Shown: positions 1-64,000, counted from the first letter of the stretch. The stretch: 64,000 nt of DNA from an uncultured Verrucomicrobiae bacterium (GCA_963738225.1 CAVTVR010000011.1:131868-195867), one strand, 5' to 3'. The notes: generated from the sequence alone by a model not told the origin. Numbers and translations: made by a program.

Positions 1-1182
1 GAAACAGGTTTGCGCCTGGCCACGAACTCGCCGCTGTATCATCTGGCGTGGAATGATTCCATCGAAGCCGCCTGCCTCACGCGGCACGGAAGTTTTTATT
101 ATCTCTTCGTGAACTGGGGCCAGTGCTGCCAGGGCACCAACAGCACTTACGAAGTCCGTGTCGGTCGCGCCGAAAAAATCACCGGCCCGTATCTCGACCG
201 CGCCGGCAACGACCTCGCCACCGGCGGCGGTTCGCCGTTTCTGGCCACCAGCGGACGCTTTATCGGCCCCGGCCACATCGGCATCGTGAACGATGGCGCC
301 ACCAACGGCCCGACGCGGTTCAGCTATCATTATTACGACGCTGCAACGCAAGGCCGCTCGCGGCTCGCAATTGGCAACATTGATTGGTCGGATGGCTGGC
401 CTGTGGCTGTGAATGATTCCACGAATGACTGGAAACTGGTTTGGTCCGACGAATTCAACACCGACGGCCCGCCCGATCCGGCGAACTGGAATTACGAGCG
501 CGGCTTTGTGCGCAACCACGAATTGCAATGGTATCAGCCGGAAAACGCGTTTTGCACCAACGGCCTGCTCGTCATCGAAGCGCGGACGGAACACAAGCGC
601 AATCCAAATTTCGTGGCCGGCAGTGAAGACTGGAATACCAGCCGCGAGTGGATTGATTACACGTCCGCCAGCCTCACCTCGCGCCACCTGCGCGAGTTCA
701 AGTATGGCAGGTTCGAAATGCGGGCGCGCATTGACACGCGGCTCGGAAGCTGGCCGGCCTTTTGGACGCTCGGCGCGACGCCCGGCATCGGCTGGCCCGC
801 GTGCGGCGAAGTGGACATCATGGAATTTTACACCGGCACGGTGCTCGCCAACATTGACTATCAACTCGATGGAAAAAGCAAATGGTCCACGATTAAAAAA
901 CCCATTGCCGACCTCGGCGGCGAGTCGTGGGCGCGGGCATTCCACATTTGGACGATGGAATGGGACGAAAAGAAAATTGATCTCTGGCTTGATGGCCGGC
1001 TGATGAACCATCTTGATCTCGCGTCCGCCGACAACGCGGACCAAGGCAATCCGTTTTATCGTCCGGTTTATTTGATCTTGAATCAGGCCATCGGCGGCGA
1101 TTGCGGCGGCGATCCCGCGCAAACCCGGTTTCCCATCCGCTTCGAGGTGGATTGGGTGCGCGTTTATCAGCACGAACGTTGA
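1..1182 (+). CDS. GH43 (arabinanase-like) + GH16 (laminarinase-like) fusion, 5'-truncated by window edge
   Basis: Frame is open from base 1. The N-part has GH43 motifs (IEAACL, YYLFVNWG.CC, GPGH); the C-part has GH16 motifs (WSDEF, WPAFW, catalytic GEVDIME, DWVRVYQ). Confidence 0.9.
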   Translation, partial: ETGLRLATNSPLYHLAWNDSIEAACLTRHGSFYYLFVNWGQCCQGTNSTYEVRVGRAEKITGPYLDRAGNDLATGGGSPFLATSGRFIGPGHIGIVNDGATNGPTRFSYHYYDAATQGRSRLAIGNIDWSDGWPVAVNDSTNDWKLVWSDEFNTDGPPDPANWNYERGFVRNHELQWYQPENAFCTNGLLVIEARTEHKRNPNFVAGSEDWNTSREWIDYTSASLTSRHLREFKYGRFEMRARIDTRLGSWPAFWTLGATPGIGWPACGEVDIMEFYTGTVLANIDYQLDGKSKWSTIKKPIADLGGESWARAFHIWTMEWDEKKIDLWLDGRLMNHLDLASADNADQGNPFYRPVYLILNQAIGGDCGGDPAQTRFPIRFEVDWVRVYQHER

Positions 1183-1194
1183 GAAGGAAAGCCC

Positions 1195-1376
1195 CAGGAT
1201 TATACTGTTGACAAACTTTTCGCATGGTAGGGACGCCGCGCTGCGGCGTCCCCGTCCGGCAGGACGGAACGAACGCGCTAAAAATCCCGTTTTCCGTCGC
1301 CTGACGCTACGCTCGGCGACGGGGACAGCGCGGCGCGCTGTCCCCACCTTGATGGTTTGTGAACGGCATAATCCCG
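1195..1376. repeat. GTAG-type REP/REPIN composite element (family A) with outer inverted flanks
   Basis: Core 1226-1348 is GGTAGGGACGCCGCGCTGCGGCGTCCC...GGGACAGCGCGGCGCGCTGTCCCCACC. It is flanked on both sides by inverted GGATTATRCYGTTSACAAAC. Confidence 0.85.
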
Positions 1377-1407
1377 AAAAAACCGATAAATTTCCGCTGC
1401 CATCACG

Positions 1408-1989
1408 TTATGAACTCTGAGGAGCGAAATTGCGCAATAACTTCGCCGGCGCGCCCGCCACCACCGCCCCGGCTTCAAACGATTTCGTCACGACCGAATT
1501 TGCGCCGACGACGCAGTTCGCGCCCAACCGCACGCCCGGCATAATGACCGTGTTGCAACCGATGAAGCATCGGTCTCCGATTTCCACCGGCTTGCCGACG
1601 GTCAAGCCGCTCGAAACAGGTTTGACGCTCCAGCCGGTGGCGTGAGAATGATCCATCACCGTGACACGATAAGACAGCAGACAATTACTGCCGATCTTGA
1701 TTGAGTCGTTTGCAGTGATTACAAAATCATTGCCGATGGCCGTGCCGGAACCGATTTGGATGCGGGCGGTTCGGTTGTGCAACGGAATATAAAACCAGCC
1801 GTGCTTGCCGAGACTGACGTTTTCATCAAGCTGGATGTTCCGCAAATTGCCCAACGGCCAGTTGATGCCACGACCGACCCGCACGCCGCTGCCCGTCCGC
1901 AAGCCGAGGCAGCGCGGCAGCAACAGCCGCACAAAGCTGACCAGCGACGACAAAGTCTTTTGCGCGGCGCGCAGAAAATTGATCAACAT
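1408..1989 (-). CDS. Hexapeptide-repeat (LbH) O-acetyltransferase
   Basis: Motif IGDRCFIGCNTVIMPGVRLGANCVVGANSVVTK...GAPAK. Confidence 0.9.
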   Translation of the reverse strand: MLINFLRAAQKTLSSLVSFVRLLLPRCLGLRTGSGVRVGRGINWPLGNLRNIQLDENVSLGKHGWFYIPLHNRTARIQIGSGTAIGNDFVITANDSIKIGSNCLLSYRVTVMDHSHATGWSVKPVSSGLTVGKPVEIGDRCFIGCNTVIMPGVRLGANCVVGANSVVTKSFEAGAVVAGAPAKLLRNFAPQSS

Positions 1990-1992
1990 AAT

Positions 1993-3189
1993 TTACTTCT
2001 TGAGTTGAAAAAACGGCGGAGCTTCCGGCGCGATGCTGCGTTCAATGGCGTCCCACATCGCTTTGGCCCGCGCGTTCCAGTCCCATTCCAGGCCGGCGGC
2101 GAGCGCTTCCTTGCTCGTCTCGGCGTAAAGTTTTTCGTCGGTCAGCAGACGGTGGATGCAATCGGCCAGCCCGGCAAAATCTCCCGGCGGCGCTTTCAGC
2201 CAGCCGCGCGGATAATAAACCCGCAGCGGCGGCAAATCAAACGACACGCCCGGCAGCCCGCAGGCCAGCGCCTCCGCCGACGCCATGCCGCCGACCTCAA
2301 ACACCGCCGGATACACCACCACGCGCGCGGATTTGATGATTTTGTATTTCTCCACGCCGTCGCGGAAGCCGAAAAATTCCACATTCTTCGCGATGCCGAG
2401 TTTTTCCGCCTTGGCCTTGCACGGCGCGTCGAGCGGGCCGGAACCGATCATCGCCAGACGTGCGTCCGGCTTTTTCACCGTCAGAATTTTCCACACGTCC
2501 ATCAGTTCCATCGGCCCTTTTTGCGGATGCAGGCGGCTGATGAACACGGCGTCGAACGTTTTTTTCTCCGGCTCCGGCACGCTTTGCGGGATGGTCAAAT
2601 CCACGCCGCCCATCACGGCATAAACCGATTCCGGCGAACGCCCGTCGGCAATCATCAGGTCGCGATCTTGCGGCACGGTGGTCAAAATCATTTCCGCCTC
2701 GCGCAACGTCCGCTGGTAAATCCGCTGCTGAAACGGGCGGTAGGCCGTGAACATCAAACCGGGGCCGGGCTGGCCGGAAAACCATTTCGGCGCGAAGAAA
2801 TAAAGCCCCACCACCAGCGGCGCATTCGGATAACGCTTTTTCAGCCGCATCGCCGGAATGCAGCTCGGATGAAATTCCGACGTGGCCATGATGAGATGTT
2901 TTTCATCCGGCGAAAATTTTATTTTCTCCACCGCGCGGTTGCCCTTGACCATCTGCATGAACCACCACAACAGGCGTCCGTATTTTTTCAGATGGTCGGC
3001 GGGCCAGGTGACGTGTTCGATGCCCTTCAACTCAAACCAGTCGCAAAGTTGCTTTGCGCCTTCGTTGCCATAGACGGTGATCTTGTGATCCCGGCTCCAG
3101 CGGCGGATGCACTCCACCATGATGCGGTCGCCGCCGCTCAAGGAAATGGGCGGCGGCACGATGGTATTGGCAATCCAGTGGATGTGCAT
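1993..3189 (-). CDS. Glycosyltransferase family 4
   Basis: SGGDR N-terminal motif, SRLHPQKG, and E-x7-E (EVGGMASAEALACGLP). Start placed at ATG 3189. Confidence 0.9.
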   Translation of the reverse strand: MHIHWIANTIVPPPISLSGGDRIMVECIRRWSRDHKITVYGNEGAKQLCDWFELKGIEHVTWPADHLKKYGRLLWWFMQMVKGNRAVEKIKFSPDEKHLIMATSEFHPSCIPAMRLKKRYPNAPLVVGLYFFAPKWFSGQPGPGLMFTAYRPFQQRIYQRTLREAEMILTTVPQDRDLMIADGRSPESVYAVMGGVDLTIPQSVPEPEKKTFDAVFISRLHPQKGPMELMDVWKILTVKKPDARLAMIGSGPLDAPCKAKAEKLGIAKNVEFFGFRDGVEKYKIIKSARVVVYPAVFEVGGMASAEALACGLPGVSFDLPPLRVYYPRGWLKAPPGDFAGLADCIHRLLTDEKLYAETSKEALAAGLEWDWNARAKAMWDAIERSIAPEAPPFFQLKK

Positions 3190-3247
3190 TGGCGGCGAAT
3201 ACTCTAGCGGGAGCCAAGCGGCGGTGTCCACCGGCAATTCATGTGTT

Positions 3248-3382
3248 GGTAGGGACAGAGCGCTGCGCTGTCCCTGTCGCCGAGCGTAGCGTCAGGCGAC
3301 GGAATCGAACCCCGCACAACACGTGTTGGTCTAGGAAGTTCCGCCCTGTCGGGCGGGGACGCCGCAGCGCAGCGTCCCCACC
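3248..3382. repeat. GTAG-type REP/REPIN (family A)
   Basis: GGTAGGGACAGAGCGCTGCGCTGTCCC...GGGGACGCCGCAGCGCAGCGTCCCCACC inverted palindrome pair. Confidence 0.85.
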
Positions 3383-3611
3383 ATTCTGTCCTTTTTACGG
3401 TCAAAAATTGCGGTGCAACGCCAAGTATCAGGACAAGCCGTTCGTTTAGGGCGGCCAATCGCCGCAACTCAATTGGATTGGTTTAAAAAATAATCCGTAA
3501 CCGTCAGTTTCACTTTTGACGTTCTTGCGCCGTCACTTTGAGCGGCTCCAAAATCTAATCATGGCAGGCCAAATCATTTTCTTTTGGTGGCCGATTCATC
3601 GGGCCGTCAGG

Positions 3612-3821
3612 AAATCGCGTTGCGTTGTGACCGAATCGTTCTGGGCGGAAAGCAAGACGTTTGATGGAATGAAGAAAACGCGGTGATTTGATGCGTCAAG
3701 ACGTTGATTCATCAGGGAATCAAAGTCCGCGGACGCGTTGACTTCGTGAGCAGAGCCAAAGTTGTGGTGAGGAGTGGAATTTACAAAGTGAAACGTCTGA
3801 TTTTCCTTTTGATTTGCGGGC
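3612..3821. repeat. Degenerate 21-bp phased array (about 10 units)
   Basis: TGA at 3684, 3705, 3747, 3768, 3789 and 3810 (and one base off at 3662); TGC/TGG at 3621/3642. Often preceded by aawacg-like motifs. Confidence 0.55.
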
Positions 3822-4047
3822 ACAGTTTTTCGGTAGCGGCATAGGTGGCTGCGGATTTGGCTGGCGAAGGGATGGTTTCCGATTGTTCCCAGCGTGCCGC
3901 TGCCAGTAATGCAGGGCATATTAGTTGAACTGGCTGCGCACCATCGCTGGAAATTGGCACAAGCCTTGCTAATGTCGCGGCGGCTTCAACAGACGGAACC
4001 TTGTGGCTCTGCCCGTTGTTTTGTAGGAAAAAAACAACAGAAAAACT

Positions 4048-4665
4048 ATGAAAAAAATTATCCGGGTCGCATTGTCTTTTGCGACTTTTCCCAATGACGA
4101 ACTCAACAGTTTTTTGATCCTGATGCTCGTCTGTCTGAAAAACAATCCGCTGTTCCCCAATCTGCCGGTAACGTATGCCAGCTTGCAGACCTTGGTGACG
4201 ACGTTTCAAACCAATCTGGCGGCGGCGAAAGTCGGCGGGCCCAAGGACACCGCCGCTCTGAATGAAGCGCGTGATGTGGTGGTGGCGGCATTGCGGCAGA
4301 TTGCCGGCTACATCCAAAGCCTGGGCCTGACCAATGAGTCGGACGTGCTGTCCTCGGGTTTCGACATCGTCATTCCCGGCAAAAATCCGCAGGCGCCGCT
4401 GGACCAGCCGAAAGCCAGCCTGGATAATTCGATGCCCGGCCGGTTGGCCATCTATTTGCAGGCGGTGCCCAATGCCAAGGCGTATCACGTGCAGTATTGC
4501 ATCGCCGCCGGCGCGTGGGTTGACCTGGGCATTTTCCCGAGCACCCGGAACATGGTCATTCCCGGCACCATAGCCGGCACGGTGTATTCCGTGCGGGTGC
4601 AGGCCATCGGCGGCTCCACGCAATATAGTCCCTGGAGCGGGGTTATTTCACTCATGTCAACCTAA
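4048..4665 (+). CDS. Hypothetical protein: N-terminal helical domain + C-terminal fibronectin-III-like domain
   Basis: Amphipathic helical N-half; the C-half has an FN3 pattern (VPNAKAYHVQY...W...GTVYSVRVQAIGG...SPWS). No signal peptide; A-rich leader before the ATG. Confidence 0.8.
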   Translation: MKKIIRVALSFATFPNDELNSFLILMLVCLKNNPLFPNLPVTYASLQTLVTTFQTNLAAAKVGGPKDTAALNEARDVVVAALRQIAGYIQSLGLTNESDVLSSGFDIVIPGKNPQAPLDQPKASLDNSMPGRLAIYLQAVPNAKAYHVQYCIAAGAWVDLGIFPSTRNMVIPGTIAGTVYSVRVQAIGGSTQYSPWSGVISLMST

Positions 4666-4692
4666 CGGCAGGGGCATTATGCTGCCCATGAC

Positions 4693-4719
4693 CGGACGGC
4701 GCAGCGCGCCGTCCCCACC
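4693..4719. repeat. Single family-A REP half
   Basis: CGGACGGCGCAGCGCGCCGTCCCCACC. Confidence 0.7.
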
Positions 4720-4851
4720 ATTTGCGGATGGCAAGCCAGACGCAAACCGGGCGATGGAAACTCCGGCCACAAGCCAAATTCCTACAAGGAAGTGACCGGC
4801 CATCGCCCGGCAACTATTTTCCCGGCAGTGCTTATCGGTAGTGCCAAATTT

Positions 4852-4995
4852 GGTAGGGATGGCGCGCTGCGCCGTCCGCGCCGGGTTGCGGCGCTTGACC
4901 GTCGTCTGACGCTGCGCTCGTTCCGTCCTGTCGGACGGGGACGCCGCAGCGCGGCGTCCCTACCACCGAAAAGTTTGTCAACGGCATAATCCCAA
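4852..4995. repeat. GTAG-type REP/REPIN (family A) with outer flank
   Basis: GGTAGGGATGGCGCGCTGCGCCGTCC...GGGACGCCGCAGCGCGGCGTCCCTACC (4852-4964), then AAGTTTGTCAACGGCATAATCCC. Confidence 0.85.
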
Positions 4996-5245
4996 GATTT
5001 TTTGATATTTTTGAAAGAATCGTTCTGCTTCAAACGTAGTATGTAGTGTAAGAGAGTAGTAATGGTTGCGAGAACCCGTCAGGCGGCCCAATCGGCGGTT
5101 TGTGGACGGCAAGACGAATAAATTAAGGTGCGAACCTGCCGAAACACTCGGAATGACCACGTGAAACAAGTATTTGTGCCATGTGGCTCTCTTTTTCATC
5201 CAACAAACTGGATTGCTTGTAGCGTTTATCGCAGAGAATAATATA

Positions 5246-5273
5246 TTGACATTTTAAATGAACCTGATTTAAT
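5246..5273 (+). promoter_or_regulatory. Candidate sigma70 promoter for the large secreted protein
   Basis: TTGACA-N16-TTTAAT in an AT-rich stretch ~55 bp upstream of ATG 5327. Confidence 0.45.
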
Positions 5274-5326
5274 AGAAAGCAATCAACTTTGACTCGGGTT
5301 TAATTATTTCATTGAGGAAAAATTTT

Positions 5327-8300
5327 ATGAAAACGATACAAACGTTAATCGTATTTTGTGCATTCACTTCCCAACTTCACGCGCAAGTTTCCTTCAAACT
5401 TGGCTCCTCACCGGGTGTGGGAAACAATCCTGCGCTAGTCACAGCGGCTGATGTCAATGGAGATGGTAAAGTGGATTTGATCACAGCGAACTGGAACGAC
5501 AACACCCTCTCGGTGCTGACGAATAACGGGAGCGGTGACTTTGTGTTAGCTTCCTCGCCTGGTGTGGGCAATGCGCCGCGTTGGGTAACGGCGGCAGATG
5601 TCAACGGAGATGGCAAAATTGATTTGATCAGCGCGAATTACGGAGCCAGTAGTGGCAATACTCTTTCGGTGTTGACGAACAATGGGAGCGGCGGCTTCGT
5701 ATTGGCCTGCTCGCCAGTCGTGACCGGCGCTCCTTACTCAGTCTTGGCCGTGGATGTGAACGGGGATGGCAAAGTGGAATTAATCAGCGCAAACTCCGAT
5801 AGCACACTATCAATTTTGACTAATAATGGGAGCGGCGGCTTTGTGCTGGCTTCCTCGCCTGCTTTGGGCGGCAACCCGCGTTCGGTTACGGCGTTCACCA
5901 ACGTAAACGGGAATGTGGATTTGGTCACCGCGAACCAATACAACAACACACTCTCGTTAATGACGAACAACGGCAGCGGCGGTTTTGCATTGGCGGCATT
6001 GCTGACCGGCGGCAGCCAACCACTGCAAGTTGCGGTGGCGGATGTGAACGGAGATGGCAAGGTGGATTTGATCAGCGCGAATTACGGTGGCAATACGCTT
6101 TCCGTGTGGACAAATAATGGAACCGGCGGTTTCTCACTTTCGTCATCGCCACAAGTTGGCAACCAGCCTTTTAATGTCGTGGCGGCAGACATGAATGGCG
6201 ACGGCAAGATGGATTTAATTAGCGCAAACTGGACAGACAACTCGCTTACAGTGCTGACCAACAATAGAAATGGAGGCTTTGATTTGGCTGCCACGCTGAT
6301 AGTAGGGAATAATCCTATAGCAGTCACCGCAGCGGATGTGAACGATGATGGCAAGGTGGATTTAGTCAGTGCGAACTGGGGAAATAATAATCTTTCGGTA
6401 TTGTTGAACACGACTTCAACTCAAAATCAACCTATTCAGACTGGAGGAACGGTGGTCGGATGGGGAGGATGCTGCGGTTACAATTTTGGACAAGTTACCC
6501 CGCCGGCCGGATTGAGCAACGTGGTGGCCATCGCCGCCGGCAGTTATTTCAGTCTCGCACTGACCTCGGGCGGAACGGTTGTAGGCTGGGGGCAAAATGG
6601 TTCGGGTCAGATCACCATCCCCGCCGGCCTGAGCAATGTCGTTGCCATTGCAGCGGGTGAAAATCATAGCCTGGCGCTCACTGCTTCTGGAACCGTGATC
6701 GGTTGGGGCGACAACAGCGCGGGGCAAACGACCATTCCAAACGGATTGAACAACGTGGTTGCCATTTCAGCTTTTGGTGAACAAAGTCTGGCTTTGACCG
6801 CATCCGGTTCAGTGGTGAGTTGGGGAAACAACAGCGGCGGGCAGCAAAACATCCCCGCCGGCTTGACCAATGCGACAGCAATTGCGGCCGGAGATTATTT
6901 TGATCTGGCGCTGACCACGGCTGGCAAAGTGGTGGCATGGGGCAGCAATACTTATGGTCAGACAAATGTCCCGGCTGGATTGAGCAATGTCGTGGCCATC
7001 GCTGCCGGATCGTCCCTTGGCAATGCACAGAGTTGGGGGTTGGCTTTGACATCTGGCGGCCAAGTGGTGGGCTGGGGCGGAAATAATTTTGGTCAAATCA
7101 GCATCCCCAGCGGATTGAGCAATGTCGTGGCCATCGCGACGGGATGGTATGACAGCATGGCTTTGAAAGCCGATGGCACTGTGGTTGTGTGGGGAGCGAG
7201 TGGTGCAAACTATGGCCAATTAACCCCACCCGCTGGTTTAAGCAATGTGGTGGCCATCGCCGGTGGCAATGTGCATAGTCTGGCGCTGGTGGAAACCAAA
7301 CAATCCGGTGCCATCGTTATCACCAGCCAGCCCGTTAGCCAGACGGTGACTATCGGTGGCACAGCGACGTTCAACGTGGTAGCCGGAGGGTCGTCACCAT
7401 TGAGGTTCCAGTGGAGTTTTAACAGCAATAATATCGTCGGTGCCACCGCTTCCACGCTGTCCCTTTCCAACGTGCAATTGACAAATGGCGGATACTACTC
7501 CGTCATCGTCAGCAACAGCTACGGTGCCGTCACCAGCACCATCGCGGCTTTGACCGTCCTGTTGCCAGCCCAGCTTCAGGGACAAGTTTCTTTCACTCTT
7601 TCATCCTCGCCCGGAGCGGGTGTAAATCCCTACTCGGTTGTCGCGGCGGACGTGAACGGCGATGGCCAGGTGGATTTGATCTGTGCAAACATAAATGCCA
7701 ACACACTTTCTGTATTAACGAACAATGGCAGCGGCGGCTTTGGATTGTCTCACACCTATGCCGTGGGCAATACGCCGGTTTCAGTTGCGGCGGCGGATAT
7801 CAATGGCGATGGGAAAGTGGATTTGATTTGCGCGAACGCGAACGACAACACACTCTCGGTATTGACGAATAATGGCAGCGGCGGCTTCGCGCTGGCCGCC
7901 TCGCCCAATGTCGGCAACAGGCCTTGGGCAGTCACGGCGGCTGACCTGAATGGGGACGGCTGGATGGATTTGATCTGCGCCAACAACTTTGGCAATTCGA
8001 TGACGGTGCTAACCAACAACGGTCACGGCGGCTTCACGCTAGCCGCTACACTGGCTGTTGGTAAAGGTCCTGATTCGGTAACGGCAGCAGATGTCAACGG
8101 GGATGGCAAGCTGGATTTGATCTGCGCGAACGGGGGAACCACCACGCTCTCGATATATACCAATACCGGCAGCGGCAGTTTCGTGGCCGCCTCCTTGCCG
8201 CGTGTCGGCAATGCGCCTTTTTCAGCCGTGGCAGCGGATGTCAACGGGGACGGCAAGCTCGATTTAATCTGCGTGAACTATTATGACAACACGCTTTCCG

Positions 8301-11300
8301 TGCTGACCAATGACGGCAGCGGCGACTTTGCAACCTCCGGCACCTATGCAGTCGGAAATGTGCCGATTGCTGTGACGGCTGCGGATGTCAGCGGGGACGG
8401 CAAAGTGGATTTGATCTGTGCGAACTATAATGACAGCACCCTATCTGTGCTGACAAATAACGGCAGCGGCGGCTTCGCGCTGGCGGCGTTGCCAGCCGTC
8501 GGTTTGAATCCTATCTCCGTGGTTGCAGCCGATGTCAACGGCGATAGCAAGTTGGATCTGGTCTCCGCGAACTACGGCAATAATAATCTTTCGGTATTGT
8601 TGAACACGACTTCAACTCAAAATCAACCTATTCAGACTGGAGGAACGGTGGTCGGATGGGGAGGATGCTGCGGTTACAATTTTGGACAAGTTACCCCGCC
8701 GGCCGGATTGAGCAACGTGGTGGCCATCGCCGCCGGCAGTTATTTCAGTCTCGCACTGACCTCGGGCGGAACGGTTGTAGGCTGGGGGCAAAATGGTTCG
8801 GGTCAGATCACCATCCCCGCCGGCCTGAGCAATGTCGTTGCCATTGCAGCGGGTGAAAATCATAGCCTGGCGCTCACTGCTTCTGGAACCGTGATCGGTT
8901 GGGGCGACAACAGCGCGGGGCAAACGACCATTCCAAACGGATTGAACAACGTGGTTGCCATTTCAGCTTTTGGTGAACAAAGTCTGGCTTTGACCGCATC
9001 CGGTTCAGTGGTGAGTTGGGGAAACAACAGCGGCGGGCAGCAAAACATCCCCGCCGGCTTGACCAATGCGACAGCAATTGCGGCCGGAGATTATTTTGAT
9101 CTGGCGCTGACCACGGCTGGCAAAGTGGTGGCATGGGGCAGCAATACTTATGGTCAGACAAATGTCCCGGCTGGATTGAGCAATGTCGTGGCCATCGCTG
9201 CCGGATCGTCCCTTGGCAATGCACAGAGTTGGGGGTTGGCTTTGACATCTGGCGGCCAAGTGGTGGGCTGGGGCGGAAATAATTTTGGTCAAATCAGCAT
9301 CCCCAGCGGATTGAGCAATGTCGTGGCCATCGCGACGGGATGGTATGACAGCATGGCTTTGAAAGCCGATGGCACTGTGGTTGTGTGGGGAGCGAGTGGT
9401 GCAAACTATGGCCAATTAACCCCACCCGCTGGTTTAAGCAATGTGGTGGCCATCGCCGGTGGCAATGTGCATAGTCTGGCGCTGGTGGAAACCAAACAAT
9501 CCGGTGCCATCGTTATCACCAGCCAGCCCGTTAGCCAGACGGTGACTATCGGTGGCACAGCGACGTTCAACGTGGTAGCCGGAGGGTCGTCACCATTGAG
9601 GTTCCAGTGGAGCCTGAACACAACGAACCTGGCGGGAGCCACGAATGCAACGCTGACATTGATCAATGTCCAGCCCAATCAAGCGGGTAATTATTCCGTG
9701 CGGGTGAGCAACCTTGGCGGCTCAACCAACAGCGCAGTGGCGACGTTGACGGTCAATACGCCGGCATCGTGCGACCCAGCGCCAGCGGGTCTGATCAGTT
9801 GGTGGCCAGCGGAGGGGAATGCCAACGATATCATCGGCGGCAACAATGGCCTGTTGATGAATGGGACGGGTTTCACCAACGGCGAAGTGGGCACGGCCTT
9901 CAATCTCAACGGGGCCAACAATTATGTGCTCATCAATCCGGCCAACACAAATCTAACCAGTGGGTTGGGCAATGGATTTACGTTTGAAGGCTGGATCAAG
10001 CCCCAATATATTCCGGTTACTGGATCACAAGACATGATTCTTTTTGACTTTGAACGGGTGCTTGGAAGCGGCAGCGGCGCGGATGTGGGCGTGTCCTTTG
10101 CGATTCATGACAGCACGCCCAGCGGGACGGGTGGCGGCTGTTTGTATGCCAACGTCAAGGATACCAGCGGGAATGATTACGCGATCGCCTCGCCTGCGGG
10201 TATTCCAGCCGCTGGGATCTGGCAACATGTCGCCTTGTCGTATGATAAGGTTTCCGGCATGGCTGCCATCTACTTGAACGGCTCGGCTGTAGTCCAAACG
10301 CACCTTGGCAGCTTTAATCCGGCGACGACTTTTACCAATCTTTTGTTCGGTGCCAGGACGTTTTTTTCCTCCGCCTCCTCGCCAAATAATCCTTTCGCCG
10401 GCGCGATGGACGAGTTGAGTTTTTACAGCCGCGCCCTTTCGCCCACTGAAATTGGTAGCATCTACAACGCCGGCAGTGCTGGCAAGTGTGCGCCTGTGAC
10501 GACCGCCTGCACGCCGCCGCCAGCGAATCTGGTCAGTTGGTGGCGGGCGGAAGGCAATGCCAATGACATTATTGGCGGCAACAACGGCACGCTTCAGGGT
10601 GGAATCGCCTATGCGGCGGGCGAAGTCGGACGGGCGTTTTCTTTCAACAATACCAACGCGGCGGTGTTCGTGCCTGCCAGCGCCAGTCTGAATGTCGGCA
10701 CCGGCAGCGGCTTTACGCTGGAGGCTTGGATTCAACCCACCGAAGTGACCAATATCACGCCGATCTTTGAATGGAATGTTGGTGACGGCATAACCTACTG
10801 GGGAGTTCAATTCTGGATTTGTCCGGGCCAGCCATTTAGTGCCAACCCCGGACCGGGTGAGCTTTACGCCAACATTGTGGACACCAGCGGCGGATATCAT
10901 CAACTCAGTTCCAATGCCGGCGCAACGGCCCCCGGCGTGTTGCAACACGTGGCCTTGACCTACGACAAAACCACGGGTTTGGCGACGATATATTGCAATG
11001 GCGCGATCGTCGCGCAGCGAAATCTTGGCAGGTTCACGCCACAGACCTCCTATAACCTGTATCTGGGAAGACGACCCGGACCAGATGTGATCGTATCTTA
11101 TGCCGGGCTGCTGGATGAACCTTCAGTCTATAACCGGGCACTGTCTCTGGCCGAGATCGCGGCCATCTACAACGCCGGTAGTGCCGGCAAATGTGAGTTG
11201 ACACCGCCGCCCCCGCCGCCCGCGCGTGCTGCAAAGGCCACGGCTGTGGAGACCAATGGTTTTGTCATTGCCGCGCCTATCGCCGACGGCGGCTCCGGTT

Positions 11301-12113
11301 ACATGGGTGTCCCGTTGGTTCGGTTCATCGGCGGCGGCGGGAGCGGGGCACAAGGTTTTGCGGTGGTCAGCAACGGCGTGGTGACGCGCATCACGGTCAC
11401 CGATGCGGGTTCCGGCTACACCAATGCGCCGGTGGTGGTGATTGAACCGCCCTTCATTTCCCAGCCGGTATTGGGCATCGCCCCGATGTCGTTCCTGTCG
11501 TTCTCCAATCTCACGGTGGGCGGCTCCTACCAATTGCAGCGGTCGCAGGCCTGGTATTGGACCAACCAGCCGGTCAGTTTCACCGCCACCAGCGACATTT
11601 ACACGCGGATGGTGGCCGGCGCGGCGGGCAGCGCCGAATTATCGGTTGGCGCTCGATCCGGTGCCCGCCCAGGCGTTCGCCACGCCGATAGCCTATTTTG
11701 GTTTCATCGTCAGCGCCACCGTGACCAGCGGCGGTTCCGGCTACGTCACCAGTCCGGCGGTCAGCATCGTGGGCGGAGGCGGCACCAACGCGGCGGCGGT
11801 TGCTCAAATCTCCGGCGGCGTGGTGACAAAAATTCTCATCACCATGCCGGCAATGGCTACACCAACACGCCCACGATCAAGATCGCCGCGCCACCCGCCG
11901 CCGCCGTGTTCGCCCACGGTGCTGCCGGTGATGCGCGTGGATTCAGCGCAACTGGCGCCGTATGACAATTATCAAATCCAGTTCACGCCGGATCTGACCG
12001 ACGCCTGGGCCAACTGGAACGGCGGCTTGTTCAGCCCGACGGATGTGACGAATTCGCAATATCTGTTCATCACCAATGACATCGGCTTTTTCCGGCTGCT
12101 GTATGTGCCGTAA
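5327..12113 (+). CDS. Large secreted multidomain surface protein: (FG-GAP/VCBS propeller - RCC1-like propeller - Ig) x2, 2x LamG, C-terminal domain; indels near the 3' end
   Basis: Signal peptide (..LHA/Q); ADVNGDGKxDL repeats; GLSNVVAIAAG..HSLAL repeats; Ig (ITSQP...FQW...YSV); LamG (WQHVALTYD..., DELSFYSRALS). The end (..GFFRLLYVP*) is reached via frameshifts at about 11640-11910. Confidence 0.9.
6383..7416 (+). repeat. 1034-bp direct repeat, copy 1 (RCC1-like module + half Ig)
   Basis: Reads identical to 8579-9612 (offset 2196); alternative-frame ORF translations are also identical. Confidence 0.95.
8579..9612 (+). repeat. 1034-bp direct repeat, copy 2
   Basis: Reads identical to 6383-7416. 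Confidence 0.95.
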
Positions 12114-12160
12114 CCATTGAGCAGTTTTAACTGCCGCAAAAAAAGCGCAAAAGTTGCAAT

Positions 12161-12285
12161 GGTAGGGATGCCGCGCTGCGGCGTCCCCGTCCGGCAGGAC
12201 GGAATGAACCGGGAAATTGCACTGCTTTTGCCGTCGCCTGACGCTGCGCTCGGCGACGCGGACAGCGCAGCGCGCTGTCCCTACC
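12161..12285. repeat. GTAG-type REP/REPIN (family A)
   Basis: GGTAGGGATGCCGCGCTGCGGCGTCCC...GGACAGCGCAGCGCGCTGTCCCTACC. Confidence 0.85.
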
Positions 12286-12344
12286 TCAGCGCTGCGTTGG
12301 CAATGGGTGGACGCGCGGAGCGTTTCCCCATAAACTTTGCCGGC

Positions 12345-13214
12345 ATGAAACGCATTCTCGTCACCGGCGGCGACGGCCTGCTGGCGCATCAATTGAAAAA
12401 AATCGCGCCGCGCGATTTTGAATTTTCCTTTCCCGGCCACGCGGAGTTTGACCTGACCCAAAAAGATTTGATGGCGCAACGGCTGGCGGAATTGCAGCCG
12501 CAGGTCGTCATCAACACCGCCGCCTACAATCTCGTGGACCGCTGCGAAATCGAACGCGAACTTTCGTGGGCGGTCAACGCCACCGGGCCGGAAATGCTGG
12601 CGGAATTGTGCGCGGAGAAAAACATCCGGCTCGTCCATTACGGCACGGATTACGTTTTCGACGGCGCAAAAAAATCGCCCTACACCGAGACGGACGCGGC
12701 GAATCCGCTGAACCATTACGCCGCCGGCAAATTCGCGGGCGAACAGGCGGTGCTGCGCGCGTCGCCGCAGCATCTGGTGCTGCGCACAAGCTGGGTGTTC
12801 GACTGGCATCCGACGCAGACGAAAACTTTTGTCCACACGATTTTGAAAGCGGCGCGCGAAGGCCGGCCAATAAAATCCACGACCGACCAGGTTTCCGTGC
12901 CGACCTTCGCCACGGATCTGGCGGAATGGACTTTGGAATTGGTCCGCCGCGGCGCGGGCGGATTGTTTCACGCGGTCAACGACGAGGGCTTGAGCCGGTT
13001 TGACTGGACGAAAATCATTTTGGAGGAAGCGGTGAACGCAAAATTGATTTCCGCCGCGCCGCCGGTGGAGCCGGTGTTGAGTTCGTTTTTCAATTCCGCC
13101 ATGCGCCGGCCGGATTACACGGTGATGAGCAATGGAAAATTGGCGAAACTGCTCGGCCGCGAACCTGGCTCCTGGCGCGCGGGCATGAAAAAAATGCTCG
13201 CGCAGATGAAATGA
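12345..13214 (+). CDS. rmlD: dTDP-4-dehydrorhamnose reductase
   Basis: ILVTGGDGLL, INTAAY, TDYVFDG, YxxxK (YAAGK), DQVSVPT. Confidence 0.9.
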   Translation: MKRILVTGGDGLLAHQLKKIAPRDFEFSFPGHAEFDLTQKDLMAQRLAELQPQVVINTAAYNLVDRCEIERELSWAVNATGPEMLAELCAEKNIRLVHYGTDYVFDGAKKSPYTETDAANPLNHYAAGKFAGEQAVLRASPQHLVLRTSWVFDWHPTQTKTFVHTILKAAREGRPIKSTTDQVSVPTFATDLAEWTLELVRRGAGGLFHAVNDEGLSRFDWTKIILEEAVNAKLISAAPPVEPVLSSFFNSAMRRPDYTVMSNGKLAKLLGREPGSWRAGMKKMLAQMK

Positions 13215-13236
13215 TTTCAGGTAGCTTTTGCCGCCC

Positions 13237-13754
13237 ATGTCCACCGTCTGGCAGCAAGTTGAAGTGCGCGGGATTTTTGAAATTCCCGGGCTGCCGGGCG
13301 TGCGCGTGGAGGCGCTGCCGGTTTTCAAGGACGCGCGCGGCAGCCTGCACGAACTGTTCCGCGCGGACGAAATTCCCGCCGGCTTCAAGCCGCTGATGGC
13401 GTGTTCCTCGTGGTCGCATCCGGGCGTGGCGCGCGGGCCGCACCAGCACGTCGGGCAGGATGATTATTTCACGTTTGCCGGGCCGTCGGATTTTCGCGTT
13501 TATCTTTGGGACGACCGCCCCGGCGCGGCGGGCGCGGCCAAAGGCTGGTTCATCAACACCGGCGAGCAGGCCCCGACGCGCATTCACGTTCCGCGCGGCG
13601 TCGTTCACGCCTATCGACAATACCGGAAACGCCTCCGGCCTCGTCGTCACCGTCACCAGCCTGCTGTTCAAAGGCGAGGGCCGGCGCGATCCGGTGGACG
13701 AAATCCGCCACGAACTGAATCCGCAATTCACCCTATCAACTTCCGCCATCATGA
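13237..13754 (+). CDS. rmlC: dTDP-sugar 3,5-epimerase-like cupin (frameshifted)
   Basis: FKDARGSLHE, SHPGVARGPHQH, VPRGVVHAY. Indels near 13615 and 13732; the corrected stop overlaps the next ATG (ATGA). Confidence 0.7.
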
Positions 13755-15000
13755 TCCAAGAACGCACCCATTGCCGCGCCTGCGGCTCGAAAAACCTCAA
13801 GCTCATCCTCGACCTCGGCAAAACCGCGCTGGTCAACGATTTTCTCAAGCCGGAAGAAGTGGCGGGCTACAAAATCTCGCTGCCGCTGCGCGTGGTGCTG
13901 TGCCCGGACTGCTCGCTGGTGCAACTGGCCGACACGGTGGACCCGAAAATTCTTTACTCGCATTACGCCTACGTCACGTCCACGTCCAAAACGATGGACA
14001 CGCACTTGAACAAGATGATGACGCATCTGCTTTCGACGCGCACGGCTCGGCGCCGGCTCGAAAGTTCTGGAGATCGCGTCGAACACGGGCGTGTTCCTGA
14101 AAAAATTCAAGGAACAGGGCTGCGAAGTGCTCGGCATCGAACCCGCCGGCAACATCGCCGATGTCGCGCTCGCCACGGCGATCCCGACGCGCAAGGAATT
14201 TTTCAACGCGGCCAACGCCAAAAAATTGCGCGCCGAATGGGGCGCGGCGGATTTGATTCTGGGCCGGCACGTCTTCGCGCACATTGACGATTTGCGCGAT
14301 CTGGTCGCCGGCCTGGAGGCGGTTTCGCACGCGGAAACCTTGATCGCGTTTGAAGTGCCTTACGTCGTGGATTTTTTTGAACACACGGAATACGACACGA
14401 TTTACCACGAGCATCTGTCCTACATTTCCGCCGCGTCCATTGAGGCGCTGGTGAAAGATTCGGCGTTCATGCTGTCGCGCGTGGATCATTATCCGATTCA
14501 TGGCGGCTCGATTTTATTTCACCTGCGGCACCGTTCCTCGAAAGCCGAGCCGCACGCGAGCGTGGCGCAGGCGCTGGAAAAGGAAAAAGAAATGCGGCTG
14601 GCCGAACCGGCGACGTGGGAAGCTTTCGCGCAACGCGTGAACCACATCCGCACCGAACTGCCCGCGCTGCTCCGCAAATTAAAAGCGCAGGGCAAACGCA
14701 TCATCGGCTACGGCGCATCGGCCAAGGGCAACACGCTGCTGAACACCTGCGGCATCACGACGCAGGAACTGGACTACATCATTGACAACACGCCGTTCAA
14801 GCAGAACAAAATCGCGCCCGGCTCGTGGATTCCGGTGCGCCCGCCGGAAACGATTGCTGGCCGACCAGCCGGATTTTGCGCTGCTGCTGGCGTGGAATTT
14901 CGCGCCGGAAATCATCAAGCGCGAAACGGAATTTCAAAAGCGCGGCGGGCGGTTCATCGTGCCGATTCCCGAACCGGCGGTGATTGATTTTAAAGGTTGA
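13751..15000 (+). CDS. NDP-hexose C-methyltransferase (TylC3/EryBIII/NovU-like; frameshifted)
   Basis: Zn site CRAC...CPDC, HVFAHI, YDTIYHEHLSY, YGASAKGNTLLN, LLLAWNF..EI. Indels at about 14040 and 14850. Confidence 0.9.
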
Positions 15001-15029
15001 AGCCGCGCCGGTTCCCACCAGTTTGAAAC

Positions 15030-16079
15030 ATGAGCGAAACCGGCACGCCACTTCTGGTCAGCGTCGTCATTGTCAACTACAACTGCAAGGCGTGGGTGCC
15101 GCGCTGCCTGGAATCGCTCCGCGAACAAACCATTTACGACCGCATCGAGACCATCTTTGCCGACAACATTTCACGCGACGGCTCCGATCTGCATGCGCAA
15201 GAGTTGATGAAAAACTGGCCACATGGCGTGTTTCTGCAAACCGGCGCCAACCTTGGATTCGGCGGCGGCGCCAACCGGGGTGCGGCGCTGGCCAAAGGAA
15301 AATTTCTTTTTTTCCTGAATCCCGATGTGTGGCTGGAGCGCGACTGTCTGGAGCGGTTGGTGGCCGCGGCGGAACAAAATCACTTCGGTGTCGCCGGCCC
15401 GCTGGTCCTAAATTACGGCGATGACTCGCTGCAATCCAAAGGCGCGTCCGGCTTCGACATTTTTGGCCTCTCGGTGGATCCACGGGCCTCCGATGAAATT
15501 CCCCGGCTGTTTTCGCCCAGCGCATTTTATTTCATCCGCCGGGATTTGTTTGAAAAAATCGGCGGCTGGGACGACCACTTTTTCATGTATGGCGAGGAAA
15601 TGGACATCGCCTGGCGGATTTGGATTGCCGGCGGAAAGATTGGACATGTGTCCGCCGCCAAAATGCATCATCGCGGCGCGGCAGTGGACAATCCCAAGGG
15701 CGGCGACCGCGTGGTGGAACTGCGCAGCAGCGACACCAAACGGTTTTGCGCGTATCGCAACCATCTGCTGACGCTCCTGAAAGCACCGCAGCATTTCCTG
15801 CTGCTGCTGCTGCTCCCCGCAACCGCGCTGGTGTTGCTGGAAGGTCTGGCGGGCGCAGTCCTGTTGCGGCGCTGGTCGTTTTTTGCCAACACGAGCTGGA
15901 AGGCGCTGGGCGCATGCTGGCAGTTGCGCGGTTACTGGCGGGAACAACGCCGGCGCATCCACCGTTTCCGCCAGCACGGCGATTTTTGGATGATCCGTTT
16001 TTTAAGCTGGCGCTTGAACCGCTGGCATGAAATCCGGCAAATCCTGAAACTGGGAATGCCCAAAGTGGAAAAACGATAA
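15030..16079 (+). CDS. Glycosyltransferase family 2
   Basis: VSVVIVNYN, DNISRDGS, NLGFGGGAN, LNPD, FFMYGEEMD. Confidence 0.9.
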   Translation: MSETGTPLLVSVVIVNYNCKAWVPRCLESLREQTIYDRIETIFADNISRDGSDLHAQELMKNWPHGVFLQTGANLGFGGGANRGAALAKGKFLFFLNPDVWLERDCLERLVAAAEQNHFGVAGPLVLNYGDDSLQSKGASGFDIFGLSVDPRASDEIPRLFSPSAFYFIRRDLFEKIGGWDDHFFMYGEEMDIAWRIWIAGGKIGHVSAAKMHHRGAAVDNPKGGDRVVELRSSDTKRFCAYRNHLLTLLKAPQHFLLLLLLPATALVLLEGLAGAVLLRRWSFFANTSWKALGACWQLRGYWREQRRRIHRFRQHGDFWMIRFLSWRLNRWHEIRQILKLGMPKVEKR

Positions 16080-16091
16080 CTCCGTCCGATC

Positions 16092-16865
16092 ATGATCTAC
16101 GAAATTGAAATCACGTTGCGAACCCTTCGCCGGGAAGGTTTCGGCCCGCTCTGCAATAAAATCGGCATTTACTTTCGGCAACTTTTCAGAGGCGTGCGCT
16201 TCTTTTTCCTGCGGCTGCCACGCAACGCGACGCCGGCGGAACTGGTGGATTTCAGTTTCACTGCGGCCGGCGGCCTGTTGCAACAATCACAAGTGCGCCC
16301 GGAAATCATCCAGTTGACGGATTGGATTGGAAAGCGCCGGCCCAAAACCGTCGTGGAAATCGGCACGGCGCACGGCGGCACGTTGCTCCTCTGGTGCCGG
16401 CAGGCCGATCCGGAAGCCACCATCGTCAGCCTGGACCTGCCCGGCGGCATTCACGGCGGCGGCTATCCGTATTGGATGTCCTGGATTTACCAGCGGTTCC
16501 CGCTCGCGGCGCAGAAGCTGCACTTGTTGCGCGGCGATTCGCACAAACCGGAAATGCTCGCGCGGCTGAAAAGTGTTTTGCCGGGCGACGGCAAGGTGGA
16601 TTTTCTGTTCATAGACGGCGACCACACCTACGAAGGCGTGAAGGCTGATTTTGAAATGTATTCCGGCCTGGTTCGTCCCGGCGGACTGATTGCTTTTCAC
16701 GACATCTGCAAGCATCCTGAAGCCTTGAACTGCCAGGTGGACCGTTTCTGGCAGGAAGTGAAGAGTGAACGCCGCGCCCGCGAGTTTGTCCATGATTCAA
16801 ATCAAGGCACCTGCGGCATCGGGGTTATTGAGACTCTGAACTGTTATCATTATGAAAAATCTTAA
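16092..16865 (+). CDS. Class I SAM methyltransferase (Methyltransf_24-like)
   Basis: VVEIGTAHGGT, FLFIDGDHTYEGVKADF, GGLIAFHD. Confidence 0.9.
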   Translation: MIYEIEITLRTLRREGFGPLCNKIGIYFRQLFRGVRFFFLRLPRNATPAELVDFSFTAAGGLLQQSQVRPEIIQLTDWIGKRRPKTVVEIGTAHGGTLLLWCRQADPEATIVSLDLPGGIHGGGYPYWMSWIYQRFPLAAQKLHLLRGDSHKPEMLARLKSVLPGDGKVDFLFIDGDHTYEGVKADFEMYSGLVRPGGLIAFHDICKHPEALNCQVDRFWQEVKSERRAREFVHDSNQGTCGIGVIETLNCYHYEKS

Positions 16866-19587
16866 GCAAACGCCGCCGGCCAAAACCGGCTGGCTGGCGG
16901 TCGGGCTGATTGCCGCCGTGCTGGCGGTGCTGTTCTGGCGCAGCTTCCTGCCGGATTACGTCCATTTTTCCAACGACGGCCCGCTCGGCGTGCAAAACGC
17001 CGCGTGGGTGCAATTGCCCGGCGGCATCACGGGCATGTGGGTGGATTTGAATTATCTCGGACAAAGCGGCGGCGCCTACACGCCCGGCATCACCGCCCTG
17101 CTGCATGTGCTTTTGACTCCGGTGGGCTATGCCAAATTTTACGCGCCCATTGGCTTGTTCATTCTCGGACTTGGCGCGTGGACTTTTTTCCGGCAATTAA
17201 AATTGTCGCCGCTGGCCGCGGCGTTGGGCGCGCTGGCAGCCGTGCTGAATTCAACTTATTTTTCGACCGCCTGCTGGGGACTGGCTTCGCACGAAATTGC
17301 CATGGGCATGAATTTCTTTGCGCTGGCGCTCGTGGTCGGCAGCAACCCGGCAACGCCGGTGCTCGTCCGCTGGACGCGGCTGGCGCTGGCCGGCCTCTGC
17401 GTGGGAATCAATGTCATGGAAGCGGCGGACATCGGCGCGCTGTTCAGCATGTTGGTCGCGCTGTTCGTTTTTTTTCACGCGTTGGCGGAAGGCGAAGGCG
17501 CGATGCTGCAAAAAGCGGTTCGCGGCGTCGGCCGCGTGGCAATGGTGGCGGTCTTCGCCGGATTCATCGCGGTGCAAACGGTGCTTTCGCTGGTCGGCAC
17601 TTCCATTCAAGGCGTGGCCGGGACCGCGCAAGACACGGAAACCAAGGCCGCGCACTGGGATTGGGCCACGCAATGGAGCCTGCCCAAAGCGGAAACGTTC
17701 GGCCTGCTCGTGCCCGGCCTGTTCGGCTACAAAATGGATACGCCCAAAGACATGCATGCCGTCGTTGCAGGACGCGTATCGCAACGGCCTTTACTGGGGC
17801 GGCGCGGGACGCGCGCCGGAGCTGGACCGGTATTTCGACAGCGGAAGCCAGGGGCCGCAACCGTCCGGTCCGGGTATTTTCATGCGGTTCACCGGCGGCG
17901 GCAATTACTGCGGCATCCTGGTGCTGCTCATCGCGGGCTGGGCCATCGCGCAGGCTTTCCGGCGGCAAAATTCAATTTTCCCCGACGCGCAAAAACGGAT
18001 GATTCAATTCTGGGCCGTCGTCATGCTGTTTTGCCTGCTGTTCGCGTGGGGCCGGTTCGCGCCGTTTTACGCGCTGCTTTACCAGCTTCCCTATTTTTCC
18101 ACGATCCGCAATCCGGCCAAGTTCATCATCTTTTTCAGTTGGGCGCTGGTCATCATTTTTGCCTACGGCGTCCACGCGTTGAACCGCCGTTACCTTGATC
18201 CAAAGGCCCTGAAAGCCGCCGGCGTCAACCTGCAATTCAAAAACTGGTGGGCCAAAGTCAGCAGCTTTGACCGCAAATGGACTTATGCGAGCATCGGCCT
18301 GGTTGGAGCCAGCGCGCTCGGCTGGCTGATTTACGCGGCGCAAAAGCCGGCACTGATCCAATACTTGCAAAAGGTCGGCTTTGGCGACATGGATCCGACG
18401 CACGAAAATTCAGCGCCAGCCATCGCCGCGTTCAGTCTCAACCAGGCCGGCTGGGCGGTAATTTTGTTCGCCGTTGCAGCGGGCTTGGTGCTGTTGGTTC
18501 ATCACGGGTTATTTCAACGGCCCGCGCGCCAAAACCGGCGCGGTGCTGCTCGGCGGATTTTTGCTATTTGACATGGGCCGCGCCAATCTGCCGTGGATCG
18601 TCCATTGGGATTACAAACAAAAATACGAAGTCGGTTCGCTGAATCCCATCGTGCAATTTCTGCGCGACAAACCCTACGAACATCGCGTCGCCGGACTGCC
18701 TTTCCGCACGCCGCAGGGGTTGGAACTGTTCGATGAACTTTACCGAATCGAATGGATGCAGCAGCATATTTCCATATTACAACATCCAGAGCTTGGACAT
18801 CGTTCAAGACCCGCGCCCGGCCGCGGACAAAATGGCCTTCAAAGAGGCGCTCGCCTCGCGCGGCGACCTGGCCACCGCCCCGCTCCTCACCCGTGAATGG
18901 CTGCTGACCAACACCCGTTATCTGCTCGGCCCCGCCGGTTATCTCGAAGTGATGAACCAGCAACTCGATCCGGTGCAGCATCGTTTCCGCATCGTCCAGC
19001 GTTTTGAAGTCATGCCCAAACCCGGCATTGCTCACCCGACGCGGCTGGAGGAACTGACCGCCGTGCCGAATGAAAACGGCGATTACGCGCTGTTTGAATT
19101 CACCGGCGCCCTGCCCCGCGCGAAACTTTATTCCAACTGGCAGGTCAACACCAACGACCAGGCCAATTTGAAAACGCTGGCTGACCTGAATTTTGATCCC
19201 GCCAAAACCGTGCTGGTTTCCACGCCGGAAAAAAATCTGCCCGCGCTGGCCACCAACGAAAATTCCGGCACGGTTGAATTCAAAAGCTACGCGACCAAAC
19301 ACATCGTCCTTGCCGCCACCAACACCGCGCCATCGGTGCTGCTGCTCAATGACAAATTTGATCCGCAGTGGAGCGTGACGGTGGACGGCAAGCCGGCGGA
19401 ACTGTTGCGCTGCAATTTCATCATGCGCGGCGTCTATCTGCCAACGCACGGCCAGCACACGGTGGAATTTAACTTCACCCTGCCGCACCGGCCGCTTTAC
19501 GTCACACTCACGGCCATCGGCGTGGGCTTGCTGCTGTGCGGCTTTCTGTTTTATTCCAGCCGGCGAACCGCCGCACCGGCGGCTTAA
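16852..19587 (+). CDS. YfhO-like polytopic membrane protein (GT-C-type; frameshifted)
   Basis: Many TM segments, IRNPAKF, and a C-terminal LLLNDKFDPQWSVTVDG..NFIMRGV YfhO-like tail. Split over 4 ORFs. Confidence 0.8.
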
Positions 19588-20556
19588 CCGTAAATGTTTT
19601 TCGGATGCCGCGTGGCGGCGCTGGATTTTGAAGAGATAAAAATCGCGCAGTTCGACCAGGAATTTTCCCGCCAGCCACAACGGCCAGCCGGTAATGCCGC
19701 GCGCCGCCTGCGCGATTTCGCGGGAGTATTGTGGATTCCCGTTTTGCCGGACGCGCTTGGCCTTGATGCCGGAGCGGACAGCGAACAATCCCTTGAGCTT
19801 CAGCTTGCGAAACAAACTCCAGCCCTTGCCGCGCAGCATTTCGTTGGTCTCCATCGTGCGCCACTCGTCGAAAATCAGCGGCTGCAAGCCGGGCGCAAGA
19901 AACACCGTCTGGTTGCTGCCGTGCCAGCGGTATTTCGCCAGCGCGCGGTGGACGTGGACAATTTTTTCGCATTCCACGCCGTAAGCCGCCCAAAAAATCG
20001 TGTCGCCGAGAATCGGAAAATCCTCGCGGAACCGGCACGGCGGCGGCAGGCCGGCGGTTTTCAACAGCACCGCGCAAAATGACTGGTTGCTCAATTCAGC
20101 CTTGCGCTGCAAAAAAACATCCTTGTCCAGCACTTCAATTATGCCGTCCGCCTTGCCGGAAAAACTCAGGTGCTGATTGTTCTCGTCAATGCGTTCGTCC
20201 AGCGACCACGCCATGCCGCGCCCGGCGCAATCCGCGAGCGCGGGCAGCATCACCTCGTAAAATTCCGGCTCGATAGTGTCGTCGGCGTGGAGAATCTGGA
20301 GGAATTCCGTTTCCGTGGAAAAGTCCAGCGCGCGGTTCAAGTTGCCGAACAGCCCGATGTTTTTTTCATTTTGGATGAACTCGCATTTGAGGCCGGTGAA
20401 ATTTTTGACAATTTCCGGCGTGCGGTCCGTGGAGCAATTGTCCAGCACCACCACGCGGTCGGGCCGCCGCGTCTGCCGCGCGACCGATTCCAAAGTCTGC
20501 GCGATAAACGGTTCGCCATTGAAAACCGGGATGACCGTGAGCAGTTTGCTTTTCAT
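19584..20556 (-). CDS. Glycosyltransferase family 2
   Basis: TVIPVFNGE, LDNCSTD, LHADD. The true stop is probably at 19584 after an indel; the 680-aa ORF extension is an artefact. Confidence 0.85.
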
Positions 20557-21617
20557 TTTTTGGCAATCAACAGAAGCTCGTCACCGGCCTCGGCGTCAAA
20601 CAGCCGGCGGAGGCGTTCGCCCAGTTGGAAAAATGCGCCGTAGATCAGACAGCCGAGCCGGCCAAGCTCGGACATTTCCGCGCGCCCGGTGCGTTCGCTG
20701 GCGCGGCTCAAGCCGCCATAAACCCAGGCGGTGTGAACGGACGTTTTCAACCGCGTGATTTTGAAGCCGGCATTTTCGGCCAACGACCGGAAATTTTGCC
20801 GGTTGAACAAAATCAAATGGCGCGGCGGATCAAGATTGAGCCAGGCGTTTTTGAAGCGGCGGTGTCCCCAGCTCGCGATGTTCGGCGTGAGCACGATGAG
20901 CGTGCCGCCGGGTTTGAGGACGCGATGACATTCGCGCAGCAGCGCCGCCGGATCATAGACATGCTCGATGACATGGCTCAAATGCACGGCGTCAAAATGG
21001 TTTTCGGGGAAATTGATTTCCGCAAGCTGGCCGTGGCGGATGTCGAGGCCGCGCGCCCGCGCGGCGTTCACGGCGTTTGCATCCACTTCCACGCCGCACG
21101 TTTCCCAGCCAAAGGTTTTCATCCGTGCGAGCACCGTGCCGCTGCCGCAGCCGACATCCAGCACGCAGGCGCCTGCCGCCGGTTTGGGCAGATACATGGC
21201 CGCCGCGCCCAAGTCGTCGGGGCCGCCCGGATGCAGCAAGGCCAGCGGCGCAAAAATGATTTTCCAGGTCGCGCCGACGCCCTGGTCGTAGCCGAAGCGC
21301 ACCCGCAAATAACTGTGCCAGACCGACCACACAGTCGAGCGCACCCAACTCGCGCCGGGTTCGGGCTGGTGGTGCGTGTAGTAACCTTGATAGGCCAGCC
21401 CGATATCCGCCGGCGACGGCTGCGGATGCAGCCAGACAGCGCGGCAGCCTTCGCATTCGCGCAAATTCCAGACGCCCGGCGCGGCGTAGGAACGGTCGCG
21501 CATTTGCTGGTAAAGAATTTTTCCGGACGCGCCGCACAACGGACAATTCAGGGCCGGCTGCGTTCTGATTTCGGTGTTCACCGCGCGAAGCAAACCAGAA
21601 ACGGCAGTTGGATTCAA
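20553..21617 (-). CDS. Class I SAM methyltransferase with N-terminal Zn finger
   Basis: CPLC...CEGC, VLDVGCGSG, SHVIEHV, LDPPRHL. Confidence 0.9.
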   Translation of the reverse strand: MNPTAVSGLLRAVNTEIRTQPALNCPLCGASGKILYQQMRDRSYAAPGVWNLRECEGCRAVWLHPQPSPADIGLAYQGYYTHHQPEPGASWVRSTVWSVWHSYLRVRFGYDQGVGATWKIIFAPLALLHPGGPDDLGAAAMYLPKPAAGACVLDVGCGSGTVLARMKTFGWETCGVEVDANAVNAARARGLDIRHGQLAEINFPENHFDAVHLSHVIEHVYDPAALLRECHRVLKPGGTLIVLTPNIASWGHRRFKNAWLNLDPPRHLILFNRQNFRSLAENAGFKITRLKTSVHTAWVYGGLSRASERTGRAEMSELGRLGCLIYGAFFQLGERLRRLFDAEAGDELLLIAKK

Positions 21618-21635
21618 GCCCGCGCAGCGTAAAGG

Positions 21636-22397
21636 CTACAGCCCGGTTGGATGATCCAAAAACTCCCACGGCAGGCTGAATTTTTTGGACAGCTCCGCCG
21701 CCAGCGCTTTCACGCCGAATGTTTCCGTGGCGTAATGGCCGCCATAAAAGACATTCAGACCCAGTTCCTCGGCCAGCGCATAAGTCCAGTGCGGGCCTTC
21801 GCCGGTGATGAAAGTGTCCACGCCTTCGCTCGCGGCCTGCTTCAAATCGCCGCCCGCGCCGCCGGTGACAATGCCGATGTTCTCGCAAATTTCTTTTCCG
21901 CCGGGAATCAATTTTGGTTTTGTGCCAGTGGCGGTTTGTAATTTCTCAAAGAGCGCCGCGCGTGAAATTCTTGTCTTGGTTTTGAAACCGATGGTTTGGC
22001 CGTGGCTGGCAAAAAATGGTTTTAAATTTTTCAGGCCGAGCGCGGCGGCGAGGCGGGCGTTGTTGCCGAGTTTTGGGTGCGCATCCAGTGGCAAATGCGA
22101 ACTGTAGACGGCGAGATTATTTTCGATAAGCCGTTGAAGCAGCTCGTATTTTTTCCCCGTCCACGGATGCGACGGCGACCAAAACAATCCATGATGCACG
22201 ATGAGCAGATCCGCCTTGGCGGCAATGGCAAGTTTGACCGTGGCGAGACTGGCGTCAACCGCCGCTGCGAGACGCGTGACCGCGCCGGAGTTTTCCACTT
22301 GCAAACCGTTGACCGCGCCATCGTAGTCGCCGATTTTACGCGTGCGCAAAATCCGGTCGCAGTGTTTAACGATGGCGGCGAGCGAAACTTTCGGCAT
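21636..22397 (-). CDS. Nif3-like dinuclear metal protein (YbgI/GTP cyclohydrolase I type 2)
   Basis: NGLQVE, IVHHGLFW, HLPLDAH, GHYATETFG. Confidence 0.92.
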   Translation of the reverse strand: MPKVSLAAIVKHCDRILRTRKIGDYDGAVNGLQVENSGAVTRLAAAVDASLATVKLAIAAKADLLIVHHGLFWSPSHPWTGKKYELLQRLIENNLAVYSSHLPLDAHPKLGNNARLAAALGLKNLKPFFASHGQTIGFKTKTRISRAALFEKLQTATGTKPKLIPGGKEICENIGIVTGGAGGDLKQAASEGVDTFITGEGPHWTYALAEELGLNVFYGGHYATETFGVKALAAELSKKFSLPWEFLDHPTGL

Positions 22398-22455
22398 GGA
22401 ACGATGAAACCAAATCGCGGCCAGAGTGCAAGGCGCGAATGGCGCGCCGGCCCGG

Positions 22456-22719
22456 TTAATAACCTTGGTCCAGCTCGTTCTGCTTCAAAAAAATGGTTGT
22501 GTCTCCGCTGCGTTTCGGACTTTCAGGCCGCACCATGGCCTGGCACATGGTGTGGTTGACATTGAACGGCTGGCCGTGGAGCTGGTAGCCGGCCTTGAGT
22601 TTGCGGTTCACTTTTTCAGCAAATTGATGATAGCTGCTGTGATGGTCATCCTCGCCGCTGACCACAATAATATAATCCACCGCGGCAATGGAGGAATTCG
22701 TCGTCTGTGTTGGTAACAT
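22456..22719 (-). CDS. DUF1737-like small protein
   Basis: F.EKVN..L..GYQLHGQP...CQAMV pattern. Confidence 0.7.
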   Translation of the reverse strand: MLPTQTTNSSIAAVDYIIVVSGEDDHHSSYHQFAEKVNRKLKAGYQLHGQPFNVNHTMCQAMVRPESPKRSGDTTIFLKQNELDQGY

Positions 22720-22831
22720 GGGTTGTGGCAAAAATATATCAAGGCCGCGCCGCTTGCCAAATTCAAATTGAAATAATTCTGAAGAATCTAGCAGTTGCCC
22801 GGCGCGTCATCGTCCGGCAAAATGTCAGGTC

Positions 22832-23788
22832 ATGGCTCGCGCCAACCACCAACTGGGTTCCCTGCGTTTCAGCCGCCGCGAAAGCGAGCGGGTGGCGGTG
22901 GCGTTGTTGCTGTCGCTGGTCGCCCATCTTGGCGTGTGGGGCGGTTACGAACTGGGCAAAAAAAGGGACTGGTGGCGGCAGGTGCATCCGCCCGCATGGT
23001 TGCATCTGGCGGCAAAAAAAAAATCGCCGCCGCCAACGGCCGTTCAATCTTCCGAGCCGGAGATTTTTGTGGACGTGACCCACGCGGACGCCGAGGCGCC
23101 GGCGCAGGCGAAATTTTATTCCAATAAAAATTCCCGCGCGGCCAATCCGGACACGGGCGATGCGAACGTGCCGAAGTTGAACGGCAAACAAAAGGACGTG
23201 CCCAAAACCGAGGACGCGCCGCAATTGGTAAAATCCCAGCCGGCCGCGCCGCCGCAATCGCAGACCGCGCCGCAGGAGCCAGCCGAGAAACCGCAGCCGC
23301 GCGGTGATCTTTTTCCGTTGAAGCCGACGGCCAAAAGCGTCACGCAGCAACCGCCACAGCAGCCGGAACGTCCCCGCACATTGCGGCAGGCGCTCGCGCA
23401 GCGCGACCAGTTGCCCGGCCAGATGATGCAGCAGTCCGGCGGCGTTGCCCGGCACCAGTTGTGGTCGTCGCTCGACGCCAAGGCCACGCCGTTCGGCGAT
23501 TACGACCGCGCGATCATCGAGGCGGTCACGCAACGCTGGTATGACCTGCTCGACAGCCACCATTATGCGGAAGATCGCAAGGGCAAAGTCACGCTGCGGT
23601 TCAAGTTGAAACCGGACGGCACCATCATCGAAATGCAGCCGCTCGAAAACAACGTCGGCGAACTGCTGGGTTATCTTTGCCAGGAAGCCATCGAGGAAGC
23701 CGCGCCGTTCGGCAAGTGGCCGCCGGACATGGTGCGCATGATCGGCGCGAATTATCGGGAAATCACGTTCACCTTCTATTATTATTGA
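22832..23788 (+). CDS. TonB/TolA-like energy transducer
   Basis: N-terminal TM with SxxxH (SLVAHL), Pro-rich linker, TonB_C-like tail (AAPFGKWP). Confidence 0.8.
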   Translation: MARANHQLGSLRFSRRESERVAVALLLSLVAHLGVWGGYELGKKRDWWRQVHPPAWLHLAAKKKSPPPTAVQSSEPEIFVDVTHADAEAPAQAKFYSNKNSRAANPDTGDANVPKLNGKQKDVPKTEDAPQLVKSQPAAPPQSQTAPQEPAEKPQPRGDLFPLKPTAKSVTQQPPQQPERPRTLRQALAQRDQLPGQMMQQSGGVARHQLWSSLDAKATPFGDYDRAIIEAVTQRWYDLLDSHHYAEDRKGKVTLRFKLKPDGTIIEMQPLENNVGELLGYLCQEAIEEAAPFGKWPPDMVRMIGANYREITFTFYYY

Positions 23789-23798
23789 CCCGCTTTTT

Positions 23799-24390
23799 AT
23801 GGAAACTGTTGTTTATTTAATGCTCGGATTGACCTCGGTCACCGGTCTTGGAGTGGTTTTGTGGCGCGGGTGGATGCTGCGCTGGGGCAAGGTCGCCCCG
23901 CCGCAAATCGCCGCCGCCGTCACCGAATGCCAGCACGCCCGACGACGTGAAACGGCTGCGCGAAATCTGCGGGCAAAATCCCTCGCCGCTCGGACGTCTG
24001 CTCGTGTTTGCCGCCAACCATCTGGACTGGCCGAAAACGGAAAATGTCAGTTCGCTTGAAACCGCCGCGCGCCGGGAAGTCGTCCGGCTCGAACGCGGCC
24101 TGGTCGTGCTGGAAATCATCATCGGCATCGCGCCGCTGCTCGGTCTGGTGGGCACCATCCTCGGCATGATGTCCGTGTTCAACGACATTGGCGAAGCCGG
24201 CCTGAACAACGCCTCCAAGCTCGCGCACGGCATCAGCGTGATTTTGAATGCCACCTTGATCGGCCTGCTCATCGCCATTCCCGCGCTGGTGGCGTGGGGC
24301 TATTTCAGCAAAAAAGTCGAGGTCTTCGCCGTGGAAATGGAAACGCTCTGCGACGAATTCATCCGCCGCCAATACCGCGACAAAAAATGA
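23799..24390 (+). CDS. exbB: MotA/TolQ/ExbB proton channel (frameshift ~23935)
   Basis: APLLGLVGTILGM, GISVILNATLIGLLIAIPA. Confidence 0.85.
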
Positions 24391-24391
24391 G

Positions 24392-24491
24392 TTGCCAGTT
24401 AAAAGTTGAAAGTTGCAGGCTGCCCGGCCGCGGCGTTGGCGCTCGCATCCGCAAAAATTTCAACCTTCAACCTTCAACCTGAAACTTTTTC
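24392..24491. repeat. Heptamer (AAGTTG/CAACCTT) inverted-repeat element between exbB and exbD
   Basis: AGTTAAAAGTTGAAAGTTG ... CAACCTTCAACCTTCAACCTGAAACTT, flanked by direct AATGAG at 24386 and 24492. Confidence 0.7.
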
Positions 24492-24492
24492 A

Positions 24493-24918
24493 ATGAGATT
24501 TCTCATCCGCAAACGCCGCACCGCGCCCGCCGTCATCATCGTGGCCTTGATTGACGTGCTGATCGTGCTGGTGATTTTTCTGCTGGTGACCACCACCTTC
24601 AAGCAACAGCCGTCGCTGCGGCTGCAACTGCCGGAATCCAAGCAGGCTCTCAACTCCGGTGCGAATGAAAATCCACCGCTGGTCGTGAGCATTGAATCAA
24701 ACGGCGTCGTGCGACTTGGGCCGGACGCGCTGGCGGTGACGATTGACCAGTTGCAATCTCAACTCGCGTCAGAGGCCGCGAAGAATCCAAACTTGAAGCT
24801 GGCGGTGCGGGCCGATAAAAGTGCGCCGTGGGGCCAGATGGTGAAAGTGATGGACGCCGCCAATGCCGCGAACATTACCAACATGAGCGCGTTCACGAAG
24901 GAAGCCGGCAAACCGTGA
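24493..24918 (+). CDS. exbD: Biopolymer transport protein ExbD/TolR
   Basis: ALIDVLIVLVIFLLVTTTF, VRADKSA. Confidence 0.88.
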   Translation: MRFLIRKRRTAPAVIIVALIDVLIVLVIFLLVTTTFKQQPSLRLQLPESKQALNSGANENPPLVVSIESNGVVRLGPDALAVTIDQLQSQLASEAAKNPNLKLAVRADKSAPWGQMVKVMDAANAANITNMSAFTKEAGKP

Positions 24919-25106
24919 AATGCGGGCGACGCCACCCGCATTGCGTTCAAATGGAAAATCGGAAGGTGCCGCCAAATTAAGGGTTTCACTTAGTGGCATA
25001 ATGAGTATTCACGATTAACAATCAGGTATTGCACCAATTGCATATTGCCGTGGACTTGCCCTAAATTGTCCTCATGCAAACAATAATTGCTAAATCGGTT
25101 TCGGCG

Positions 25107-26055
25107 ATGAATGGTGACACGGATCACGGCCGCAAGCCAACGGCTATACCCCCGCGGCGACGCCCGAAAACGGCCAGGGCAACCGCGCCTTGGTGGAGGC
25201 GTTGACCAACTCCCGCGTCTATCGCGATTACGAGCGCGCCTTCAGCGACCTGACCGGCCTGCCGGTCGCGCTGCAGCCGGTCGAAACCTGGCAGTTGCCC
25301 CATCACGGCAAGCGCAATGAGAACGCCTTTTGCGCGCTGCTTTCCCGAAAAAACCGCTCCTGCGCCGCCTGCCTGCAAATGCAGGAACGCCTGTGCCAGC
25401 AAGCCTCCAATGAGCCGGAAACGGTCACCTGCCCGGCCGGTTTGTGCGACAGCGCGGTGCCGGTGCGCATGAGCGACCGGCTGGTGGGTTATCTTGCAAA
25501 TCGGCCAGGTGTTCCGCAAGAAACCGACCGAAGCGCAGTTCAAAAAAACGCTTGAGCTTTGCAAAAAATGGGGCGTGGAAACGACGCGGGAAGCGCTGCG
25601 CAAGGCGTATTTTTCCGGCAAGGTGGTTTCGCCGAAAGAGCACGAATCCGCCATCAAGCTGCTGACAATTTTTGCACAGCATCTGGCAATGTTGAGCAAC
25701 CAGGTTTTCATCCAGCGCGAAAACTCCGAGCCGCCGGTCATCGCCAAAGCCCGCGCCTTCATTGCAGGAACACCAGACCGAGGAACTGTCGCTCGGCCAG
25801 GTCGCCAAGGCGGTCAACATGAGCAGCTATTACTTCTGCAAGATGTTCAAAAAGGTCGCCGGCATCAATTTCACCGACTACGTCGCGCGGGTGCGGATTG
25901 AAAAATCCAAAAATCTGTTGCTCAACCCGAATTTGCGCGTGAGCGAAATCGCGTTCGAGGTCGGCTTCCAGTCGCTCACGCATTTCAACCGCGTGTTCAA
26001 GAAAATCCTCGGCCAGTCGCCGACGGAATACCGCGCGCAATTGCTGGCGCATTGA
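25107..26055 (+). CDS. PocR-sensor AraC-family regulator (frameshifted)
   Basis: PocR Cys pattern (FCALL..CAAC..CPAGL); AraC HTH (VSEIAFEVGFQSLTHFNRVFKK..SPTEYR). Confidence 0.85.
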
Positions 26056-26157
26056 ACGCGCCCATGTCGCAACCCCGCCTCCAGGGCCGCCGGCGGATTA
26101 TTTTCGACTCCGCGATTGGCATTGGCTTTGGCCGAAAAATTTCCGATATTCCCGCCA

Positions 26158-27257
26158 ATGAACGGGATGAAGGAAAACAAAAAAGAGTCAGGCGCCAGGC
26201 TGCTGGCCCGTTCCGAATCCGCCGTGCGCGATCACGAGGAGCGGCTGCGCGCCATTCTGGAAACCGCCGTCGAGGGCATCATCACCATTGACGAGCGCGG
26301 CACCATCGAGTCGTTCAACCCCGCTTCGGAAAAAATCTTCGGCTACGCGGCCGCCGAGGTCATCGGCAAAAATGTCAGCGTGCTGATGCCGACGCCGCAC
26401 CGCGAACAACACGACGGCTACATCGAAAATTACAAGCACACCGGCCAGGCCAAAATCATCGGCATCGGGCGCGAAACCTTTGGACGCAAAAAGGACGGGA
26501 CCGTGTTCCCGATGGATTTGTCGGTCAGCGAGGTGAAGTTGAGCGACCGGCGGATGTTCACCGGCTTCATGCGCGACATCACGGAACGCAAGCGGCTGGA
26601 AAAGGAAATCCTCGAAATCAGCGAGCGCGAGCAGCGGCGCATCGGGCAGGATTTGCACGACGGGCTTTGCCAGCATCTCGCCGGCATCGAAATGCTGAGC
26701 GCAGGTGCTCGCGCAAAAGCTGGCGAAAAAATCCGAGGACGGCTCGCGCGCGCGCGACGGAAATCGCCAAGGCGGTGCGCGAAGCCATCAGCCAGACGCG
26801 GTTGCTGGCGCGCGGGCTTTCGCCGGTCACGCTGGAATCGGAAGGCCTGATGTCCGCGCTGGCGGAACTGGCGGTGAACACGGAAAAAATGTTCCGCATC
26901 CATTGTGTGTTTCGACTGTCCGGAAATCGTAAAATTCAACGACCACGCGGCGGCGACGCATTTGTTCCGCATCGCGCAGGAGGCGGTTTCCAACGCCATC
27001 AAGCACGGCAAGGCGAAAGAACATTTCCCTCCAACTGCGCGAGGAGGCGGAAGCCATTTCCCTGCAAATCGCCGACGACGGCGCCGGTTTTCCGGAAAAT
27101 TTTTCCGGCGGCGCCGGCATGGGTTTGCGCATCATGCAGATCGCGCATCGGCATGGTGGGCGGCACGTTGCAAGTGGAACAAAATGCCGGCCGGTGGCGT
27201 GACGGTGATCCTGCCATGCGCCCAAAAAAACCGGAAGCTCATGGCCGTAAAAAATAA
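26158..27257 (+). CDS. PAS (FixL-like heme) + HisKA_3 sensor kinase (frameshifted)
   Basis: LMP.PHREQHDGYI..Y..TG.AKIIGIGRE; EQRRIGQDLHDGLCQ; FRIAQEAVSNAIKH. Confidence 0.85.
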
Positions 27258-27924
27258 AATCGGCCGCCAAGCGGCTGCTCATCGTGGACGATCATCCGAT
27301 GATGCGCACCGGCCTGGCGCAGTTGATTGACAACGAAGGCGACCTGAAAGTTTGCGCCGAGGCGGACAACGCCGGCCAGGCGATCAACGCGGTCGCCGGC
27401 CAGAAATTTGACCTGGCGCTGGTGGACATTTCCCTGCCCGGACAAAAACGGGCTGGAACTGATCAAGGATATCCGCGCCTTGAAACCGGACCTGCCCATT
27501 CTCGTCGTCTCCATGCACGACGAAATGATTTACGCCGAGCGCGTGCTGCGGGCCGGCGCGCGCGGCTACATCATGAAGCAGGAGGGCGGACAAAAATTTT
27601 TGCTGGCCATCCGGCAGGTGCTGGCGGGAAAGATTTTTGTCAGTGAAAAAATGTCGGCGCGCATCCTGGAAAATTTTTCCGGCAAGCAACCGGAACATTT
27701 CGGTTCGCCGGTGAAGCGCCTGTCCGACCGCGAATTTGAGGTGTTTCAACTGATCGGCCAGGGCATCGGCACGCGCGAGATCGCCGGACGGCTGCATTTG
27801 AGCGTCAAGACGGTGGAAGTCCACCGCGCAAACATCAAGGAAAAGTTGAGTCTCACCACGGCGACGGAACTGGTCCGCTACGCCGTCCGCTGGCTGGACG
27901 CCCAAGGCCGGAACCGGCGACTGA
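27241..27924 (+). CDS. NarL/LuxR response regulator (frameshifted)
   Basis: VDDHPMMR, LVDISLP, LSDREFEVF, SVKTVEVHRANIKEKL. Confidence 0.88.
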
Positions 27925-28055
27925 TTTTCCAAATCACTTGGAGTTCTTCGTGGCAAAATAGGGTGATAATTTGCCAAAAGCCGGGAAGTCTATTGAGGCT
28001 TGCGGCTGTCATTTTTCTTCCAGCGAATGAATGTAAAAATAATTTTCAAACAACT

Positions 28056-30811
28056 ATGAGCATCTTCAAACCATCCAAACCCATCGAATCCGCCCACGAT
28101 ATTCTGCATCACACCACCCGCCGCCCGCTGTCGCCGATATTTTCGCCGGAGTCGGTCGCCGTCATCGGCGCGACGGAAAATCCCGGCAGCGTTGGCCGCA
28201 CCATTCTCGAAAACCTGATCAAGGGCGGTTTCGCCGGGAAGATTTATCCGGTCAACCCCAAGCGCGACACCGTGCTGGGCATCAAGGCTTATCCCAGCAT
28301 CACCGCCGTGCCGGAGAAACCCGACCTCGCCGTCATCATCACGCCGCCGGCCACCGTGCCGGGCATCGTCAAGGATTGCGGCACGGCGGGCGTGCAGGGC
28401 GTCGTCATCATTTCCGCCGGCTTCAAGGAAATCGGCGCGCCGGGCGTGGAACTCGAACGCCAGGTTCTGGAAGAGGCGCACCAAGGCCGGCATGCGCATC
28501 GTCGGCCCGAATTGCCTGGGCGTGATGGTGCCCGGCTGCAAAATTAAACGCCACGTTCGCCGCCGACATGGCGCGGCCGGGCAGCGTCGGTTTCATCAGC
28601 CAGAGCGGCGCGCTCTGCACGGCGATTCTCGACTGGAGCTTGAAGGAAAACGTCGGCTTCAGCGCGTTCGTTTCGCTCGGCTCGATGCTCGACGTCGGCT
28701 GGGGCGATTTGATCAATCATCTCGGCGACGATCCGAACACCAAGAGCATTGTCATTTACATGGAAACCATCGGCGATGCGCGGTCGTTTCTTTCCGCCGC
28801 GCGCGAAGTGGCGCTGACCAAGCCGATCATCGTCATCAAGCCCGGCCGCACCGAGGCCGCCGCCAAAGCCGCCGCGTCGCACACCGGTTCGCTCACCGGC
28901 AGCGACGAAGTTTTGCAGGCGGCGTTCCAGCGCGTCGGCGTTTTGCGCGTCGAGGCGATTTCCGAATTGTTCGACATGGCGGAAGTGCTCGGCAAACAGC
29001 CGCGCCCGAAAGGCCCGCGCCTGACCATCGTCACCAACGCCGGCGGCCCGAGCGTCCTCGCCACGGACATGCTCATCGGCAGCGGCGCGCAACTCGCCGA
29101 GCTCACGCCGGAAACGATGGCGGCGTTCAACGCCATTCTTCCGCCGACGTGGAGCCACAACAATCCGGTGGACATCATTGGCGACGCCAAGCCGGAGCTT
29201 TACGCGCAAGTCGGTGGAAATCGCGGCCAAAGACCCGAACACCGACGGCATGCTGGTCATCCTCACGCCGCAGGCGATGACCGATCCGACTGCGACCGCC
29301 GAATGTCTGAAGCCTTACGCGCACATTCCGAACAAGCCGATGCATCGCCAGTTGGATGGGCGCGGACATGGTCGCGAAAGGCGAGGACATTCTCAACGCG
29401 GCGAACATCCCGACGTTCAAATATCCCGACCGCGCGGCCAGGGCGTTTTATTACATGTGGCGCTACAGCGAAAATCTGCGCGCGCTTTACGAAACGCCCG
29501 CGATGCCGCAGGACGACGCGCACGGCGAAATTGACCGCGAGAAAGCGGCGGCCATCATCGCCGAAGTCCGCAAGTCCGGCCGCACGATTCTCACGGAATT
29601 TGAATCCAAGAAACTGCTCGCGGCCTACGGCATTCCGACGGTCGAAACGCACATCGCGCTGACCGAAGGCGACGCGGTGAAACAGGCCGCGCGGCTCGGC
29701 TTCCCGGTCGTGCTGAAACTGTATTCCGAAACCATCACGCACAAGACCGACGTCGGCGGCGTGCAGTTGAATTTGCGCACCGCCTCGGCCGTGCGCCAGG
29801 CGTGGAAGGCGATTGAAACCTCCTGCGCCAAAAAAGCCGGCAAGGAACATTTCCTCGGCGTCACCGTGCAGCCGATGATCAAGCTCGACGGCTACGAAAT
29901 CATCATCGGCAGCAGCATGGACCCGCAGTTCGGCCCGGTGCTGCTGTTCGGCACCGGCGGCCAGTTGGTCGAAGTGTTCAAGGACCGCGCGCTCGGCCTG
30001 CCGCCGCTCAACGCCACGCTCGCGCGGCGCATGATGGAGCGCACGAAGATTTTCACCGCGCTCAAAGGCGTGCGCGGCCGCAAGGCGGCCAACATCGCCG
30101 CGCTCGAACAATTGCTCGTGCGCTTCAGCCAGCTCGTCGTCGAGCAGCCGTGGATTTCCGAAATGGACATCAATCCCCTGCTCGTCTCCGCCGAACGGAT
30201 TTTTGCGCTCGACGCGCGCGTCGTGTTGCACGACCCCAAAACGCCGGAAGGCAAGCTGCCGCATTCCGCCATCCGGCCCTATCCGATTCAATACGCCACG
30301 CCGTGGAAATTGAAAAACAAGGCGCCGCTCTTCATCCGCCCCATCAAGCCGGAGGACGAGCCGCTCATGGTCAAGTTCCACGAAACCTTGTCCGAGGAGA
30401 GCGTCTATAACCGCTATTTCGCCGCGCTGAAACTCTCGCAGCGCGTCGCGCACGAACGCCTGACGCGCATTTGCTTCAACGATTACGACCGCGAAATCGC
30501 ACTCGTCGCCGAGTTGAAAGTCCCGCGAAGGCGAGGAGAAGAAAATTCTCGGCGTCGGCCGCTTGAGCAAGCAGCACGGCAACCGCGACGCGGAATTCGC
30601 CGTGCTCGTCAGCGACGAATGGCAGCGCCAGGGCCTCGGCTGCGAACTGCTCCGCCGCCTGATCGAAATTGGCCGCGACGAAAAACTGGCGCGCATCAGC
30701 GGCGTGATCCTGGCCGAAAACCACGCCATGCAGCACATCTGCCGCAAGGTCGGCTTCAAGGTCGTCCACGACTCCGACAACAATTCCTTCAACGCCAGCT
30801 ACACTTACTGA
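28056..30811 (+). CDS. ADP-forming acetate-CoA ligase family protein fused to C-terminal GNAT (Pat/YfiQ-like; frameshifted)
   Basis: GPNCLG, ISQSGA, SHTGSL, NPVD, ATP-grasp [33 protein letters not shown]. Confidence 0.9.
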
Positions 30812-30975
30812 GCTGGGCGCAAATTCCGACGCGGTTCCGCCGGCCCAACCGGCGGAACTTTTTTTTGCACCCTGCGTGACCGGTTTCAGCACCGTTCCTG
30901 CGCGGCGCTTTGCCGCAGCATCCTCCTTTTCATGGCGGAACAGGTCGCGTAAGCTCCGCAAAATCTTTTTTGACC

Positions 30976-32590
30976 ATGCTTGAAGAAACACAGGTTCCCG
31001 TCCGCCGCTGGCCGCCGCAAATCAAATTCATCGTCGGCAACGAAGCGTGCGAACGCTTCAGCTATTACGGCATGAGAAGCATTCTCGCCGGCTACATCAC
31101 CGGCGCGGTGCTAAAGGGCGGACTCGGCCAGGATGACGACACTTCTGCGGTTATCATCCATTTCTTTGTCTTCGCGAATTATTTCATGCCGCTGTTCGGC
31201 GCGTGGCTGTCGGATAAAATCATCGGGCGCTACCATACGATTCTCTGGGTGTCGCTGTTCTATTGCGCGGGCCACGGCGTGCTGGCGTGCAGCGATTTCG
31301 CCGGCCACTGTTCATGGCAAAATGTGGATGCTTTACGTCGGGCTGGCGCTGATTGCGTTCGGCTCCGGCGGCATCAAACCATGCGTCTCGGCGTTCATGG
31401 GCGACCAGTTCAAGCCGGAGCAATCGCATCTGCTGCAAAAAGCCTACGGCGCGTTTTACTGGTCCATCAACATCGGCTCGTTTTTTTCGTTCCTCGTCAT
31501 TCCGTGGATCAAGGACCGGCACGGCTACAGCCTGGCGTTCGGCGTGCCGGGAATTTTCATGGCCATCGCCACGTTCATTTTCTGGCTGGGCACAAAACAT
31601 TACGTCCGCGTGCCGCCCAGCCGCGAAACGAAGAATGCCGGCTTCTTCAAAGTGTTTTTCGCAGCAGTGGGCGCAGGGCCGGCGTATTCCAAGACGGCTT
31701 TGGTGAATTTGTCCGCCACGCTGGGCCTGCCCGCGCTCGCCATCGTGTTGATGACGTGCCTGACATTTTCCGGCGAAGGCCCGTTGATGAAAGCGCTCGG
31801 CTGGACCTCGTTTGGCTGCATCGGGCTTTGGTATCTGCTTGTGCTCGGCTTGAGCCTGCTGGGCAAAACCCAGATGCCGGACGCGTTCTGGCGCAAAGCC
31901 GCCGTCAGGCACAACGAAAAGGAAATTGACAGCGCGCGTTCGTTAACGCCGATTTTGTTCGTGTTCGCGCTGATTCCGGTTTTTTGGTCGCTGTTTGACC
32001 AGACGAATTCCACATGGGTGTTGCAGGGTGAGAAAATGGTTCCGACCAAATTCCTCGGCCTCGACATCGGAGCCGAGCAAATGCAATCCATGAACCCGCT
32101 CATCGTGATGATTCTCGTGCCGGTGTTCACGCTGGGCGTTTATCCGCGCATCGGCAAGTTCGCGTCGCCACTGAAACGAATGTCTTACGGCATGTTTCTC
32201 GCCGCCGCGTCGTATCTCGTCGTGGCCGCGCTGCAAACGCGCATCGAGGCCGGCGCGCAATTGAGCGTGCTGTGGCAAACCGCGCCTTACATCATTCTCA
32301 CCGCCGGCGAAGTGCTGCTGTCCACGACCGGTTTGGAATTTGCCTTCCGCGAAGCCGCGCCGGAAATGAAAAGCATCATCATGAGTTTCTGGCTGCTGAC
32401 GATGGCGTTCGGCGATTTGTTGATTGTGCTGGTGACGAAGTTTTTTGCCAGCGCCAACAGCCACGCCGAATCCGTCAGCGCGAACCGTTTTCTGCTTTAC
32501 GCCGGGCTGACGTTTGTGGTGGCGATTATCTTCAGCGCCGTTGCCGCATTTTATCAATATCGCGACAAGGCAGCGGCGCAGGGGAAATAA
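30976..32590 (+). CDS. POT/PTR proton-dependent oligopeptide transporter (frameshift ~31300)
   Basis: ExxERFSYYG, GGIKPCVSAFMGDQF, FYWSINIGS, EAAPEMKS. Confidence 0.92.
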
Positions 32591-32599
32591 CCGCAGTGC

Positions 32600-32674
32600 C
32601 TAATCTTAATCGTCATCGTAATCTTAATCCGCCCAATACAACGATTACGATTAAGAACAAGGTTAAGATTAGGA
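32600..32674. repeat. Hexamer (TAATCK / GATTAM) inverted tandem repeat between convergent genes
   Basis: CTAATCTTAATCGTCATCGTAATCTTAATC ... GATTACGATTAAGAACAAGGTTAAGATTAG. Confidence 0.75.
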
Positions 32675-32687
32675 GAGCACCAATAAC

Positions 32688-32758
32688 CGGAGCGCCGAGC
32701 ATTGTTCGCCGAGAATGGAAATTGCCGACCATCTGGCCGAGTAATGCTCGGCGCTCCG
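32688..32758. repeat. CGGAG-type REP-like inverted repeat (family B)
   Basis: Perfect 16-bp arms CGGAGCGCCGAGCATT / AATGCTCGGCGCTCCG. Confidence 0.75.
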
Positions 32759-32787
32759 CTCGGAACATCGAATAAACCTGCGGCCAG

Positions 32788-34188
32788 TCACTGCCCGGCG
32801 TAAAACGCATCCACTTTCGCCGCGACATCCTTGTAGCCGATGTCCGATTCGTAAATGATCTTGAACTGGTCCACAGCGTCCTCTTTTTTGCCCATGCCCT
32901 CGAACACGCAGCCGAGATTGTAAATGAGGTCCTTTTTCTCGTCGTCAAAGCCGGGCTTTTCCTTGATGGCATTCTGCAAAGTGCGGGCGGCGAGATCCCA
33001 CATCTTGCGCCGGGCAAAACATTGCGCCAGATAGCTCATCGCGCCGAGGCGCTTGTGCGGATTGCCCTGCGCCTTCTGAAATTCCGCGATGGCCTCGCCG
33101 ATCTTGCCCGCCTGGAAATAAAGCACGCCGAGTTCGAAGCGGATGGCGAGGTCGGTCGGATATTTCTCCACGCGCTGCTGGCACTCGGCGAGTTGATAGG
33201 CGGTCTTTTCGGCCTGGAGCGCGGCGGTCTGCTCGGCGAGGTCGGGCGCAAAAGGATTCAACTGCGCGATCTGGAAATCCAACTTGCGCAGGTTGGTGTC
33301 GGCAATGGCGCGATCCAGCGTGGCGTCGTTGCCCATGTCCGAACTCTTGATGCGCTGATACAGTTCCAGCGCGGGGAGAAACCGGTTTTTCTGCGTGTAA
33401 AGCTCCGCGAGGGAGCGCATGAGTTTGAGATTGCCCGGCTCGTTGGGCAGGCGCGTTTCGTATTCGCCAATGAGCCGCTCGGCGGTGTCCTCGGATTTCT
33501 GCACGCGCTTTTCCTGTTCGAGCGTCACGGCCTCGTCCTTGTTCCGCAGGACATCGCGGTAGGAACCTTTGCCGCCTTCGAGCGCGCCGTAGCCGCCCTC
33601 GTCCATCGTCCTGTGCGCGGAAAGATTTTTCTGCGCCTGCACCAAATCCGGATCGTAAGGCGTGGTGCGGATGAGTTCGTCGAGATATTTTTCCGCGACG
33701 CCGGCGTTGAGGCCGGACTCCGCGACGGTGTTTGCAAACTCGACGACGAGCGCCTTGTCCTTGGGAGAATTATGCACCAGGGTTTCGAGCGACAACGCCG
33801 CCGTCTGCTTCAGGTCCAGCGCCTGCGCCGCGTCCACGATGACGCGGTGGGCGAAGGAATTATGCGGGTCGCTGTTCAACACTTGTTCGGCGATGGCCAT
33901 GGCCTCGGCGGGATCTTTGTGCAGGGCCATTTTTGCCTTGGCGATTTGCGGGGACGACCCGGCGTTGCTCATCATTTTTTTGAAAAAGCCCGTGCTGGCG
34001 CCCGCATGTTTTTTGGCCTGGGCGATGCGCAACGCCTTGCGGGCGTCAAAAAAGCCCGGCTCGCGTTCCAGCACCTGGCAGAGCATCGTGATGGCGTAAT
34101 CGTAACTTTCCCGCTGCGCCGTGTCAGCGGCCTTGGTGAAGAGCATCCGCAAATCGCGCGGAATCTCGGTGGCTTGTTTTTCTGGCAT
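32788..34188 (-). CDS. Tetratricopeptide repeat protein
   Basis: Multiple TPR patterns (RFELGVLYF..G..EAI; YNLG..FE.MG); host-like codon usage. Confidence 0.88.
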   Translation of the reverse strand: MPEKQATEIPRDLRMLFTKAADTAQRESYDYAITMLCQVLEREPGFFDARKALRIAQAKKHAGASTGFFKKMMSNAGSSPQIAKAKMALHKDPAEAMAIAEQVLNSDPHNSFAHRVIVDAAQALDLKQTAALSLETLVHNSPKDKALVVEFANTVAESGLNAGVAEKYLDELIRTTPYDPDLVQAQKNLSAHRTMDEGGYGALEGGKGSYRDVLRNKDEAVTLEQEKRVQKSEDTAERLIGEYETRLPNEPGNLKLMRSLAELYTQKNRFLPALELYQRIKSSDMGNDATLDRAIADTNLRKLDFQIAQLNPFAPDLAEQTAALQAEKTAYQLAECQQRVEKYPTDLAIRFELGVLYFQAGKIGEAIAEFQKAQGNPHKRLGAMSYLAQCFARRKMWDLAARTLQNAIKEKPGFDDEKKDLIYNLGCVFEGMGKKEDAVDQFKIIYESDIGYKDVAAKVDAFYAGQ

Positions 34189-34304
34189 GGAACGATGCTA
34201 AGATGATTCCAGCAAATCGGCAAATCGGTTTTTGCCAAACTTGCACCACCGGGAGCAACTTGACACCGCCACCACGCCATGCTGCAAGAGTGGAGCGCAT
34301 TGAC

Positions 34305-34425
34305 TCACGGCAGCGATGCCCGATAAAATCGCGCGCTGGAATTGGTCACGGCGGAATCGGTGAATTGCGCCGTGCCGTTTGTATTGAGAATCAACGCCGT
34401 TGGCCTCCAATTCAGAATATTCGCC
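34305..34425 (-). pseudogene. Orphan C-terminal domain remnant of a secreted protein
   Basis: ...NWRPTALILNTNGTAQFTDSAVTNSSARFYRASLP* resembles the C-termini of secreted proteins in this window. There is no upstream body; the toxin gene abuts it. Confidence 0.6.
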
Positions 34426-34435
34426 ACAAGGAAGA

Positions 34436-34750
34436 TCAAAAAATTAACCGGCTCGGGATTTCCGGCTCGCCCCGCGCGCCATGCCACACGCGCGCAATGG
34501 CGACAATTTGTTTTTCCGCCAGAACTTTGTAGATGATCCGGTAAGGACGGAAAACAATTTCACGAACCGTTTCGTCATTTTCCTCCGGCACGACGCGGCC
34601 AAGTTGCGGAAACTGTGCCAGCACGTCCACCTTGGACATGAGCAAATAACCGAACGATTCGGCGACCGGCGGGTTGTCCCGCGCGATAAACAGGACGATG
34701 GATTGCAAGTCGTCCCGCGCCTGCTCCGACCAGATTATTTTGAAAGCCAT
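34436..34750 (-). CDS. RelE/ParE family toxin
   Basis: IIWSEQARDDL..I..FIA.DNP..A, FPQLGR.VPE, YRIIY, RVWHGAR. Confidence 0.9.
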   Translation of the reverse strand: MAFKIIWSEQARDDLQSIVLFIARDNPPVAESFGYLLMSKVDVLAQFPQLGRVVPEENDETVREIVFRPYRIIYKVLAEKQIVAIARVWHGARGEPEIPSRLIF

Positions 34751-34920
34751 GTCGCCAGTTGCCGTTTGACTTCCTCGTGCGGGACTGTTTCGCCGCGCTC
34801 GATTTGGTCAAGACCCTTGCGAATCGCCGCCAGAAATTCCATTCGGTCGGCGATGACATCCAGGCTGGCGTTTTCCGGCAAACGCTCAATTGAATCCAAA
34901 GCCAATTGTTTGTCACTCAT
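34735..34920 (-). CDS. Antitoxin (cognate of RelE/ParE)
   Basis: 61 aa, overlaps the toxin start, IRKGLDQIERGETVPHEEVK motif. Confidence 0.85.
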   Translation of the reverse strand: MSDKQLALDSIERLPENASLDVIADRMEFLAAIRKGLDQIERGETVPHEEVKRQLATWLSK

Positions 34921-34970
34921 GTCAAAAAGATTACACCAATGATTTTTTGGCGCAACAAGGCTTTCACGCG

Positions 34971-35114
34971 CGGAGCGCAGATTTTCAATCGGCTTTGGCG
35001 TGAAAGCATTGGTTCAATCCTAGGCTGACACTTTTCAGGATATTTGTCGCGCGAAGAACACGAAGAACGCGAAGGAATTTTTTGACCTTCGCCGCCTTCG
35101 CAGCCTTCGCGCGA
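34971..35114. repeat. Family-B half repeat plus GAAG/CTTC nonamer palindrome
   Basis: CGGAGCGCAGATTTTCAATCGGCTTTGGCG (34971-35000) nearly equals 35604-35633. TCGCGCGAAGAACACGAAG...CTTCGCAGCCTTCGCGCGA at 35047-35114. Confidence 0.7.
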
Positions 35115-35130
35115 AACTCTTTGGTTGCAG

Positions 35131-35603
35131 TCACTCCGCCGGCAAAATCGGCTGGAAGCGCCAGATGTTCCACGCGCCGCCGCGATTGGAGCGGAAATAC
35201 ACCGTCTTGCCATCGTGATCCCAGCACGGGCTGTCGTCGCGAGACCCGTTCGTCGTCAATTGCGTCCGCTGGCTGCCGTTGGCCGTCATCAGCCAGATGT
35301 CGTCGTTGCGATTGTTGTGCGAGTCAAACCCTTCATCCGACGCATACACAATCCATTTGCCGTCCGGCGACCAGCGCGCGTCAATGATGTCGTAGTCCGT
35401 GTTTTGGGTCAGTTGGGTTTCGCTCGCGCCGTCAATGCTCATCACCCACAACTGGTGCCGCTTGGAAAGCTTGTCCTGCCGCACGAACAAAATGCGCTTC
35501 CCGTCCGGCGAAACCCTCGGCGTTTCCCCCTCGCGCAACTGCGTCTGCAGATTGTTGTCCCGCGACAGCGACCAAATCTGCGGCTCCTCCGCGCCGGGCG
35601 GGA
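35131..35603 (-). pseudogene. TolB-like PD40 beta-propeller C-terminal fragment
   Basis: SPDGK repeats and RSNRGGAWNIW. The coding-like frame runs up to ~35600, where a family-B repeat begins; no N-terminus. Confidence 0.75.
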
Positions 35604-35824
35604 CGGAGCGCCGATTTTCAATCGGCTTTGGCGCGTCATTAAATCAAAAGCCGGCTGCAAGCCGGCGCTCCGGCGCGTTGCTGATGGCACCGCCGCCGAA
35701 CAGTTTTTTAACACAAAGACGCCAAGACGCAAAGCTTGGTAGCAGCGAGGTGATGAGGCTCGAACTGCAAAATCGGAAATCGAAAATCGAAAATTGATTA
35801 GAGCCTCCTGACGTCGATTGCTAC
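35604..35824. repeat. Stack of repeats: family-B IR, GTAGC-type REP pair, AAATCGR heptamers
   Basis: 35604-35672 CGGAGCGCC..GGCGCTCCG; 35739-35761 GTAGCAGCGAGGTGATGAGGCTC inverted with 35801-35824; AAATCGG/AAATCGA/AAATCGA in between. Confidence 0.75.
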
Positions 35825-35833
35825 GATGTGATT

Positions 35834-37303
35834 TCACGGCGTTGCGAGCCGATAAAAGCTATTGCTGCCGGACATCGGCAGGAAAACTTGATTCTGCAAA
35901 TTGGTCAAATTGAGAATGGGTGTGTTCGTCACGTCCGTCCAATTCGCAGTGGTCAAATCCGAATTCTGCTGTAACACGAGATTGGCCGAGGGCATGAGCC
36001 ATGACAGGGCAAGTTTATTTGAAGCCGCAATATTTAAAGCAGGTGGCGCAGTAAACTTCGAGATGTAAATGCCTCCATTCGCTCCCGCTATCAATTCGTT
36101 TCCATCTGCAGACGACGCGAGGCAATTCCAACTCAGATACGGCGCGCTGGCCTCGGCCCAGGTGTTCCCCGCGTCCCCCGATACGCAGATATTTCCAGAA
36201 CTTAAAACCGCCAGTCTGGTGCAATCGGCCGATGAAACAAGGCCGAATGCATACTGCATCCAGGCCGGACTGGGATAACTCACATTGACGCCCATCCAAT
36301 AGTCAACCGACTTCACTTTATCCCCGGACGCCGACAAAACCACGCTAATGAGAAACGAATCGTCCGGGACACCAACAAACTCATTCCAGTTAATCCCAGA
36401 ATTGGTTGAAACATAAATATAAGTATAATAAGGCGCGAGCACATGAAAAATCCCAGAGTAAGCAGCACCGGCCAGAGTTATTCCATCGGCGCTCGAAGCT
36501 TCGGATGTCCAAGTTAAGTTATATCCATCAGCGACAATGGGCGCACTTGTCTGGACCCACGTTACGCCTGCATTGGCCGAAGTATAAACGTGATTGAAAC
36601 CTGACGCGACCAGTCTATTTCCATCCGCCGAAGAAACGAGATAGCCAAATATGGTTGGGGTGTTGTTGGATGTCCAGGTTCCGCCCGAATTGGTTGAGGT
36701 GTAAATCATGCTCCCGGCGATGGCGGCCAACTTGGTTCCATCCGTCGAAGAAACAATACCATTCCAGTTCGTATTGGGCGCGCTGGTTTGCATCCAAGTG
36801 TCACCCGAATTCGTAGAAATCCAGATGCCGCCGCCGGAACTTTCGGCCACAATTTTGGTTCCATCGGCTGAACAAGCGATACCGTTCCAATTTAAATTAG
36901 TTGCACTGGTTTGGACAAAGACCGGCACGGTCGTGAAACTGAAGATGCTCGACCAATTGCCGTAGGTCGAACCTGGCCCTCTGCCGCGCACTCTCCAGTA
37001 ATACGTCGTTCCCCCATTGAGCACCGTTGAGGGTGTGTCCGAAGTGTTGTTTGCGACCTCAAAAATGACACAGCCCGGACCGGTGGAGGCCGTCGGGTCG
37101 GTCGGCAGCGTTGCGCTGCTGGTTGCTACCGCAAGGTAATAGCCCGCAGTGACCCCAGACACCGCACTCCAACTATAGGTCGGGGTCGTCGAAACACCCG
37201 TCGCTCCGTTGGCCGGGTTGCTCAAGTTCGGTGCAGGAAGGTTTGCCGCTTCAGTTTGCAGACACGCAAATGTGACTAACAGACAGAAAATGATTGATTT
37301 CAT
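35834..37303 (-). CDS. Secreted protein: FN3-like + BNR/Asp-box-like (SADG..; STNSG.TW) propeller + C-terminal domain
   Basis: Signal peptide, TYYWRVRG, repeated SADG/STNSGxxW, ends QQNSDL..NW...SFYRLATP. Confidence 0.85.
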   Translation of the reverse strand: MKSIIFCLLVTFACLQTEAANLPAPNLSNPANGATGVSTTPTYSWSAVSGVTAGYYLAVATSSATLPTDPTASTGPGCVIFEVANNTSDTPSTVLNGGTTYYWRVRGRGPGSTYGNWSSIFSFTTVPVFVQTSATNLNWNGIACSADGTKIVAESSGGGIWISTNSGDTWMQTSAPNTNWNGIVSSTDGTKLAAIAGSMIYTSTNSGGTWTSNNTPTIFGYLVSSADGNRLVASGFNHVYTSANAGVTWVQTSAPIVADGYNLTWTSEASSADGITLAGAAYSGIFHVLAPYYTYIYVSTNSGINWNEFVGVPDDSFLISVVLSASGDKVKSVDYWMGVNVSYPSPAWMQYAFGLVSSADCTRLAVLSSGNICVSGDAGNTWAEASAPYLSWNCLASSADGNELIAGANGGIYISKFTAPPALNIAASNKLALSWLMPSANLVLQQNSDLTTANWTDVTNTPILNLTNLQNQVFLPMSGSNSFYRLATP

Positions 37304-37310
37304 AGATGGC

Positions 37311-38021
37311 TTATTTCGTCGGTGGTGTGGGTTGCGGCGGAGCCGGCGGCGCGGGCGGCGTGTGGTTGTCCGGCGGGAAAGTGTTCAATCGGAATTCGTC
37401 GCGGGCGGCGGCGTTGGCCGGGTCGGTGGCCGGGAATTGCAAGTCGGCGGCGTTTTGAATGGTCAAAAGATGTTCGTAAAAGTCGGCGGCATCGGCGTCT
37501 TTCAAGGCGGTCGCTTTTTGGGCGTCGCTCTGGCCGGATTGCCGGGTCTGGGTGCTGGCGGGGAAGGTGCCGCGCACGGTGGTGAAGGCCGTGGTCTCGG
37601 CATCGGTCCAGCCTTTGAGTTTGAGCGCGGCCAGGTTGGTTTGCACGGCGGCCAGAATGATGTCGGCCCGGCTCAAGACGGAGCCGAGGTCGTTGGCATG
37701 GTGCGCGCCGATCTGAAATTCCTGATGCAGCTTCACGGTCTGGTGGGTGAAGGCCAGCTTGGCGGTGGCGCGCGCCTGGTTCATGCAGTGCAGCAACCGA
37801 TCCAGATTGGCCTGCTGCGCCGAGGTGAGGTTGCCGGTTTCGCCCTTGGCGATTTTCTGGCCGGTCACGTCGGCGGGGATTTTGGCGAGCAACGCGGTGG
37901 TGTCGGCCAGGTAGCCGGCGGGCAGCCGGGCGGCGACATCGGGATATTTGTGCGCGGCGGCGGCGATGAGGTTGCCATTGTAAGCCAAGGTGGCGATGGG
38001 GAAGTGCGGGCGATGATTCAT
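37311..38021 (-). CDS. Hypothetical all-helical protein with Pro-rich tail
   Basis: 236-aa Ala-rich amphipathic ORF with strong host codon bias. Its stop is 7 bp from the next ATG. Confidence 0.8.
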   Translation of the reverse strand: MNHRPHFPIATLAYNGNLIAAAAHKYPDVAARLPAGYLADTTALLAKIPADVTGQKIAKGETGNLTSAQQANLDRLLHCMNQARATAKLAFTHQTVKLHQEFQIGAHHANDLGSVLSRADIILAAVQTNLAALKLKGWTDAETTAFTTVRGTFPASTQTRQSGQSDAQKATALKDADAADFYEHLLTIQNAADLQFPATDPANAAARDEFRLNTFPPDNHTPPAPPAPPQPTPPTK

Positions 38022-38025
38022 GTCA

Positions 38026-38208
38026 GTTGATGGTTGAGGGTTGAGGGTTGATAGTTAAAAAGACCCTCACCCCGTCCCTCTCCCATCCGATGGGAGAGGG
38101 TGTCCGACAGGACGGGTGAGGGTTTGGCCGCAGGTAGGGCGCGTCAGTCCTCTGCGCGCCGGGGCTGGGTTGCCGGGGAACGGCGCGCACGGAGTGACGC
38201 GCCCTACC
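38026..38208. repeat. Stack: GGTTGAG heptamers, ACCCTCACC palindrome, GTAG REP variant
   Basis: 38026-38056 heptamers; 38063-38123 ACCCTCACCCCGTCCCTCTCCCATCCGATGGGAGAGGG..GGGTGAGGGT; 38133-38208 GGTAGGGCGCGTCA..TGACGCGCCCTACC. Confidence 0.75.
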
Positions 38209-38232
38209 ATATTTTGCCTGGAATGCCATAAA

Positions 38233-38500
38233 ACTCTTGCCGGCAGAGGCTTGTGAAACGCGGCAGGCGGAGGCAAATTCGCGGCAGGAACATTCAAATA
38301 GCGGGCAAAGGCGGAAAAATTGGAGGCAAAAAGATTCCAAAACGCGGCGGAATGAGTCAAATTGGCGGCAGGCCTTGCCACGGCGCGGCAAGACCAGCCA
38401 GATTCGCGGCAGAGGATTTTCAATTCGCGGCAGTGGGAAACGAATTGCGAGCGTCGCTTCAGGATTCGCGGCAGCCGTCGCCGAAACGCGGATTGCGCCA
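38233..38500. repeat. 20/21-bp phased degenerate array, 13 units, consensus caaattcgCGGCAG + 6-7 variable nt
   Basis: Core starts at 38241, 38261, 38282, 38303, 38324, 38345, 38366, 38386, 38407, 38428, 38449, 38469 and 38489. Confidence 0.85.
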
Positions 38501-38723
38501 GAGGGAGGGCGATTTTTGACGACAGTAACCCCCGCACTGTTATCCATTGCCCAGTTGCGCCAAACCTTCTGAATGTCCCCAACTTCCTCATGGCTTATGC
38601 GAATGATTTATTGATAACGACGATAAAAAAGTCAAGCGCATAGCTCATAATGACAATCAAAGTCGAAAGAATGACAAGAAACGGTGAGTTTGCCGTTCAC
38701 AAACTATCAAGGTAGCAACGGTC

Positions 38724-39830
<1,107 letters not shown>

Positions 39831-39868
39831 TATTCAGCGAAGAATCCAGACGAATGACAAGATACAAG

Positions 39869-39957
39869 GGACAGCGCGCTGCGCTGTCCGGCGGTAAAGC
39901 GCCGGAATCATTGCGCCCGCGATACGGGCGCGGACGGCGCAGCGCGCCATCCCTACC
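39869..39957. repeat. Right part of the IS110-interrupted family-A REPIN
   Basis: GGACAGCGCGCTGCGCTGTCC...GGACGGCGCAGCGCGCCATCCCTACC. The left part is 38691-38715. Confidence 0.88.
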
Positions 39958-40049
39958 AAATTTAACACGACGTTTTCACGCGGACGCAGTGCTACCGGAT
40001 TGAGTTTGGTTTGACCGGCGGGCGTTTGATTGTTAAAAGATGGCTGTGA

Positions 40050-40796
<747 letters not shown>

Positions 40797-40798
40797 CC

Positions 40799-41650
40799 AT
40801 GCCCGAACTGCCGGAAGTCGAAGTGCTCGCCCGCCACCTGCGGCCTCTGCTCTGCGGGCGGACGATCCGGGAGATTGATGTCCGCCGCCCAAGAGTTTTG
40901 CAGCCGACTACGGTTGCCCGGTTCAAAAAAATTCTGCGCGGGGCAAAGTTTATCGGGCTTTCGCGGCGCGGAAAATACCTGCTCTTTGAACTGCGCCCAA
41001 AAAATTCCCGCGGAAAAATCAGCTTGCTCGGCCATCTGGGCATGACGGGCCGGATGTTTCTCGCGCACAAAAAGACGCCGCCGCCGAAACATGCCGCCGT
41101 GATTTTCGACCTCGGCGCCAGCAATTTCATTTACGAGGACACGCGCTATTTTGGCCGGCTGACCCTGGATTTGTCCTCGGTTGAAAAACTCGGCCCCGAA
41201 CCGCTGGACGAAAATTTCACGCCGGAAAATTTCGCGCGCGAATTGAAACGCTCACGCCAGCCGGTCAAAGTCAAATTGCTGGACCAATCGCTGGTCGCGG
41301 GCGTCGGCAATATTTATGCGAGCGAGGCCTTGTTTCGCGCCGGCATTTCGCCGCGCCGCGCCGCGAACCGGCTGACACCGGCGCAGGTGGAAAAGCTCTG
41401 GCGGGCCGTCCGCGACGTTTTGGCCGAAGCGATTGATCGCGGCAGCACGATGCCGCTGAATTTCAGCGCCGGCAAAACGGATGGACTGTTTTATTTTGGC
41501 CGCGCCGCCGGCGCGGAGGATTATTACGCCGAGCGATTGCGCGTCTATGATCGTGGCGGGAAACCCTGTTTAAATTGCCGGTCGCCCATCCGACGGATCG
41601 TGCAGGCGGCGCGCAGCACGTTTTTTTGTCCGCGCTGCCAAAAGGCCTGA
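40799..41650 (+). CDS. mutM: Formamidopyrimidine-DNA glycosylase
   Basis: MPELPEVE, RRGKYL, HLGMTG, GVGNIYASE, C-terminal Zn finger. Confidence 0.97.
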   Translation: MPELPEVEVLARHLRPLLCGRTIREIDVRRPRVLQPTTVARFKKILRGAKFIGLSRRGKYLLFELRPKNSRGKISLLGHLGMTGRMFLAHKKTPPPKHAAVIFDLGASNFIYEDTRYFGRLTLDLSSVEKLGPEPLDENFTPENFARELKRSRQPVKVKLLDQSLVAGVGNIYASEALFRAGISPRRAANRLTPAQVEKLWRAVRDVLAEAIDRGSTMPLNFSAGKTDGLFYFGRAAGAEDYYAERLRVYDRGGKPCLNCRSPIRRIVQAARSTFFCPRCQKA

Positions 41651-41704
41651 CGAATGAAATTGACGCGCGGAGTGATGGTTTGTAAATTACGCGCCCATTT
41701 GCGT

Positions 41705-41779
41705 TCCAGAGTAGCTCAATGGTAGAGCGCGCGGCTGTTAACCGCGAAGTTGTAGGTTCGAGCCCTACCTCTGGAGCCA
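41705..41779 (+). tRNA. tRNA-Asn(GTT)
   Basis: TCCAGAG/CTCTGGA acceptor stem, anticodon loop CTGTTAA, TTCGA, CCA end. Confidence 0.97.
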
Positions 41780-41839
41780 ACTTTCAAAATCGTTGGTGAA
41801 CAACGATAGCTTCAAAAAGCGCGGAAGGGAAAACCCAGC

Positions 41840-41867
41840 TTGACAATTGGTAGCGTTTTGCTACTTT
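41840..41867 (+). promoter_or_regulatory. TA promoter with overlapping palindromic operator
   Basis: TTGACA-N16-TACTTT; GTAGC-GTTTT-GCTAC inverted repeat at 41850-41864. Confidence 0.6.
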
Positions 41868-41873
41868 TTAAGT

Positions 41874-42284
41874 ATGAGTCAACCAGTTAAAGTTTCGGAT
41901 GCGTTGCTGCTGGATGCCCGATTTGCGGGCGAGATGGTGGAAAGGTCCATTGCCGGGCAGATTGAGTTTTGGGCGAAAATCGGGCGCGCGCTCGAACCGT
42001 TGTTGCGCGGAGATCATCTGCTGGCTCTGTGCCGGGCTGGTAACGTCAAACCACTTTCCGCTTGTTTGAAATCGGTGGATTCTCCGGCAGGCAGGCAGCG
42101 GGTGGTTGAATATCTGAAAACCAGGCCGTATCCACATTACGAAACCGTTGCCACGTCGCCGGGTTTGCTGGTGCAAATTGAGGCTGATGGCAAGCGCTCG
42201 GTGGGACGGTTCGTCAACCGGCGGTTCCAGCCCGTTAAAACATCCGCGAAGAAAAAGACGAAGCGTGAATTAGCGCACGCCTGA
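41874..42284 (+). CDS. ParD-like (RHH) antitoxin
   Basis: MSQPVKVSDALL..AR..G....RSIAGQIEFWAKIGR. Confidence 0.8.
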   Translation: MSQPVKVSDALLLDARFAGEMVERSIAGQIEFWAKIGRALEPLLRGDHLLALCRAGNVKPLSACLKSVDSPAGRQRVVEYLKTRPYPHYETVATSPGLLVQIEADGKRSVGRFVNRRFQPVKTSAKKKTKRELAHA

Positions 42285-42286
42285 AG

Positions 42287-42904
42287 GTGAAAAAGTCATC
42301 GTCGAAATCTTCCGACTCGTGGAACATTCCCGATTTGGACAAACGTCCAATTATCGTCGTTTTGGCCGGCCCGAATGGAGCAGGGAAAACCACATTTTAC
42401 GAAGCACATCTAAAAGCCGGCGGCTTGCGTTTTCTCAATGCTGATATCTTGGCCGGAGAATTGGGAATTGATGCTTATCAAGCGGCGGAAGTTACCGCTA
42501 AATTGAGACAGGAATTTGTGAATCAGGGCGAAAGTTTCGTTTTTGAAACAGTCTTTTCCGATCCGGTCGGCGACAAACTGACTTTTCTGAAACAAGCGGC
42601 GCAACAGGGTTACACGGTTGTCATGTGTTTCATTGGCTTGTCCGATTCCGACCGCTCCGAAGAACGGGTTGCCATGCGTGTCACCCAGGGTGGACACGAT
42701 GTGCCGACCGACAAATTAACCGCGCGGTTTCCGCGCACCATGACCAATCTCAAACAAGCGATTCAAGAACTTCCCTGCGTTTTCATCTTTGACAACGACG
42801 ACTTGCGAATGCCATTCCGACTGGCGGCAATTTTTCAGAATGGACGACGGACATTTTTGGCAAAATCAATTCCGAACTGGCTTGAGCCAGTGCTTCGAAA
42901 ATAA
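42287..42904 (+). CDS. Zeta-toxin-like P-loop NTPase/kinase
   Basis: AGPNGAGKTT, NAD, FETVFS, RVAMRV.QGGHDVP, FDN. Confidence 0.88.
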   Translation: MKKSSSKSSDSWNIPDLDKRPIIVVLAGPNGAGKTTFYEAHLKAGGLRFLNADILAGELGIDAYQAAEVTAKLRQEFVNQGESFVFETVFSDPVGDKLTFLKQAAQQGYTVVMCFIGLSDSDRSEERVAMRVTQGGHDVPTDKLTARFPRTMTNLKQAIQELPCVFIFDNDDLRMPFRLAAIFQNGRRTFLAKSIPNWLEPVLRK

Positions 42905-42949
42905 TTAAGCGCAAATGAAGGCGGAAATGGCGGCCCGATCCCCGCGAAT

Positions 42950-43669
42950 TCATTTTGGTTTTTCCCCGTAATTGATGGCCATCGCGCCGCCGAGCAGATT
43001 GCGGACACGAACGTTGGTCAGTTCGAGTTGGCGCATTTTTTCCGCCACGGCCAGTTGCGCCGGATAATGTTTCAGCGATTCCAAAATGTAGGCGTAGGCC
43101 GACGCGTTGCCGCAGAACAGCAGTCCGATGAGCGGCACGGACATTTTTAAATGGGCGAAATAAATCATCCGCCACACGGCGTTCGCCGGCTTGCCAAAAT
43201 CGAGCACGATCAGCCGCGCGCCGGGCCGGGCGACCCGGTGCATCTCCTCCAGTCCGTGCTGCCAGCTCGACAGGTTGCGCAAGCCGTATCCGATGGTCAC
43301 AATCTCAAAAGTGCCGTCGGCAAAGGGCAATTGCTGTGCGTCACCCTGAATGAAGTTGGGAGCCGGGCATTTGAGCTTCAGACTTCTGGCTTTGGCGACT
43401 GCGAGCATTTGAGCGCTGAAGTCGAGGCCGGTCGTTTCCGCGCCGCGCTGCGCGAGCGCAAAGGAAATGTCACCGGTGCCACAGCACAGATCCAGCGCGC
43501 GGACACCGGGCGAAACTCGGGCCAGTTCCGCAACCCGACGTTTCCAATTTCGATGCAATCCGAAACTCTGGAGGTCGTTGATGAGGTCGTAGCGACGGGC
43601 GATGCGGGCAAAGAGATCATTGACCTTTGCGGCGCGCGCTTCGCCGGGCGCGTAAAAAACATTGCTCAC
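42950..43669 (-). CDS. ubiE: Ubiquinone/menaquinone C-methyltransferase
   Basis: F..IA.RYDL.ND..SFG.H..W, LDLCCGTGD, GYGLRN, Y.Y..ES. Confidence 0.92.
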   Translation of the reverse strand: MSNVFYAPGEARAAKVNDLFARIARRYDLINDLQSFGLHRNWKRRVAELARVSPGVRALDLCCGTGDISFALAQRGAETTGLDFSAQMLAVAKARSLKLKCPAPNFIQGDAQQLPFADGTFEIVTIGYGLRNLSSWQHGLEEMHRVARPGARLIVLDFGKPANAVWRMIYFAHLKMSVPLIGLLFCGNASAYAYILESLKHYPAQLAVAEKMRQLELTNVRVRNLLGGAMAINYGEKPK

Positions 43670-43799
43670 ACGCCGAGTTTAACGGTTGTGCCTGCGCGAG
43701 GCAAAGGGTAGAAATTTATTTTGCGGCTGGCAGGAGTTATGCTATTGTTTCAGCCGTAAATCAAAACGACTTGATGCGATTCATGTTGGCGAATTATTT

Positions 43800-44225
43800 A
43801 TGAACCCCGCCCCTCCCAGCACGACTGCCAAAACAATTTTGGTGGTGGACGACAATGACGTCATCCTCCAGTCCATCGTCTTGAAATTGGAGGGTGCGGG
43901 TTATCGGGTGATCACCGCCAAGGACGGTTCCGAAGCCGTGGCGCTGGCGCGCAAGGAAATTCCGGACATGATCCTGCTGGATCTCAGTTTTCCGCCGGAC
44001 GTGGGCGGCGTGCCCTGGGATGGTTTTCGGATCATGGAATGGTTTAACCGGCTGGACTCATCCAAGAAAAACCCCATCATCGTCATCACCGGCAGCGAAG
44101 AGCCGAAAATCAAAGAACGCGCCTCGGCGGCGGGAGCGGTGGCGTTTTTTCAGAAACCGCTGGAACACGATCACCTGCTGAAAGTCGTCCGCGCCACACT
44201 GGGCGAGGGTCCCAAGCCGTCGTAA
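43800..44225 (+). CDS. Single-domain response regulator
   Basis: ILVVDD, ILLD, ITG, KP. Confidence 0.88.
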   Translation: MNPAPPSTTAKTILVVDDNDVILQSIVLKLEGAGYRVITAKDGSEAVALARKEIPDMILLDLSFPPDVGGVPWDGFRIMEWFNRLDSSKKNPIIVITGSEEPKIKERASAAGAVAFFQKPLEHDHLLKVVRATLGEGPKPS

Positions 44226-44275
44226 ATTCGGCTTGCCAGCCGCCCCGGTTGGCTTATTATTCCAACACTTCGGAC

Positions 44276-44351
44276 GCGAGCGTAGCTCAGTTGGTAGAGC
44301 ATCACCTTGCCAAGGTGAACGTCGAGGGTTCAAATCCCTTCGCTCGCTCCA
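44276..44351 (+). tRNA. tRNA-Gly(GCC)
   Basis: GCGAGCG/CGCTCGC stem, TTGCCAA loop, TCCA end. Confidence 0.97.
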
Positions 44352-44373
44352 CTTTTTATAATTAAGCAAGGCT

Positions 44374-44450
44374 GCACCCATAGCTCAATTGGATAGAGCG
44401 GCTGACTACGGATCAGCAGGTTTGAGGTTCAACTCCTCATGGGTGCACCA
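44374..44450 (+). tRNA. tRNA-Arg(ACG)
   Basis: GCACCCA/TGGGTGC stem, CTACGGA loop, ACCA end. Confidence 0.97.
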
Positions 44451-44506
44451 TTTCTAAATGCACAACTCTCCGCGACAGCCAGCGACGGAACGCCAAAGGT
44501 TGACCC

Positions 44507-45481
44507 TCATCCGCCGATGGCGGTCATAACGCGCAGTGGCCGGTAGTTGTCGCGGAAGGAATGTTCCGCCGGCTTCTGGCCCAGGGTTTTTTGGAACAGC
44601 ATGAAAAGATTTTCGTCGTTGATTTGCGGGCGCAATGCCGGTTTCAAGTCCGTCTCCAGATGGTCGCCCAGACAGGGCCGCAACTTGCCGTCGCTGGTGA
44701 GCCGGATCTTGTTGCAGCTTTCGCAGAAATCCAGATTCGTCAGCGCGCCGATGAAGCCGACCAGCGCGCCGGTCCGTTCCAGCAAATAATATCGCGCCGG
44801 GCCGTGGCCTTCGCGCCGGTCCGGTTGCGGCAGCAAATTGTCTTTTTCACGCAGTTGTTGCATCACCTCGCCGACCGGCAGGAAGTTTTTCTCCGTCAAA
44901 ACATCCGTCCGGCTTAACGGCATCAGTTCGATGAAACGCAGCGGCAGCCCGCGTTCTGCTGCGAACAGCGCCAGCGGCCAGATTTCCGATTCATTTTTTC
45001 CGCGCATCAGGACGCAGTTCAACTTCACGCGCTCAAAACCCGCCGCGACCGCGGCGCGAACGCCGGCCAGCACATCGGCCACATTGCCGCCGGTGACGCT
45101 CCGGTAAAGTTCGGGATTCAGCGCGTCAAGACTCACGTTCACGGTGCGGACACCGGCATCGCGCAACGGTTGTGCGAGCGCGGCCAGTTTCGTTCCGTTC
45201 GTCGAAAGCCCGATGGTTTCCACGCCGGGAATTTTTTCCATGCCGCGCGCGATTTCCACCAAATCGCCGCGCACCAACGGCTCGCCGCCGGTCAATCGGA
45301 ATTTGCGGAAGCCAAGTCCGGCCGCCGCGCGCACGATGCGGATGATTTCCTCCGCCGACAAATGTTCCTCGCGGCGCTCCCAGCCCTTGTAGCCTTCCGG
45401 CATGCAATAGAGGCAACGCTCGTTGCACCGGTCCGTCACCGAGATGCGCAGGTAATCAATTTTGCGTCCGAATGAATCCAT
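44507..45481 (-). CDS. moaA: GTP 3',8-cyclase
   Basis: YLRISVTDRCNERCLYCMP, FCESCN..RL...G.L.PCL, C-terminal IGG. Confidence 0.97.
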   Translation of the reverse strand: MDSFGRKIDYLRISVTDRCNERCLYCMPEGYKGWERREEHLSAEEIIRIVRAAAGLGFRKFRLTGGEPLVRGDLVEIARGMEKIPGVETIGLSTNGTKLAALAQPLRDAGVRTVNVSLDALNPELYRSVTGGNVADVLAGVRAAVAAGFERVKLNCVLMRGKNESEIWPLALFAAERGLPLRFIELMPLSRTDVLTEKNFLPVGEVMQQLREKDNLLPQPDRREGHGPARYYLLERTGALVGFIGALTNLDFCESCNKIRLTSDGKLRPCLGDHLETDLKPALRPQINDENLFMLFQKTLGQKPAEHSFRDNYRPLRVMTAIGG

Positions 45482-45970
45482 TTATTTTTTGTGCGGGTCT
45501 TCGCCGCGCAAATGTGCCATGCCTTCGCGGATGGCCGGCGCAAGAATTTCCAGGCACTCGCGCACGGCGGACGGTTTGCCGGGCAAATTGATCATCAAAG
45601 TTTTCCCACGCGTGCCGGCGACCGCCCGTGACAAAATCGCCGTCCGCACTTTGGCAAACGACTGCGCGCGCATGATCTCACCGAAGCCAGGCAGCTCGCG
45701 TTCCAACACCGCCCGTGTCGCTTCCGGCGTCACGTCGCGCGCGGAAATTCCCGTGCCGCCCGTTGTGACAATCAAATCGCATTTCAATTCATCCGTGAAC
45801 TTTTTCAGCGCCGCCGAAATCAAATCCATTTCATCCGGCACAATCGCCGATTCAAATATCGCCGCACCGCCGAGAAATTCTCGTAGCACGTTTTCAATCT
45901 CCGGCCCGCTGCGGTCTTCATAAATCCCCGCGCTCGCGCGGTCGCTGACGGTGATGCGCCCGATTTTCAC
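45482..45970 (-). CDS. mog: Molybdopterin adenylyltransferase MogA/MoaB
   Basis: TVSDR, D.SG, TTGGTG...RDVTPEA, NLPG.P. Confidence 0.92.
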   Translation of the reverse strand: MKIGRITVSDRASAGIYEDRSGPEIENVLREFLGGAAIFESAIVPDEMDLISAALKKFTDELKCDLIVTTGGTGISARDVTPEATRAVLERELPGFGEIMRAQSFAKVRTAILSRAVAGTRGKTLMINLPGKPSAVRECLEILAPAIREGMAHLRGEDPHKK

Positions 45971-46416
45971 AGTTTTATTTTTTCAACGACGCGAATTCCT
46001 TCAATCCGCATCGTCTTGTCCACGGCCTTGCACATATCGTAAAGCGTCAGTGCCGCCACGCTCACGCCGGTCAACGCTTCGAGTTCGACGCCCGTCTGCG
46101 AATTGGTTTCCGCCGCGCAAATAATTTCAATCACATTGCGCCGCACTTTGAAATTGACCTCGACGTGATTCAAACTCAATGGATGGCAAAGCGGAATCAA
46201 TTCGCCCGTCCGCTTGGCCGCCTGGATTCCGGCGATTTGCGCCACCGTCAAAACGTCGCCTTTCGACAGTGCGCTTTTTTTCAACGCGCGGATGGTCGCC
46301 GGCTGGCAAACCAATTTTCCTTCGGCCATCGCCCGCCGCCGCTGAATGGGCTTGTGGCCAACGTTGACCATGCGCGCCGCGCCTACCGCATTGAGATGGG
46401 AAAACTTTTTCTTCAT
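45967..46416 (-). CDS. moaC: cPMP synthase
   Basis: KGDVL, LIPLCHP, TGVELEAL, YDMCKAVD. Confidence 0.95.
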   Translation of the reverse strand: MKKKFSHLNAVGAARMVNVGHKPIQRRRAMAEGKLVCQPATIRALKKSALSKGDVLTVAQIAGIQAAKRTGELIPLCHPLSLNHVEVNFKVRRNVIEIICAAETNSQTGVELEALTGVSVAALTLYDMCKAVDKTMRIEGIRVVEKIKL

Positions 46417-47625
46417 TACGAGTTCAGTATATCTGTTATCGGCAGAAAATCCACCTCCGCGCCCGCATCCAGCGAACCTTGGTTTGCCGGAACCCGGATC
46501 AACGCATCGGTCTCCGCCAGGCACGTCACGTCGCCGGAACTCGACCATTTCAGCGGACGCAACCGCAACTCGCCGTTCAAAAATTCCAGCCGCGCCGGCC
46601 AGAGCGTTTCGCGCTGACACGGCGCGTCGTCCAATTTTTCCACAATTCTGCCGCTCAAAAAAACTGGAGCTTTTTGGCCGATCAGTTTTGCCAGCGCGGT
46701 CGCCACGGCGAAATGAAAACAGGCGAAATGCGAGAGCGGATTGCCCGGCAAACCAAACGCCACGCGGTTTCCATTCACGCCAAAAATCAGCGGACGACCG
46801 GGACGCACGTTGACCTGTGAAAAAACAATTTCAAAACCGAGCCATTCGAGCAGTTGTCGCGTGAAATCTTTTTCGCCCACGCTCGCGCCGCCGGAAACCA
46901 GCAAAAGGTTGAAGGTTGAAGGTTGAAGGCTGAATTTTTCAATCTGCCGTTTTGCCGCTTCAAAATTTTCCGGCAAATGCGCCTGCTCCAAATCGCAGGA
47001 AAACTTTTGCAAAAGACCTCGAATCAAAATGGAATTGCTGTCGCGGATTTGTCCCGGCTGCGGAGTTTGATTTGGCGGAACTATTTCGTCGCCGGTTGTG
47101 AAATGCGCCACGCGCAAGCGCGGACTGACGAGCGGCTGCGAGCAACCCGCCGTCGCCAGCAATGCCAGCCTGCCTGCGTCCAGCCGCGTGCCCGGTTGCA
47201 GGATCGGCTGTCCCGCTTTCACGTCTTCACCGCGTTTTCGGAAATTCAATCCGGCTTCGCGTTTTTTGATACGGATTTGGCTGCCGTTCCGTTCCACATT
47301 TTCCTGCATCACCACGCGCACACCATCGCACGGCAGCGCCGCGCCGGTCGCCACGCGCACCGCTTCGCCAGGCTGAAGCTGGCGCGGTTTCCAATCCGCC
47401 GCGTGAATCGTGTCCACAATCTGAAAAATTTCCGCCGGATCGTTCTGCAAAATCGCGAAGCCGTCGCGCGTGGAGCGATCATCTGCCGGCAAATCTTCCG
47501 GCGCGCAAACTGTCTCGCGCAAGACGCGGCCAAAAGATTCTTCCAGTGGGGCGCGCACCGGCAGCAACGGCTGGCAACGTGAACTGATTTCTGAAATCGC
47601 TTCGTCAAGTGAGCGCAGAATGTTT
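46416..47625 (-). CDS. moeA: Molybdopterin molybdotransferase (start unclear; possibly fused to MoaE)
   Basis: S..DGFA, TGA.LP, TGDEI, DSN, SGGASVG..D, FGLPGNP. Confidence 0.9.
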
Positions 47626-48084
47626 GGCGTGTCCGCCGCTTCGGCCGCGTTCGGACTGTCCCGCAATTTGCGGAGCAGAATTAGAAACCGGCAACGCGCG
47701 CCGTTTCCAGATCGGCACGTCGCGTTTGAGCTGTCCATGAAATCCGCCAGCAGGGCAATGCGCTTCGCCGCGATGCCGTCCGGCCACGCCGACATAAATT
47801 GCCGCTTCACCCACGGGAATAATTCCCACACGATGAATCACCCGTGCCGCCAGACACGGATGTTTTGCGGCGAGCGATTCAAGCAGCCGCCGGATTTCGC
47901 GTTCGGCCATTTCCGGGTAGGCTTCATATTGAGCGCGGTAATGTCCTGGCCGTTTTCCTCGCCGCGCACGACGCCGCGAAATTCCAGCCACGCGCCATGC
48001 GCGGTCTTTGCAGACGGCCAAAATTGGCGGCGGAGAATATTTTTCCGCGATGGGCAAGCCGGTGAGTTGAATTTCAATTTCCAT
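47626..48084 (-). CDS. moaE: Molybdopterin synthase catalytic subunit (frameshifted)
   Basis: F.GVVR, YEAY.EMA, HRVG, HR.E, LK.DVPIWK. Confidence 0.88.
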
Positions 48085-48096
48085 GTGAAAATATTT

Positions 48097-48336
48097 TCAC
48101 CCGCCGGACACTGGCGGAATCAACGCCACTTCATCGGCGTTCGTGAATTGTGTTTCCGCGCCGGCATATTCCCAGTTCCGCGCAAGCCGGACAGTTGTTT
48201 TATGGTTTGCCAGCGCGGGAAATTTTTCGATCAGAACTTTCCAAAGCTGTTCGCCGTTTAGCGGCGACCCCAACACGAGTTCCAAATCGGCGCAGCCGGT
48301 CGCATCCTTGAGTTGGGCGAAAAATAAAACGCGCAT
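48097..48336 (-). CDS. moaD: Molybdopterin synthase sulfur carrier
   Basis: VLFFA...DEVALIPPVSGG. Confidence 0.95.
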   Translation of the reverse strand: MRVLFFAQLKDATGCADLELVLGSPLNGEQLWKVLIEKFPALANHKTTVRLARNWEYAGAETQFTNADEVALIPPVSGG

Positions 48337-48349
48337 GGCAGATTAAAAT

Positions 48350-48907
48350 CTATGCGGCAGGTGAATTCAAGTTTCGGAACAGCCGCGCGAAGGCGTCGGG
48401 AAAATCATTGAACTCGGCCAGTTCCGCCGCCACGCAGGCGCTGGCGAAATCGCGGGCGGCCAATCTGCCTTCTCGCAGCATCGTCGCGGCGATTGCCGCC
48501 GCGGTCTGCGGATAAAGCGCCGCCAGCGGCTCGACACATCCGTTGACGCGCGGGACGCCGCCCTTTCCCGCGGCTGCGGCCATCGGCAGGCCGCGCAGGA
48601 ACATCGCGTTCATCGCCGGCAAATCCACCGCCACCACGAGCAGCAATGGATGAATTGTGACAGCCAGCGCCGCTTCGATGCCCGCCAGCGGACCGGCATC
48701 GCGAAAATTGTCTTTTAACACACGGCAGCCAAACGCCGAATAATCCGCGTCCGCGCGACCGGAAATCAAAATCTCCGTCGCCCCGGCGGCGCGGACGGTT
48801 TCAATTTGCCGAGCGAGCAAAGTCTGTCCACCGATTGCCAGAAACGCCTTGTCGCGGCCCATTCGCGAGGATTTTCCACCGGCGAGAATGACGGCGCTGA
48901 AATTCAT
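48350..48907 (-). CDS. mobA: Molybdenum cofactor guanylyltransferase
   Basis: ILAGGKSSRMGRDKA, GPLAGI, VDLP, NLNSP. Confidence 0.93.
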   Translation of the reverse strand: MNFSAVILAGGKSSRMGRDKAFLAIGGQTLLARQIETVRAAGATEILISGRADADYSAFGCRVLKDNFRDAGPLAGIEAALAVTIHPLLLVVAVDLPAMNAMFLRGLPMAAAAGKGGVPRVNGCVEPLAALYPQTAAAIAATMLREGRLAARDFASACVAAELAEFNDFPDAFARLFRNLNSPAA

Positions 48908-49362
48908 AAGTCCACGCGGAGTTTTCCGCCGGTCAAAATCCGGGCGCGCAGTCCGCCACGGCCCTGTAGCGCCGCTTCCGCGCCGGGCGCGATGGCGGCG
49001 TCCATCCAGTAACACGGACTGCATTCGCAGACGCCTTCAAACTCCACGCCTTGCAAAATAAATTTTTCGCCGATGAGTAAATTCAAATCCCCGCCTGCCG
49101 TGATGATATTGCGTCGCGTCACGCCGGGCGACTTGCCGGTCGCGCCAAGCTGACGGCAGATTTCCTCAAACACCTCGCTGGAGAAAAATGTGATCTGCCC
49201 CTTGTAATTTTCTTTGAAGCCAAAAAAACGGTCGCCGACCAGCCCGCTGCCTGCGACGCATTCCACTTCGCCGACCTCTACCAGTGGATTTTCGCCGGCG
49301 GGCTGGCCGTGATGGCCGAAAAAATTGTGGCCGGGCGAGATGAACAGTTGGCGGACTTTCAT
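48904..49362 (-). CDS. MOSC-domain protein
   Basis: GLVGDRF, RRNI, CSPC.WMD, GRGGLRARIL. Confidence 0.88.
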   Translation of the reverse strand: MKVRQLFISPGHNFFGHHGQPAGENPLVEVGEVECVAGSGLVGDRFFGFKENYKGQITFFSSEVFEEICRQLGATGKSPGVTRRNIITAGGDLNLLIGEKFILQGVEFEGVCECSPCYWMDAAIAPGAEAALQGRGGLRARILTGGKLRVDL

Positions 49363-49378
49363 GCGCGAAAACGGCGGC

Positions 49379-51660
49379 TCAAGTTTCCTGATCCAAAAGC
49401 AGCTGGCTGATAAATTCCCTTTGCGCCGGCGTGAACGGCGCGTTTTCCGGGATCCGCCGGCCGCGCGGCTGCACCTGCGCCATATAGCGCAGCAGATAAT
49501 TTTTCTGCTCGGCGGAAAAGTTTTCCGGCATCCCGGCGGCGACCTTGCTCAATGCGACGGCGGAAAATTTGAACTCCGGCTGCAACGAGATCTCGTCCAC
49601 GGCCTCGGTGGTCGTGGCGTTGACGCACAAATTTTCGCCGAACAGATCGTTCCAGTGGATCGGCGCGAAACATTCGCCGGGGCGGACGCGCGTTGTCACC
49701 GCCGCCGGATAAATCGCGAAACCGCGGCGCGAAGCGACCTTGACCAGCGCGCCCTGAAGCACGCCGAGTTGCGTCGCGTCGTCGGGATGGATTTCGAGGA
49801 ACGCGCCGGGATTGAGTTTGTTGAGCGAGGCAACCTTGCCGGTTTTCGTGAGCGTGTGCCACTGGTGCTCCAATCGGCCGTTGGTCAGGATGAACGGAAA
49901 GTCCGCGTCCGGCTGTTCCGCCGGCGGCAGGAATGGCCGCGCCAGCAAATGCGCACGGCCGCTTTCTGTCGGAAACCGGATCGAATTTTCCGCCGTCAAA
50001 TAGCGGATGGCTTTGCCGATTTCAGCTTCCGGCGCGCACGGCCATTGATGCGAACATTCGCGCAGTTTTGCGTGATACATGCCGCGCAAATCGTAGCCGG
50101 TTTGTGAATTCCACGTTTGGCGGATCTCATCAAACACCTCGCCGGCATTCGCGTAAGTGAAATTTCTTCCAAAACCCATTCGCTGCGCGATCTGCGCGAT
50201 AATCTGCCAGTCGGCGCGCGTTTCGCCGGGCGGCGCGACGGCGCGCTGACATGAACGTGACGCGTGCGCTCGGAGTTCACCATCGTGCCTTCGGCCTCTG
50301 CCCAGAGCGCGCCCGGCAGCAAAATGTCCGCGTAGCGCGAAGTTTCCGTGGGATGAAACGCGTCCTGCACAATGACGAGTTCCGCACGCTGCAAACCGTC
50401 GATCACGCGGCTGCGGTTCGGCATCGAGGCGACGGGATTGGTGCCGATGATCCAAACCGCCTTGACCTCGCCGGCCTCCAACTTTTTGAAAAGCGCGACA
50501 GCATCGAGTCCTGGCTTCGGCGAAATGGTTCCCGCCGGCACGCTCCAAATTTTCTCCACGGCGGCGCGGTCGTCCGCGTCCGTCACCGCGCGCTGGCCGG
50601 GCAGCGTGTGGCTCAAGTAGCCGACTTCGCGTCCGCCCATCGCGTTCGGCTGGCCGGTGAGCGAAAACGGCCCGCTGCCCGGACGGCAAATTTTTCCGGT
50701 CGCCAGATGCAGGTTGCAAATGGCGTTCGTCTGCCAGGTGCCATGCGTGCTCTGGTTCAGTCCCATCGTCCAAAACGTCGTGAACTCCGGCGACTCGCCA
50801 ATCCATTTTGCCGCGAGACAAATATCTTCCTCGCGCAAGCCGGTCAGATGCGAGACGTGTTCCGGCGGATAATCTTTCAGCAGTTCGCGCAGTTCATCCC
50901 AGCCGTCGGTGTGGCGCAAAATGAAGTTTTCGTCAATGTTTCTGGCCTTTTCGAGCAGATGCAAAATGCCGTTCAGCAACGCCAGGTCGGTGCCGGGCTT
51001 GGTCTGCAAAAACAAATCCGCCTTGTCCGCCGTCGGCGTGCGGCGCGGGTCCACGACGATGATCTTGGCTCCGCTCTTTTTGCGCCGGTCGAGCAGGCGC
51101 AGAAATAAAATCGGATGGCACTCGGCCATGTTCGCGCCGATGACGAGCGCGCAGTCGAGCCGGTCAATGTCCTGATACGAACCGGGCGGGCCGTCCGCGC
51201 CGAGCGAAAGTTTGTAGCCGCTGGCCGCGCTCGACATGCAGAGGCGCGAATTGGAATCAATGTTGTTCGTGCGCAGAAATCCCTTGGCCAGCTTGCCGGC
51301 GAGATACTGCGTTTCCATGGACAACTGGCCGGAAACATACAGCGCCACCGCGTCCGGCCCGTGGTCGGAAATTATTTTTTGCAATCGCGACGCAGTTTGC
51401 GCAAGCGCGTCGTCCATCGGCAGCGGCTGAAGTTTTTTCGCGCGGGAATTTCGCACGAAGGCGGAAGCCAGCCGGTCCGGCGCGGTCAGCGGCTCGGCGC
51501 AGGTGAAACCCTTGCTGCAAAGCCGGCCGAAATTCGCGGGATGATTTTTGTCGCCGGTGACTTTGGCGACGCGGCCGTTTTCCACCTGCATGACAATGCC
51601 GCAACCCACGCCGCAATACGGGCAGACGGAGCGGACATTTTGCAGGGCGGCTTCAGGCAT
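49379..51660 (-). CDS. nasA: Assimilatory nitrate reductase catalytic subunit (frameshift ~50250)
   Basis: CPYCGVGCG..C, NSRLCMSSA, SLTGQPNAMGGREVG, QWHT.TKTG, QPEFK. Confidence 0.93.
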
Positions 51661-53360
51661 CGGCCTCCATTGAAAACCAAGTTTGCAGCGCGTTCAAGTC
51701 ATGGCGCATGGAAAATTGCTGGAACGACTCGCGTCCGGCGCGGTGCTTGAGATACACGCGGAGCAGTTTTTCAATCATTCCCGGCAATTCGCCCACGCTC
51801 ACGCCGGAAAAAATCTGCCGGCCCACCGCCTGGTTTTTGCCGAAGCCGCCGCCGACGAAAACATGATAGCCGTCCTCGCCGCCAACTTTCGTGCCGAGCA
51901 AGCCGATGTCGCCCATGTAATGCTGCGCGCAGGAATTCGGGCAGCCGGTGACGTGGATGTTCACCGGCTGGTCGAGCTCCAGTTTTTTTTCGAGATGCTT
52001 GATGAGCGCCAGCGCGTGGCCTTGGTGTTCGACTGCGCAAATTTGCAATACGAATTGCCCGTGCAGGCGATGACGCCGCTGGCGACGTTAGATTGCTTCG
52101 CTGGCGAGCCCCGTTTTTTCCAAAGCGCGTTTCAGCGTTGTCACAAACGCGTCCGGCACATTTGGAATGATAAAATTTTGCCAGACGGTCAGCCGGATTT
52201 CGCCGCTGCCATAAAGATCGGCCAGTTCCGCGAGCCGCAGCATCTGCTTCGGCGTGATTTGGCCGACCGGACAGGCCGCGCCGACGTAATTCAAGCCGCG
52301 CTGTTTCTGCGGAAAATCGCCGACGTGCGAATGCGGCAGTTCGTGGCTGGCCCAGCGCATCTGCGCCGGATCATAAGGCGCGCGACGCAGCGGTGCGCCG
52401 AGCTTTTTTTCGACGAGCGCGAGGTATTCATCGAGCGGACATCGTTTTCGAGCAGATGCTTGAGCCGCGCTTTCTTGCGGTCGGTGCGGCAGCCGCTGTT
52501 CGATGTAAACGCGCACAATGGCGACGATGACCTTGTTGATTTCAGTCGGCGGAACGACGACGCCGAAGTCGTGCGCAAACGCCTTGTGGCCGGTCGCGCC
52601 GCCGAGCGCGATGCGGAACAGAATTTCTTCGCCCTGACTTTCACCGCTTTCACGCCGATGTCGTTCGTGTCCTCGACCGTACCGATCAGGCCGCCGCCGT
52701 CGTAGGCGATGTTGAACTTGCGCGGCAGATCGTAAAACGAGCGGTCGTTGATGATGATTTGCGCGAGTCGACTGGCACGAACGGCATGCACGTTAATCAA
52801 TTCCACCGGGTCAATGCCCGCCGTGGGATTCATCGTGAGATTGCGGATGTTGTCCGCGCCCGCGCCGCGCGTGTGCAGGCCGACGCCCTGGATGCGGCGC
52901 AGAAATTCCGGCGCGTCCTTCGGCTGGATGAGCCGCATCTGGAAATTGGCGCGCGTCGTGATCTGCACATAGCCGCTCGTCAGTTCCTGCGCGATGCGCG
53001 CGAGTTCGCGAAGCTGGAACGTCGTCACCACGCCGCCGGGAATCCGCAGCCGCGCCATGAACGCGTCTTTCATCGGCGTGAGAAAAAACAGGCCGTTCCA
53101 CTTGAAACGGAAAATGTCCTCCTTGTCCGGCGCCTTGTTGCTGACGGCGTTTTCGACGAATCTGTCCGTAGGCGTCGAGCGGATGCAACTCGCGCTTGAC
53201 GCGTTCTTCGGCGATCAATTCCTCCTGCGCCGGCGGCGGTTCGACGTCGGCGAACGATTTCCCGCGCGCGGCGGCGCCGGCGAACAGGCCGGACAAATAT
53301 TCCTTTTGCTCCGGTGTGAAACCGGCGACGGCGATTGGTTCTGGCAATAGTTGAATTCAT
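51653..53360 (-). CDS. nirA: Siroheme nitrite reductase, NirA family (several frameshifts)
   Basis: FRFKWNGLF, RLRIPGG, TTRANFQ, GADNIRN, LPRKFNIA, ACTG..C, TGCPNSCAQH. Confidence 0.9.
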
Positions 53361-55125
53361 TCAATAAACATCGCGCTGATAGCGCTTGTCGGATTTCAAT
53401 TTCTCGACGTAAGCCTTCGCCTCGTCCACGCGTTTTGCCACCGGCCGTTTCAATCGATCTTGTGCAGCGCGGCGTCCACGTCTTTCGCCATGCGGCTGGC
53501 GTCGCCGCAGACGTAAAAATGCCCGCCGGCTTCGAGCCACGACCACAGCTCGGCGGCGTTTTCAAGCATCCGGTTCTGGACATAAACTTTCTCCGCCTGG
53601 TCGCGCGAAAACGCCAGATCCAGCCGCGTGAGAAAACCAGATTTGTGCCACGCGGTCAGTTGTTCCTCGTAAAGAAAATCTGCCGCGCGTTTCTGGTCGC
53701 CGAAGAACAGCCAGTTTTTTCCTTTCGCGCCGGCCGCCTCGCGTTCCTCGAGAAACGCGCGGAATGGCGCGATGCCCGTGCCGGGGCCGACCATGATCAT
53801 CGGCATGTCGCCGCTGGCCGGCGGGCGGAAACCGTGTGAGGGATTCACAAAGATTTTCACGATGCTCACCCGCACGGTCGGCGAGGAACGTCGAAGCCAC
53901 GCCTTTGCGGCCGCGGCCGTGGCTTTCGTAACGCACGGCGCTGACGGTCAGATGCACTTCGCCGGGATGCGCCTTGGGCGACGAAGAAATGGAGTAGAGG
54001 CGCGGCGATAATTTTCGCAGCAGCGGCAACAGTTCGGCGACCGAAATGATTTTTGGCGCGAGCAGCAACACGTCCAGCACATCGCGACCGTGGAGCCATT
54101 TTTTCAAATCGTCGGCTTTGTTCCGGCGCGAGCAGCGGCGCAAGCTCGCTGGCGGGCGCGCGTCTGGCAATTTCCGCAAGCAGTTCCGCCGTCGGTTTGC
54201 CCAGCTCGAAGTTTTGCGCCAGCGCCAAACGCAGCGGCAGCACGGAATTTTCCAACACCACCGGCTCGTCGCCGGTCGCACCGAGCGCAGCGAGAACTTC
54301 GGTGACCAGCGCGTCGCAGTTTTCCGGCATCACGCCCAGCGCGTCGCCGACTTCGTAAGCGAGGCCGCTGCCGCCGAGGGCGATTTCGTAATGGCGGACT
54401 TCCTTGGCCGAACCATCGCGGTTAAGCGCGAGGTTTTTCAATAGCCGCGCCGGAAACGGATGCGACTTGCTGAAGGCAGGCGCGGGTCTTTTTTCGTCGT
54501 CGGAAACTGCGGGCGGCGCTGGATGACTTCCATTTTTTGATGCGCCGTTCGTGCTGCCGCCCAATTTTTCCCAAAGCCCATCCATCCAGTTTTTTGCGGC
54601 GGTTTCGTAATCCGTGTCGCATTCGCCACGCGGAGCCAATCGTTTCGCGCCGAGGGCTTCGAGGCGCGAATCAAATTTTTTCGAGGCGCCGCAGAAGTCG
54701 GAATAATTTTTGTCGCCGAGGCCGAGCACGGCGAAGTTCAGGTTTTCCAGGCGCGGCGCGGAATCGGCCTTAAGCCAGTTCCAGAATTTCACCGCGTTGT
54801 CCGGCGGTTCGCCGTCGCCCCAGGTGCTGGAGATGATGACGGCTTTGCCGGCGGCGGCAAGGTTGGCCTGCTCGTAATCGTTCAACGGCAGAATTTTTGG
54901 CGCGAAGCCGCGCAACTCCGATTCCTTCGCCACTTTTTTGGCGAGGCCTTCGGCGGAACCGGTTTGCGAGCCGAACAAAACCAGCAGCGGCTCGGTGTTT
55001 TTCGGCGCCGCCGGAACGGCTTCAACCGGCGCGGACGAATGCAGGCCGGCGAGAAAACCGTTGAGCCACGCGCGCTGTTCCGGCGTGAAGGGCGCGGATT
55101 CGGGGATGAACGGAACGCGGTTCAT
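53361..55125 (-). CDS. CysJ-like diflavin (FMN/FAD) NADPH reductase (frameshifted)
   Basis: [52 protein letters not shown]. Confidence 0.92.
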
Positions 55126-55228
55126 TCAACAATCAATAAAGCGGTGTGCGCCCCACCTCGCGATGGGGCGCGGCGACGGGAGGAACCGCATCGCCCGGTT
55201 GTCTGATCTTGTGACTGGCAGCACATGG

Positions 55229-56638
55229 TCAGAAATTGAATTCCACTTGCGCCCAGAATTTCTGGAGGTCCACTTTGGCGACGGCGAGCGACGGGGCGGC
55301 GGCATTTTCGCCGTCGTAGTAGGCGTATTTGAGCATCGCTGTCCAGTGCTTGCCGAATTTTTTGGAAACAACCACGTCAAATTCCTGGCCGTAATCGCCG
55401 CCGCCGTAATCCGCATCGTATTTGTGATACACAAACCGCAGTGGAATCTGCGCCGGCAATGTCACCTGCGCGTAGGCGTAAAAATCCTGCAAGCCGTTGG
55501 CGGGCGTGGCGAGGAACACGTCGTCCCAGCCGTTGAAGGCGTGGAGCGTGGCCAGCGGCGTGCGGAAGGCAGACCGGGGCCCGGCGGGAGCAGCATCGTT
55601 CACGGCGCTGCCGAGATCTTCGTAGCCCGCGCCTAAGGCAAACGGTTTGACACTGACGCCGGCTTCGAGGTTGTAGTATTCCGTGCCGTATTTTTGGGTG
55701 TTGTTGCCATAGTCGGTTTGCCAGGCGAACTCCGCGCGGTAATCCACCGACACTTTGTCACTCACCTTGGCCGCGCCGGCAAAATAGCCGCCGTAAGTGG
55801 CGCAGGAATTAGCATCTCCAGCCGCGGCGTTGTGCAAATCCAGCAAATAGGTGTAGCCCACAAATCGCCCGTATTTCCAGCCGGAATACGAAACATTGAT
55901 CAAATGCGAATCGGAATCAAAATCCTGGTTCGCGGCGGGCAGACCGGACACATTGCCGAAAACGCGATGCACGTCCCAAAGATAACCGTAATACAAATTA
56001 AAATTCTTGATCGGCTCGCTGCCGACCGTCACGGCATCATACGTTTGCATGTTCTGCCGCCAGCCGACATCGCCGACGAAACGCTGATTGTCGAGGTTGA
56101 TTTGCTGCTCGCCCACTTTGGCCGAAACCCATTTTTCATAAGTGTAGCCGGCCCAGGCTTGATCCAGTTTGGTCATCGGCGGATCGGCCACGACCGGACG
56201 CGCGCCCTGGCCGTTGGAACCGGCGGCGTTGTAATTATGCTCCGGTCCGATCTCGGAAACATTCACGCCCTCGACCATCGCCTGAAAACCGTAGAGCGGC
56301 GCGGTGGTGAAACCCAGCCGCGTGCGGATGGTCGGCGCAAAGGAATCCTTTTTCAGATTGCTCTGATCCACCTGCTCGTAACGGGCGCGGACGTTGAGAT
56401 TCAATTTCCCGTCGGCAAGCGCGGCGGGGATTTTGCCATTGAAAAAACTTTCGACGGCGTTGGTGGACGCAACCGCGGGAGTGGCAGCCGCCGGTTTGGC
56501 CGATGGCAGCGGCGGCTGTGCCGTGCCGGCTTGCATGAACGGTTTTTGTTGTGCGAAGACCGAAGCGGTGGCGGCGAGGACAACGGCGCCGCCGGCAAGG
56601 ATTTGTTTGGGATGTGGGTTGGTATTTTTTTGTTTCAT
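55229..56638 (-). CDS. Alginate-export-family outer-membrane beta-barrel
   Basis: Signal peptide, R.RYE, QINLDNQRFVG.VGWRQN.QTYD, TPLATLHAFNGW.D, C-terminal F. Confidence 0.85.
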   Translation of the reverse strand: MKQKNTNPHPKQILAGGAVVLAATASVFAQQKPFMQAGTAQPPLPSAKPAAATPAVASTNAVESFFNGKIPAALADGKLNLNVRARYEQVDQSNLKKDSFAPTIRTRLGFTTAPLYGFQAMVEGVNVSEIGPEHNYNAAGSNGQGARPVVADPPMTKLDQAWAGYTYEKWVSAKVGEQQINLDNQRFVGDVGWRQNMQTYDAVTVGSEPIKNFNLYYGYLWDVHRVFGNVSGLPAANQDFDSDSHLINVSYSGWKYGRFVGYTYLLDLHNAAAGDANSCATYGGYFAGAAKVSDKVSVDYRAEFAWQTDYGNNTQKYGTEYYNLEAGVSVKPFALGAGYEDLGSAVNDAAPAGPRSAFRTPLATLHAFNGWDDVFLATPANGLQDFYAYAQVTLPAQIPLRFVYHKYDADYGGGDYGQEFDVVVSKKFGKHWTAMLKYAYYDGENAAAPSLAVAKVDLQKFWAQVEFNF

Positions 56639-56671
56639 TTTGGTTTGGTTTTTTCGGGCAAAAATGGCCGC

Positions 56672-57481
56672 TCAGTTCAAAGCGGCCAAAAGTGATTGTT
56701 TTTTGTGGTGCGCGCGTTCCTCGAGGAACGTGATTAAATGTTCACGGCAGCGATAGTATTCCGAATCTTCCAGCAGCGCGGTGCGGTTGCGGGGACGCGG
56801 GAAAGTGACGTTCAACACGTCGCCGACTTCGGCGGCGGGGCCGTTGGTCATCATCACCACGCGGTCGGAAAGGAAAATCGCCTCATCCACATCGTGTGTG
56901 ACCATGAGCGCGGTGAGCTGCGTGCGGCCCCAGACTTCAAGCAGGACTTGCTGGAGTTCGATGCGTGTCAGCGCGTCGAGCATTCCGAACGGCTCGTCGA
57001 GCAACAGCATTTTCGGCTTGAGCGCGAACGCGCGGGCGATGCCGACGCGCTGCTTCATACCCTGGCTCAATTCCTTCGCGCGCTTGTGCATGGAGTCACC
57101 GAGGCCGACGACCGTGAGATAATACTCGGCAATTTCGCGGCGCTCCGCGCGGCTGCCGGTGAAAAAAACTTGATCCACGCCGAGCATGACGTTTTCAAAT
57201 GCCGTCAGCCACGGCAGCAGACACGGCGATTGGAAAACCACGCCGCGATCCGGTCCCGGCCCGGAAAGTTCCTTGCCGGCGAGAATGATGACGCCGTCGG
57301 AAATGTCGCTCAAGCCCGCGAGCATCGAAAGCACGGTGCTTTTGCCGCAGCCCGAATGGCCGATGAGCGTGACAAATTCGCCCTTCTTGATGTGCAAATT
57401 GAAATCCTTGACGATGACCGCCTGGCCTTTGGGCGTCGGATAAATCTTCGACAGGTTGGAAAGCTCAACGTAGTCGCTCAT
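56672..57481 (-). CDS. nrtD: Nitrate ABC transporter ATPase
   Basis: [26 protein letters not shown]. Confidence 0.9.
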
Positions 57482-58395
57482 GACTTCACCTCGATGGATT
57501 CTTCCTTCAACTCGCCCTTGCGAATGGGCGTGGTGCGCCAGCCGGTCATGCTGCGTGGGACGTTCAAATCTTCCGGCTCGATGTCCGGCAAAATCAATTT
57601 CCGTGTGAACGACGATTTCGCGCGGCCGCCAGTGCCGAGCAGATAGCCGATCACCTCTTTGCGAATTTCCTTGAAGCGCGGATCGTGGTTCAGCTCCTTG
57701 CGATTGCGCGGACGCTCGATGTCCACTTTCACTTCCGGACCGAGCGTCGCGCGCGGGCCGGCGCTCAAGGGAATGATGCGGTCCGCCAGCAAAATGCCTT
57801 CGTCCACGTCATTCGTAATCAGCACGACGGTCTTGCGGTCGGATTCCCAGATGCGCTCAATTTCGTCCTGCAACGTCGCGCGCGTCAGCGCGTCGAGCGC
57901 GGACAGCGGCTCGTCGAGCAGCAGGATGCGTGGATTCATCGCCAGTGCGCGGGCGACGCTCACGCGCTGCCTCATGCCGCCAGAAAGCTCGCGCGGTTTT
58001 TTGTCGCGCGCCGGCGTGAGGTTGACCATCGCGATGAATTTCTCAATGTGTTCGGCGCGTTTTTCTTTGGGCCAGCCGGAAAAAATTTCATCCACGGCCA
58101 GTGCGATGTTTTCATAGACGCTCAACCACGGAAGCAGCGAATAATTTTGAAAAACAATGGCGCGGTCGGGCGAAGGTTCCTTCACTTCCTCGCCGCGCAA
58201 GGTGACGCTGCCGGTGTCCGGCCGTTGCAACCCGGCGATCAGCGACATCAGCGTGGTTTTGCCCGCGCCGGAATAGCCGACAATGGCCACGAACTCGCCC
58301 TCGGCAATTTTCAAGTTGAGGTCGTGCAGCACCTCGACGCGCTTGACGCCGATGCCGTAACCTTTGCTGACGTTTTGGAGTTCGAGAAAGGCCAT
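57478..58395 (-). CDS. nrtC: Nitrate ABC transporter ATPase (short NrtC type)
   Basis: [35 protein letters not shown]. Confidence 0.88.
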
Positions 58396-58397
58396 AT

Positions 58398-59415
58398 TCA
58401 GCGGATGACGGCGTTGTCAAAACTCACGGCGCGCTGCAAAATCATCATGATGCGATCCAGGATGAAGCCGATGATGCCGATGGTGAACACGGCCACCATG
58501 ATTTGCGCGAGCGTGTCGCTGCTGCCGTTTTGGAACATGTCCCAGACGAATTTTCCGAGACCGGGATTTTGCGCGAGCATTTCCGCCGCGATCAGCACCA
58601 TCCAGCCGACGCCCAGCGACAATCGCAGGCCGGTGAAAATGAGCGGCAACGCGGACGGAATGACGATCTTGCGTAATTTTTTTCCACCAACCCAACTTGA
58701 GAACGCGCGCGACGTTGAGATAATCGTTGTCAATCTGCGCCACGCCGAGCGACGTGTTGATGAGCGCCGGCCAGAGCGAACAGAGAGCCACGGTGAACGC
58801 CGAGCTGATGAACGATTTCTCGAACATCGGGTCTTTCGGGTTGTAAAGCGCGCTGACCATGATCATCACGATGGGTAGCCAAGCGAGCGGCGACACCGGC
58901 TTGAACAACTGGATGAACGGGTTCATCGCGTTGTTGACCACCTTGCTCAAGCCGCAGACGATGCCCAGCGGCACGGCGATGAACGCGGCGATGAGGAAGC
59001 CGGCGAAGACTGTTTTTAAGCTGGTGAAAATCTGGTCAACGTAAGTCGGCGCGCCGGAGTATTTGCGTTCGTGCCATTCGCCGCCGGGATTTTGCGCGAG
59101 AAATGCTTTTTTCTTTTCCGCCTGCTTCACATAAAACTCCGCTTCTGCGGCGCGGTCGGCACGGTAGCCGTCCCACATGACTTCCGCCTGCGCCCAGACC
59201 GCTGCCGGGCCAGGCACGGAACCGAAGCTGACCTTCACATGACCGGCCACCCAGCTCCATGCGCCAAGAAAGACCAGCATCGCCATCACCGGCACGCCAA
59301 TGTTCAACAGGATTTGGCGGAACTGCTCGTTCGGGTTCTCGCGCCGCAGGAGCCGGAGGAACGGCACGAACCAGTTCAACCCGACATTTTCACAAGTTTG
59401 GATCAAAGCACTCAT
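58398..59415 (-). CDS. nrtB: Nitrate ABC transporter permease (frameshift ~58685)
   Basis: [21 protein letters not shown]. Confidence 0.9.
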
Positions 59416-59436
59416 TTAATTTACAACTGCAACAGA

Positions 59437-60822
59437 TTAATTTTTCAGGCCGATGGTGAACTTGTTGATGTAGGCGTTGGGCTGGTGCGCGTCGAATTCG
59501 ATGCCGTCTATGAAATCGGCGGTCGCAGGCTTGTAGCCGTCGGTCTTCGGCACTTCATCCGCCGTGAGTTTTCCTTCCTTGACCAGCGCGGCGGCGGCGG
59601 CGAGATAGATGTCAGGGCGATAAACTTTTTTCGCCGTTTCCTCATACCACGCATCCGGCTTGGCCTCGGAAATCTGGCCCCAGCGGCGCATCTGCGTCAG
59701 AAACCAGACGCAATCGCTGTAATACGGATAGGTCGCGTTGTAGCGGAAAAACACGTTGAAGTCCGGCACCTCGCGCTTGTCGCCGTTAAAATATTCCCAG
59801 GTGCCGGTCATCGAATTGGCGATGACCTTGTAATCGGCGCCGACGTATTGCGGCATTGAGAGAATTTTGCAGGCTTCCTTGCGGTTCTCTGGGCTGGCGT
59901 CCAGCCATTGGCCGGCGCGGATGAGTGCCTTGATCACGGCGAGGTGCGTTTTGGGATTTTTCGCGGCCCAAGCGGCGGTGACGCCGAAAACTTTTTCCGG
60001 ATTGTTTTTCCAGACTTCATAGTCGGTCACCACCGGAACACCAATGCCCTTGAACACGGCTTGCTGATTCCACGGTTCGCCCACGCAGTAACCCTGAATT
60101 GTGCCCTGTGCCATCGTCGCCGGCATCTGCGGCGGCGGCGTCACGGAAATCAGCACGTCGCCATCGCTCGTGCCACTGATGTCCGTCGGCGTGTAGTAAC
60201 CGGGCTTGATGCCACCGGCGGCCAGCCAGTAGCGCAGGTAGTAATTGTGCGTTGAAACCGGAAACACCATGCCCAGTTTCAGCGGCGTGCCGTCTGATTT
60301 ATATTTTTGCACAATCGGTTTCAACGTGTCGGCTTTGACCGGACGCGAAATTTTGTCGCCGTTCAACGCCGGATTGGCCGCCTGCATCTGCGCCCAAATG
60401 TCTTTTGAGACGGTGATGCCGTTGCCGTTCAAATCCATGCTGAATGCCGTGATGATGTCGGCCTTCGTGCCGAAGCCAATCGTCGCGGCAATCGGCTGGC
60501 CGGCGAGCATGTGCGCGCCGTCGAGTTCGCCGGAGATCACGCGGTCCAAAAGAATTTTCCAGTTCGCCTGCGCCTCCAGCGTGACATCAAGACCTTCGTC
60601 ATCGAAAAATCCCTTTTCCTTGGCGATGACCAGCGGCGCGCAGTCCGTCAATTTGATGAAGCCGAATTTGAGTTCGGTCTTCTCCAAGTCCGCCGCGCTG
60701 ATGGCCACGGGCCGCCACAGCACCGCGCAGGCAAACGCGCCGAGGATGGCGGTCTTGAAAAAATGGCGGCGACTGGTTCCGGTTGCGATCGAAGCTGGAT
60801 TGAATTTAAAAAAATAATTCAT
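59437..60822 (-). CDS. nrtA: Nitrate ABC substrate-binding protein (Tat signal)
   Basis: [31 protein letters not shown]. Confidence 0.92.
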
Positions 60823-60868
60823 GGGCAGGGTTGTTGAGCGATGATTTGGTTTGAACCGGGTTGAGAAA

Positions 60869-61738
60869 TCAGGATTGAGCCAGTCCCGCAATGGGCGCGG
60901 CCTCCGTCGTGGTTCCCGTCGTGGTTTCCACAACTGCAACAGCGGTTTTCTCCGCTTCCGGACGATAGGTCCAGTAGAGGAACAGGCCGGTGAACAGAAA
61001 TCCGCCAATCAAGTTGCCGATGGTCACTGGAATCTGATTCCACAGCCACCAGTCGGCGAGCGAGACTTTCGCGCCGAGCATCATGCCGGTGGGAATGACG
61101 AACATGTTGACCACCGAGTGCTCAAAACCCTGCGCGAAAAACGTCAGGATCGGCAGCCACATGGCGACGACTTTGCCGACGGTGGACTGCGAGGTCATCG
61201 CCATGACCAGGCCGAGGCAGACCATCCAGTTGCAAAGAATGGCCTTGGCCACAACCGTCACCATGCCGGCGAAACCATGCGCCGCGTAGCCGTGCGTCTT
61301 GGCCTCGGCGGCGGCCATGATTTTGAGCGCGATGCCCGAAGGCGCTTCGCTGCCGGCGCTGGTCAGCACCGCGTAAAGCAGCACAGCGTAAATCAGACTG
61401 CCGAGCAGGTTGCCGACAAACACCCAGAACAGGTTGGCCAAAACCACCGGCCATTGCTGGCGCCCATCCACGCCCGCGAGCATCACCACGGCGAAACTGC
61501 CGGTGACCAGTTCCAGGCCGAGCAGCACGATCATCACAAAGCCGACCGGAAAAATCAGCGCGCCGACCAACGGCACGCCCGTCTGCCCGGCGGCGGTAAA
61601 GGCCAGGCTCGTGGCGAAGCCCAGCAAGGCGCCGGATAAAATGCCGCGCAGCAGCAGGTCTTTTACGGGCAGTCCCGCCTTGGTGTTGCCGGACGCCAGC
61701 ATGGTTTTAACGACTTCAATGGGTTTGACGTAGTCCAT
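60869..61738 (-). CDS. Formate/nitrite transporter (NirC/FocA family)
   Basis: [37 protein letters not shown]. Confidence 0.92.
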
Positions 61739-61781
61739 AATTTTTTGGTTTGGTTGGTTGGTTGTTTGTTTGGTTGGTTGG
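61739..61781 (-). repeat. (CAAC/CAAA)n low-complexity leader before the FNT start
   Basis: Minus strand reads CCAACCAACCAAACAAACAACCAACCAACCAAACCAAAAAATT-ATG. Confidence 0.8.
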
Positions 61782-61791
61782 AAATTTTGAT

Positions 61792-62943
61792 TCACGCCAG
61801 CGCGGGCCGGCAAAACAATGACAGTCCCGCCGGACGACGCGGTGAACTGCGGTTGGTGTTTCCGACCGGATTCGGTTTAATTTCCGCGCCGCGCAATTTG
61901 ACGGCCTGGTCGAAAATGTCGGCGCGGAAAATTTTGCGGCCCAGCGCAAAATTGATGGCGGACGGGTTCGGACAAAGCCCGCTGTCGCGGACCAGGTTGA
62001 AGACCCACGCCGCCTTGTCGCCGCCGGGTTCATTGGCGTTGTCGCGATGAAAAATACAGAAATCATTCACCGTGCGTTCGCGGTCGTGGCCAAAATCCAT
62101 TTCGCCGGCAATGCCGTGGCGCAGGTTGAATTCGGGAACGCCGACGAATTCCGGCCGCGCCAGCGTTTCGACAACCATCCCGTGATTTTCCGGCTGGTCG
62201 CAAAATTCGCACGCCTCCAGCAGCGCGGCAATGAGCGCGACATGTTCGTCATTTCGCTTCGCGGCGAAATCGGAACGCACCATCAAAACTTTTTCGGGAT
62301 GCTGCGAATCCAGTTCCGAACTTGTCGCCGCAATCCAGCCAACGCGCGATTGCACGGCCACGGAGTTCCACGGCTCGCCGACGCAGTAGCCGTCGAGGTG
62401 CCCGGCTTTCAAATTGGCCGCCATTTGCGGCGGCGGCACGACGACGATGCGCACGTCGCGTTCCGAATCAATGCCGTGTGCCGCAAACCAGCGCCGCAAC
62501 AGATGCCGGTGCGACGAAAACGGAAACACCACGCCGAACGCGTAAATCTTCTCGCGCCGCGAGCGGACAATTTCCTCGCGCAAGGTTTTTCCGTCGCGCA
62601 CGCCGCGCTTCCATAAATCGTTCGAGAGCGTGATGGCGTTGCCGTTGAGGTTCAATACGAGCGCCGTCAGGCAATCACAGGCGATCGAGCCGAGGCCGAG
62701 CGTGGCGGCGACGGGCATCGCGGCGAGCGCGTGTGCGGCATCCAGTTCGCCGTGGATGATTTTGTCGCGGATCGTCGCCCAGCCGAGTTCGCGGCTCAAC
62801 TCAACGCGCAGACCGAATTTTTTGAACAGGCCAAGCTCCTGCGCCATCACGAGCGGCGCGCAATCCGTCAGCGGCACGAAGCCAAGCCGCAGCGCCGGCC
62901 AGCCGCCGCCCAAGTTTCTGTCTGCTTGTATTGTTTTGTTCAT
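61792..62943 (-). CDS. NasS-like cytoplasmic nitrate-binding protein (NrtA/CmpA fold, no signal peptide)
   Basis: LRLGFVPLTDCAPL, WATIRD, HRHLLRRW, VPPPQM, CVGEPWN, HPEKVL; no N-terminal export signal. Confidence 0.85.
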   Translation of the reverse strand: MNKTIQADRNLGGGWPALRLGFVPLTDCAPLVMAQELGLFKKFGLRVELSRELGWATIRDKIIHGELDAAHALAAMPVAATLGLGSIACDCLTALVLNLNGNAITLSNDLWKRGVRDGKTLREEIVRSRREKIYAFGVVFPFSSHRHLLRRWFAAHGIDSERDVRIVVVPPPQMAANLKAGHLDGYCVGEPWNSVAVQSRVGWIAATSSELDSQHPEKVLMVRSDFAAKRNDEHVALIAALLEACEFCDQPENHGMVVETLARPEFVGVPEFNLRHGIAGEMDFGHDRERTVNDFCIFHRDNANEPGGDKAAWVFNLVRDSGLCPNPSAINFALGRKIFRADIFDQAVKLRGAEIKPNPVGNTNRSSPRRPAGLSLFCRPALA

Positions 62944-63043
62944 TTCAAGGCGGAATCACCGCCGCTGCATTGTTCTAAGCTATGCAGATGCCATGATTCA
63001 ACTTTTGGCGCGATGAATGCTCCGCAAAATGCAGATGGAAACC

Positions 63044-63058
63044 ATGACTAGGATTCAT
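63044..63058. promoter_or_regulatory. LysR-type dyad (T-N11-A) binding site
   Basis: ATGA-CTAGGAT-TCAT directly before the LysR ATG in the divergent intergenic region. Confidence 0.6.
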
Positions 63059-63060
63059 AT

Positions 63061-63966
63061 ATGAGCCAGCCGCTTGACAGCCGGCAGTTGCGCGCGTTCA
63101 GCGTGCTGGCGCGCACGGGCAGCTTCACGCAGACCGCGCGCGAGCTGCACATCACTCAATCGGGCATCAGCCACTCGATGAAGGCGTTGGAAACTGATAT
63201 TGGCTGTCGTCTTTTGGACAGGTTGGGCAAAAAGGTTGTCCTCACGCAGGCGGGCGAACAACTCTTGCATCACTCGAAAAAAATTTTGCAGGAAATGGAC
63301 CGCGCGCGAGAGACGCTCGGGCATCTGGGCAAATGGGGCAAAGGAAGATTGCGGATCGGCGCAAGCACGACGGCGTGCCAGCACATCATCCCGCCGGTGC
63401 TGCGCGAGTTCAAAGAAAGTTTTCCCGAACACACCATCACCATCGAGCCGGGTGACACGCCGGAACTGTTTGATGCGTTGCTGCACCAGCGGATTGACCT
63501 CGCGCTTTCGCTGGCCGGCAACGAGCCGCAACTGGACTTTCATCCGCTGTTCACGGACGAACTGCATTTCATCGTGGCCCCGCTGCATCCCTGGGCGAAG
63601 GCTAGGCATGTTGAACGCGCCGAAATTCCGCGCCAGAATTACATCCTCTACAACAAGCGCAGCGTCACTTTCCGGCTGATCGAGGACTATTTCCGCCGCG
63701 AGCAAATGGTGCTGAACACGGTGATCGAACTGGGCAGCATGGAGGCGACCAAGGAACTGGTAAAACTCGGCATCGGCGTAAGCATCCTCGCGCCGTGGGT
63801 TGCCAAAAAGGAAATCGGGGACGGCTCGCTCGTGGCGTTGCCGCTGGGCCGGCGCAAACTGCAACGCCGCTGGGGCATCTTGCATTGGCGCGGCAAACGG
63901 CTGAACCTCGCGGAGGAAACCTTCATCGGCCTGTGCGAATCCGCTTCTGTTTCACTGCGTAGTTAA
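63061..63966 (+). CDS. LysR-family regulator (CysL/CmpR/NtcB-like)
   Basis: SFT.TA.EL.ITQS.IS...K.LE...G..L.DR, LRIGASTT, ELGS.EA.K.LV..G.GVS.L. Confidence 0.95.
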   Translation: MSQPLDSRQLRAFSVLARTGSFTQTARELHITQSGISHSMKALETDIGCRLLDRLGKKVVLTQAGEQLLHHSKKILQEMDRARETLGHLGKWGKGRLRIGASTTACQHIIPPVLREFKESFPEHTITIEPGDTPELFDALLHQRIDLALSLAGNEPQLDFHPLFTDELHFIVAPLHPWAKARHVERAEIPRQNYILYNKRSVTFRLIEDYFRREQMVLNTVIELGSMEATKELVKLGIGVSILAPWVAKKEIGDGSLVALPLGRRKLQRRWGILHWRGKRLNLAEETFIGLCESASVSLRS

Positions 63967-64000
63967 AGACCTCTGCAAAACTCATTCAATAGCTCATCCG

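Follow-up and report, generated by a model that had tools for sequence, protein, structure and literature searches.

A 21-bp array upstream of a gene for a helical protein

The window, by which we mean the whole 64,000-nucleotide stretch of DNA analysed here, comes from the genome of an uncultured Verrucomicrobiae bacterium and carries on its minus strand an array of short tandem repeats 5' of a same-strand gene for a 236-aa protein (Table 1). Both the array and its placement had been noticed in an earlier reading of the sequence alone. Each unit consists of a core, CTGCCGCGAATTT in the sense of the gene, and 7-9 variable nucleotides. Scoring of the 13-mer AAATTCGCGGCAG over positions 38200-38540 located 11 units, which match it at 8-13 of 13 positions and start at 38234, 38254, 38275, 38296, 38317, 38338, 38359, 38379, 38400, 38421 and 38462; two weaker units, at 38442 and 38482, were read directly from the sequence. 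The steps across these 13 units (20, 21, 21, 21, 21, 21, 20, 21, 21, 21, 20 and 20) reproduce exactly those of the sequence-only reading, as does the presence of two overlapping, register-changing open reading frames (ORFs) of 174 aa each on the minus strand. We ran the autocorrelation analysis that had been proposed and found that the strongest periodicity in the window is lag 21 at 38239, with a value of 0.464 in 252 nt, compared with a mean of 0.394, a standard deviation of 0.011 and a maximum of 0.425 in 30 dinucleotide shuffles of the window; the periodicity of the array is well above chance. All five occurrences of AWTTCGCGGCAG in the window, at one mismatch or fewer, lie within the array, as do the only two exact copies of the 12-mer AATTCGCGGCAG in the 3.34-Mb genome. 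A repeat-family search recovered a 7-copy family with 21/42/41 spacing, and Tandem Repeats Finder missed the array because its units are too degenerate. A 13-nt core with a 7-9-nt spacer is also unlike the ~25-36-nt repeats and like-sized unique spacers of CRISPR, which had rightly been excluded.

Table 1. Positions of the array, its surroundings and example sibling arrays. Positions without a contig prefix are those of the window; C numbers are contigs of the same genome.
Feature	Position	Strand	Sequence, composition or basis
489-aa ORF	35834-37303	minus	begins 8 nt past the stop codon of the 236-aa gene
Gene for 236-aa all-helical protein with proline-rich tail	37311..38021	minus	no Pfam family
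C/A-rich heptamer tract	38026..38051	minus	CCTCAAC x3.7, directly 5' of the start codon
Two palindromic REP-like insertions	38063-38123, 38133-38208		array-to-start-codon gap; repeat search
Proximal segment ('tail')	38226..38258	minus	TTTCACAAGCCTCTGCCGGCAAGAGTTTTATGG; overlaps last one or two degenerate units
21-bp-type array	38234..38500	minus	13 units of 20-21 bp; 13-mer scoring and autocorrelation
Conserved leader, promoter-like site to array	38501..38603	minus	invariant ATG 38591-38589; motif ATGAGGAAGTTGGGGACATTCAGAAGG 38591-38565
Promoter-like site P1	38607..38635	minus	-35 TTGACT (38635-38630), 17 nt, -10 AATAAA (38612-38607)
IS110-family element	38710-39954		DEDD_Tnp_IS110 and Transposase_20
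IS110 transposase ORF	38724-39698	minus	
Sibling arrays, examples	C14:193575-193911, C14:177927-178245, C8:19129-19527, C7:30898-31331, C5:206187-206424		

Anatomy of the cassette

As read from the sequence, the cassette around the array opens with a housekeeping-type promoter and a conserved leader; past the array come a conserved proximal segment and REP insertions, and the gene closes it. The promoter-like site, P1, precedes the first unit by ~100 nt and is directed towards the array; its equivalent in relatives is AAAACTTGAC-N17-tAnAAt. By eye, P1 has the form of the tRNA-gene promoters of the same genome, and the call rests on this likeness; a scan of 37900-38760 with a strict promoter consensus listed no site, P1 included. 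We infer that P1 is used as a promoter and, because the array lies downstream of a housekeeping-type promoter, that the array is probably transcribed. An IS110-family element lies ~75 bp upstream of P1, outside the cassette. Further IS110 copies are found at contig ends (C7:1-1245 and C13:191373-192545), and a 21-bp array at C13:192760 adjoins the second of these.

The leader of relatives likewise has an invariant ATG, together with the motif ATGAGnnnnnnGnnACAnTCnGAAG, and RNAalifold on 12 leaders (-1.4 kcal/mol) gave no consensus fold or covariation. In some loci the leader motif is followed by an 8-nt microsatellite, (GCGCAACC)n, and then by AGTGCGGGG. Microsatellites of variable copy number separate promoter and array in five leaders, those of L110 (own genome, C14:44880-45580), L038, L056, L073 and L071, as GCGCAACC x3-7, CAGCGCAC x7 or CAGA xn, and slippage at them could alter leader length.

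On the gene-proximal side, the tail corresponds by eye to a TTTGCAA-N~16-AGCAATTTAC-like segment that is kept after many arrays, although a loose pattern search missed the window's copy. Across sub-families this proximal segment is kept as TTTGCAA-N~16-AGCAATTTAC or TTATTTTCAAYGATTTAC, and it contains a last, atypical copy of the core. We rejected two candidate roles for it: as a terminator hairpin it was no better than shuffles in 32 loci (mean z -0.24), and as a sigma-70 promoter it lacks, by eye, the A2/T6 of the -10 hexamer of own-genome tRNA promoters. No terminator-like site was found between the window's array and the gene. In one sub-family (L081, L074, L019 and L060) a separate promoter-like site is located directly 5' of the start codon, so that an array can also lie upstream of a promoter. 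The REP insertions noted in the gap are present as two palindromic elements; copies of them occur in other loci, in many of these between the proximal segment and the start codon, and once among the loci between leader and array. Ahead of the start codon, many homologous loci resemble the window in having a C/A-rich heptamer tract (CTCAACC or similar) in place of a Shine-Dalgarno sequence.

The 236-aa protein

The gene adjacent to the array encodes, as had been thought, an uncharacterized helical protein. Its predicted structure is an all-helical bundle (pLDDT 82), and it has 20 basic and 20 acidic residues by manual count. More than 430 relatives were found at 90% clustering and 393 clusters at 50% identity, and the few that are named come from Limisphaerales or Verrucomicrobia. 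Searches with the protein of Pfam, PHROGs and PADLOC gave no specific match, and ESM Atlas returned unnamed clusters only. The structure search that had been recommended brought no specific relative: Foldseek (PDB and BFVD) and VIA-align matched generic helical bundles, and a solved-structure profile search gave nothing specific. The best VIA-align row, a hepadnavirus capsid (Z 9.1 over 98 residues), was set aside because it falls within helical-bundle noise. No Pfam match to a ribbon-helix-helix, helix-turn-helix (HTH) or winged-helix type was obtained, and the fold matches were likewise generically helical. NCBIfam PQLLE_fam (NF052641) matched weakly at residues 42-194 (19.1 bits, E 8.3e-4); we rejected membership against a curated cut-off of 80 bits. 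Members of the PQLLE family resemble the window's gene in having 21-bp arrays upstream: this was so in the two examined loci that score above the cut-off, L088 and L089, and in the sub-threshold L093, L094 and L095. A search for papers mentioning this family found none.

Some members of the 236-aa family have a fibronectin-III-like domain, as in P0071, where a helical part, a proline-rich linker and a beta-rich C-terminal part follow one another. In one sub-family (L044-type loci; P0121, P0105 and P0028), the helical domain is preceded by an additional conserved N-terminal segment (…DPNL.W.DPSYILEPGDPGY…), which lies between it and the array. The 489-aa ORF downstream of the window's gene, which is probably co-transcribed with it, shows weak matches to BNR/sortilin-type repeats and an apparent signal-peptide-like N terminus; it is not kept beside homologues of the 236-aa gene.

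The array is tied to the gene in related genomes

When 40 relatives were searched at the DNA level with the array as query, no match was obtained because the motif diverges too fast, which makes the protein the useful probe. By protein search, 15 of 61 genomes proved to carry the gene, often more than once, and all 17 parsed loci had 7-17 units of 21 bp upstream on the strand of the gene. The cores differ by locus (TCCCCAATTT, TGCCCCGATTT, TCCCGCAAAATCC, CTGCCGGG, GCTCCTC, GGCGGCCA and others). We then took 56 loci from species-representative genomes and dropped 13 of them (six with short upstream DNA, six partial matches and one duplicate). Upstream autocorrelation reached at least 0.5 at lag 21 or 42 in 40 of the 43 remaining loci, compared with none of 55 downstream flanks. 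By eye, two of the three misses, L053 and L067, have degenerate units, and L060 has none. The association between array and gene that the sequence-only reading had proposed is therefore upheld, and the circumstance named as fatal to it, homologous genes that lack arrays, applies to only a few paralogues (L019 and L060). The genes downstream of the homologues in 31 other loci are mutually unrelated, among them genes for TIR, BspA-type LRR, AP2, nucleotidyltransferase and C5 methylase proteins and for housekeeping enzymes, so the unit consists of the array and this one gene. Judged from these genomes, the pairing recurs widely in soil Verrucomicrobia.

Constraint acts on nucleotides rather than codons

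To compare substitution patterns we used seven orthologous loci and counted pairwise differences by codon position, which were 0.23/0.22/0.21 in the array, 0.15/0.12/0.14 in the leader and 0.10/0.06/0.19 in the gene of the same loci. Folded at 21, the array has eight contiguous conserved positions (0.02-0.13), and the remainder vary (0.26-0.42). Across 52 arrays and 561 steps, we counted 484 steps of 21, 42 of 20, six of 22 and four of 19, with none of 18 or 24; the mean step, 20.92 bp, corresponds to two helical turns of 10.46 bp each.

These measurements bear on the possibility that the array belongs to a translated upstream ORF or an N-terminal extension made of heptad repeats (LPRI or xPNF type), in which case the peptide, or the act of translating it, would matter. 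Such an ORF could begin at the invariant ATG, which lies ~10 nt past the inferred transcription start and whose frame, in 14 of 18 loci, runs without a stop through the whole array, nine of the 18 being close relatives, compared with 0/18 and 3/18 for the other two frames. Three database gene calls (P0121, P0105 and P0102) also fuse leader, array and protein in-frame. However, codon periodicity, which the gene has, is absent from the array, the leader and the first 13 codons. The CCCC of the core is nearly unchanged in 80 aligned unit copies, which is unlike a proline codon, and shows no third-position pattern in any frame. The frequent steps of 19, 20 and 22, with 18 and 24 never seen, would have the motif read in changing registers. 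Stops appear after 17-24 codons in L038, L064 and L065, and in all three sense frames of L011. Stop-free stretches frequently coincide in two or even all three sense frames, a composition effect: we read open frames as arising mainly from the C-rich, G-poor make-up of the sense strand (C>G in 50 of 55 arrays). We regard a translated ORF as quite improbable. The array is non-coding, as first suspected, and constraint falls on its nucleotides: it lacks codon periodicity, its core is contiguous and its step errors are of +/-1 and never +/-3.

The core changes in concert between orthologous arrays

Orthologous arrays can be aligned unit by unit, and their spacers drift by point mutation. Co-evolution of motif and protein had been suggested as a check, and we found that the core motif does change in concert between orthologues. 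In L037 the core reads GCCCCC in eight of ten aligned units, whereas seven other orthologues have xTCCCC (TCCCCAAT in L034-type and CCCCCAAT in L037-type arrays); the atypical core copy in the proximal segment was spared. The spacers of L037 are still 74% identical to those of L034, and L041, which is equally diverged, keeps 10/10 cores. In L046, most cores have moved to CCCCTTTG. Because spacer orthology is preserved, this is not whole-unit homogenization, and the concerted change would be most simply explained by an altered specificity of the factor that reads the core. Since one genome contains about 17 different cores, such a reader must be locus-specific, and the adjacent 236-aa protein would be the obvious candidate.

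A genome-wide class of arrays with a two-turn period

The genome contains about 17 intergenic arrays of period 21 or 42, each with its own core. A scan of the whole assembly over lags 6-69 found 14 arrays at lag 21, 12 at lag 42 and 10 at lag 63, and 0-2 at each of the other lags from 10 to 62. The two-helical-turn period described for the window is thus a property of a class, with a mean step of 20.92 bp and with 21, 42 and 63 as nearly the sole tandem periods of the genome. The genes that most sibling arrays face are small, unannotated and drawn from several families (L096, 244 aa; L097, 137 aa; L098, 185 aa; L099, 135 aa; L100, 224 aa; L101, 232 aa; L102, 140 aa), for which Pfam and NCBIfam returned nothing above threshold; in a few cases the neighbour codes instead for an ECF sigma factor or a regulator of the ArsR type. 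The family of L101 has more than 1,100 proteins, whose consensus reads, from the N terminus, as a helical part and a proline-rich linker followed by a C-terminal domain that looks beta-rich and fibronectin-III-like and has no Pfam match. Comparison by hhalign of the window's family with a second array-linked family gave a probability of 0.6%, and with single neighbours less than 1%. The promoter and leader before L100 are nearly identical to those of the window, so the same promoter and leader precede a gene of another family without detectable homology. The only property common to the arrays before the 236-aa family and the family of L101 is the two-helical-turn period. Cores in some sibling arrays are dyad-symmetric (GGAAA-NN-TTTCC and GTATNGCGATAC), the usual form of site for dimeric DNA-binding proteins, which favours a DNA platform; the window's core has no dyad symmetry.

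It is also conceivable that the arrays are functionless minisatellites, spread by slippage or duplication and merely tolerated where they lie. Many arrays have a 42- or 63-bp super-period, which shows that they grew by block duplication, and two orphan arrays, of TCCCCAATTT and TCCCGCGAAATCC types (C8:173466-173775 and C7:454305-454602), are followed by the proximal segment and then by no 236-aa homologue. Neutral repeats would nevertheless be hard to reconcile with unit-by-unit orthology between species whose proteins are 70-85% identical, with cores far more conserved than spacers, with position and orientation to the gene kept in 40 of 43 loci and with a strictly quantized period. We therefore consider this explanation quite improbable.

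Comparison with known repeat systems

The array belongs to no known family that we compared it with. A literature search on intergenic, ~21-bp helical-turn tandem repeats in bacteria or Verrucomicrobia found no description of the element (PMC4210602, in the portion available, merely counts short tandem repeats), and one on DUF6261, judged by its listings, found nothing relevant. We rejected three further candidates: a CsrA-type sponge, since GGA motifs are out of register; a Rho loading site, which leaves the periodic core unexplained; and a G-quadruplex or i-motif, which is not general across arrays.

Tandem direct repeats are familiar from plasmids. Partition arrays include R1 parC (10 x 11 bp), pSK41 parC (20-bp repeats) and F sopC (12 x 43 bp), and iterons of R6K, P1, F and RK2 measure 17-22 bp. 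Like partition arrays, the window's array consists of direct repeats directly 5' of the gene of a presumed binder, at a spacing that is a multiple of the helical repeat, and its many sites would suit cooperative same-face binding and auto-control. Like iterons, its 13 units of 20-21 bp span about two helical turns and combine, in direct orientation, a conserved core with a variable rest. These likenesses, and the IS110 copy that adjoins it, could mark the array as a plasmid-type iteron array or a partition centromere (an origin, or parC/parS/sopC-like) that came from or serves a mobile replicon. The sequence-only reading had suggested iteron- or parS-like membership, which our results do not support. 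No Rep initiator was found, the neighbouring protein being all-helical and without a Pfam family, nor any ParA, ParM or TubZ NTPase in the operon, where the downstream gene is BNR/sortilin-like in the window and unrelated in 31 other loci, nor, among the Pfam and fold matches, a ribbon-helix-helix, HTH or winged-helix binder. In contrast to plasmid elements, the arrays number about 17 in a 3.3-Mb genome, on large chromosomal contigs, and the window's array lies downstream of its promoter rather than over it; the IS element is outside the module. An iteron or centromere is highly improbable.

A possible role of the repeats as RNA

A second group of alternatives places recognition in the transcript. 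The repeats may act as RNA made from P1, either in the form of a long leader or as an RNA of their own, with the 21-nt units binding the encoded protein or another factor, in the manner of type III toxin-antitoxin pairs, where repeat RNA neutralizes the protein, or of TIGR-like arrays; in an alternative form, they may control mRNA stability, termination or translation. A repetitive RNA had also been raised in the sequence-only reading, and it gains weight from the probable transcription of the array. Taken jointly, we think these forms unlikely, but they make up the main rival of the explanation favoured below. P1, in the tRNA-promoter form, points into the array, the orientation of array to gene is fixed, and the C>G sense strand of 50 of 55 arrays folds more weakly than the antisense strand in 22 of 25. 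This skew is, however, absent from three of the five distant PQLLE-model arrays (L093, L094 and L095), and L089 is near parity. No structure or covariation was found in 12 leaders and 25 arrays, nor a significant hairpin or terminator between array and gene, and genes without arrays exist (L019 and L060). Repeat length in type III toxin-antitoxin loci is specific to each family, whereas period 21 is common to arrays with unrelated motifs and neighbours.

The order of promoter, tandem repeats and same-strand protein gene is that which defines type III loci (ToxIN, CptIN and TenpIN) in the available excerpts of PMC3401426, where these are multi-copy, patchy, often in variable regions and endowed with a locus-specific repeat motif. 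Here, too, same-strand repeats lie upstream of the gene behind a promoter, albeit one predicted from sequence, and the module, found in 15 of 61 genomes, is multi-copy with a patchy distribution, TIR, nucleotidyltransferase, methylase and IS genes adjoining some loci. The ToxI repeat is, however, 36 nt x 5.5 in the same excerpts, compared with 21 nt x 9-20 in the window's class, which has one period across unrelated arrays, no palindromic terminator and no RNA fold, and the window's all-helical protein has no ToxN-, CptN- or TenpN-type match in Pfam or PADLOC.

TIGR-Tas systems, as far as excerpts of PMC12045711 and bioRxiv 10.64898/2026.09.09.750476 describe them, likewise have 8-12-nt repeats and ~9-nt spacers, in arrays that stand beside, upstream of or inside the gene of a small helical protein and are too degenerate for CRISPR finders. 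Those arrays alternate edge and loop repeats with UG...CCA boxes in a 36-nt unit, whereas the window's has one repeat type in a 21-nt unit, with cores that end in A/T-rich bases and lack UG...CCA, and with spacers that drift among orthologues through point mutation. No Nop domain was found: Pfam Nop (PF01798), searched over the whole genome at E up to 10, gave no match where archaeal controls did, and there was no Nop or Tas chain among the 50 fold matches listed.

A proposed phased DNA platform

Probably the array is an element, undescribed so far, that serves control or assembly. Our best explanation, which we hold tentatively, is that it forms a helically phased, same-face platform in the transcribed leader, occupied by a locus-specific reader that is possibly the gene's own product. 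The cassette, a reusable one, would start with a housekeeping-type promoter and ~100 nt of leader, continue with an array of 9-20 21-bp units and the proximal segment, and close with a gene whose small helical product would in some relatives be joined to a fibronectin-III-like domain. Each unit would present one 9-13-bp core, all cores facing the same side of the double helix, and the reader would occupy them side by side and thereby set the level of gene expression. A possible mode is that it cooperatively blocks or wraps the DNA between promoter and gene, auto-control being the simplest case.

That recognition would take place on duplex DNA rather than on the transcript is suggested by the single period common to arrays with unrelated cores and different neighbours, by the mean of 20.92 bp, which corresponds to two turns of B-DNA, and by deviations of one base, 20 being seven times commoner than 22. 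Fold z-scores were ~0 on both strands of 25 arrays, giving no RNA structure, and Rfam returned nothing relevant at E up to 10 in 36500-41000 and nothing at gathering score in 17 related loci. Several observations count against the platform. The 236-aa protein has balanced charge and no recognizable nucleic-acid-binding fold, which speaks against it as the reader, and DNA-binding regulators do not usually have a fibronectin-III-like domain such as some of its relatives carry. Since promoter and leader are shared with a gene family that shows no detectable homology, the neighbour is not necessarily the reader. A probably transcribed array whose sense strand is C-rich and stop-poor in all frames fits an RNA function, and the arrayless paralogues L019 and L060 also weigh against the platform.

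A bolder reading, possible but doubtful, is that cassettes of promoter, shared leader and 21-bp-quantized array form a widespread class of self-contained nucleic-acid/protein assemblies, for example repeat-RNA/protein pairs with type III or TIGR logic, or a sequence-coded DNA-protein filament. If so, the array would be more than an ordinary operator. The scale is considerable, with 393 clusters at 50% identity in the 236-aa family and at least one further family of more than 1,100 proteins behind arrays, and the module, which comprises no more than promoter, leader, array and one gene, is directly testable; it may lead to sequence-specific nucleic-acid readers of a new family or to a tunable expression cassette of a new type. 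The two-turn period of nearly all tandem repeats in this genome points to an unrecognized rule of gene control or nucleoprotein assembly in Verrucomicrobiota.
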